Assembly (NCBI GenBank): GCA_964016885.1
Contig: OZ024742.1
Location: forward strand, 82,584,001-82,648,000
Direction: 5' to 3'
DNA length: 64,000 nucleotides
Source of the DNA: Eledone cirrhosa
Lineage: Eukaryota
Positions 1 through 64,000 of the stretch are shown one piece after another. Positions within the stretch are counted from its first letter, which is position 1. Each line of letters begins with the position of its first letter. A program made the position numbers and the translations under genes. The notes under the pieces are model-generated. The model made no database searches. It had not been told where the DNA came from and was given only the letters and a program-made list of their open reading frames with translations.

Positions 1-102
1 GTCGGGGTCCTACTCGTTCCTATTACCCACTCTACTACCCTAAGTATTCAGTACTTTGGAGCGTTATGGTCCAGCTGGTTCCATACCACATTTCCTTCGT
101 TA
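1..102 (+). repeat. Fragment of dispersed pLTR-like repeat family A (begins at the GTC that follows HHR stem III in other copies)
   Basis: gtcggggt...cctattacccactctactaccc...gcgttatggtcca...ttcgtta recurs at ~16055-16402, 27720-27960 and 39661-39790; ends in (TA)n. Confidence 0.7.
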
Positions 103-112
103 TATATATATA

Positions 113-150
<38 letters not shown>

Positions 151-381
151 CACACTCAGACACATACACGCACAAGCACACACACTCATATAGATATACA
201 TATATATATATATTTATATATATATATATGAAGGACGTAAATAATAAAGTTATGAAAATTGACTTACTTACTAATTGTTCTGCATTCCCCTGCATAGAAC
301 TACAAAGTTACTAAGACAAAACATATATATCTGCTAGCGTAGGTATGCATCTGTATACATATGTCGGTAGACATATTAATT

Positions 382-485
<104 letters not shown>

Positions 486-700
486 ATATGTATATGTCCA
501 AAATTAAATTAAGGGGTGTCATGTCTGAGAGACATGCGCCATATCCACTGTAGAATAAGCTCAAAGATTCTAATCATCTAAAGATACTAGAATCGATCGG
601 GCCGGATTGGTAAGGATCGCCAAACGATCGTCACATCAGAATAAACGTAATGGTGATAGTTTGACACCTCGCTCATTATCATTATTAAAGGTTAACTTAG

Positions 701-1365
701 GGCGGTGGATTGGCAGTATCGGTAAGGGTCGGACGCCATGCTTTGAAGCATAGAGTTACCTCCCTTTATGATCTGAGTTCAAATCCCGCCGAGGTTAACT
801 TTGCCTTTCATCCTTACGGGGTCGATAAAATAAAGTACCAGTAATGCACTGGAATAATTGCTGGCCTTGTGCCAAAAGTAGAAACAATTATTAAAGGTTA
901 ACTTTGCTTTTCATCCTTACAGGGTCGATAAAATAAAGTACCAGTAATTTACTGGGCAATTACTGGCCTTGTGCCAAACGTAGAAACAATTATTATTGGT
1001 GGATTGGCAGTATCGGTAGAGAGTCGGACGCCATGCTTTGACGCATAGAGTTACGGCTCTTGCCATTCTGAGTTCAAATCCCGCCGAGGTTAACTTAGCC
1101 TTTCATCCTTATGGGGTCGATAAAATAAAGTACCAGTAATACACTGGGAAATTGCTGGCCTTGTGCCAAAACTAGAAACAATTATTATTGGTGGATTGGC
1201 AGTATCGGAAGAGGGTCGGACACCATGCTTTGTAGCATAGAGTTATGTACCTTTAAAGTATGAGTTCAAATCCCACCGAGGTTAAACCAGACTTTCGTCC
1301 TTACGAGGGTCGATAAAATAAAGTAACAGTAATACACTGCCAAAAGTAGAAACAATTATTATTAT
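701..1365 (+). mobile_element. Tandem cluster of tRNA-derived SINEs (about 701-893, partial 895-995, 998-1188, 1190-1362)
   Basis: A-box-like tggcagtatcgg, B-box gagttcaaatccc, core gcctttcatccttacggggtcgataaaataaagtaccag (resembles the Meta/MESC SINE domain), tail gccttgtgccaaaagtagaaac(aat/att)n. Confidence 0.9.
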
Positions 1366-1549
1366 TAACACTATGCTTAGAAAGAAGACCAATAACTGTT
1401 TGGAGTATGTGAATTTAGTATATATAATGATATACATATGCATCTTACCGATTGGTGCTTGATAAAAAAACTCCCACTCCTGCAAATCTAACTAACCAAA
1501 AATATTATTCTACCTGTATAAGGAAAATCAATAATAACATTATAAATAA

Positions 1550-1741
1550 TAATAATTGTTTCTACTTTAGGCACAAGGCCAGCAATTATCCAGTGCATTA
1601 CTGGTACTTTATTTTATCGACCCCGTAAGGATGAATGGCAAAGTCAACCTCGGCGGGATTTGAACTCAGATCGTAAAGGGACGTAACTATGCTGGAAAGC
1701 ATGGCGTCCGACCCTCTACCGATACTGCCAATCCACCGCCA
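1550..1741 (-). mobile_element. tRNA-derived SINE, same family
   Basis: Reverse complement of the 701-893 unit, with (att)n tail. Confidence 0.9.
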
Positions 1742-2615
1742 TCATAAATAATAATGATGTAATGCATTTTACCCCAACCTATCATTTTGCATGTTGTATC
1801 AACACCATGTTCAATATGATTTGTAAATTTAATTGCTTGGTTCACGTCTAGCATTTGATATTGGCTCGATTCTTATTACGTTTTGCATTTAGTAAACATT
1901 GTTCCTTCTGACATTTCCTATAAAAATGAACTATTTTAATCATATTGAAACGGATGTAGAAATGAAAGAATAAATTTAAGTTGTTAAACTTGGTCTTTTG
2001 TCGCTTTGGACAAATCGGTTTATCAAAATATTTCCTAACATGGAACGCCTCAGTTTACAAACTGTGTCCCAATTAACTAACACACAAGCCGGCAATTACA
2101 GTTGGCAACAAGCTTGGAGAATTGGCGGGATAACATCACTTGCTGTCGAGTTGTTGCTAATATCTATCTGCCTTTCACACAGTCTCTCTCAAGATTTCGT
2201 ATGGAAAATTAGTTTATTTTAACGAAAATATCGTATGACGATCTTCTCACAGGAACGAATTATGATCGTGATCCAAGTTTCCACTGTGCATTATATTATA
2301 ATTTTTACGTTCATACAAAGAACTACCTGTGATTTTAAGGCGCGATATTGACCATATTTACATATTTAAAGAGGGATAACATTTGTTATGTTTTTCAGAA
2401 GATTTTGATCTTCTTACAATCTGGAGACATGATCAATATTGAGACTTGAAATCTTAGTTAACGCGTTTGTTCTGTGTATGAAACATATATGAATTGTATA
2501 TCGGCTCTCATACAATATTGCGCACCGCTTCCATTTTTCCAACTTACGCATATACACTGCACACGCACGCACACACACGCACACACACACACACACGCAC
2601 ACGCACACAGGTGTA

Positions 2616-2674
<59 letters not shown>

Positions 2675-3154
2675 ATGATTCGGGAAATTTTCACGCACTT
2701 GTATATTCAATTAACATCTGAATTCGGATGTCCTCAGTTGAGATATTGGTTTTGCCTGATTAACATCTCAGATGAGCTGATTGTAGCTGGAGTCAGGTTT
2801 ATAACATTAATTTGGAACCTGAGCCACCCATCTGTGAAACGTTCTTAACTGAGCATTTATCAATGAAAACCTAAATGTGAAATCTCGTTTCACGTTTGAT
2901 GTCAACATGCATGGACCTGTTATTTTTATCTAAAGACACTTTATTCCAATTCCACCCAGCCCGTCCCCTCAATCGATCTTATTTTCTCATTTTTTATTCT
3001 AATGAAGGACTAACGTCCCAAACGTTAATACCCTCTTCCTGCTATATCAAGTGTTAACCTAATATATCCCTTCCATATACTGTACGGATTGTGTTGTTAT
3101 TTTTGTTTACCTTTTACATACACACACACACATACAAACACTCACATATATATA

Positions 3155-3257
<103 letters not shown>

Positions 3258-5513
3258 AGTAGAAAGTTTATTGTCACCATTAGAGTTGAATATCTCAATG
3301 AAAAGATAAATACCAATTCAGAGAAGTATTTAATTGTAATCCCTCTGATGTTGATTTTGGCATAAGTTAAACTATGTGTATAGTATATATATTCAAACAT
3401 ACATACACACACGTATAAATATAAATATATATCAAAGAGAGTGAGAGAGACGTGTAGAGAGATGATATTCAATGAAACAGAAGCTTGTTAAAAGTCACTG
3501 AAATTATCTGCAAGTCACATGCGTCATGCACACTTACCTACATTATCTATTCACAATTTAACAAGAGAAAACCTATAAACATAGTTACATAAAAATGTTC
3601 ACACATATACCCAGCCCCGTGTAAAAACCTAGAAATATACATATGTGTTCGTCGGTGTATTTGTGTATCAGTTTACGATAACACGTATCAATTTCCCCCT
3701 CTTTTCCTTTGTTTCGCGCTCTGTACATATATATTTGAAGTCTTCGTAGTATTTGATCTTGACAAAAACTCTAACACCGGCGGCAGTTTCACTCGATATG
3801 TTGCATAATATTAAAACGAAATGTTAGTATCTCATCAAAAGAAGATGAAAGCATACAGCTACGTGTATATGATGTCGCTATAATTTCGCATGCTGTGGAT
3901 TCGGAATTCATAAATCTTTCACATCCTATTCTTCTTTCTCTCCTTCGTAAAGAGAAAAAAGGTCTGTTTGCCGATGTTACGTTCAGAGAAATACAATAAT
4001 CTTCCCCTCATGCTTCAATTTGTAATTTCGAGCCATTGATCTCTTAGAAATTCTGTATGTTCATAATATAATTAACATTAATAAGTTAGTGGGAGCTAGA
4101 ATCTGGAAAGCCTTTGGGAAATGCATTATATTAGTTGCTTTTCGTTCTTTGTGTTTCTGTTTAAATCCCATCCAAGTCCTATTTGCATTGTTATCGCTAA
4201 GAAGTAATATTGTCAACTCTCTCTTGAATGAATTGCTCCACATTGTCTACATTCCAATGATTGTAATAAGTAAAATCTTCAGAAATTTTAATTCTCCTAC
4301 ATATAAACAGAAATAGAAACGGGCTTCAATGACCCCTTTAGATTTATATGAGTCTATTATTTGTCAGAAAGCGTGTTTTAGTTATTGAAATTACCAAAAT
4401 ATTGGTATTTGTATTGTCATAGTTTCTGATAGGACAAAAGTCAAATTTCAGTCTAAAGGTTATATTAATTCAGCAGATCAAATACGATTATGTTAACATT
4501 TGGTTTGATGGGAGAATAATAAAGGAATTCTATAGTCAGCTTAGCTACCAGCACAGTTATCTACGTCACCACCTTCATATAGTTAAGATAAGCTGGTCGA
4601 AGGATTTATGCTTCTTGATTATGTGCTAGCAGACATCTGAGCGTATATTTTTCCTCATGGGTATGTTAGATAAACATCAAAACTATTATATAGGGACAAG
4701 TGTTATCTTCCCTGTGCAGTTTCGAAAGAATTAGGAAAAGTTTTAATAAAGTTAGTTCGCACAGAATTTTGAAAAAATATATGTATTTCTACAATAATAA
4801 CAGACTTTTGATAAATATATATTCGACAAGAGACACTCCAGTTCATGGAATAGATTTATTTAACTGATTCATAGTCGATGAAATTCAAAGTATATTTTCC
4901 TGCCATTTCAAGATAAAACGTGAACGCATGTAAATGAAATGACTTTACGCTGGACAATGAAGATTGTATTAGTCATTAGATTGCTGGTTTACATATGTAT
5001 AAATATATCTCAAACAAATAGTGTTCACCTCCTGATTCATGAAATATGAGCTCGTTCGCAAGTAAGAAATGGAAACGCCCTAGAATACAACATAAAATAA
5101 TCACTTATAGTGACATATTTAACCTTTCTGCTGTCGATGTATAAATGTTGCAATAATCCACTGTCCTTTCCCCAAAATATATGAGATCGGTAACCATAAT
5201 AGAATTCTTTATATATCATTAGAGGCTGGCTTTCGTTTTTAAATTAACGATAATTTATTCATTGGTTCATGCTTACTAAATGATAGTGCGTCAGGTTAGT
5301 AGGCAAGGTAAGAGCTTGCTTCAAATGAACTCACTTTCTGTACTCTTATATTCTTTTTCTCCCTTATCTCTCCTTATATGTAAACTTTTTCCTATGTTAT
5401 TTATTTTCATTATTCCCCCCTACTTTCTACCTTACCCTTTACATACACACCTTTTTATTTATAGATATTTATTTCTGTGTGTATGTATGTGTTGTGTATA
5501 TGTGTATATAATG

Positions 5514-5544
<31 letters not shown>

Positions 5545-5690
5545 ACATATATATGTGTATATAATTATATATATATGTATATATATATGTGTGTGTGTGT
5601 GTTTATGTGTGTGTGTATTTTTATTAAGGTGTGACGTAACTTTTTGTATATATGTGTGTCTGTATATTTGTGTGTATGTGTGTATATGTG

Positions 5691-5771
<81 letters not shown>

Positions 5772-5927
5772 CGATATGTCTCATATGAAATAATACAGCC
5801 AATTTTCCACACAATACATTTAGTTAGCACCCCGAACGTTTAATTAGGAATATACTCACTTATTTCCTAATGTTTGTTGAGTGAGTTGGAATTTGGCCGG
5901 AGTATCGCAAAAAAGCTTTCTCCGATA

Positions 5928-5981
<54 letters not shown>

Positions 5982-6027
5982 GCCGTCGAAACGGCTTAAG
6001 CTCTGCCGTCGGGATCATACTTTTTCT

Positions 6028-6111
<84 letters not shown>

Positions 6112-6438
6112 CAACTGGATAATTATAAGTTACCTCCCCTATATTGTCTCACAATTAAAAAAATTTAAAAATTAGCACTTAACTATAAACACCCACAATT
6201 TCTAATCTCTCGAGAAGTTACTTCCCCTGAAACCACCCTCTAATTAGTAAGGTAAATATCCCCTTTGGCAGCCATCTTGTTACCCATAGGCAGATCTCAC
6301 ACAATGCAGCCTCGACAGATGAATACTGCTTGATTATGGCTGACAACTGATGCAACCAAGACACCATAGTAAAATCCAATATATGGAACATTATATTATG
6401 TAACATTATCCCATTATTTTAATTTATATTCCTTTGAT

Positions 6439-6558
6439 GTTCCGATGAGCCGCTCTGTTTTTTAAATATGTTAATTATTTTCAACCGAACCAGATCAATT
6501 ATGATATATAGTCATCTGATCCAGAAATTTTATATGGAGTAGCGAAACAATTGTAAAC
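6439..6558 (+). ncRNA. Type I HHR-like motif in 5' pLTR (core cCgatga, long stem II insert, palindromic stem III)
   Basis: gtt-ccgatga-gccgctc...ggagtagc-gaaa-caattg-ta-aac. Confidence 0.6.
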
Positions 6559-6587
6559 GGACATTATTATTATTAAAAATATTATAA

Positions 6588-6785
6588 GGGCGGTGAATTG
6601 ACAGTGTCGGTAGAGGGTCGGACACCATGCTTTGACGCATAGAGTTACGGCCCTTGCCATTCTGAGTTCAAATCCCGCAAAGGTTAACTTTGCCTTTCAT
6701 CCTTACGGGGTCGATAAAATAAAGTACCAGTAATGTACTGGGTAATTGCTGGCCTTGTGCGAAAAGTAGAAACAATTATTATTAT
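6588..6785 (+). mobile_element. SINE inserted in the (ATT)n tract of the 5' pLTR of PLE1
   Basis: Full SINE unit; absent from the 3' pLTR copy at ~10208-10237. Confidence 0.9.
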
Positions 6786-7110
6786 TCTCTACATTCCTTA
6801 CATCAAACTAAATTATGTTGACAATCTTTTAATAATGTCTTCCTTGTGAAATGTGTGGTCTTGTTTTGCTTAACTAATGAATATCTCCAGCTCTGCGCAC
6901 CTAACTTCTGCATGAACCCAGCCACCTAGCTGCTTTGTACTGCATATTGCACATTGAGCACATGCCTTTACGCTTTGGCTTCTAACTAAACCCCCAATCT
7001 CTCCTCTCATATCTCCTCTACTATCTCCATCTCTCTCTTTAAGATTGGTTACTCTTGAACTGTGTATACTTGAGCTCCCGTAGTTGAGCTATTTACTGTT
7101 AGAAGTCACC

Positions 7111-9707
7111 ATGCTGAGCAAACAGGAACTCAGTATCTCACTTAAGTCCATACCTATCCCGGACAGAAAGACATACCTCAAACTCCTAATACATGTCAAC
7201 TCCTTCATCCGAAGAATGAGATGGAAAGCGTACCACTTTGACCGTGCGGTTGCTGCTGACACCGGAAGTACAGCAAATGGATTTACCACATGCAAGAACC
7301 CTCCACACAACATCCTGCTGGACCCTTTTGAGAAAGATCTATTCAACTTCGTCGGGAGCATTAAGTTCCAATCGCATTATAGACAAAAGAGTAACTTCCT
7401 CACTACATCAGCAACAACTATAAAAAAATTTAAAGATAGCAACCTCTTACACGTTATGTCTGACAAAACTAAACATCTATACACCATGACTCCTGAAACT
7501 TACAACTCTTTCCTTCTTAAAGAACTCAATAAAAACTATAAAAAAACTACACCCTCCAGTGTAAACGTACTTAACCGAAAAGCCCAGGGTTTGGTTAAGG
7601 ACTTACATCTGGATAGATTTACCCACCCTTATGTACCAACAACCCCAAGGTTCTCTCTCAAGGATCACAAGCCAAACTTCATAGAGAACCCATCCATTAG
7701 ACGCATAAGCCCAACCGCATCTGATCTGGGCCGCATCAGTAAGAACATCCTTGATAGCATAATCCCTGGGCTACGGGATGATACCACCTACAAGTTGTGG
7801 TCGAACACCGGCCAAGTCATCAGATGGTTCTCCGATCTAAGATCCAAGCAATCTATGAGGTTCATCCAATTTGACATAGACAGCTATTACGCGTCAATAA
7901 CCCCGGAACTGCTCAGCAAATCATTAGCCCTAGCCACCACCAACTCGGACATAACCAATAATGAGATTAACATCATACTTATGGCTAGGCAGACTATCAT
8001 TGAATTCAACGGAGCACTCTGGACTAGAAAAGATAGAACAGACAACTTTGACATTAAGATGGGCTCAAGTGACGCCGCGCAAATCACCGATTTAGTTGGG
8101 ATTTACCTATTACGTAACATCAGAGCCGAAATCCAACCCATGCAAGGCGGAATATACAGGGACGACGCACTATTTCCGGTCGACAATTGCACTAATCGGG
8201 GAATCGATTTTCTAAAGAAACAATTACATAGATTCTTCAAAAATAACGGTCTCTCTATCACCATCGAGCCGAACCATAAAGTAGTAAACTTCCTAGACAT
8301 CACCCTGGATCTCAACAATAACCTTTATAACCCTTACCATAAACCAGGTGAAATACTCACTTATATTAGCACACACTCTAACCACCCACCGGCAGTCATC
8401 AGAGCAGTAATCAAATATATCTTCTATAGGATCTCAATGCTATCAGCAAATGAGGAGATAATTATAAACCACGCACAATATTATAATAAGGCTCTCTCTG
8501 AATCTGGTTATAAACAATCAATTTATTACATACCTAAATGCTATAACACAGCAATTCACCATAATAAACTTAACACTAGAACTAGAAATACCTTAGCATA
8601 TAGCCAGATTCGCTGGAATTTTAGCAGTAACAGCACCTATACAGGGGACTTTAATGGTGGCAGCGGCCTGCTCCCCACTCCAAGTAGCAAACTAAAAATC
8701 AACCCTAGAATAGGAATGAGAAATGGGATGACAAATAACAAATCCGCAGGTAATAATACCCCTAGGTGGCTGGGTTCATGCAGAAGTTAGGTGCGCAGAG
8801 CTGGAAATATTCATTAGTTAAGCAAAATAAGACCACAAATTTCACAAGGAAGACATTATTAAAAGATTGTCAACATAATTTAGAACCCCTAGAAGGAATA
8901 GACCTAGAAATATCACCTGGCTCAACCCCCCCCCCCCATTCTCATCTAATCTAGCCACTAATATCCCCAAACGCTTCTTCTCTATCCTATCCAAACACTT
9001 CCATCCCAAAACCATAGATATTACAAACTCTTTAATAAAAATAACATTAAATCTCATTCTCCACAACACCTAAACTAGCTAGCCACATCGCGGTCAGTAA
9101 TCATCATAAGCTAAGACAGTATAACTCCCACACCGCGGTACCACCACCCCTATCAAATACACCACGCCACTACACCAATAATTACTCTAGTAGCACACCT
9201 CCCTCATCTAATCCTTCTAGCACAAACCTACCGCTTAGGTTAAACAACCCTACTCTCACTAACCGCAGAAGCAACTGCAACTGCCGTTACCCCAATGCAT
9301 GCACATTAAATGGACACTGCCTGACACCCAACATAGTCTATAGGTGCACGGTTGAGACTGCTTCGAATACCAGCTCTTATATCGGGTCTACCTCTAACTC
9401 TTTTAAGGTACGCTATAACGCGCACTCTTTTTCCTTCCGAGACCCTAGCAACAGATGTTCGACATCACTAGCTAGACTCATTAAAAACCTTAAATTAAAC
9501 AACGTTCAACACTCACTAAAATGGGATATCGTGGCTAGGGCCCAACCGTTCAATGGACGAAGTAAATCTTGTGATCTCTGTATTACGGAAGCATATTACA
9601 TAACTCTATCACGACCTCTACCGATTAGCGATAGAACGGAGGTAACCATTAGCTGTCAACATCGAAGGGCTAATTCCTTCGCCAATAGAATTTTTGACCC
9701 GACTTAG
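7111..9707 (+). pseudogene. PLE reverse transcriptase + GIY-YIG endonuclease, disrupted
   Basis: SDKT, FSLKDHK, FIQFDIDSYYASI, MGSSDAAQITDLVG, GIYRDDAL, VNFLDITLDL, SNHPP in ORF 7084-8790; downstream frames give [54 protein letters not shown], stop near 9707. Confidence 0.9.
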
Positions 9708-10083
9708 TCATGTAGCCCCATTTTTACTTGTAGCTAATAAGTTAAATTGCTATGAACAACTCGATAATTATAAGTTTCCTCCCCTACATTGTCTCTCAAT
9801 TAAAAGAATTTAAAAATTAGCACTAAACTATAAAAACCCATAATTTCTAATCTCTCGAGAAGTTAATACCCCAGAAAACACCTTCTAATTAGTAAAGTAA
9901 ATATGCCCTTTGGCAGCCATTTTGATACCCATAGGCAGATCTCACACAATGCAGCCTCGACAAATGAATACTGCTTGATTATGGCTGACAACTGATGCAA
10001 TCAAGACAACATAGTAAAAACCAATATATGGAACATTATATTATGTAACATTATCCCATTATTTTAATTTATATTCCTTTGAA

Positions 10084-10203
10084 GTTCAGATGAGCCACTC
10101 TATTTTTAAAATATGTTAATTAGTTTCAACTGAACCAGATCAATTATGATATATAGTCATCTGATCCAGAAATATCATATGGAGTAGCGAAACAATTGTA
10201 AAC
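10084..10203 (+). ncRNA. Type I HHR-like motif in 3' pLTR (core cAgatga)
   Basis: gtt-cagatga-gccactc...ggagtagc-gaaa-caattg-ta-aac. Confidence 0.6.
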
Positions 10204-10331
10204 GGACATTATTATTATTAATATTATTATTATTATACTCTACATTACTTACATCAAACTAAAATATGTTGACAATCTCTTAATAATGTCCACCTTGTGA
10301 AAGTTGTGGTCTTGTTTTGCTTAACTAATGA

Positions 10332-10432
<101 letters not shown>

Positions 10433-10655
10433 GTACATACATATATGTATACAGACGTACAGTATGTATATATATGTATACAGACGTACAGTATGTATAT
10501 ATATATATACATACATGCACACATATATATATGTACGTATGGATTCACCAAACATTTATTATAATGCTCAGTGTGTTTGTAAACAAACATCCCGTATTAA
10601 GCTGTAGTGTCTAGCAACCACCGGTGCTCGTTTGTTCACAACTGACAAAGGAGCG

Positions 10656-10692
10656 CTGTACTAGTTTCAAACTTGTTAACTATCGTCAGCAA
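10656..10692 (-). ncRNA. Minimal type I HHR
   Basis: Minus strand ttg-ctgacga-tagttaacaagttt-gaaa-ctag-ta-cag. Confidence 0.6.
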
Positions 10693-11109
10693 AAACCCTG
10701 GCGTTTCGGGAGACCTTTTGCCATATAAAACAAGTAACATTCAAAGACCAACCAGATGTAAGAAAAACAACAGACCCTAGGTTTGTTTACAAACAAACCG
10801 AACATTATAATAAGTGTTCGGTAAACCCATACGTACATATATATATATGTATGTGTGCATTTATGTATATATATACATACTACTGTACGTCTGTATACAT
10901 ATATGTATGTACGTATACTTACTTATATTTTAGTATCAGCCGTACTAAGAGAGAGAAATGAAATTTTGTTTCATTTTTTTACATTTATCATTTTCTGTAC
11001 GCCGGGCTGACTACCTCACTCGATATGCAAATTAGGCTGCTCAGCCGTTAATATGCATAAGGAAAGTATATACTTTCAAACGTGCAATCATCTGACAGGA
11101 AGGTACACA

Positions 11110-11146
11110 TTGCTGACGATGGCTAATAAGCTTGAAACTAGTTCAT
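11110..11146 (+). ncRNA. Minimal type I HHR
   Basis: ttg-ctgacga-tggctaataagctt-gaaa-ctag-tt-ca; palindromic stem III; GUU triplet. Confidence 0.6.
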
Positions 11147-11479
11147 CGTTCATTTGTCAGTGTTGAACAAAAGGGCAACGATGGTTGCCGAACACTGTAC
11201 AGCTTAATTCGGACCGTTTGTATACAAACAAACCGAAAATTATATATATATATATATATATTTTATATAGATATGTAAAAACCCCCCCACTGGTGAATTA
11301 ATAACAGTAATTAATAACAAAAAACAAATCCCCCATTCCCATTATGCCAAACCCATGACTTCCAAACATCTGATTCACCCGAAACTCAGCTGTTTCGGAT
11401 CACACTAAAATCAACATACAGATTGCGGATTTGGTACGGTGATGAGAAACGTGTCCCGCGTGTGCAACCCAAAAGAACT

Positions 11480-12649
11480 AGAGAGACACATACAACACTT
11501 CATCCACCGTATGCAGTTCTCTGGTTACAAGCGCAGATATAAAATCAGAGTATATAGAGCAGCCAAAAGCAAATGGGGAAAAAATGGTAAATACTGATAC
11601 AAATGGGACATGCCCATTGTATAGGAGCAAATTTTGGAATAGAATAGAAAGAACTAGGAATAAGGTTAATAGAATAAACTCAAGGTATGATAGCAATAAA
11701 TACCAGAGTGTAGTGTTCATCAATACAACCCTTTGAGGTGAATTAGCTTACAAATTTAGAAGGCCCCTAGATAAACATAAACTTAATAGTAAGATAGTAG
11801 AAAGACAATGTACCTCTATAAAAACACTTATTAGTAATACATACCCTTTTTAAAGACCTCCCTTTATAGATAAGAAATGCATAATCTGTAAATTAAGTGC
11901 AAAACTAGAAACATAGTATATAACATAAGATGTACTGAAGGACAATGTAAAGATAAGAATATAGTGTACATAGGAGAACGATTAAATGAACACTAGCGAG
12001 AGCTTCAAGGGAGAAAAGAATCATCAGTACTCCACCAACATGTTTTAAAATAGAACATAAGGGCAAATTAGGAACATAGAAATAAAAATAAAATCTACAC
12101 ACAGAAAAGACGCAATGTTTAGACAAATCACAGAAGCAATAAACATAAATGAACTCCAACCAAAATTAAATAGAAAACATGAATGGAATAGCAACATCAC
12201 AACTTACAATTAAGGACAAAATGAAAACACACACACATAGAACAAACGACTACCTAGTAACATGTAAATAAACAAATAAATAAACAAATAAAAACACACG
12301 CAGACACCAGGATGTAACACATGCGCAAACTAAGCACACAACTCACACAAAAACAAGATGGCGTAGGACAGAACAAAGGAGAGGCACAAAACAAAGAAAA
12401 TAATCCCCAGTCACTGAAGATTCACACAACGTGTGACGAAAGAACTTTGACAATATATGAACAACCGTCCGGATGTGGAACTAACCAACCAAGCGGAAAT
12501 TTAAATTAATTTTTTTATAAATTTATAATTTAATTTATAATAAATTGGAGTTTGTTTCTTATTGGCAACATGACCCTCCCAAAGTATAACAATATCGGTT
12601 TCAACACACGTTTTCAGATAAAGAATCTTGCTAAACAATTTCAGAAGCG

Positions 12650-12652
<3 letters not shown>
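11480..12652 (+). mobile_element. Decayed PLE 3' fragment (GIY-YIG endonuclease + 3' UTR/pLTR)
   Basis: Interrupted frames read KCIICKL, IVYNIRC, YIGE, LNEH, RQITEAINI; homologous to 62860-63575. Confidence 0.7.
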
Positions 12653-12722
<70 letters not shown>

Positions 12723-12765
12723 TTCATAATATTAATAAATATAGACATTCATGCGATAAAATATA

Positions 12766-12827
12766 TTTTATTATATATATTTCAGAGGTACCGTGCATTT
12801 TCCTCAGTACCTCCTCATCAGATAAAA
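12766..12827 (-). ncRNA. Type I HHR with intact core
   Basis: Minus strand ttttat-ctgatga-ggaggtac...gtacctct-gaaa-tatata-ta-ataaaa; degenerate inverted partner at ~12950-13011; related copy near 36980-37045. Confidence 0.75.
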
Positions 12828-13165
12828 TACATTGATGTCTGACATACCTCAACTGTGCTGATGGTTCAAATCCAGTCTTGGCAGTCTTGACTGCCAAGAC
12901 TGGAATTGAACCATCAATTTATTTTATCTGGTGATAAATCACCAATTTATTTCACCTGATGAGTACGTACGGAGGAAACACTAAAGTTTCTCTGAAATAT
13001 ATATAATAAAATATATTTGATCACAATAATGTCTATATTTATTAATATTTTGAATTAATATTAATAACTCCAGAAAACATTTAACAGTTGAGTTCTTCTA
13101 ATCTATTGTATAACTATATTCATTGATTAATCAATGAACGTTGTTTAACCGTTGGTCATATATAT

Positions 13166-13302
<137 letters not shown>

Positions 13303-13412
13303 AAATTATATTAAGGGAGTCATGTCTGAAACATACGCCATATCCACCGTAGAATAAGCTCAAAGATTCTAATGAATAGATCCGAGCATTTTATATCAAC
13401 TAGAAATTGATT

Positions 13413-13517
<105 letters not shown>

Positions 13518-13554
13518 AACACATGAAACAATCACAGGTAGGTAACTATTTAAA

Positions 13555-13960
13555 CTTCAAATATAGATACCATTTAAAATGATTAATCTTCCTTGTATAT
13601 ATTTCATTAAAGAAATATATTTCACCATTAATCCGTAAACTCATTGTAGTCAAATTATGGATCTTCAACAAGGGAGAAATTTGACTATCTGTGTTTACAC
13701 ATCAAATGCAAATCTGCGAATGACCCGTCACACGTGTTGCATTTATAAAACTACACACATCGTTCCAGCGTCATCCCAGTGGCGTGAATAGGATTATCGA
13801 CAGCTAGAAATAGCAGCCGAGTCCTTTCAACTGAGCCGTATATATCTCCAAAATTAAATTAAGGGAGTCCTGTCCGAGACATGCGCCATATCCACCGTAG
13901 AATAAGCTCAAAGATTCCAATGAATAGATCTGAGCATTTTATATCAACTAGAAATTGATT

Positions 13961-14033
<73 letters not shown>

Positions 14034-14300
14034 CACATGAAACAATCACAGTGGATAATTTGATCCTATTTGACGCGACCGGGATGACACAGGTACGATT
14101 TGTGTAGTTTTATAAATGCAACACGTGCGACAGGTCATTCGCAGATTTGCATTTGATGTGTAAACACAGATAGTTAAATATTCTCCCTTGCTGAAGATCC
14201 AGTTTGACTAATGTGAGATTACGGATAAATGGTGAAATATATTTCTTTAATGAAATATATACAAGGAAGATTAATCATTTTAATAGGTATCTATCTTTGA
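13555..14300. repeat. Inverted pair of HHR-containing segments (13555-13778 vs 14080-14300)
   Basis: About 220-bp reverse-complement match; 13295-13420 also repeats at 13845-13965 and, partially, ~495-575. Confidence 0.75.
14186..14266 (+). ncRNA. Type I HHR with full stem III
   Basis: ccttg-ctgaaga-tcca...tggt-gaaa-tatatttc-tttaat-gaaatata-ta-caagg; the inverted copy at 13591-13673 has ttgaaga. Confidence 0.7.
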
Positions 14301-14423
14301 TGTTTTAGTTTAACTCTAATTATCTACCTACCTAGCTGTGTGTGGTTACACACTTTACAAATTATCCCCTGAGATTGTTTCATGTGTTTATTTTAGATAT
14401 ATATGCATCAATCAATTTCTACT

Positions 14424-14475
<52 letters not shown>

Positions 14476-14573
14476 AAGTCAGGACCCAGACGGCTGAGCA
14501 CCGGCCGTTTCGACAGCTAGATCCGAACAGTTATGGTCCACCTGGTATCTTACCACACTCTCTATTCTTTGTT

Positions 14574-14607
<34 letters not shown>

Positions 14608-14684
14608 TGATAGTAAAAAAGAAAAATCGTTAGAAAATGCTATTGGGATTTAGAAAAAGGAACTTATCGTACCGGTTTCAACCA

Positions 14685-14741
14685 AGAAGAAGAAGAAGAA
14701 GAAGAAGAAGAAGAAGAAGAAGAAGAAGAAGAATAAGAAGA
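14685..14741. repeat. (GAA)n microsatellite
   Basis: Direct reading. Confidence 0.95.
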
Positions 14742-15926
14742 GGCAGGGAAATGGGAGAGGTGTGGTTGTAATAAAAGGTTTTCTGTGCACATCCCCTATC
14801 TATTATAACATTCTGCTATACGTTTTTCTAAAGACGTCAATATTATTGCATAATAACACTTTGCCGTTATTTCATACAGACAGGTGTTCAATAGTAAAGA
14901 TCTTGTTGTTGATATTCTACTGTAGTGAAGAACGTGTTGGTAGTACTTCACTACTGTAAGCATATAGTGTACATAAGTAGTTCTGTAGACAGGCAGAGAA
15001 TTTGATGTACTAACCTTGATAAAATTCGTGTAATGGTCTCAAGGTTAAGGTATTAAATTATCAAGTGGGTCTGTCACTCGGGTTTACATCAGCTAAATAA
15101 TTAGAACGAATAATTTAGTTATGTTACCTGCTGGGGCGGTATTCATATTCTATGGAGGTTTTTAAGTTTACCATTGGTGCATGCTGAGGTAAATGTGCGT
15201 GTATTGTCCATAGGTTGGGTATGTAGTGATTTTGGTGACCCTGTGTTCTATGATTAATAAAACAGGTGTGAAATCGCACATTCACTTAGTCGTGTACGAG
15301 CTTACCTCTAGCTTACCATTCCACAACCCCTTTTGAACTCTTGACCAGTCAATTAACACAATCAGATATACACACCCATATTTACAGGATGGTTCCAAAA
15401 AGAACATTGTTCTGTGATGAAAGGCAGCTGCTGCTATCTTCACTACCACCTCTCTATTAACAAAAACTCATTGTCCAGCCAAATTTTGAGCAAGAAGGTT
15501 GGAAGAAAACATACTCCAATATTTACTTTCAATTTTAAATCTTTAATTTTCAGTTTTAAATTCCTATTAATTCTTTTTAATTTTTTATTTCAATACTCAA
15601 TATTTGATAAGATGAATTTAATAATACATCGAAACCGCTAATACATTTATACTTTATATACATTATAAAACTTTTTTAAAAAGAATTGTCCCTCTCATTT
15701 TCCCAATAATGTTATCTTTTCAATAATCTCACTTTGACGAAACAAAGAAAGGATAAAAAAAGACAAACAGACCCTTAAATATATTTTCCGTACTATTTCC
15801 AATTTCAACTTCTCTTTCTCTATATATATATTTCAATGATATTATTAAATGGAAACTATATTTATAAAGCCATATTTATTCTATTATATATATTTCAAGG
15901 GAACCAACATTTAAATATGCCTTTGC

Positions 15927-16009
<83 letters not shown>

Positions 16010-16054
16010 AGCAAAGGGGTATTTAAGTTTTTGCTCCCTTGAAATATATTTTTT

Positions 16055-16120
16055 TTCCTATTACCCACGCTATTGCTCTATGTATTGAGTGCGTTATGGT
16101 ACCTTACCACACCTCCTTCG

Positions 16121-16210
<90 letters not shown>

Positions 16211-16402
16211 CGAAGGAGGTGTGGTAAGGAACCAGATGGACCATGACACACCAGAGTACTCAATTCTTAGAATATTAGAGTGGGTAATAGGAAAAAGTGT
16301 AACCCCGACGGCAGAGCTCAAGCCTTTTCGACGGGTATTTCTGGACCCAGTAATAGCCGTCGAAACGGATTAAGCTCTGCCGTCGGGGTTAAACTTTTTC
16401 CT
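16055..16402. repeat. Family A pLTR fragments in inverted arrangement around (TA)n and around an HHR stem II-like hairpin
   Basis: ccttaccacacctccttcgtta/(TA)n/taacgaaggaggtgtggtaagg; cgacggcagagct..tttcgacgg...ccgtcgaaacgg..agctctgccgtcg. Confidence 0.75.
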
Positions 16403-16436
16403 ATATATATATATATACTACACATATATATATATG

Positions 16437-19178
<2,742 letters not shown>

Positions 19179-19205
19179 CCAGTGAGACCTTGGTTACCAT
19201 GTTGA

Positions 19206-19287
19206 GCTCTGCTGATGAACGAAATCCAACCGTGACCATCCCCACTGAAAGTTTTCGTGAAATAGTCTTTTCAAGACTATACAGAGC
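19206..19287 (+). ncRNA. Canonical type I hammerhead ribozyme
   Basis: gctctg-ctgatga-acgaaa...tttcgt-gaaa-tagtctt-ttc-aagacta-ta-cagagc; all three stems fully paired; AUA triplet. Confidence 0.85.
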
Positions 19288-19683
19288 ATTTGAAGTTGTT
19301 CCAAATTGAAGGTTGAGTACTTTAGATTTTGTTTTATCATGAGTTAAGGTTCTATTGATTTTTCCCTTGATTTCTCTAAATTCTGTTGGATAAATCTATA
19401 TCTTGATTCCCTTTGAATTGAGTCTGAATTATTTTCCCATATCTTATGTTAACTATTTTCCCATTTTGACGCTATAGTCACATATATATATGTTATGGAA
19501 TACTGTTAGCTTCTCGCAACTACAATTTCTATACTTTTCATTTATATATATATATATATATATATGTATACGTATGTATGTATATATATATATATATATG
19601 TTTGTGTACATATATATATATGTATGTGTATATATAGTATATATATATATGTATACATATATATGTATACATATATATGTATA

Positions 19684-19753
<70 letters not shown>

Positions 19754-20367
19754 TATATATATTCATATATGTGTGTGTGTGTTATGTGTGTGTGTGTGTG
19801 GATGAGTGTGTATGTGTGGGTGTATTGTGTTTTCAAAATATCATTGAATCATATTTCAAGAGACATACATGGAAATCCACGTTATCACCTATTGGCGTTC
19901 GTATTGACGTTGTTTCTTTCCATGATTAAGTTATGTACTTCATGTTTTACTTTTATGTTTCTATTTATTTCTAATATAAAGCTTGTAGTGTAATATTTGA
20001 TGACATAACTTAGGAATGGTAATTCCTAAAGTGAAAAGCAGATATGATTTGTTCTATCTAAATATCCATGAACTTCAGTTCGATTACAAAGAAACGTAAT
20101 ATTAATATCTCGCACGAGAATACTACACTCGTTTATATTTGATTTATCATCGTTATGTTGAATATAACAAATATGTCGTCTTTCACATTTTGACAAGAGA
20201 CAGGAATACAAGATAGGAATGTAATGTCTACTGGGAAAAAATGTCAGAAAAAGGAGTTACTTCAATAGAAATGTTTTTTTTTTAAATTTACATAATATTA
20301 GTAACACAATTTAAAGTTTTGCATTCGTTTGCCTGTCTCCATCTGTCTACCGAATATACCGAATATA

Positions 20368-22012
20368 CCGTGGTATTTTCTTCGTGGTTATAAGAGGCTT
20401 AGCTCTGTTTCTCGACCGTTATATCGCGTGACTGTCTCCCCCTCCGCCTTTTGGGATTCTTTGTCACGTCGTGTAGACGCGTTCTTGAGACTAGTAAAAT
20501 GAGGTATCCTCTTGATAAGTCGGCAGACCTCGCAAGGACTCTATATCTTTGATATATTGTTTTTGTTTATGCCACGAAACTACGTAGTCGAGGAATTTAG
20601 GAACAGTTTAGGTATGATACATTTTATTACTAATTATATCTAAATGTTTCTTCTCTCTTCATAATGTATTTTTAACTCTGATACTGGTTCAGTCTGGTTC
20701 AAACTGAATTAGTCTGTCCCAGTCATTCATTGAGCAACATCGGTGAAGTTGGCACCCTTAACTCACAGTTGGGTGCGGATGCATTCATGTATATATGTGT
20801 GTGTCCGCATGTATCTGTGTGTTTCTAAATATATTAATAACTCCCTCTGGTCGAGCAATCTTTGAAGTGTGGGGACAACTGGAAAGCTTCCATTACTCAT
20901 ACTTCTCGCCTTCTTCACTACCTCTTCTACGGCCTCGATATGAATACCCCCTCCGCCCCCGTGGTATTTTCTTCGTGGTTATAAGAGGCTTAGCTCTGTT
21001 TCTCGACCGTTATATCGCGTGACTGTCTCCCCCTCCGCCTTTTGGGATTCTTTCTCACGTCGTGTAGACGCGTTCTTGAGACTAGTAAAATGAGGTATCC
21101 TCTTGATAAGTCGGCAGACCTCGCAAGGACTCTATATCTTTGATATATTGTTTTTGTTTATGCCACGAAACTACGTAGTCGAGGAATTTAGGAACAGTTT
21201 AGGTATGATACATTTTATTACTAATTATATCTAAATGTTTCTTCTCTCTTCATAATGTATTTTTAACTCTGATACTGGTTCAGTCTGGTTCAAACTGAAT
21301 TAGTCTGTCCCAGTCATTCATTGAGCAACATCGGTGAAGTTGGCACCCTTAACTCACAGTTGGGTGCGGATGCATTCATGTATATATGTGTGTGTCCGCA
21401 TGTATCTGTGTGTTTCTAAATATATTAATAACTCCCTCTGGTCGAGCAATCTTTGAAGTGTGGGGACAACTGGAAAGCTTCCATTACTCATACTTCTCGC
21501 CTTCTTCACTACCTCTTCTACGGCCTCGATATGAATACCCCCTCCGCCTCCGTGGTATTTTCTTCGTGGTTATAAGAGGCTTAGCTCTGTTTCTCGACCG
21601 TTATATCGCGTGACTGTCTCCCCCTCCGCCTTTTGGGATTCTTTCTCACGTCGTGTAGACGCGTTCTTGAGACTAGTAAAATGAGGTATCCTCTTGATAA
21701 GTCGGCAGACCTCGCAAGGACTCTATATCTTTGATATATTGTTTTTGTTTATGCCACGAAACTACGTAGTCGAGGAATTTAGGAACAGTTTAGGTATGAT
21801 ACATTTTATTACTAATTATATCTAAATGTTTCTTCTCTCTTCATAATGTATTTTTAACTCTGATACTGGTTCAGTCTGGTTCAAACTGAATTAGTCTGTC
21901 CCAGTCATTCATTGAGCAACATCGGTGAAGTTGGCACCCTTAACTCACAGTTGGGTGCGGATGCATTCATGTATATATGTGTGTGTCCGCATGTATCTGT
22001 GTGTTTCTAAAT
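20368..22012 (+). repeat. Tandem repeat, 591-bp unit, ~2.8 copies, one HHR per unit (retrozyme-like)
   Basis: Units start at ~20368, 20959 and 21550; near-identical; ends in (TA)n. Confidence 0.95.
20507..20594 (+). ncRNA. Type I HHR, U3:A8 variant (also 21098-21185 and 21689-21776)
   Basis: tcctc-ttgataa-gtcggca...tgccac-gaaa-ctacgtag-tc-gagga; palindromic stem III, GUC triplet. Confidence 0.75.
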
Positions 22013-22035
22013 ATATATATATATATATGTATATA

Positions 22036-22093
<58 letters not shown>

Positions 22094-22509
22094 CAAGCCG
22101 GTATGAATTTTTTTTCTCTCTCTCTCTCGTCTGCGACTTCACAGAACTTATGTTTACCGAATTTGCAGACCAGACCCCTTCTTCCTCCCGTTAGACCTGT
22201 GCGAAATTCCTCCCTTGCTCACATTTCAACCAGGTTTGATGGTCTTTATTTTCTCGTTCACGATTCCACCGAATTTATATTCATAGAAATCTGGGACTTG
22301 TTTCTTCTTCATCACTTTCTACTGCTTAAACCATTTTGTCTGTTTACCCTAGCGTCCCCTTTATTTACGTGTCCCAACGACTTCTTTTAGCCGTTGCTCG
22401 CACCAACCTGAGGTATATGGCCTTTAATGCGACGAAATGCCTACGACGGTTGGAAAGCCACTGATGAGGACACACTTTTTCATATATATATATATATATA
22501 TATATCTAC

Positions 22510-22541
<32 letters not shown>

Positions 22542-22749
22542 GTATTGTTTAACAATACATATATATATATATATACATATATATATATGTATTGTTTAAC
22601 AATACACGGATGAAACACAGAGATGCAAATACACAAAATGGTAATCGGTTGTAGAAGCATGTGGAGTAATGATAAACAGCCCCTTTGATCTGCAATGACC
22701 ATGGGGTTCGCACCTAGAAATTTCCTCTCCGAGACACAGCTTCCTTCCA

Positions 22750-23210
22750 CTTCTTTTCTGTCGTCATATCCTCTGTGAATCTCAGCACTTTAAGATCAGC
22801 TCGCACTACATCGCTCAAGTCTCCCATGGTCTACCACTACTGAGGCTTACTTCCACTTGTTTTTCCTAACAAATTTTCACTCTGCACAACACCCATTTTT
22901 CCTAACACGTTCTTCTCTCAGGCACACCGCTTTGGATTCCTCTTTGACCCAACTTCCCCCTCAACTAATTTAAGCTTTGTATTTCTCCTTTGCATTGCAC
23001 ATACAACGAAGAATAGTTGCTTCATATCTCTCCTGTATACACAGCCCATGTTTCACTTCAATACGTCATTGCTTTTCGCATGCAGGCGTCATACAGTCGT
23101 CCGTTTGTACGTAGTGAGAAACTGTTTTTTGTCAACTGTGGATGAAGCACTCTAAACTTTTTCCATGCTTTCCTTATTCTAGCTATTATGCTCTCAAAGC
23201 ACACTCCTTC
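22750..23210 (-). mobile_element. RTE-like LINE fragment (C-terminal to RT)
   Basis: Minus frame ESIIARIRKAWKKFRVL..LTKNSFSLRTNGRLYDACMRKAMTY*SETWAV. Confidence 0.7.
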
Positions 23211-23279
23211 AATTCAAATTATAATAGTGAATTCGAAATAGAACTGACATAAAATCAAATTATAATAAACCTTCTATAT

Positions 23280-26200
23280 AAACACCATCAAGCTTATGAG
23301 GAGGTAAACTTGTTGGTTCCTTTGAATTTAAAAATTCAACAATGTAATTTAACAACAATTTCAATAGATTTGTAGGATTGGAAATTTCAAGGAGGACAAA
23401 TTAAGAAATCAAACTTTATAGCATCAACTGTTACAGTTTTGGGGGCTAGAATCACCGTTTCACTCATTAATTTGTTATCCTGAAATTGTGCGCGGAAATG
23501 TTTGTCGATAATTTTGTTCTCTGGTTTTAACATGTGCAAAAAGATGATGGGTATATTGCCACTTCATTTTCAACAAGTATCGTTCCTTCTCCCAGAATTA
23601 ATAAGTCTTCAGCAAACTGTTAAGGTATTGCATGACCATGGAGATATGCTTCAGTACATTGATGCGATGTCATAGTTCCGATGATTTAAAGCTTACGTTG
23701 CCTTTGAAAAAATTGGAAGGTTATGTATAAATTCCCCAGATTGAATTAATGTCACACCTCCCATTGGAGAATCATTATTTCGATTGTCTTAAAATTATTA
23801 GTCAGCAGCTTCAAATACTTTCATATGTGTCATTATACATTCCTCGAATAGTATCAAATGACATCTTCTGAGAATTTCAGCTATAGCTGAATTCTTGTTG
23901 ATATGTCACACAGGATTTTCATTAGACAACATATCGAATGGAAGTTTGGAAATTGAACGGACTGGACGGCTGGAAGGATGCAGCAATGCCTGATGATGCA
24001 ACTGCAAAGGCAATACTTCTTCGCTGTGTAACATTCGCCAAAATTAGTTTTGTATGTCTTTCCAGTTCTTCCTGGTGCACCAAGAAGGAATATTCCACAC
24101 TTCTCGTGCGTATTGGGGTCAATAACTGCTTCATTCACTTCCCGTTAATCAGGATGTAGATTTTCCTCACTTTCATTCAAATATTTTGGCAAATCATCAA
24201 GGTTGTAATTTGGTTTCGTGAGCATTTGAGGTGGTAGTCTGTTTTCATCGCTACTATTAATTTTAGGAATCCAGTAATTCTTGAGCACATCACCAATAGC
24301 CAGGTGGCTGGCTTCTATGTTAATCATTATTTTAGGGTCTGTTGTACTTAATGCAATAATCTTTAGACAATGCACCCTCATATTTTTCCATATGCTTTTT
24401 GGATCACCAATTATAGTTCTTAATAGAATAGTGAACAGGAAGAGAAGAATACTTGCAATATGTGATATGGAAGCCTTAGAACGTGAGTTTCCCTTTAAGT
24501 GTCATCTTCCAATAATCTATGTTGAATGCAGACTTCGCTATGTGCGTGACAGGTACTATTATTAATAGTTCATCGAGCTTTGAAGGATGTTGAAACCTTG
24601 ACTGTATGAAGCATCCTTAAATAGAAACATTCATGTTGATTAGGATGTTTTATATAAGCTGTTCAAGGAATCTGATTCGGGAGAATTTGCAACGGGAACA
24701 ACCATTTTCGCTTCTTCCATTACTTATTGCCCCGTGTATAGTAAGGTGGTAAGCTGGTAATAATAATTTGTCCTGCCAAATGAGTTATCCCGGTAAATTT
24801 TGAAATACATTGCTAGTGCAGATTCTTTAGGAAACATTGCTTACCGAACAGAGTTCTAGCTGCAAAATAGACATGTTATCAATTGTTCAGATGGACAGGC
24901 AACTGTTGAATCGGTAGATAACGTTTAATGTATTGAAAATCCATACATTTTCAAAACGTTTCATTACTACTGATGTATCTACCTTCTTGATACATACTGA
25001 CTTCATATTGTACATTTTGTCTTTGTATTGTAATTATTGCAGAATCTAATCCTTTATTTTACATATTTGCAGATAACTATGATGGATTTCAGTGACTTTT
25101 AAAATTCAACATTGATTTGAACATGAGCAATATGGACAAGTCCACTGACTTTCAAGTTGAAATTGTCTAACTTTGCTTGGAAACCTCCATTTCCTGGTTT
25201 TCCTCTTCTGTAAATTGAATAAACCAAGTTGATTGTCTTTCAAAAACCTTCTTTGATAGTCATATGTGCATCTACTGTCTGGCATACGGTGTGAACACTT
25301 GCTGAGTGTTCCACATGGGCCATCTCCTATGTTAATCTTTAGTATTCCGTAGAATACTCTGCATTCGATGGATCAAGCAGCTCGGCAGATATTATTTTGT
25401 CAGTTTGACAGGAGTGAGGTTTTTCATGAAACCAAATAAGAATATACGCATGTGGTAATCCAATCGAAAGTGTACATATGTGATCGGATCGGTTCAATGA
25501 TATTTCGTTTTGTAATGACATCCATCATTTTGAATCTGAGGGTCCTATCAATGAGGTCGTGTCCATTTACATATATTTGACATTATCAATTCATTTTGAA
25601 TATAATTCCACATTGGATTACATGGACAATTTATGAATAGGTATGGTATATCAAAGTTCATAACATATCATTTTACCGTGTGTTCTTTTATGCATATATC
25701 TGTGCCTACCAGTAAAACTAGATGGAAGTATGTATAACTACCTAATCTCCTAAGTAGCAGCTTTGTTATTGATACCGCCACGTATATGAATACATCGGAT
25801 CGTAATTATTTCTAGGGTGATCTTATGAATAATGACTCTGCTTCAACTTTTGCATACATGTCCGCAGCAAATTGATGGAAGAAATTTTGCATTTGGTGGA
25901 GTGAATTGACATTGTCTTGATGAACCATAAAATGGTAGCAGTAAAAAACTATACACGATTCGTTGTTCCTGGTATTAATATTTTCCTCTTTTTGGAGGAA
26001 TTTAAAATGGTATCCATATTCTCCATTCTGATAAATTAAAGAAAATTCGAGTGCATCATAACAGCGATGTGCTTCAACTAGTGTCTTCAAATGATTATTA
26101 TTTCTATGAAAAGGCGGTGGATTGGCAGTATCGGTAGAGGGTCGGAGGACATGCTTTGAAGCATAGAATTACCTCCCTGTATGATCTAAGTTCAAATCCC

Positions 26201-26660
26201 GCCACGGTTAACTTTGCCTTTCATCTTTATGGAGTCGTTAAAATAAAGTACCAGTAATGCACTGGGTTATTGATGGCCTTGTGCCAAAAGTATAAACAAT
26301 TATTATTTCCATGAATTATTATATCACCTTTACCATGCTCACCTCCAGCTATTACACTAACGACTTCATTACAATCAGGTGCATTATAGCATTGTGAATG
26401 TATTCCTGATGGTTTCATGTCAGAATATATCCGTACTTTAAGTGCTTCTACTGGTGCATTTTCGAGGGCATATTTGAAACATCTAATATAGTTGTTTCTA
26501 GTATATAACATATCGTGTAGTGGCAATATAATTTCACACTCTGTTTCTTCATGCATTTCATATCCTCTCTGTCCTTGGATGAAAATTACGATTGGACATT
26601 TTAGATGGCTATATGGATCATAAACTCTGTTAGAGAAAGAGAATGGAAGCATGTGTGAAC
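23280..26660 (-). mobile_element. Decayed Helitron RepHel (HUH Rep + PIF1-like helicase)
   Basis: YNAPDCNEV, HRCYDALEFSL..GEYGYH, FHQFAADMYAKVE, GLPHAYILIW..DKIISAELLDP, FLLGAPGRTGKTY, AVASSGIAA, LAPKTVTVD; many stops and frameshifts. Confidence 0.9.
26113..26306 (+). mobile_element. SINE inserted into the Helitron
   Basis: Full SINE unit interrupts the RepHel coding frame. Confidence 0.9.
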
Positions 26661-26722
26661 AATTGTTCAGCTTTATTGTTTCAGCCTTATTGTTAATAAT
26701 TGTAGGTGGAGGTCATATACTA

Positions 26723-26913
26723 TAATTGTTTCTACTTTTGGCACAAGGCTGGCAATTATCCCAGTGCATTGCTGGTACTTTGTTTTATCGACGCCGTAAG
26801 GATGAAAGGCAAAGTTAACCTCGGCGGGAGTTGAACTCAACCCGTGAAGGGGCGTAACTCTATGGTGGAAAGCCCGGTGTCTGACCCTCTACCGATACTG
26901 CCAATCCACCGCC
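26723..26913 (-). mobile_element. SINE
   Basis: Reverse-complement SINE unit. Confidence 0.9.
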
Positions 26914-27290
26914 CTTTTTATAATATGCCTTCATCAGACACAAATTACATTTCTTTCGTTTAGTGACATCATAAATGACAATAATTTTTCCTTTATAATA
27001 ATATATATGCATATGCATATATATATATACATGTTACATTGTAATTGTAGTTTAGATGAAACACTGTGTAAGGAGTAAATCTTGTTTTTAAATATATTGC
27101 CTTCTCCTCCATATATTTTTGCTTATACCTGCTCCGCTTAGCTCATGCGCTTAATTCTCACTAAATATTAACCTCACTATACTATTTAACATTGCATCTC
27201 TAAGAATTGAGCACACTTTCCGGCGGCTATAGGCATCTAATATATTGTATCATAGTTCTTTCTCTTCTACTCTTATGATATATGTCTTCG

Positions 27291-27397
<107 letters not shown>

Positions 27398-27676
27398 TGT
27401 GTGTGTGTGTGTGTATGTCTGAGTGTGTTTCTGTGTGTTTGTGTGCAGATGTGTGGGGGTCTGTGCGGTGAATGCAGGATAAGGGACAAAAGAAAAAAAA
27501 CGAAAAATGTTATACATATATAGATATATATATGTATCGTAAACTTTGATTTCCAGAAGTATGATAATTAATAGATACATTTACGCACACATACACACCG
27601 ACGCACAAACACATATTTGCATATGTGCATTTGTGTGGCAATATATGTTTATATACATACATACATATATATATAT

Positions 27677-27719
<43 letters not shown>

Positions 27720-27724
<5 letters not shown>

Positions 27725-27960
27725 AAAATATATAACTCCGACGGCAGAGCTCAAGCCGTTTCGGGTAGTAGAGTGGGTAATAGGAAAATGTATATCCACG
27801 ACGGCAGAGCTCAACCCGTTTCTAGGTCTAGAAATAACCGTCGAAACGGGTTGAGCTCTGCCGTCGGGGATATACATTTTTCTATTACCCACTGTACTGC
27901 CCTATGTATTGAGTACTCTGGTGCGTTATGGTCCATCTGATTCCTTAACACACTTCGTTA
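27720..27960. repeat. Family A pLTR fragments, tandem plus inverted
   Basis: Two minus partial copies and one plus copy of gtcgaaacgg..gagctctgccgtcgggg; TA-flanked. Confidence 0.75.
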
Positions 27961-28008
27961 TATATATATATATGCGTATAGATACATATATACAAGTGAG
28001 ACTTGGTG

Positions 28009-28102
<94 letters not shown>

Positions 28103-29727
28103 CTCTCTCTCTCTCTTTACCACTCTCTGTGCGTCCATAAAAGTATTTTTGTAAAGAATTTCGAATCATCGATATATGGAATATGTACTTTTGCTGTACA
28201 ATAATTCACAATACATGTTGAAATATTTTTTCTACTCAAATTTCAGTTTATTTAATTTTAGTATGTTTCCATTAACATTCTAGTCACATATATTTGAAAT
28301 ATTCAATTCTGTTCGATGCTCCCATCCAGAAAAGCATACAAATCATATAAACATTTTAAAATCACTTCTAAGTGTATTATCATACAATTTATTCACACCG
28401 TCTCTCCTACGTTTTCTATACCTGGTCTTACTGAAATCACATACAACACGCCATCATCATTCCTTTTGTCACTTTTCTTTCCTCTTGCGGTTAAATTATA
28501 TATATAAACATAAATACATATATCTATGTTTGTATGTATTATATATAACGTGTCTCTAGCCGTCGTCATACGAGATTGAACTGTCTCTATGGGTTCAGTT
28601 TCCTGTCTTCCTTCATGTGTTTCACTAATTCGTATGTTTTCAGCAACGCTGGGCTATCTTTTCAAATACATGTATGTATGTATGCATGTATCTCTCGATC
28701 TATATATCAAATGTGATCAAGAGATATATTGGATTTTATTCAAGTTTCTTGCTCTTTGTCTACCTCTAGAACCAATTCTGATTTGCTTTGTCTGTTAAAT
28801 ACCCGGAGCGATATTTTCCTTAGACATTCTAACAGTAAATCTATTGTATCGGGCTGCTATATCTCGTTTCGGGTAACAGATTTCGTATATACTAGAACAA
28901 ACTCACCGACAACTGCCGTAACTACGTACACAAAGCCTCGGCTACGTACGTAACGATAAACCAGATTTGTTTCCAGAAAGTTAAAACGGATGTACTATAT
29001 AGTTCGACAAATAATCATTGCTACCGTCACCCGATTTACTTCCTACACACTACCCTAATTTGTGACCAACTATATTCAGCTTCACCACTAAAAACCATCT
29101 CCACAAGAAAACTTACATCTGTATCAGTAATAGCATATATGCGACTGAACGTGTACGTGTGTGCGTGTGTATCTAAGCGTACTTTTTGCAAGTGTATGTT
29201 TGAATACGTGGGTACGTATATATATATATATATATTTATATTTATGCTTGTCTATATATGTATGCGTGTATGTGTATATATATATATATTTGTGTGTATA
29301 TGTGCATATATATATATATGTGTGTGTGTGTGTGTATGTGTGTGTGTGTGTAAGTATGTGTCTGCATGCCATATACAATAGACGTATACGTGTGGTGTTC
29401 AGTATTCGTAATGCTTCGTCCTGGTTTTAATCATGTCGTTATATTAATTTGTATGTGGTGTAAAATAAATATCCGTTAAATATAAATAGATAAAACACAT
29501 GTGGTATAGTACATCACCGTCTATATAATTATGAATTTTTATAAATATGTATATATATATATAAATATATACCTTTTACAGTTATGCACATATATATACT
29601 ATATATCCACCAATCTCTCTCTGTCTCCCTTCCTCTCTATATATTCTATATATAATCACATAGATGACTACAAATATGCAAACATACAAACATACATATA
29701 TATATATGCACACATAGGTACATACGA

Positions 29728-29790
29728 ACATACATACATACATACATACATACATACATACGTACATACATACATACATACATACATACA

Positions 29791-29824
<34 letters not shown>

Positions 29825-29830
29825 CATACA
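29728..29830. repeat. (CATA)n microsatellite
   Basis: Direct reading. Confidence 0.95.
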
Positions 29831-30521
29831 TATATTACATGCATACATACGTCCTTATATGAACATGCTTCTAATTCTATTTTTTTATTTCCCGTATTAA
29901 TGGGCGCAACCAGTTCTATTGTTGAGAATCACAGTCGAAAATATTTCTATTGTAAAATATGGAGATTTGAAAAATAAAATAATCGGCATTCCAATAGCAA
30001 TTAACACGAGCAATCATTCCCATATAAATGAAACAGAACACGTAGATTCAACTCCAGTAGGGAAAATAATTAAAGACTATATTCTAAGCCATTAAATATG
30101 ATGTTTCACTTACAATTCTTTTGAATTCCATAAGTTAGAGAAAGTGATGTGTTTCATGCTGAAAAGTGAGACATGTTAAAGGGGCGTACATAAAATGATA
30201 ATCTTTGTTGTGTTTGGATCCGTTGTATTTTGTGTAACATTTTACTAGCTCTTATCGTATCTATTTCTCAATAGTTATATACGTACATGTAAAATATAGT
30301 TTGCCAAAACAGCCTTAAGGAGGAATGCAATGTAGAAAAAGTAATATCAGAAAGTTTCGCTCGCCTCGTCTCCCTAACTGTAGACACAATATTAATTATC
30401 CCAATTATCCAAAGTATCTTTGCCTTTTTCATTGAGAAACACATACAAGATACACTGATACAAACTCACAAACGCACACACACATGCACACAAACAAACA
30501 CACACACACACACACGCACAC

Positions 30522-30598
<77 letters not shown>

Positions 30599-30873
30599 CA
30601 TAGAGAGAAAGAGAGAGATAGAGAGATGGTAAAGTTTTCCACTTAGCAAAATCCCTCCCCGGGGTACAAGCTCCTGTTGTACAACGTTTTCTACGTAATA
30701 AAACGCGGATTATCAGATTGACAAATAATCACACACGCCTACAGATCTTCTGCGCATTACAGCCACCTTAACTCTGGAATACAACCCACACGAGACGGAG
30801 GTCGTAAGTGCATTGACAGCCACTTGTAACTGTAGTGACCCCCACGGAGCATACACACAAACACGCACACACA

Positions 30874-30961
<88 letters not shown>

Positions 30962-31663
30962 GATATATATATATAGCTATATATACATACATATAAAATA
31001 CCCTCACATTCCCACACAGAAACTGAATGAGGGTAACGGAATACAACAAACCCGAAATAAACACGACTCACCAAAATAACACTTTTAACAGAGTATATAT
31101 ACACATGTGTATCTATACAACGCATTTGTCAGAATAAGGGTGTCTATATATGTATCTCCTTATGGAAATGAAACCACGAATACAATCATCACACCACCAT
31201 AAACACCGCAACCTTTCATCTTTATCACAAACGATAACACAACACCCACACCACACACAAAAACCAGCCAAGTCTACATACCAAACTCTCTACCGACAAC
31301 CAGCACCCTCACGTCACCGCCCACTTCAACCTGCGACCGGCGCTACCAATTTATCACCACACCCACACTCTACATACACTACAGGCAAAAACATCCCTAT
31401 GAATTAATCCACCAAGGCTTTGGGCTGCCCTTTCTAGCAGTTCGTCCCTCAGAGGCCACTGGTTCACGGCATTCCAATAGCAATTAACACGAGCAATCAT
31501 TCCCATATAAATGAAATAGAACACGTAGATTCAACTCCAGTAGGGAAAAAATTAAAGACTATATTCTAAGCCATTAAATATGATGTTTCACTTTACTGAA
31601 CATCATAGGAACTTCTGACTTTATCATACAGCATGTAAACATTTTTCCATTAACATTATAAGG

Positions 31664-31748
31664 GGTCTGACGAGCCGAGGCTAACAGAGTTGATTCAGAT
31701 CGATACAGATCGAACCTTGACCTGATCAATGGCGAAACGCGCGTCACC
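31664..31748 (+). ncRNA. Type I HHR, palindromic stem III
   Basis: ggt-ctgacga-gcc...ggc-gaaa-cgcgcg-tc-acc. Confidence 0.7.
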
Positions 31749-31805
31749 ATCCAATAAACGTAATAAAAGAGTAACCAATCGCCATTATCTTATTTCACTA
31801 TGGCC

Positions 31806-31993
31806 AGTGGATTGGCAGTATCGGTAGAGAGTCGGACGCCATGCTTTGACGCATAGAGTTACGGCCCTTGCCATTCTGAGTTCAAATCCCGCCGAGGTTA
31901 ACTTTGCCTTTCATCCTTATGGGGTCGATAAAATAAAGTACCAGTAATACACTGGGTAGTTGCTGGCCTTGTGCCAAAAGTAGAAACAATTAT
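31806..31993 (+). mobile_element. SINE with apparent target-site duplication
   Basis: SINE unit with attatcttatttcactat repeated on both sides. Confidence 0.9.
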
Positions 31994-32405
31994 CTTATTT
32001 CACTATAATACACTCTGTCAAGCTCTACAACTCGACACTGAAGTGAACCTAAACTTCGAGTGCTCACCCGGGTGAACCCACAGCAATTCCAAGTTACACT
32101 ACTTGGATATATATATATATATATATAAAACATGAGAAGAAAGACGAATACTGCGTGGTTTGCACATGGGTTACATATGATAAAAATAGTCCCTCGTCAG
32201 TGATTTTTCCAACCATCATTAGTATTTCATCGCATTAAAAATCGGATACCTCAGTTGGTGCGAGCAATAACTAAATAAAGTTATTGGGACCAGTAATTCG
32301 CGTAAAGCGAGGGGGACAAGTAAACAACATAGAAGGATAAAAGCAAACCGAAGATAGGAAAATAAACAAGCAACATGGTTGTCCGGTCAGCATAAGCTGA
32401 GTGAA

Positions 32406-33095
32406 TGATGTGCTCAAAGGAGAAGAGACCCTGAGCTCTTTAAAATACAATATGTTGAAAAGGTAACACACCAGAGAGATATACACTGCGTTATCAATAA
32501 TACAGGGAAATATAATATAGCGAGGGCCTATGCCTCCATTAATTTATCGTGATATTTCGCTCCTAATAACAGTCTTTCATACCTCTGTTTGGTTGAGCAC
32601 ACTTCTCTGAGTGGCTTTGGGCTGCCCTTTCTAGCAGTTCGTCCCCCAGAGGCCACTGGTTCACTGCCCTTAAACACGCTGTGACTTCTCTCCCCCACGT
32701 GTAGCTGGACAGTCAATTTAAAAATTCTCTTAGTGTTGTCTGAAATGTATAGCCTTACACACGCTGATGAACCGAGACTAACCCATTTATTTCAACAAAT
32801 TATTGGTGAAACATCTCTTTGGATTTGTACGTGTGTTATATAGTTATAGAGGTATTTATTTACGCTTTAATTTATATTTTTAATTATCGCGTCTATAGTC
32901 TGCCTTTCATAGGTTATAGACTCCATACACTGGTGGTTCTTTTACCTGTATTATTGGTAACGCACTGTATATATCTCTGGTGTGTTACCTTTTCAACATA
33001 TTGTATTTTAAAGAGCTCAGGATCTCTTCTCCTTTGAGCACATTATTTACAGGGAATAGCGAGGGCCTATGCCTCCGTTAATTTATCGTGATATA
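32406..33095. repeat. pLTR-like segment with inverted (32406-32507 / 32943-33045) and direct (32502-32555 / 33049-33095) duplications and a degenerate HHR at ~32763-32817
   Basis: Visible matches; ctgatga-acc...ggt-gaaa-catctc. Confidence 0.55.
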
Positions 33096-33804
33096 TATAT
33101 ATAATATTATATATTTTATTTTGTGATTCTATAGACATGTTTTATGATATATAGCTCTGATTGTTTAATTTATTAATTTTTCATTGAGCCAAAAAGTGAC
33201 CAGTTGCAACACACGTATATGTATGTGTATGTATATATATATATGTAAACTTTTATATGTAATAATCTCCCACTAGGTTGAGATACAAATTTGGCTGTAT
33301 TGTGCTGTGCTTTCTAGCAATAATGCCACCAGTCGTAAGCAACTTCCACACCCCTTCCAACTTGACCGCGACTACGTCACGATTTTTAGCCATTTTGAAA
33401 TAAATTCTTGGCGCGATCGTTTCGGAAAATTTAATGTCTAGATATGAGCGAGCTTCCTGAAGAATCCGGCGCTCGAGTTTATATAATTATTACATAATTA
33501 TTGGAAAACTCAAAACACGGACGAAACCATGGTAGAGGTATTTAAATGTATTCTATGTTCTCCTAGTTTATTTTAAATTTAATTCTGCTTAGTTGACTGT
33601 ATCTAGGCGATTACGATGTCGAAATATTCGATAAATATTCACTACAGCCGAAGCGAAGCGCTAGATTTGATTATTTGTTGGAGATTCATTCATAGAAGCC
33701 TCATTCGTATAGCCTGGTCTATTCGATTTTTTATATAGTTAATTATGCTAATTGGGAGAGGAAATAGTATATATTTTATCTTGTGATTCTATAGACATGT
33801 TTTA

Positions 33805-33895
<91 letters not shown>

Positions 33896-35419
33896 CATAT
33901 ATATCATACATATATAAATATACATACATGCAAGGATTAGTTGTGATGTTGGTCAGATGGTCGTATATACTAGTTGAAAATATTTCAATACATATTTAAA
34001 TGTAGAAGGAGTTTGTCAATGGGAGAGTTAAACTGAGAAAGTTAGAAATACAGAAATATAGTATGTTTTATATATGTGCATTTATAGCCAGATAAATGAG
34101 ATAAAATACTATAAATAAATGGCATAAATAAAAGTTATGCATCAGGAAAATAATATTAAACTGTAAACCGCACTACTTTCAGTTTGATTAAGTGTTATTG
34201 TTAAAACTTGAATATTTATTTTTATTTAAATACAGCCCCATAAGACCTTTTGAATTGTTCCGAGCTCTCATCGGCAAATTGGGTTAGGGATAAATTCACT
34301 CTTCAGATATCTATAGTATATACTTTCACCTAACAGACTCTGTAAACAGACACAACACAATAACTATGTTTTCCGAGCTTTGAAACCCATATTCATGGTC
34401 TAATATTTCTTTCAATAACATTTTGCTGACAACAGAAAGTAGTACTTGAACTGAATATTCCTAGAGACGGAACAGACTATCAAAAACGGAATTATGCCTA
34501 GAAAAATATGTTTATCTGTTAAATTAGAGAACGTGGTTGTACCAATGATAACTATAAAACCAGTGATCACTGTAATATTAGCAAATCGAATTGAATGGTT
34601 ACAATACTATAGCAGAATGAGGAAAATCAGATCAGCAGTAATATACACTATCAAGGAAAAAGTTAGCTGGAAACAGTTTTGTGAAAAAAGGTAAGGAGGA
34701 GTTGAGTGAGTTAGGATTGCTTGTGTTGAGGTGGAAGAAGGCGAACCAAGCAAGACCAGGGGAACAAGGTTTACATTAGTAATGGTAAAATTAAAATAAA
34801 AACAGAGAGAAACAAAACGCTTTTTTGCCTTTATGTTACTATTCATTGTTAGCAGTTTCTGTTTATATAGTTAAGGTTATCCGATTATGTAGAAACAGTG
34901 CCTTTACAATTACTGGAGCAATACTTCATTGTGAACATCACTTAAGCTTTGTAGAAGGCCAGTGGTTGTACAGAATTTAGATTATTTCTGTCCTTCAATA
35001 AGAATGCCAGTATTTGTATTGTAATCGGTATATGTTGAATGTGAGATATAAAACTAATCAGTGAGGGTATTACTTCTCATTCGTAGTAAACTTAAGGTTT
35101 CTTGTTGCATGCTCTTGAAATCTATGGATTTCCCGAGTGCTTGATCGAAAGGGAATTCTATTGAAATTTACAAATATCAAGGTGTTAAATAAAACAATCA
35201 GCCCATGTTTATTATTTCGGTTATATTCATAAGACTAAAGAATGTTCCATGGTGTTGAAACTTTGAAATCACCCCAACTAAAGTGCCATTCGAATTCAAT
35301 CAATACAAACTGGGGATTAAATACACATATATCATAGTTCAACGAAAAAAAGTTTAAATATATGTACGACATTCTAGAAAACTTCAATATATATGGCAAT
35401 CAACAATGGATTATGATGT

Positions 35420-35624
35420 AAGAACAATGCCAATAATTTGTGGGGAAGTAGGGGGTCGAATAAATGGACCTCAGTGAGCTACAGCTACTTTATTTCATCG
35501 ACACCGTAAGGATGTGAGGCAAAACTACTCATAGCGTTATTTTAACTCAGAACGTTGAGAGAGGTAATTCTATGCCGCAATGCATTTTGTCCGACCCTCT
35601 ACCGACACCGCCAATCCACCGCCG
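35420..35624 (-). mobile_element. Diverged SINE
   Basis: Minus strand ggcggtggattggcggtgtcggtagagggtcggaca...ccttacggtgtcgatgaaataaagta. Confidence 0.8.
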
Positions 35625-36164
35625 TTATATACCAATTAACAATGAAATCTTGAATATACATTGAAAATTAATGGGATTTGTGACAGTGTATCCGTATGAC
35701 CGTAGTATAAATTCCAACAAGATACGTGTTTCGACACGCATTCCTTCATATAGCAAGGTATATTTGGAATGTACCAAATGCATAATATTAAAGGCATATT
35801 AAATACATTTTCTTCTGAAAATAATAAAAAATACTTGCCTGATTAATTACATTTAATAATATCGATATGAAGTGAAACATTATAAAATTAATACGCCCAA
35901 AAGTGTTTTATAGGAGTTACTGTTAAATATAGAATGATAATGGTTACTTTATTTAAATATAGAATGATAATGAAATGAAAATATCAGGATATATACAGAA
36001 TACGCACAAGTTAAACACGATAATCCTGATAGCTCTAATCAAGAGGTCCTTTATGCACACATGTAAAATCTCACTCTCATATATATTTTCATATATGTCT
36101 TCACAAGTACATACGTTTGCAGGTCTCTCTTTCTCTTTCTCTCTCTCCCCTCTCTCTCTCCCCC

Positions 36165-36258
<94 letters not shown>

Positions 36259-37151
36259 CATATATATATGTGTGTGTGTGTGTGTGTTTGTATGTATGTG
36301 TATGAGTTGGTGTATGTGTTTGCGTGTTTGTATATGCATGTATCTTTGAGTATATGTATGTATTATTCATTTATGTGTGTGTAAAATGTAACTATTGGAT
36401 ATTATTTGCGAAAATTAATAGCAGACTGAAAACAGAGAGAAAATTAAAAACATTATAAATATCAACAATTATAAAATAATTGCATATTTCTGCTAATTTA
36501 GCACGATTTTAATCGGAATATATCAATACTTGTATCGTTTATGGTTATTTTTATTTTATTTTAATGTTTGCTTTTTATGATTTGTCTTAATGTTCAATCA
36601 ATGTCGATGATAACACCCTTTAAGTTTAAATCTAAGTGCAATAAAAGGATGATAAATTGGTAACCTCAAAGTTAGCTTCCAGTTAATATTCGCATTATCT
36701 CTATTAATTTATGCTTTACACAGATAATCGGGGTGTTTTTATGAACTCACACACTTTATACTCACATACTAAAACGTCTAAATAGAAAATAGCACATATT
36801 AAATATATACATATAATATATATATATATATATATAACCAAATGTTAATAAGGTTCATTGATTACTCAATGAATATAGTTTTACAATAGATTAAAAGCAC
36901 TCAAAAAAGAAGTTTTCTGGAGTTATAAATATTATTCAAAATATTAATAAATGAAGACGTTCATATAATCAAAATATATGTTTATTATATGTATTTCGGA
37001 GATACTGTGCTGTTTTTTTCAGTAAGTCCTCATAAGATAAAATATATGAATTGATGTATGACATACCTCAACTCTCTTGATGGTTCATCAAGATCTCATA
37101 AATATATATAATAAAACATATATTTTGAATAATATATATATATATATATTA

Positions 37152-37582
37152 GGATTGGTGCTCTGAAATCGCGATGTATACATGAATGTATGCATAGTAT
37201 GTTTGGCAATATACCGTTTTGAAGACCTTACGCTATCATTTTAAAGTAGTGACTATATCACTTATTTCTTTTCCGCGAAAGAAGGCTGAGAAGCTAACAG
37301 TCTGTTTCATGCTGTTTGACAATCAACAGAGCTACGCACTGCCCTCTTCCGCCGAAAATTATAAAAGCTGGATTCTTATAGAATTCCAGTAATAATCAGG
37401 AGCTGATTATACTGAGCGATTGCCGGGCCAGCAACATTTAAGTAGTATGATTGGTGCTCTGAAATAGCGATGTATACATGAATGTATGCATAGTATATTT
37501 GGGAATATACTGTATGTTTAATTAAAACCATGTTGAAGACCTTACGCTATCATTTTAAAGTAGTGACTATGTCACTTACTTC
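37152..37582 (-). repeat. Partial tandem (296-bp period), older relative of the 318-bp retrozyme-like family; HHR at 37292-37333 with C3:G8 core
   Basis: ttggtgctctgaaat at 37155 and 37451; shares ggattcttatagaattccagtaataatcagga with 39830-40622; minus strand agct-ctgttga...gaaa-cagactg-tt-agct. Confidence 0.7.
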
Positions 37583-37774
37583 ATATATATATAGTAATAA
37601 TAATACATTTGAAGACTAAAATCCAATGAGGGCTCGATAAGGATAAATATATATCAAATATATAAGAACCGTAGAGCAAATATTTATTTTAATAACAGAT
37701 TAAACTCAGAAGCGTTTCAGTGGATCGCGTTAAGGGTGAAAGCAGCGATTCTTTGCTTAAACTTTAATCTGTTA

Positions 37775-37999
<225 letters not shown>

Positions 38000-39549
38000 T
38001 TCGTTGTAGTCGTGTCCTTCTGTTTCCCTCCATGGGATTATTTTGCTCAATTTTCTAGCCATGCAAAGCAGTTTCTCCACCCGAGTTTCTTACATATTCT
38101 CTATCTCTCCCGATTATCTTTTTCTTCAGCCTTCCTCTATTACTGACTCTATATCTATCTATCCTTTTTTCTGTCTCACCCCCCCCCCTCGTTTTCTCCC
38201 TCTCTCTTACTGTATATATATATATATACATATACATATATGCTCAATACATGTATTACTCAGAGAGTTGACTTAAAAACCATATAAAAAAAAGGAAATT
38301 AAAAAAATGAAAATGGGAAGCGGTAACGAAGGACATATCTGACTATGGGAAAGAAGAAGAATGGACTATAAATGCCATAAATGTGAGGAAATGGGAGCGG
38401 GAGGTGGAAACGGCGATGGTTTCTAAGCCTAGAACGGAGCCGTTTTTGAGCTGCGCCTCCTGGACAGTTGATGTTTCTATTTTGTGGAAGAGCTCGGAAT
38501 TACAGGGTCCGAGACGTCTCAGGTCTCTACGGAGAAAAGTGCGGACAGAAAATGGCCGGACAATACCCGGTATTTGATTGTCTTTCTCTCCTCAGCATTG
38601 CAGGGCGCAGTATCCTAAATTATTGCCGAAACGACTTTGATGGAAGCGGGTCACGTATCACAATATTTGGTGTCCCAGATGTGAGATATGCCTCCTTCGA
38701 AAAGGGAGAGAGTCATTCCGTTAGGGCGCCATCCGAGATGGCCTGCAATGCGAGGGGAAGCCAGCTGCATCAATGCTCTTTCTCAATATGTCGTTGAGAG
38801 TGGCATGTCGTGGGAACTGACCTACCGTCTGTCATCAGGAATGTGGATGCAGGCCAAACGACGTGCTTGCCAACGACAGCCCTACAACTGCATTTTTGGC
38901 TCATACATGCAGAGGTAGGGGCAATGGGCCACTCCTATGTGAGTGTACTCGGCATCAACAAGGGTACCAGTTTATGAGGACACAGCACCGAATTTAGTCA
39001 GACATTGCTGGTTGTCTGAGAATCGGATTGGAGAGAGGCGAGGCGGTGTTGGTCCAAGGCATTCTCGATCCGTCTGAAGGAAGAACATTCACTTGATGTC
39101 TTCCATAAATATATATATAAAGAAAGAATGGGAACATCGCGAAAGTATATTTAAAGATTATTTTTTTTATTTTATCCGACAAGTTCTATTTTGTGATGTA
39201 ATACATCTCATCAGTAATAAGTACTATTTAAAAATTAACTAAAAATTAAAAATTAAAAATGAATTAAAAATTAAAGATCACCTCGAAATATGAACAGACC
39301 TTCAACACTTCATTTTTGATTTTTCAATTTTAAATTAAATATTTGATATTACATAAGATGACTTACATCAAAACCGGCAATATGTTTTTATATTTAATAA
39401 AACCTTTCGTTTAAAGATTTTTCTCTTTTTTTTTTAAAATAAATGTCGGATTAAAGAAAAAAAGATTCTTTAAATAAACATCTGTGCTGTGTAAATTATA
39501 ACTTGTTTTCTATAACTTTTGTCTTGTATAGAACCTTACATTCTTTCAT

Positions 39550-39592
<43 letters not shown>

Positions 39593-39597
39593 CTCTA

Positions 39598-39660
<63 letters not shown>

Positions 39661-39664
<4 letters not shown>

Positions 39665-39790
39665 CGAAGGAGTTGTGGTAAGGAACCAGATGGACCATAA
39701 CGCACCTGAGTACTCAATAATAAGGGTAGTAGAGTGGGTAATAGGAAAATGTATGACCCCCGACGGCAGAACTCAAGCCGTTTCGACAGC
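39661..39790 (-). repeat. Family A pLTR fragment
   Basis: Reverse complement of 1-102, extended through gtcgaaacggcttgagttctgccgtc. Confidence 0.75.
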
Positions 39791-40282
39791 TATATATATA
39801 TACATATATATATATACGAATGTATATATACATATATGAATGTATATATAGTGTATTTTGCAATACACTGTATGCTTAATTAAAAGCATTTTGAAGAACA
39901 TACGCTATTGTTTTAAAGTGGTGACAGTGGCACTTACTTAGATTTCCAGCAAACAGGAGAGATAGGCTGACAGAGCTCTGTTTCGTACTTGTTGGTACTT
40001 ATCAAACCTCATTACTCTCGTTGTTTGCTGAAAATTATGTGTATTGGATTCTTATAGAATTCCAGTAATAATCAGGAACTGATTATACTGAGCGGTCGCC
40101 GTTCGAGCAGAAATTGAAAATTAGAATTGGTGCTCTGAAATAGCGATATATATATGAATGTATATATAGTGTATTTTGTAAAACACTGTATGCTTAATTA
40201 AAAGCATTATGAAGACCATACGCTATTGTTTTAAAGTAGTGACAGTGTCACTTACTTAAATTTTCATCAAACAGAGGGGATA

Positions 40283-40327
40283 AGCTGACAGAGCTCTGTT
40301 TCGTACTTGTTGGTACTTATCAAAGCT
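40283..40327 (-). ncRNA. Type I HHR, U3:A8 variant (second copy 39965-40009)
   Basis: Minus strand agct-ttgataa-gtac-caacaa-gtac-gaaa-cagagctctg-tc-agct. Confidence 0.85.
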
Positions 40328-40561
40328 CACTACTCTGCCTGTTTGATGAAAATTATGTGTGTTGGATTCTTATAGAATTCCAGTAATAATCAGGAACTGA
40401 TTATACATAGCAAACAGGGGAGATAAGCTATTTCAGAGCCCCAATTCTAATTTTCAATTTTTGCTGGACCGGCGACCACTCTGTATAATCAGTTCCTGGT
40501 TATTACTGGAATTCTATAAGGATCTAACACACATAATGTTCAGCAAACAGGGAGAGTAGTG

Positions 40562-40606
40562 AGCTTTGATAAGTACGAACAAGTACGAAACAGAGCTCTG
40601 TCAGCT
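40562..40606 (+). ncRNA. Type I HHR, U3:A8 variant
   Basis: agct-ttgataa-gtac-gaacaa-gtac-gaaa-cagagctctg-tc-agct. Confidence 0.85.
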
Positions 40607-40813
40607 TATCTCCCATGTTTGCGTGGGAGGGAGAGTACTATTAGATGTGGTAGGGCTGTGGTGGTTAGATGTGGTGCGTGTGGACGCGGTGGCCAGGACA
40701 GCAGTGGGGTTAGATTCAATCGGAGTGGAACGCGTATGTAAAAGTATTATTATTGTCACAGCTGCAGTTTTTACAGCAGACAGTGCCCAAAAGTAGTCGG
40801 GAATATGTTCCTC

Positions 40814-40980
<167 letters not shown>

Positions 40981-41430
40981 CTATGTGGTTACCCCCGATT
41001 GGACCCGGGATAAACTTATATATATATATATATATTTATATACATGAATGTGTGCCTACTATCACAAATATATATTGATAATATATATTCAGAAAGAGAA
41101 AGGGGTACAGGCGATGAGTAGGAAAGAGAAAAAGTCATTAATTGATGTGAATGTACGTAGAGAGACAGCTATCTTAAATATCTATATCATGGTATGACGC
41201 ATTTCTCATGTGACGTCGTCTGTATCGTTAGTAGACAAACAATAATCAATAGTGAATTGATCGGTTCATAATAGGTCATTATTATTGTTTCTCTTAGATC
41301 TCCCAAACATAATGTGTATACATGATGACTGATATATTTTTTGGTATTATACAACTAAAAATTTGCACCGATTATGAATTATATTTGCAGTTTTCTTTTT
41401 CTAATATTACGTTTGTTTCATTCAGACCAA

Positions 41431-41433
41431 TTT

Positions 41434-41500
<67 letters not shown>

Positions 41501-41524
41501 CTTATTATTATTATTATTATTATT
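41431..41524. repeat. (TTTA)n/(TTA)n microsatellite
   Basis: Direct reading. Confidence 0.95.
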
Positions 41525-41739
41525 GTGGAAGTATACATGTCGCAGAAAATCTTGTTCCCGTAAGTTTGTGATTTTTGAACATTTTGTATCGCGAACTTAT
41601 TGTAAAAATGTATATTGTTTTGGGTTTAAACACACCCCGCTTCCCTTGGGGTGATCAAAATTAATGACTATTTAGCCCTTCGGGCTAAATTCCAATTTTA
41701 ACTTTACATTTAGCAAATACGCTACAAAAAAAAAGAAAA

Positions 41740-44700
41740 ATGGCGTCATTCAAAAAATATGTTTCTCTACCATGTCTCCACAGAAAAATTACTCCTTCAG
41801 CAAGGTATCCTTCTTAACCTTGTCTTTCTTCACCCAGCTGTCAGCTCGGAGTCTCGCTTTCCCATTCGTCTTCTTCATCGTCATATAGTGAAAGTCAGGC
41901 AAATGCCATTTCATTCTCTTCATCAAGCGGCGGTTGAAAAGCGGCTGCTGCTGCTGATGCATTTGACAACAAAGGACGTAGCAGCATCATCGGCAGTATT
42001 AACAATAACACCTGTGTTAGCAGTAGCAGCAGCAGCAACACCAACAACTCCGTTTGTAGCAATAGCAAAAACAACAGCACCAACAACAAGAACAGTAGCA
42101 GCAGTAGCGGCGGCAACAATGATGCCACTGAAAAAGGGACCATCTCTTTTGCAAAGGTAGCTCGCAACGTAGAAATATTCATGATCACAGAGGAGCAGAT
42201 GGCGGTCGCAAGACACATGGTAACCAGAACAGAAATTTCAGTGTCCTTGAAACCACCAACCGACTTCCTGGAAGGACAAGAGAGACGCAAATTGTCATAC
42301 CGCATGATTGCCACGAAATAGCGTCATGTGTAGAGAGCCTTGGAGGCCCAAATCCAGAAGGCCTAAAGTGCTTCAACTGTGGATCGAAGTCTCACCTCAG
42401 GGCCATTTGCCCACACAAAATAACAAAGGTGAAGGTCCCCCTCCTTCTAACGCCAGAACCGTTGCCCTCAGAAACAGAGCAGTCAGCGAAAAAGTCGGGA
42501 GCTTCTATAGAGAGTAGGAAGACAACGTCCGTGGCACCCACACCAAAGCGATGGACAACAAAAACAACGAACATGGAGTATGAAGCGGCTGAGGAATAAA
42601 AAAACGGTTGTCAACAAAAAGAACAAACGCAAAAACACAACAGCTGCTCCCTCCAAGAGCGAAGGCAAAGAAAGAAGAGACTTTCAGCAACACCACCACC
42701 ATCACCATCACCCCACCTAAAAAGTACACAGCCAAAAATATCACACACAAAGGATTAGTAAAACATATAAAACAACACACAGACATTAACGACTCAAATT
42801 ACTACACCACACCAACGCAGTTGGAGATTTCAGGGGATCACTCTCCAAAAGAATATATACCGATATCATCTTGGAGACACCCACACGATCAAGGTAAGTG
42901 ATCCTTTCTATCTTACCCCGTTTCGTCATCCAGCATGGCCGTACTTAGAATACGCAGTATAAACGTACGTGTCTGGGGTCATCTTGGAAGCAGGGTCACC
43001 TGCAGAACGACCTCAGGTCACTAAACATAGATTTGGTGGCCATCAGCGAGACGAGAATCTCCGAAGCACGAGCCTTCGCACCGACCTTCGGCGGCTACGA
43101 TGTATAAGCATCTTCCAGTCCTCCGGGATCGGGTGGAGGAGTTGTGCTTTTACGGAGAGGTTTGGATCTCGCCACACGGGCCATCTTCCTGGACCCAGAA
43201 AGTAAGTCGGTGGTGCTGGACGTGACCGGCAGCGAAGGCAATGCTTTCAGACTAGTAGCCGTCTACGCCCCAACAGGGGCAGGACGACCAGATTTCTTCA
43301 GACGTCTAGAGACCTTTCTTGGACCTCCCACTCTCTAGTGTTAGTAGGCGACTGGAACAGTATCTTAGATGCACGCTGGCTTTATGTGGGGTTAGTGGAC
43401 AGAGGAGGAGGGTGAAAAAGCCTCAACCACCTGCTCAGCCGTTTTGAACAGCCTGGCAGATATTGACTGGATTATCCGAATGTGCCAATGTGGACATGGG
43501 CAAACCGCATCGGGTCATCCAGATCGTATTTAGATAGAGTATTATGTATGGAAATACATAAGGCTAGTGTAGCTTGTCCATAATTTAAAGTAGTCAACTA
43601 CATGGGCCGCAAATTTGTGATCTGTGAAGTTGATTTAGATAGACTCCATAGGCAAGTGGCCGGCTATTGGAAGCTGAACGCGTCGTTCCCGGCGCGCAAA
43701 GCTTACACAGACCGGATTAGCGAATTAGTTGGCGGACCAAATCGGAGTATGGACTTCGGCGCATACCTCGACGGACTGCCGCAGCTCTCGACGACCACAG
43801 CGCAGTGCTGGGAAAAGACTATAATAGCAGGTGAAATAAGGGAAGCGATGTCTGACTGCAGGAGGGATAAATCGCTAGGTTTTGATGGTCTGCCCTACGA
43901 GCTTTATGCGTATATGCCAGAATCGTTCGGCGACCTCTTGGCAGATGTCTACTGCAAATGGCAGCAGAACGGGAGCATTTCCCGTTTTGTGAGCCGGGGT
44001 CAGTGGTGCTGCTGAGAAAAGACCCGAACAAGGGGGACGCTATAGACAACTTCAGGCCCATAACTCTGCTAAACGCAGATTTCAAGATATGGCCAGGGTG
44101 TTAGCAAAGAGATTGGCGCATGTCGTCGGTGGTCTGGTGTGAGATGCGCAGATATGCACCATTCTGGACAGATCCATCCACGACAACCTCCATCTCATGC
44201 GATACATCATAGAGAGAGTGGTGCTCTCATCAACTTGGACCAATCTAAAGCATTTGATAGGTTCGACTATCGGTACCGGGCTGTGGTTTTCGAGGCGGCC
44301 GGCTTCCGGCTCGTTTTAGGTGCTGGATGACTGCGATGCACAGCAACATCTGCTCGAGGTGAGGCTGAATTGTCACCTGTCGCAGCCGTTGATCATCATA
44401 CGCTCGGTCCGCCATGGTTGTCCCCTCTCATCCCTCTTGTACGTACTGACACTCGAGCCATTACTGTACAAATTGGAGACCATGATGGTGGAGGGGGCTC
44501 GCGAAACGGGATGCGGGAGATCCATGTTGGTTCACGCCGATGTCGTCACCGTGGTAGTGTCGAGCATCAAACACGCCCAGGTGCTCGGCACCGCTCTCAA
44601 GGAGCAAAGAAAAAACAGTAAAAGTCGGTGGACTTGCAACTCGGAACCTGGAGAGGAAAGTCCAAGCAGTCCGACAGCATCGTGGGATGCCGGACCGAAC

Positions 44701-45933
44701 TACAGGTTAAATTGCTCGGGGTCTGGTTCGGTCCGGGCCTCCAGATTGAGAAAAAATGGAGCGAGGTGACGAGCAGGGTGGCTTCTCTCACCCAGAAATG
44801 GGCCGAGAGGAGGCTGTCTCTGAAATGTCCGGGTAAGGTGGCAAATGCGTACATCGCGTCTGTCATCTGCTACCGCCTGGCCGTCGTACCTTGCCCCACC
44901 CAACTCTCACCAAAATGGAGCGTCTACTCTTTCGCTTTTCGTGGAAAGGACGTGCTCCCATGGTCAGACGATCCTTCTGCTGTCAGCACCTGTTGCGTGG
45001 AGGACTGGGCATGCCGTGGTTGATGATGCGCAAACATGCGCTGAGGCTGCGACATATCTGGTGCTTCCTTGACGGTGAACAGGTGTCGTCGCCGTTTGGC
45101 GGACACGCTTTTCCCGAGCTCGTCTCGTTGACGGAGCTGCAGTTCTGGATCACGGAAAGACCGAGGGATAGCGCTTAAAAGCTGGAATGTCTCCAAGCGC
45201 TAACCGCACTCTACCAGCTGGGCACTGATATCGGTGGAACATCCAGCTCGAGCCTGTCCGAGATGCGCGCAGGACGACGAAACCGTCCTGCACGCACTCC
45301 TTCAGTGCCCGAGGATTGCTGACTTGTGGAGCTATGTCGAACAGTTGCTGTCGCGTGTAGGACGGATCCGGTTATCGACTGAGTCCATTGTTCAGATAGC
45401 CCCGCCATCCTCCTTTAAAGAGGAGGAAGGGCAGGCAGCTTTCATCTTCCTGTTAGCCATGGCAAAAGAGATTGTGTGGTAGACAAGGTTGAAAGGGTTA
45501 AAGACGGACACTTTCCTCTCCGGCCAATCCCTGATTAACTTTTTCAAGTTTCACCTGAAGAGGAGAATCAGTGTTGAGAGGCAAGTGCTGTCTTCTAGTA
45601 AGTTTGTTGAAAGTGGCGAGTCTGGTCCGAGTGAACGGTCCCGCTCTTAGTATGCGCCTGTAGACTGAGGCGTGGGAAAATTGAGAGAGAGAGTTTGCCC
45701 TGGTGGTCAGGGTGGCCGTGGTCTTTTGTGAGGTTTTCGCCACGAGTGATCCCCGGAGGCTTCCCCCGTTTGGGGGAATTTTTGTTGTTTGAAATGTTTT
45801 AATTTGTTTTTACGCGTTTCTGTCTTGTTATAACATTTTTACATGGCCAAAATCCACTTTGTATCGTCCTGTGCCGTCTGTAATGTTTTTCTTCATGTTA
45901 GCCCTTGTGGCCAATAAAGAAACCATTATTATT
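41740..45933 (+). mobile_element. Near full-length decayed Tx1/L1-type LINE (ORF1 with CCHC knuckle; ORF2 APE-RT-zinc finger)
   Basis: CFNCGSKSHLRAIC at 42369-42410; ORF2 from 42935 SINVR, LVAVYAP, LVGDWNSILD, SYLDRV, GFDGLPYELY, NFRPITLLNADFKI, NLDQSKAFDR, SVRHGCPLSSLLYVLTLEPL, KLLGVWF, CPRC..ETVLHALLQC; tail aataaagaaacc(att)3. Confidence 0.9.
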
Positions 45934-48100
45934 TGTAACTCTTTTGTTCTAGATGTTATACCGACACTATACCAAAAAAGCGAGCTATAGCCAATAGCTA
46001 AATGTCCTTTGGGTAATTCCTTCTCCTTCAACTTTCCAACACCCTACTTAGAATTCTCGCTGTTCCCAGCAAGGCTGCCTAATGCAACAATCATTTTCTG
46101 ATGGTACTTCCTAGCTTGTCAACTAATGCATCCAAACCTTCTACTAACTGCTCCCAGCGCGTCATCCACAATCGCCCCCACTTCTACGTGTCTCATTCTA
46201 ACAGGTTTCTGATTTCTCTCTTCAGTTCCTGGTATTTCTCAATTTTCTCACTTTTATTTTCATTCACCCTGTGATCCCACGGGGACGCAATATTAACAAT
46301 ACATGCCTTGTTATTCGTCTCTACGACAAGAATGTCGCACTGGATGGTCATGTCCCACAAGATCGTATAGTGTTTATTTTCATCCACTCGTTCCGGGTGG
46401 TGTTCTTAACATTTCTCACTTCTGCTCATGTGATACTTATGAACCATCTGACAATGTTGTCGTGCCTTTAATTGTACTCTTTCTCGGAGAGCATCTTACA
46501 TCCACTAATAGCCAAACCTCATCCTATCCTCATATCTGAGGCACGAGATAATGGGCGTATGGACCATCACCTTCCATTTGTTGCTGTCTCTTGTCATTGC
46601 CCTACATTCCGCCAAACTCCTTCCTATCTATTCCTTAATATCATATGCCCAACTTTAATTTTCTTACTCCTGCCATATATATCTTGTTTGCATACAATGC
46701 CAGATTATTTTCTTTACAGCTAATGAGACCTTTCACTATCATGATAGATACAACCTGTCCACGTCACGTTAGGCGTGTAGGTGTCCTTTTAATGTCATCA
46801 TTTTCCTGGTTTATCTATCAAGCTTCTTCAGTTCATCCTTTCTCCGCGCTATCACACCAGCATTGAAACAGTTCATGTGTTGAGAGCCAGTATCTTATTC
46901 CTATCACTTAATTTTATCTTTAACACCAACTCCGTTTACATTCGTTTAATAATACTTCTTTCATTTCCTTCTAAATTATTTGGTTTGTTTCCAGGATGCC
47001 GAAGTACTCATCGTCAATTTTCTACATAACTTGTCCATCTAGTAATTCAATTACTTCCATCTCATTAATTCTACCTCAATTCAGTAGTAGCACCTCACAC
47101 TTTTGTATGTCAAAATTAATTCCTATGTCCATACTGAATGTATAAACTGTCTGGACAAGGGAATCAATATGTCCTCCCCACTCGTAACCAGCCTTTGACC
47201 ATCTGAACACATGCAAATGAACCCATACACAGTAAAAACAGCAAAGTTGAAAGACTGTTTCCCTGAAATATTCCTTTGTTGATCTTCACTATTCCCGATG
47301 TGTATCTACATGATGTCAGCTCAGATTTCCAACCATCAATACCACTCACCACAGACTGTCTAACGTCAGTGCAATACCAAACATTTCAAACATTCTACTA
47401 TCCAACTTTGTGGCACCATGTCGTTAGCCTTGCTATAATCGATGCAGGCCACGGCAAGATTTGAGTGTCTCTTTCTGCATTCTTTAAGAATCGCTTTGTC
47501 AAACATCGATTGATCCTTAGCCCCCCTGTTTCTGCTAGATCCCATCTGCTCGGCAGGTAATTTCTCCACCGGGTATTCATAAATTCCCTCATTGACATTT
47601 GTCCTAAGATTTCACATAAAAGGGAGGCAAGAGAAATGTCTAATGATGTCAATTGCGTTTCTAGTGATGTGTTCCCTCAAATACGACATCACACTACCAA
47701 ATGTTAGCCATTCTAGCAACCTCTCCTCTCCATTCAATATGTTATACAGTTGCTCAGCAATTCTCCCATTCTCCTCGCACACTCTCTCTCTGTCGAGAGT
47801 TTTCCAGCTTGGTATCTTTCTACACTAGGAAGTTACCATATAAGAAGTTATGTGGAATTAACCCTATTGATTATTCCCAAAGTCATTTTAGATGTTTGTC
47901 AGCCACTCCATATTTCTATTCTGCTTTCTTCTTACACTCCAGGTATCACTCCAAAACTTCTAACATTCATCCGAATCAGGGAGTGCATCACCATTTCTCA
48001 CACTGCCATTTACCTCCTGATAGAATTTCTTCTGATTTTGTTGGAAACATACATTCTGCTCATCCTGCGTGATACATTGTCCATACCTCTTGATATTTGA
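45926..48100 (-). mobile_element. Decayed R4/Dong-type non-LTR retrotransposon (RT + restriction-like endonuclease)
   Basis: GAKDQSMFDKAILKECRKRHSNLAVACIDYSKANDMVPQSWI, GIFQGNSLSTLLF, ILWDMTIQCD..IVNIASPWD..EKIEKYQELKREI, AALLGTARIL; stop at 46028; (aat)n tail. Confidence 0.85.
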
Positions 48101-49330
48101 AGGTTTGGTAAAATATATATGTAGCTAGAAATGTTGTGAAATAGGATGAGTGTTTCTGAAATATTACTTGCTGCTGAGAGGGTGGGGTCAGAGGAGAAAC
48201 TGGCATAAAGTATAAAGATCCCATAACTCCTTTTGGAGTCATCTGGCGCGTCTAGGGTACTTTTGGAGTCATCTCCAAATCTGAACACAGTCTATTTTTC
48301 TATAGAGGAAGAATCGACCTCAGTAATGGACACGTACTTTTTTATCAAAAGGATTAAAGGCAAGTTGTCCGGAGAGGGATTTGAGCTCAAAGTGTGCAAT
48401 AAGTTGGGCGAATACCGTAAAACATTCTATCGGACGTCTTAACAGCAGAACTGTGTCTACACAAAACCCGAAAGAGCAACGGTAATCGATATATCCACAT
48501 CGACATCATTTCTATAGACTCAACCGTAGGTGTCATTTCAAGGGAAGAGTTCGCAGAAAAGAAAAGTTATCATCAGTCATGCAGATATATTAAATTGCAT
48601 TTTGATTTCTTACCAACATTGAACAGCAGGGAATGCCAGTGTCATTAGGTCTACGGTAGAAATGCCTGCGGTGTTTAATTACATCCGTTACGTCATAAGC
48701 TCAAATGTTGCTGATGATCTCCCACCGCTCATTTTTAAAAAGCGTTAAAATAAAATACGGATATATTATTCAACGGCTTTTATATTCACTAATTATTTTT
48801 ATTTGTATGTATATGTACGGTCAAGTCTAAAGCCAAAATTAACAAATTAATTTTTTAGACTTCAATAACCGAGATCCATTCTCAGTAGTCCACTAGGCCT
48901 TGTACAATTTCAAACATATATTTTCCAAACATATATTAATGGGTACATTACTAGTATTTGCAATTTATCTGCACGGTGGAAACTAAAATGGCGCTACATT
49001 TTCTAATTTAAAAAGAAATTATATCGAATATTGTACTTCATAAAATCAAGACCATCATATGTTTGAGCATCACTTGCGATCACAGCGATAAAAATAATAT
49101 AGGAATATCTATATAAATAATATCAAAAGACATTTTGATTTCGCCGATTGCAGCTCATTCTCTGTAATTTTCCAGCAATGTCAATGTACGAAAAAGAATG
49201 AATTTCACTTTTAATATACCCCTCGTAAATGATAGCGGCCAAGTGAAATTGGAGCTAATAGGCAATTTTACTGCTATTTTACGTATGTTAAAATCAAGAA
49301 TTTTATTTTATATCTGCATATATATATATA

Positions 49331-49419
<89 letters not shown>

Positions 49420-49524
49420 ATATATACACATACAGAACACACCCACTTACACCGGCACACATACCCATATATATGTATGTATATGTATATATTGATACGA
49501 TATTTATATAGGTGTGTGTGTGTG

Positions 49525-49567
<43 letters not shown>

Positions 49568-49774
49568 TGTGTGTGCGCGCGTGTGTGTGTGTGTGTGTAA
49601 GTATGTATATACATTGCATATCTCTCTACCCACTCTGCATCTCCCCAGGCATTGACTGCTCCCATGAATAGTGGCCTCCGCAGTCTCAGCACTGCCGGCT
49701 CGAACAAAATTATATATATTATAAAAATGTTATATATATTATATATATGTGTGTATATATTATATATATGTATA

Positions 49775-49872
<98 letters not shown>

Positions 49873-49929
49873 TATTAAGACCAGTTATTACATTATACTA
49901 ATCAGATGGCGTGTTTCCCCTTTGGCAAA

Positions 49930-50680
49930 AAGAATCCTGCGTTAAATGATCGCCGACTGATTAACAATCGTGAATCCTTCAACAACCCATGTCATAACCC
50001 TCTATTGAACAACCTCATAAACTAAATTATGAACAGGACTAGGGAAATACAATTTAGAAATACAAGTCAGATTTCCACAACCAGATTGATTGTATAATTG
50101 CAAACCGCCAAGATGAGTATAAGGTGGGCCCACATACCTTCGGATAAACCCAAAGATTTTTGTCACATGAGCACAGATAAGTATAAAAATCCATACGGAA
50201 AGAATTAAGGTAAAACTACAAGGAAAGCAAGCACTGCCAATGCTCTTAAATAAATAAATCATCACACATCTATTATTATGCACCAAATTAATATTGACTA
50301 TCGTACCGAGCCATTTTAACTCAAATACCTCGAAACGATAACCAAAATTCCCAGAATACCCCAACAATAAGGCTGATGAGCTCGTCAAATTCTGACATCG
50401 GTCCAATAAGTATGATTTTACGTCAATCTCTGGTTGAACACCCAAGCAATCAATTGGCTTCTTAGCCTATAAGACAGACAAATTCACGAATTCTCTGCAG
50501 CTAGAAATTGACAGTTATATTTCTTCTATCTCGCCTGTACAATTGTTTGGTAATAACCCACATTCTAAGAAAAGCTACATTACATTCAACAGAATTGTAA
50601 CGACCCCTGTAATGCTGTCAATGAATTAGGGAAAAGTTATTTTCCTCAGATTTCCAGACATGTAACTAATGAAGACTTTG
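49930..50680 (-). mobile_element. Possible highly decayed CR1/L2-like LINE RT fragment
   Basis: Weak motifs KWLGTIVNINL and TKIFGFIRR in ORF 50002-50445. Confidence 0.35.
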
Positions 50681-51371
50681 TTCATGATTACACCTCGTAT
50701 GAAAGCGTGATACTAAATTGGAGGTGATATAAGGGGATAATACATATATTTCAAGGTTTATTAATAATTTACTATTGAAATAGTACAAATTATAGGCTCA
50801 CTTAAACATAACATCTCCCCTCCTACAGAATTTTACATTGGAAAATACTAATCCTAACGTAAGTAAAACCATTGATAAACAATATAAGTGCGAATTCCTG
50901 AAAGATAACCAACTGAAGGCGTAAAGCGAAATCTGCGGTTGGAGTAGGTTTCTAGGGAGAAATAGTATGACTTGGTGGTGGAGCAGTGAAGTGGAGGAGA
51001 AAAAATAAGGCCAAATGTCAGTCATGGAAAGAATGGCAGAATGGAGGAAGTAGTGAGCACTAATGGGATTCTTGTAGAGAAATTATGTGACAGATATACA
51101 TTGCAAGAAGGGAAGTAAAGAATAAGAAATTTATTATAATATATATATATATATATATACATTATGAAGAGAGAAGAAACATTTAGATATAATTAGTAAT
51201 AAAATGTATCATACCTAAATATATGGAAAGTTATATTTAAATTGTTGGGTTACAACTAGTAAATATTTATAACTGATATAAAAGCACTCGACAAGTATTT
51301 GGAGTATATTTACAAGTCGAAGTTGTTACGGTATGTCGAATCTATTTATATATAAAACTGTTTATATTGTA

Positions 51372-51433
51372 TTTTGTCTGAGGAAGGCATAGCATATTGT
51401 TAATATGATATCCCTGAAATATATATAATGAAA
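51372..51433 (+). ncRNA. Minimal type I HHR
   Basis: ttttgt-ctgagga-agg...cct-gaaa-tatata-ta-atgaaa. Confidence 0.6.
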
Positions 51434-51472
51434 TAAATATGGTTTTATAAATATAGTTTCCATTTATTTAAT

Positions 51473-51558
<86 letters not shown>

Positions 51559-51568
51559 AATATATATG

Positions 51569-51719
<151 letters not shown>

Positions 51720-51744
51720 ATATATATATATATATGTTTATATA

Positions 51745-52483
51745 TGATGTGTCTCAGACGGATCCATGGCGTTCAATGGAGGGACCACATCAGTGTTGTC
51801 GAGATTTTGGAAAGCTCTGTGTGTGACAGTATAGAAGCTTTTGGGCTTAAGCAACGACTCCGTTGGAGTGGTCACCTTGCCAGGATGAAGGATTCTAGAA
51901 TACCAAAACAACTCTTTTATGGAGATTGGTTAAAGGAAAACGACCGCCACATAAACCAAAAACGAGGTATAAGTATTCCTTGAAAGCCTCTCTGAAAGAC
52001 GCTAACATCTCTGCTGATACATGGGAAAATATTGCTGCTGATCGTAATAAATGGAGAAAGATTGTATATGAGGGAAAAGTTGCCTTTGAGGCATCTCGAA
52101 TCGCATACGAGAAAGTAAAGCGGGATGTGAGGAAGGGCATTGCTGTTTCACTTCCAGACGGCGAAGGTCCTCCTACGGTGCTGACATGCAGCGTCTGTGC
52201 GAGACTCTGCCTAAGCAAAGCTGGACTCGAAAGTCATCTTCGCAGTCATAAAGTAAGACCAGTGGTTGACTACCAGGCTGCTGTTGGAGATGCTACTCAT
52301 CATGCTTGCCAAACATGTGGTAGAGAATGTAAATCAGCAGGAGGGCTCAAGCGACATGCAAAGGTACACGAACTCCAACCACAGCCGACTATTCCCAGTG
52401 AATTTGTTTGGTTGCCGACTCTGTGCAAGACATTTTAGATCATTGGCTGGGCTAAAAAGCCACATTCGATCGCAGCGCTGTTA
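51745..52483 (+). mobile_element. RTE-clade LINE 3' fragment with three C2H2-type zinc fingers
   Basis: [73 protein letters not shown]. Confidence 0.85.
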
Positions 52484-52681
52484 GTTGCTATCGTATGTGT
52501 GTGTGTGTGTGTAGATATGTTTGTGCGTGTGCGTGTGTGTGTATATATATATATATGGATATGTATATTATTATTGTTGTTGCTGTCGTTATTATTATTG
52601 TTGTTATTATTATTATTATTATTAATGTATATGTGTGTGTGTATATATGTGTGTGTGTATGTATGTATATGTATGTATATG

Positions 52682-52744
<63 letters not shown>

Positions 52745-52859
52745 ATTATTTTTTTTTTATTCATTTATTAATTTTATTTTATTTTTATTTTTATTTATTT
52801 ATATTTTTTTTCTCCTCGTGCAATGGCCATACTCGATAACGAGGGGGCAGCCATCATAT

Positions 52860-55500
<2,641 letters not shown>

Positions 55501-55964
55501 ATACGCGGATATTTTACGTCTTGATGTGGTTGCTAAGTATATGTTATGTTTATATCTTTACTTATTTGTATAGGTAAGTATATATTACCTGTATGTTTTA
55601 TGAAGGTACGTATACTTCCTTGTACGTATATTTGATCGTATCTGTTATGGCGTATATATTATATATTCTGGTACATATGCTTTTGGTTGTGTGTATACGT
55701 GAGTTTTGCATATGTGTGAGTATGCGGGTTCGTACGTATGTAGAGTGTGTATATATGCGTACTTCGTGTTTTGGTTGGTTGACGTACGTCTGCGAGCATA
55801 TGTGTATTTACATGTAGGTATGTGTGTGCGCTTGTTCTATACGTATTTATATATATACGTTTATTAAATTATATGTATACACGCACACACACATATATAT
55901 ATATTAATATATATATTTTTATATAGAAATCACATGAATCAAAGTTCTGTTCAAACCATTTATT

Positions 55965-56011
55965 AGCTTACAATTGTTTCCACCAAACCGAGGTTTGGAA
56001 TCTTCGGAGCA
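55965..56011 (-). ncRNA. Type I HHR-like motif (core cCgaaga)
   Basis: Minus strand gct-ccgaaga-ttccaaacc-tc-ggtttggtg-gaaa-caattg-ta-agc. Confidence 0.6.
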
Positions 56012-57903
56012 ATGATTGTTTACATACATGACCATCTTTCCAACACAAGAGACGTACAGAAATATATGTATATATCGATGGTAATAAGTATGGTAATATG
56101 TATGGTAATATGTATATATCGATGGTAATAAGGTAGTAATAAATTACTGTCTTTCACTGTTTAGGGTTTAAAATATATATAACTATAAAAAGTTTTAGTA
56201 TATACATAACCATAAATAGTATCCTTAATCCTATATTTTTATATATATTTTTTATGTGTATTTGGTGTATACATTCGTATGCGTGCGGGTATGAGCGTTG
56301 CCTGGGTTCTGTATGTGCGTGTGGGTTTGTTTTTGTTTTTTTCTGTACGTGCGTCTCTATGAACCACCAAATAGAATATTAGTCTACGACTTCTTTTATA
56401 CCATAAACGTGGTTTTGTCTTTGCGTGTAATTGTTTTTCTCCGCTCCAAATAATGACGTATTATATTCGTGTGTTCCCGTTCTTTGCCAGGGAACTTTTC
56501 CACGAACAAAACTATCGTCTTCCTGTCTTCTTCCGGTTGCAACGTTTTTTGAAATATTCACTTCTGCGTTCACAGATTGACTTTGTTAGTTTCAGAAGAT
56601 AACGTTAAGGATGAAAGCAGCGATTCTTTGCTTAAACTTTAATCTGTTATTTTAATATATATATTTAAAAGAATAGAGGTGTAACACACGAGATGTGATA
56701 TATTAGTAAAAGGAAAAGAAAATGCTGACAAATTTTTCCCAGTGAAAAATAGTTTAATTAGGAATAAGTAAAAATTAGTAATAAGTATTGGTTAGTATTC
56801 AATTTTAGTTTTAAGTTTTTACCGGTTGCGCATTTCTAATGCTTTTCAAAAATAATTTTGAGATAGAGCGCCCGTGATGTTTGCTCTAATCTGATCAGTT
56901 TGGGAAATTCTACCTGTTTTATGTGAAAAAAGTGGCTCCAGAGGTATTAAGATTTGGTTGGTTGTTGAATGTCACGTGAATGAGTACTATAAGTTTCGCG
57001 CCAATTCGTGTTGCAAAAATTCTTGTAGTCAAAACAATTTTGATTGGTCGGTAGAGGTGACGTGAATGTTAAAAATTGATTTTGCGCCAAATGTAGGTTT
57101 GTCGAAGAGTGTCCTTTTTCGCCTGATTGAGAAGTCACTGAACAATAAGTCCGTTAAGACAAATATGTGTGTGTGTGTTTATGTGTGTGTGGGGGGGTGT
57201 AAGTGTGTGTGTGTAGCAGAGTGATTCGTGGTAGAGGGTTTCGGTCAGTAGGAATGTGTCTGTACGTGTGTGGGGGATATTTTAATATGTTGAAAGATAT
57301 TTTTCAGCTCTTGTCTTATACGGATAAGTGTGTGTGTGTGTGTGTGTGTGTGAGTGTTTGTGTATATATCTATGTTTGTATGTTAGTGTACGCGTGTGTA
57401 TGTGTGTGTATATGTGTGTATGTGTGTGTGTCGGTTGACCAGTATTTTTGTGATACTGGTAAAAATGGTGTATATTATTCGATATTTTCGGTAATTTGCA
57501 AAAACGATTCTCTCAAAGGAACATCAAAAACATTAATAACAAAAGGGGTGATATGATATATAGTATTGTCATAACACGAAGATGTGTGTGAGTGTCCATA
57601 TTGTACGTACTGCAAGGGGAATCCATTAGGCCCTGCCGTATGGGAATACTTGTGTACAAATATGTATGTGCCCATCAGTGTGCAATGCATGTGTGCGTAT
57701 ATGTATGTGTGTGTGTCAGCACGTTTATATCTATAGACATCAAAAGGTATGCAAATTTGTGTATATTTGTGTTGCACCAAGTACATGTGTGTTTACGTAT
57801 GTCATTGTGTTTATATGTGTATAGAGATGTATGTAGGATGTATGCTGATGTAGGTATGTATGTTGACGTGTGTATGTTGTGGTTTCGTCTTAGGTAGAAG
57901 TGT

Positions 57904-58560
57904 TTAGACGGGGTCCGTATTTGTTAATAAAGTGAGATTCCTTGCTGATGCGCTGGGTGTGGGTGGCATTATCTTTAAATTTGTAGAGGGGAAAGATTCT
58001 AGATTGGGATGATTTTGGGCGGCACAGGTATTAATGTGTTCACTCAGTGACATTTTCCTGTATTCCCGTATTTTAATTTGGGATCTATGGGCAGTCATGC
58101 GTTAGCGGATGCTGTGTTTGGTCTGGCCTATGTATTGTTCTCGACAACCTGAGCAAGTTAATACATATATTAGATTTTCTGATGCGCATGTGAAATTGTG
58201 TTTTACTATAAAACGTTGTCCTTCTTTGAAATAGAATTCCGAACCCTCTATTAGGTTGATGCATATAACACAGTTGGGTCTATCGCATATTTTTACAGTG
58301 GGTTTCGTTGATGTGGTTGGCAGTACTTTGGCATGTGTTAGGATATTTTTCATTGACTTAGATTTTCTTTTGCTCTTTATGATATCGTGTGTTCGAAGTA
58401 TTTAGTTCATTCTATGGTCCTTTTTTAACACAGGGATGTTCTAGAGGATGGTGTCAAAGGCCTCATTGTTGAGGGGGTATTGTGTGGAGATGTATGGAAG
58501 AGCTTTTAGTTTCGGTTGATTTACTTGGTGTTGGGAATATTTAGGACGCAACCGTCTTTT
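57904..58560 (-). mobile_element. PLE 3' fragment, Neptune-like Cys-rich linker + GIY-YIG endonuclease
   Basis: CDRPNCVIC..FTCASENLIYVLTCSGCREQYIGQT..R*RMTAHRSQI..LSEHI; starts beside (TA)n. Confidence 0.8.
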
Positions 58561-58588
58561 CTCATTGATATATATATATATATATATA

Positions 58589-58619
<31 letters not shown>

Positions 58620-58620
58620 T

Positions 58621-58730
<110 letters not shown>

Positions 58731-58735
58731 TATAC

Positions 58736-58780
<45 letters not shown>

Positions 58781-58801
58781 TATACATATATATATTTTAT
58801 A

Positions 58802-58836
<35 letters not shown>

Positions 58837-58931
58837 CAATCAGAAAAGACGGTCACGTCCTAAATATTCCGAACATGTTCGAAGTTAATCGGTAGTAAAT
58901 CAAATGACCTTTATTTTTATATTGTTTGAAA

Positions 58932-59152
58932 GGGCGGTGGATTGGCAGTACCGATAGAGTCGGACACCATGCTTTGCACCATAGCGTTACTGTCCTTTAC
59001 GGTCTGAGTTCAATCCCACCGAGGTTAACGTTGCCTTTCTTCCTTACGGGGGTCGATAAAATAAAGGACCAGTAATGTACTGGAGTCGATTTAATAGACT
59101 TTTCTCTTCCCCCAAATTACCGGCCTTGTGCCTATACTAGAAATCATTATTA
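58932..59152 (+). mobile_element. SINE (longer 3' variant)
   Basis: Same head and core plus extra ggagtcgatttaatagact..ccccaaatt segment before the tail. Confidence 0.85.
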
Positions 59153-59599
59153 TATTGTATGTTGAAATACTATACATACTTTAAGTGCGAACGTATATAG
59201 ACTATGATTCTCGGTAGAAATGTATCCAATATATTTATGTTGACTGCCAAATTCACAACTCCATCTTTCCCTTGTTCATAAACAAGATTTTTGATCGATT
59301 GCAACGCAAATTATTATATTCTTTTCACTTTCCGATGGTAGCTGATACTGGCTACGTATGTTCAATGTTTCCTTAACAAAATTGTGTAGGTATCGAACCA
59401 TCGGTTGGGAGAGAGAATCAACATTCTGATATTCAGCTGTACTGCCCAGGAGGACAGTACAAGTGGGAATGGGGATACTCTAAAGTCTCTGGCTTTCGAA
59501 TCTGTCATGCAATAGAAAGGATCAGGATACGAAAAAGGCGGCTTATTAGATTTGGCTTAGAAATCACTTTTCCTCATTAAACCCGCTGTAAAAGCAGGC

Positions 59600-60750
59600 T
59601 TTATACGTTGCGACGGTGACAGTAAAGGCATCCAAGTCTAACCACTCCGAAGCTGAAGTCAAAAGAGAAATGAAAGACCTCAAAAGTGGCAAGCCCTCAC
59701 TGCTGGATGAATTCCGCTTCTGTGATTAGAAGAAAAAAGAACTTCGATGCAGTTGGGTACCAGTGTTTATGAATGTCACTACATCAATGACAATTGTTAG
59801 TAATAATCCCTCTTTTCAAAAAGGAGACAAGACAGTTGCGCTAATTATAGAATAAAAACCTGGTTAAATTTCCTCACTAAATTCCATGCTAAAAGTTGAG
59901 AAGGAGTTGATGGGATATTCCCCAGTTGAAGTGAGCATTTTCACCGGACATAATACTGTCAACGAAATATCCACTGTGTCGTACGACATTAAATATTATT
60001 TGTTGTATGTTCATGGACCACGATGATGCATATGTCTGCGTTCCACGCAACGTAATATGGAATGTTTCTGCCCTAATATCGGATCGTTGAACATATTCTT
60101 GATACCATAAAGATCTTATTCGCATGAAATGTGTTCGAATAAATTGTGTTAAGACGACATCGTTCAATGTGAGTAGCAAAGTCCGACACGTTCTTAATAT
60201 TAATTAATATAGTTAGTATACCAAGCTGTGTTGGAATTTGTATCATATCGGCGGGTGAAGGATCAGTGGCTTAGAATTTATAGACGATATTGTGTTAGTA
60301 ACGGGTCGAATGGATTTCCGACATGCACTGAATAGTTTTGCTGCTGAACGCATCCGGTCAGGAATGGAAATCGTTTTTTCGAAGACTGGGGCAATTGTCC
60401 AATCCAGAAAGTCTGCGTAGTGAACACTGCATGGTAGTGGAGTCACACTGAAGCAGTTGGAAAGTTCAAGTATCGCATTGTTGTTTACATGAGGGGAGGC
60501 AGAAAGGAAGATCAATTAAATGCAAGAATTTTGTGGTGGTAAAATAATATGCCAGCTTCAGTACTGAATCAGCAATTAAAGGGTGGTAGTTCAAAAAGTC
60601 AAACTCACTATCTTCAATTCGGAATTCGTGCCTATGATCATGTATATAAGTATTCGGTCACAAGCGGAAGAATTGGGGTAGAACATATGCTCGATGTGTG
60701 GGTAATAACCATATAATTTGATAGGCGTAGCTTTAAATGGGAGCCTCTTC
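59600..60750 (+). mobile_element. Highly decayed RTE-like RT
   Basis: EAEVKREMKDLKSGK..DE, IIPLFKK, LEFIDDIV, KQLESFK-like motifs across broken frames. Confidence 0.6.
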
Positions 60751-61159
60751 AAGGAATGTCTGAAAACTCATCCCGACATGATCCTCCCAGTTATACGTTG
60801 GCAAATGTGTAGTTATTTTACGCGTATCTTTGCCGAAGGAGCTTATGTTTTCACATTTATATTGTAGAACGTGTATGACGTACCTCTGTTTGGATGTTAT
60901 GCACGTCCAACCTGAATGGTACAGCTTTCTTGAGTATCACATATGTTTAACTATAATGTCGAAAGCGAAGGAAATGTATAACTTGTGTCTGTAAAATATG
61001 GTTTACATAATAAAAACTGTTTTATTGTAAAAACGCAGTTGTCTTTTGTGGTTATGAAAACGGAAAAGAAAGGGAAAGAAAAATTCTCAAGGCTCATAGA
61101 AGAATGGGAGAGAGAATGGGGGTGATGGTATTTAGGCCCAAAGTGCGGCGGTGGGGGGC

Positions 61160-61570
61160 TGCGCCCAGCGGACAAGACAGTAAAAGCATACCTACGGTCA
61201 ACGGCCAGTGACAAGCTACAACAGCCACCCCTCCTCGCGGCACTCCTGCTTCATGCGTTCCTATCTTGCAGAGATGGTCAGCAGTATGGGATCCAAGTCG
61301 ACCTGATGATTCACGGGCCACTGTTGCGTAGGAGAAGCGACCGAACAATCCCCAATATTTGTTTGTCTACCTTTCATCTACATTGCGGGTCGCTGTAACA
61401 TGGTTTTTGAGTGAACCGAATAAGGTGGATGAGAAAAACGTGTCACAACATGTAGCGTCCCAGATGGGGGAACTACCTCCTCGAATGGGACGAGGGTAAT
61501 TCTATCAGTTTGCTTGCTGTTTCCGCGGTCGGAGCCTGGTGCCTCCTGTTCAAACTGAAAATATTGGCTC
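61160..61570 (-). mobile_element. CRE-like non-LTR retrotransposon restriction-like endonuclease fragment
   Basis: PGSDRGNSKQTDRITLVPF, WDATCCDTF, VARESSGRLG, SLAVDRRYAFTVL resemble RPDG..PW..WD.TC.DT / ET.G..G / LS.A.QRGNA. Confidence 0.6.
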
Positions 61571-62328
61571 ACTTAGTTGTTGAAAAATACCGAAATTGGC
61601 GAGACGCTAATTGACGTACACAAGTAAAGTAGAATCTAATAGGAAATGTAGTTTTGAGATTTCTACAAGAGTTGTAAATGTGAATGTATGATTGGTGTTT
61701 ACACGTAATAATAGATTTTTTTTTATATACGTTAACAGATTCATTTCATTTTATGGCAGTGCGTATATGCGACCAAAAACGTAGATCTTTGGGAGTTGTT
61801 TGGGTTGAGATCATAAACAGTAAGCACCAGCATATCAAAGAAGATGATTTCAGACATGATGTATGAGTCAGACGCTAATCACAGTTACTGCTAAATAACT
61901 TAATGACGAGTTTTATTCAATCACATATAAATTTAGAAGTTTGTCTGGACACATTAATGTGAAGTGTGATAAGTAGAGAAACGTGATAAAGAACAAAAAC
62001 TTAACGGATGTGTTTGCCAGATTTCTAGGGAGGCAGTGTGTTAAGTGATATTGGAAGGTATAATATGGACATAGTCAGGTGATCGCACTAAAAGGTATAG
62101 AGTATTGAAGACAGAAAAGGTGTAGAATATGGGGTATAACCAATTCTCATGGTTGTATTAAATAAAATATATATCATATTACGTCATAGACTAATTGGGT
62201 TGATTTTATATATACGATATTGCAGAGGTGATAAGAAAACTTTACATGAGGCAATAGAGTTTGAAGTAAGCGCTTAGACAAATAGAAACACACACATGCA
62301 TATATATATATATATATATAAATGCATG

Positions 62329-62354
<26 letters not shown>

Positions 62355-62369
<15 letters not shown>

Positions 62370-63569
62370 TTATTTATCGTTTCTAAATTTGTTTAGAAAG
62401 ATTCTTCATCTGAAAACGTGTGTTGAAACCGATATTGTTAGGCTTTGGGAGGGTCATGTTGCCAATAAGAAAGACACGCACCAGTTGCTTTCACTCCAAT
62501 TATTATAAATGAAATTTATAAATTTAAGAATTTATAAATTTCCGGTTGTTTGTTCATATATTGTCAAATTTCTTTCGTCACACATTCTGTGACCTCTTCA
62601 ATGACTGGGGATTATTTTCTTTGTGTTTGTGCCTCTCCTTTGTTCTATCCTACGCCATCTTGTTTTGTGTGTGTTGCGTGCTTAGTTTGCGTATGTGTTA
62701 CATCCGGGTGTCTGTGTATGTTAATATTTGTTTATTTATTTGTTTATTTACATGTTACTGGTTGGTTGTTTGTTCTATGTGTGTGTGTGTTTTCATTCTG
62801 TCCTTAATTGTAAGTCGTGATGTTGCTATTCCATTCATGTTTTCTATTTAATTTTGATTGAGGCAGCTCGTAGTATAGGAAAACGGTTAAATGAACACTG
62901 GCGAAAACTTCAAGATAAAAAAGAATCATGAATACTCAACCAACATGCTAAAATAGAACATAAGGGCAAATTAGAGAACAGAGAAATAAAAATAGAATCT
63001 ACACACAGAAAAGACGCAATGTTTAGACAAATCACAGAGGCAATAAACATAAATGAACTCCAACCAAAATTAAATAGAAAACATGAATGGAATAGCAACA
63101 TCACAACTTACAATTAAGGACAAAATGAAAACAGACACACACATAGAACAAACAACCAACCAGTAATATGTAAATAAACAAATAAATAAACAAATATAAA
63201 CACACACAGACACCCGGATGTAACACATACGTAAACTAAGGACGCAACACACACAAAAACAAGATGGCGTAGGATAGAATAAAGGAGAAGCACAAACACA
63301 AAGAAAAAAATCCCCAGTCACTTAAGAGCTCACATGATGTGTGACAAAAGAACTTTGAGAATATATGAACAGCCGTCCGGTTATGGAACCAACGAACCAA
63401 CCGGAAATTTATAAATTCTTAAATTTATAAATTTAATATATGATAAATTGGAGTGAAAGGAACTGATGCGTGTGTTTCTTATTGGAAACATGACCCTCCC
63501 AAAGCATAACAATATCGGTTTCAACACACGTTTTCAGGTGAAAAATCTTTCTAAGCAAATTCAGAAACG

Positions 63570-63575
<6 letters not shown>
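62355..63575 (+). mobile_element. 5'-truncated PLE with inverted 5' pLTR (62355-62858 inverted relative to ~63055-63575)
   Basis: EAARSIGKRLNEHW..RQITEAINI; same family as 11480-12652; (TA)n on both sides. Confidence 0.8.
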
Positions 63576-63642
<67 letters not shown>

Positions 63643-63647
63643 CATGC

Positions 63648-63712
<65 letters not shown>

Positions 63713-64000
63713 TACATACACACATATATATATATATATATATAAATGGAATAGAATGAAACGAAATTTCATTTCTCACTCTTAGTACAGCAGTTACTTA
63801 AATATAAGTACGTATGTATGTGTACGTACATACGTATATGTATACAGCCGTAAACTAGTAAGTATATATATACATACATGCACACATATATATATATGCA
63901 CGTATCGGTTTACCGAACATTTATTACAAACAAACACCCCTAATTACGCCGTACAGTGTTTAGGCAACCACGTCACCTTTTTGCTCAACACTGACACCGG

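Follow-up and report, generated by a model that had tools for sequence, protein, structure and literature searches.

On the plus strand of the window (that is, the whole 64-kb stretch of DNA that was analysed), a tandem array with a period of 591 bp runs from 20368 to 22016, comprising 1,649 bases or 2.79 units. Its 3′ end is uncertain by 4 bases (22012 is equally valid), because the ATAT of the unit merges there into a (TA)n tract. The initial annotation had described 591-bp units at 20368..22012 that differ at only two sites, with predicted ribozyme cuts after 20589, 21180 and 21771, and this description is borne out: the period match covers 20368-22016, exactly two inter-unit differences are present (20463, G/C, and 20958, C/T), and the cut positions agree, delimiting two complete predicted cut-to-cut monomers of 591 nt on the plus strand (20590..21180 and 21181..21771). 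The second monomer serves as the reference, unit positions being counted from 21181. On this scale, the array is a single-armed insertion that is 5′-truncated at unit position 370 and ends at unit position 245. On its 5′ side it adjoins unique sequence, with a 9-nt direct duplication of the flank at the junction (20349..20366, plus strand) and no (TA)n, while its 3′ end lies against a (TA)n tract (22011..22090) that we take to be the target. A contig of run X2 that carries the unique left flank (19900-20367) ends exactly at the insertion point, a weak hint that the insertion could be present on one allele only.

The array had also been considered devoid of any credible coding ORF, and indeed it holds none of at least 120 aa, there are stops in all six frames of the unit, and the longest stretch of the unit that reads through without a stop, as seen by eye, spans about 71 codons and lies on the minus strand. 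A scan of the unit found no clear promoter. Folded as a circle, monomer 2 reaches −174 kcal/mol (z about −6 against 60 shuffles), and the minus strand reaches −132.

As previously claimed, a type I hammerhead fold with a U3:A8 core is present in each of the three positions expected, at 20507..20594, 21098..21185 and 21689..21776 (plus strand), just around the predicted cuts. Stem I is TCCTC/GAGGA, the core consists of TTGATAA and GAAA, stem II (GT(C)GGCA/TGCCAC) closes a long hairpin, and the palindrome ACTACGTAGT makes up stem III. In computed folds of the monomer, the catalytic structure (−21.5 kcal/mol) lies 1.1 above the minimum (−22.6), with pair probabilities of 0.87 for stem II, 0.43 for stem I and 0.07 for stem III. 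For the 8-10-nt palindrome of stem III, a self-duplex of −12.9 kcal/mol is computed, and dimeric cleavage between neighbouring hammerheads, as predicted from this palindrome, is plausible. At gathering scores, Rfam gave no match across the 64-kb window, and a pattern scan of the unit found no hammerhead core on the minus strand. That the fold is beyond chance follows from an older sister subfamily, 74% identical overall, in which identity at the stem and palindrome positions left free by the search pattern is complete (26 of 26), compared with 75.7% at other positions (naive p about 7e-4). The longest two stretches without a difference between the unit and this subfamily coincide with the two halves of the hammerhead, and stem I of the subfamily can be extended to 7 pairs. 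The conservation of unit positions 569-4 in young copies was left out of the evidence, as it is fixed by the search pattern. At one locus of the family, L036, the core A before stem III is altered in all 4 passes around the unit; this locus (3054-5041) is a two-armed insertion, and the change could come from the editing of an already closed circle.

Other ribozyme-like and repeated elements lie in the same window. At 39828-40621 lies a two-armed family that repeats every 318 bp and carries compact U3:A8 hammerheads, whose cores are found at 40005 and 40323 on the minus strand and at 40566 on the plus strand. It is probably the first U3:A8 family of the initial annotation, to which the 591-bp family was said to be unrelated. 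If so, the statement holds, the best local score between the two being 26, with microsatellite matches only. Hammerhead-like motifs with a C3:G8 core occur at 19206-19285 and about 32757 on the plus strand and at about 12821 on the minus strand; the first of these is 1.1 kb upstream of the array, right after a (TA)n tract. Additionally, broken frames at 43584-45023 (plus strand), for which Pfam gave no match, resemble by eye a LINE reverse transcriptase.

The array is one insertion of a young, dispersed, non-coding family with copies at thousands of genomic sites. For a 27-nt half of the hammerhead, the 3.0-Gb genome yields 7,047 exact matches, against 0 for the reversed control, and the genome search for other arrays that the initial annotation had proposed found dispersed multimers at many loci with distinct junctions. 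Eighty loci, with 123 arms in all, were studied in two sets of 40. The first consists of the 40 best-matching loci, this array included, and is consequently biased to copies close to it, while the second consists of the first 40 new loci of 47 taken from places along contig C1, one exact hammerhead half being required. Matches below 85% identity were dropped, as was one duplicated copy in L071 (where, at 2775-6628, an entire two-armed insertion is duplicated locally, about 2.55 kb apart), and L067 and L074 were dropped from the count of private variants. The older sister subfamily turned up in a search for unit junctions, with 118 pattern matches; its end analysis covers 24 loci, nine overlapping or duplicate loci of 30 having been dropped. 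A low-stringency DNA search with the unit gave mainly microsatellites and older copies among the matches listed.

None of the public runs listed as holding the unit is an RNA run, a result without bearing on expression. In contigs of a public run, loose (TA)n ends of the family are found at 20669 and 20834, and no contig of the listed runs spans the array; the raw reads of run X22 gave 5 partial, low-identity matches to the unit. The unit also occurs in one to three low-depth contigs each of four runs labelled as other organisms (X1, X3, X6 and X9), X1 and X3 holding one contig of 620-621 bases each with 3-5 differences from the unit; either horizontal transfer or the carry-over of so abundant a repeat might account for these contigs. 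An assembly artefact or a single local duplication is hardly credible here: copies are scattered over the genome with distinct junctions and private variants, an older subfamily exists, and the same (TA)n ends are recovered in the public-run contigs.

The 3′ ends of the arms are strikingly restricted. Sixty-two of the 123 fall at unit positions 76-82 (the short end) and 57 at 245-253 (the long end; 55 at 245-247, plus two at 251 and 253), leaving 4 elsewhere. Both fixed ends run into (TA)n, while the 5′ ends are scattered round the unit. In the array, the short end corresponds to 20665..20671 (again at 21256-21262 and 21847-21853) and the long end to 20834..20836 (again at 21425-21427), 22016 being the long end used by this insertion; on the plus strand, these would be the first and second start sites of reverse transcription. 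A second insertion of the same family in the window, 63 bp on the minus strand (51157..51219; unit 18-80, 100% identical), ends at the short site against (TA)n. Thus, the expectation that arrays would show permuted start points stands only for the 5′ ends, the 3′ ends being fixed at two internal sites, neither of which is the ribozyme cut. A random permutation of start points is ruled out by the 119 of 123 arms that end at unit 76-82 or 245-253. As for a motif shared by the short ends, the best score was only 11, and an RCTC downstream of them was seen by eye.

In 42 of the 80 loci the insertion is two-armed, with the 3′ ends of the arms facing outward, and these ends are almost always different: 39 of the 42 pair a short with a long end, while two long ends were seen at 1 locus and an odd end at 2. 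The pairing is found in 21 of 22 two-armed loci of the best-match set and in 18 of 20 along C1. Of the 41 simple two-armed loci, 31 have arms that overlap by 1-5 bases. The older subfamily uses the same two ends, and its 15 two-armed loci comprise 11 short-long pairs, 3 with like ends and 1 other. Among the 38 single-armed loci, 22 have a TA-rich 5′ flank, and a target-site duplication is unreadable inside (TA)n.

Tandem arrays and inverted arms may also arise through processes acting on DNA, such as satellite expansion, extrachromosomal DNA circles or a foldback DNA transposon, in which case the hammerhead would be a passenger. L071 is a plain local duplication of this kind. As an account of how the family spreads, though, DNA-level processes are very improbable given the strand-fixed 3′ ends with variable 5′ ends, the recurrence of the same two-end pattern in retroelements of the Hydra clade, the hairpin shared with these and the excess of A>G changes (see below for all three), and a stable fold that exists only on the plus strand.

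The features expected from insertion by a Penelope-like element are instead all present, including 5′ truncation, partial tandem copies and an inverted, 5′-truncated arm. As Penelope hallmarks, the part of PMC8557442 drawn on here lists partial tandems, an arm that is inverted and truncated, and a tail at one end; it also reports that the Hydra clade inserts in (TA)n. According to the sections of PMC11167929 used, the tail corresponds in length to the interval separating two internal sites at which reverse transcription starts in vitro, both target strands being cut and extended. The short and long ends of the two-armed loci are this “tail” footprint, with about 165 nt between the fixed ends.

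Variation within the loci bears on the template that was copied. Common variants are hardly mixed within loci: at position 436 there are 0 mixed loci against 36.8 expected if units were drawn randomly, at position 122 there is 1 against 25.3, and at position 14 there is 1 against 38.7. Template jumps between different molecules are ruled out by this lack of mixing. Moreover, 14 variants private to one locus fill every pass of the unit (for 7 of these, in both arms), and another 77 that are private remain unspread singletons, so later homogenisation is rare. The junctions between units are also clean, as only 3 genome matches carry extra bases against 7,047 exact ones, and all 3 belong to the older sister subfamily. 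Likewise, 5′ ends do not pile up at the ribozyme cut, with 3 of 123 within 6 nt of it against 2.5 expected. A seamless junction together with the repeated copying of one unit is what a circle gives, and the uniform arrays, clean junctions and absence of a 5′-end pile-up at the cut favour repeated copying of one (predicted circular) RNA unit. The changes that were fixed suggest, in addition, that the template was RNA: A>G accounts for 5 of the 14 private fixed changes against 3 of the 77 singletons (Fisher p 0.002), as RNA editing ahead of copying would give. A strand test of the same changes is weak (5 A>G against 2 T>C, p 0.08). The initial annotation had offered rolling-circle-type reverse transcription of a circular RNA, or tandem pLTR formation, and the dispersed multimers support this proposal, one-unit copying being favoured. 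The two options are compatible rather than rivals, since the copies show both the pLTR/tail footprint and rolling copies of one unit.

Two linear templates have to be weighed against the circle. A cut linear monomer, on which the enzyme jumps from the 5′ end back to the 3′ end, would yield uniform arrays provided that the jump stays on the same molecule, and L034 and L148 do start exactly at the cut. It is improbable nonetheless, because 5′ ends are not enriched at the cut, (TA)5 joined to unit position 1 has only 2 genome matches, and the young family lacks insertions at its junctions. A linear multimer that is transcribed from a donor array, left uncut and handled by the same Penelope machinery, with the hammerhead acting rarely or late, would fit the clean junctions and the lack of a pile-up at the cut equally well, and already uniform donors could give uniform linear transcripts. 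The core change in every pass of L036 agrees with it, as does L038, a mosaic with two long ends for which the template must therefore have been multimeric. It is also in line with the in vitro work of PMC11167929, where, in the portion consulted, unprocessed RNA was the dominant substrate and insertion did not need hammerhead cleavage. Similarly, 8 of 9 frog retrozyme dimers were without cleavage according to the part of bioRxiv 10.64898/2026.07.22.740005 considered. Even so, we regard an uncut multimer as an unlikely usual template. The 14 private variants that fill all passes would need a bottleneck of one unit followed by re-amplification, an internal start on a linear array can only shorten the product, yet arms reach up to 5.15 units with fixed variants, and no in-register multi-unit mosaic common to loci was seen among the 40 best-matching loci. 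Some observations do count against the circle, namely the stem I pair probability and the energy gap of 1.1 kcal/mol given above, the L036 core change, which a strict need for cleavage does not predict, and the 3 like-ended two-armed loci of the older subfamily.

The window itself contains three Hydra-type frames, all broken, in which RWK, DKT, CxCX5C or GIY-YIG-like motifs are recognisable. Pfam gave no family for 12 window ORFs, these frames included, and the frames are assigned to the Hydra clade by their RWK, DKT and CxCX5C motifs, following the excerpted text of PMC8557442. The first is a Hydra-type Penelope copy at 6108-10230 (plus strand), with frames at 7084-8790 and 9051-9707 between 478-bp direct repeats that are 93% identical. 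The others lie at 16584-18477 and 53685-55465 (both plus strand), the latter being a member of a family for which a first look gave 55,946 candidates and which has open frames of 713 aa. A pattern scan, perhaps too strict, found no canonical hammerhead for the 713-aa or 919-aa Hydra families (pLTR of L128/L130; leaders of L195, L204, L206 and L211), and hammerheads are called universal in the Hydra clade in the pages of PMC8557442 that we cite.

The 591-bp unit shares a small hairpin with the leaders of these elements. Five bases beyond the long end, the unit carries ACTC-CCTCTGGTC-GAGC, a 17-nt hairpin of the form RCTC-N9-GAGY (20840..20856, with a second copy at 21431-21447, plus strand) that is common to leaders of Hydra-clade Penelope elements and is a candidate start signal. 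It is the best local match of the unit to the leader of the 713-aa family; 37 of 1000 shuffles reach this score when unanchored, and 0 of 2000 when 40-mers anchored at the long ends are compared. A single match to the pattern RCTC-N8,9-GAGY lies in the unit, and the two strands of the window, 128 kb together, contain 12. First noticed by eye, the hairpin recurs in the leaders of five Hydra families, a sixth leader (L088) having only a looser form, and it directly follows the long end in both families with mapped ends, adjacency having been checked in these 2 of the 5. In the copy at 6108-10230, the leader carries it about 21 nt ahead of the ATG.

Like the retrozyme, the two mapped Hydra families end at two sites: in the 713-aa family, all 51 TA-adjacent ends fall in two clusters about 89 nt apart, and in a family with frames of 863-878 aa, 11 TA-adjacent ends form two clusters about 106 nt apart. 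Of the Hydra forms of the hairpin, that of the latter family is the closest to the one in the unit; among 10 loci of this family, 3 have unbroken frames and 9 a U3:A8 hammerhead. The elements of the family are arranged in the order cut, short end (about +57), long end (+165) and hairpin, an order that matches that of the unit (short end +80, long end +245, hairpin +251). From these similarities, the 863-878-aa family is the likely helper of the retrozyme and only a possible direct parent, as no clear homology extends beyond the hairpin, the hammerhead core and the layout. Outside the hairpin (a region of 17-25 nt) and the hammerhead core, the unit has no clear homology to any Hydra leader compared. 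Pattern searches, with part of the families sampled, found 0 matches with the hairpin of the unit directly upstream of a Hydra start, and tblastn with the Hydra frames of the window on 79 loci found many neighbours, none of them fused to the unit in pLTR fashion.

Taken together, these observations make it probable that a Hydra-clade Penelope protein copies a non-LTR retrozyme from a predicted circular 591-nt RNA into (TA)n. In this model, the array would be transcribed on the plus strand, adjacent hammerheads would likely pair through their palindromic stem III so that 591-nt monomers are excised, and a host ligase would close these monomers into circles. The Hydra protein would likely bind near the shared hairpin and nick both strands of a (TA)n tract, after which each of the two DNA ends would serve as a primer on one and the same RNA, at about unit 80 and about unit 245 respectively. 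Each reverse transcriptase would go round the circle for a variable distance, and the two cDNAs would join through 1-5 matching bases, producing a two-armed insertion with its tails outward. Alternatively, one arm might be joined to the opposite side of the target, as could have happened at 20368-22016. It should be noted that the short-long pairing also occurs in autonomous Hydra copies; it points to Penelope machinery and one RNA molecule, and is no proof of a circle. More tentatively, it may be that Hydra-clade proteins recognise a 16-17-nt RCTC-loop-GAGY hairpin as an RNA start signal, priming both strands of a nicked (TA)n target on one circular RNA at two sites, and that the retrozyme hijacks this signal from the 863-878-aa family, a more specific proposal that we consider less likely than not. 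If true, any RNA circle with the hairpin and two AT-rich sites could enter (TA)n as a two-armed rolling-circle copy.

The 591-bp family is likely a non-LTR retrozyme that behaves like a non-autonomous Penelope element. It has the tandem repeats, the type I hammerhead in each unit, the absence of coding sequence and of an LTR, and the many dispersed copies that characterise retrozymes; as the unit lacks an ORF for a reverse transcriptase that carries a GIY-YIG endonuclease at its C terminus, it is not an autonomous Hydra element. A plant LTR retrozyme, with a type III hammerhead in two LTRs and a 4-bp target-site duplication, is ruled out by the type I fold and the tandem units. The metazoan non-LTR retrozymes of PMC7229834, as characterised in the passages available, are likewise GC-poor non-coding tandems that lack an LTR, have a single type I hammerhead in each unit and occur in many dispersed copies, and for which movement through circular RNA helped by Penelope-like elements has been proposed, as in the model above. 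In contrast to their description in those passages, the family studied here has a U3:A8 core and a long extension of stem II. Its unit of 591 nt compares with about 170-400 nt in PMC7229834 and up to 972 in bioRxiv 10.64898/2026.07.22.740005, as far as the extracts of both go. In these same extracts, Penelope mobilisation is proposed from co-occurrence and pLTR similarity and the mechanism is left open; nothing is said there of insertions with two arms, of a pair of fixed ends, of (TA)n targets or of a signal common to the retrozyme and a named helper.

The Hydra-clade elements, as presented in the part of PMC8557442 used, share with the 591-bp family the (TA)n target, the hammerhead, 5′ truncation, partial tandems, an inverted 5′-truncated arm and a tail at one end, and, from the comparison made here, the leader hairpin. 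They differ in that the unit has no ORF and no broad pLTR homology to them was found, and the tail is about 165 nt here compared with the 30-40 nt given for the clade in that part of the paper, the Hydra families analysed here having about 89 and 106 nt. The autonomous Poseidon element PAc of the green anole resembles the family in its two internal starts that match genomic ends and in its AT-rich target, as portrayed in the available text of PMC11167929. By contrast, the starts of PAc are adjacent and lie inside the ORF, its hammerhead is dispensable in vitro, and its starts are reported there not to be homologous to the target, while both ends here are AT-rich and run into (TA)n. The minimal U3-A8 hammerheads of Schistosoma Cercyon, following the portion of PMC4209133 examined, have in common with ours the U3-A8 covariation, a short stem I and a design for dimeric cleavage, but are mostly single and have almost no helix III, whereas the family has an 8-10-nt palindrome and a tandem array. 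Finally, Chlamys elements such as MRC1 are also non-autonomous, of Penelope type and inserted as multicopy head-to-tail units, most of them without a canonical hammerhead and with a 3′ end resembling that of autonomous partners, according to the relevant excerpt of PMC8557442. For two-armed retrozyme insertions, their start sites or the Hydra leader hairpin, we found no report in the literature searched, which consisted mainly of openly accessible papers.

In the portions of the literature cited above, the copying of animal retrozymes from circular RNA by Penelope-like proteins has so far been proposed and not demonstrated. The young family described here records the event in thousands of copies, which preserve the start sites, the use of both target strands and the repeated copying of one unit, and the analysis points to a short RNA signal and to a likely helper family whose frames are intact. 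The evidence on how non-LTR retrozymes move is unusually clear here, and the candidate signal and helper are concrete. With an in vitro Penelope assay published, as reported in the text of PMC11167929 on which we draw, the enzyme, the template and the signal become accessible to experiment.
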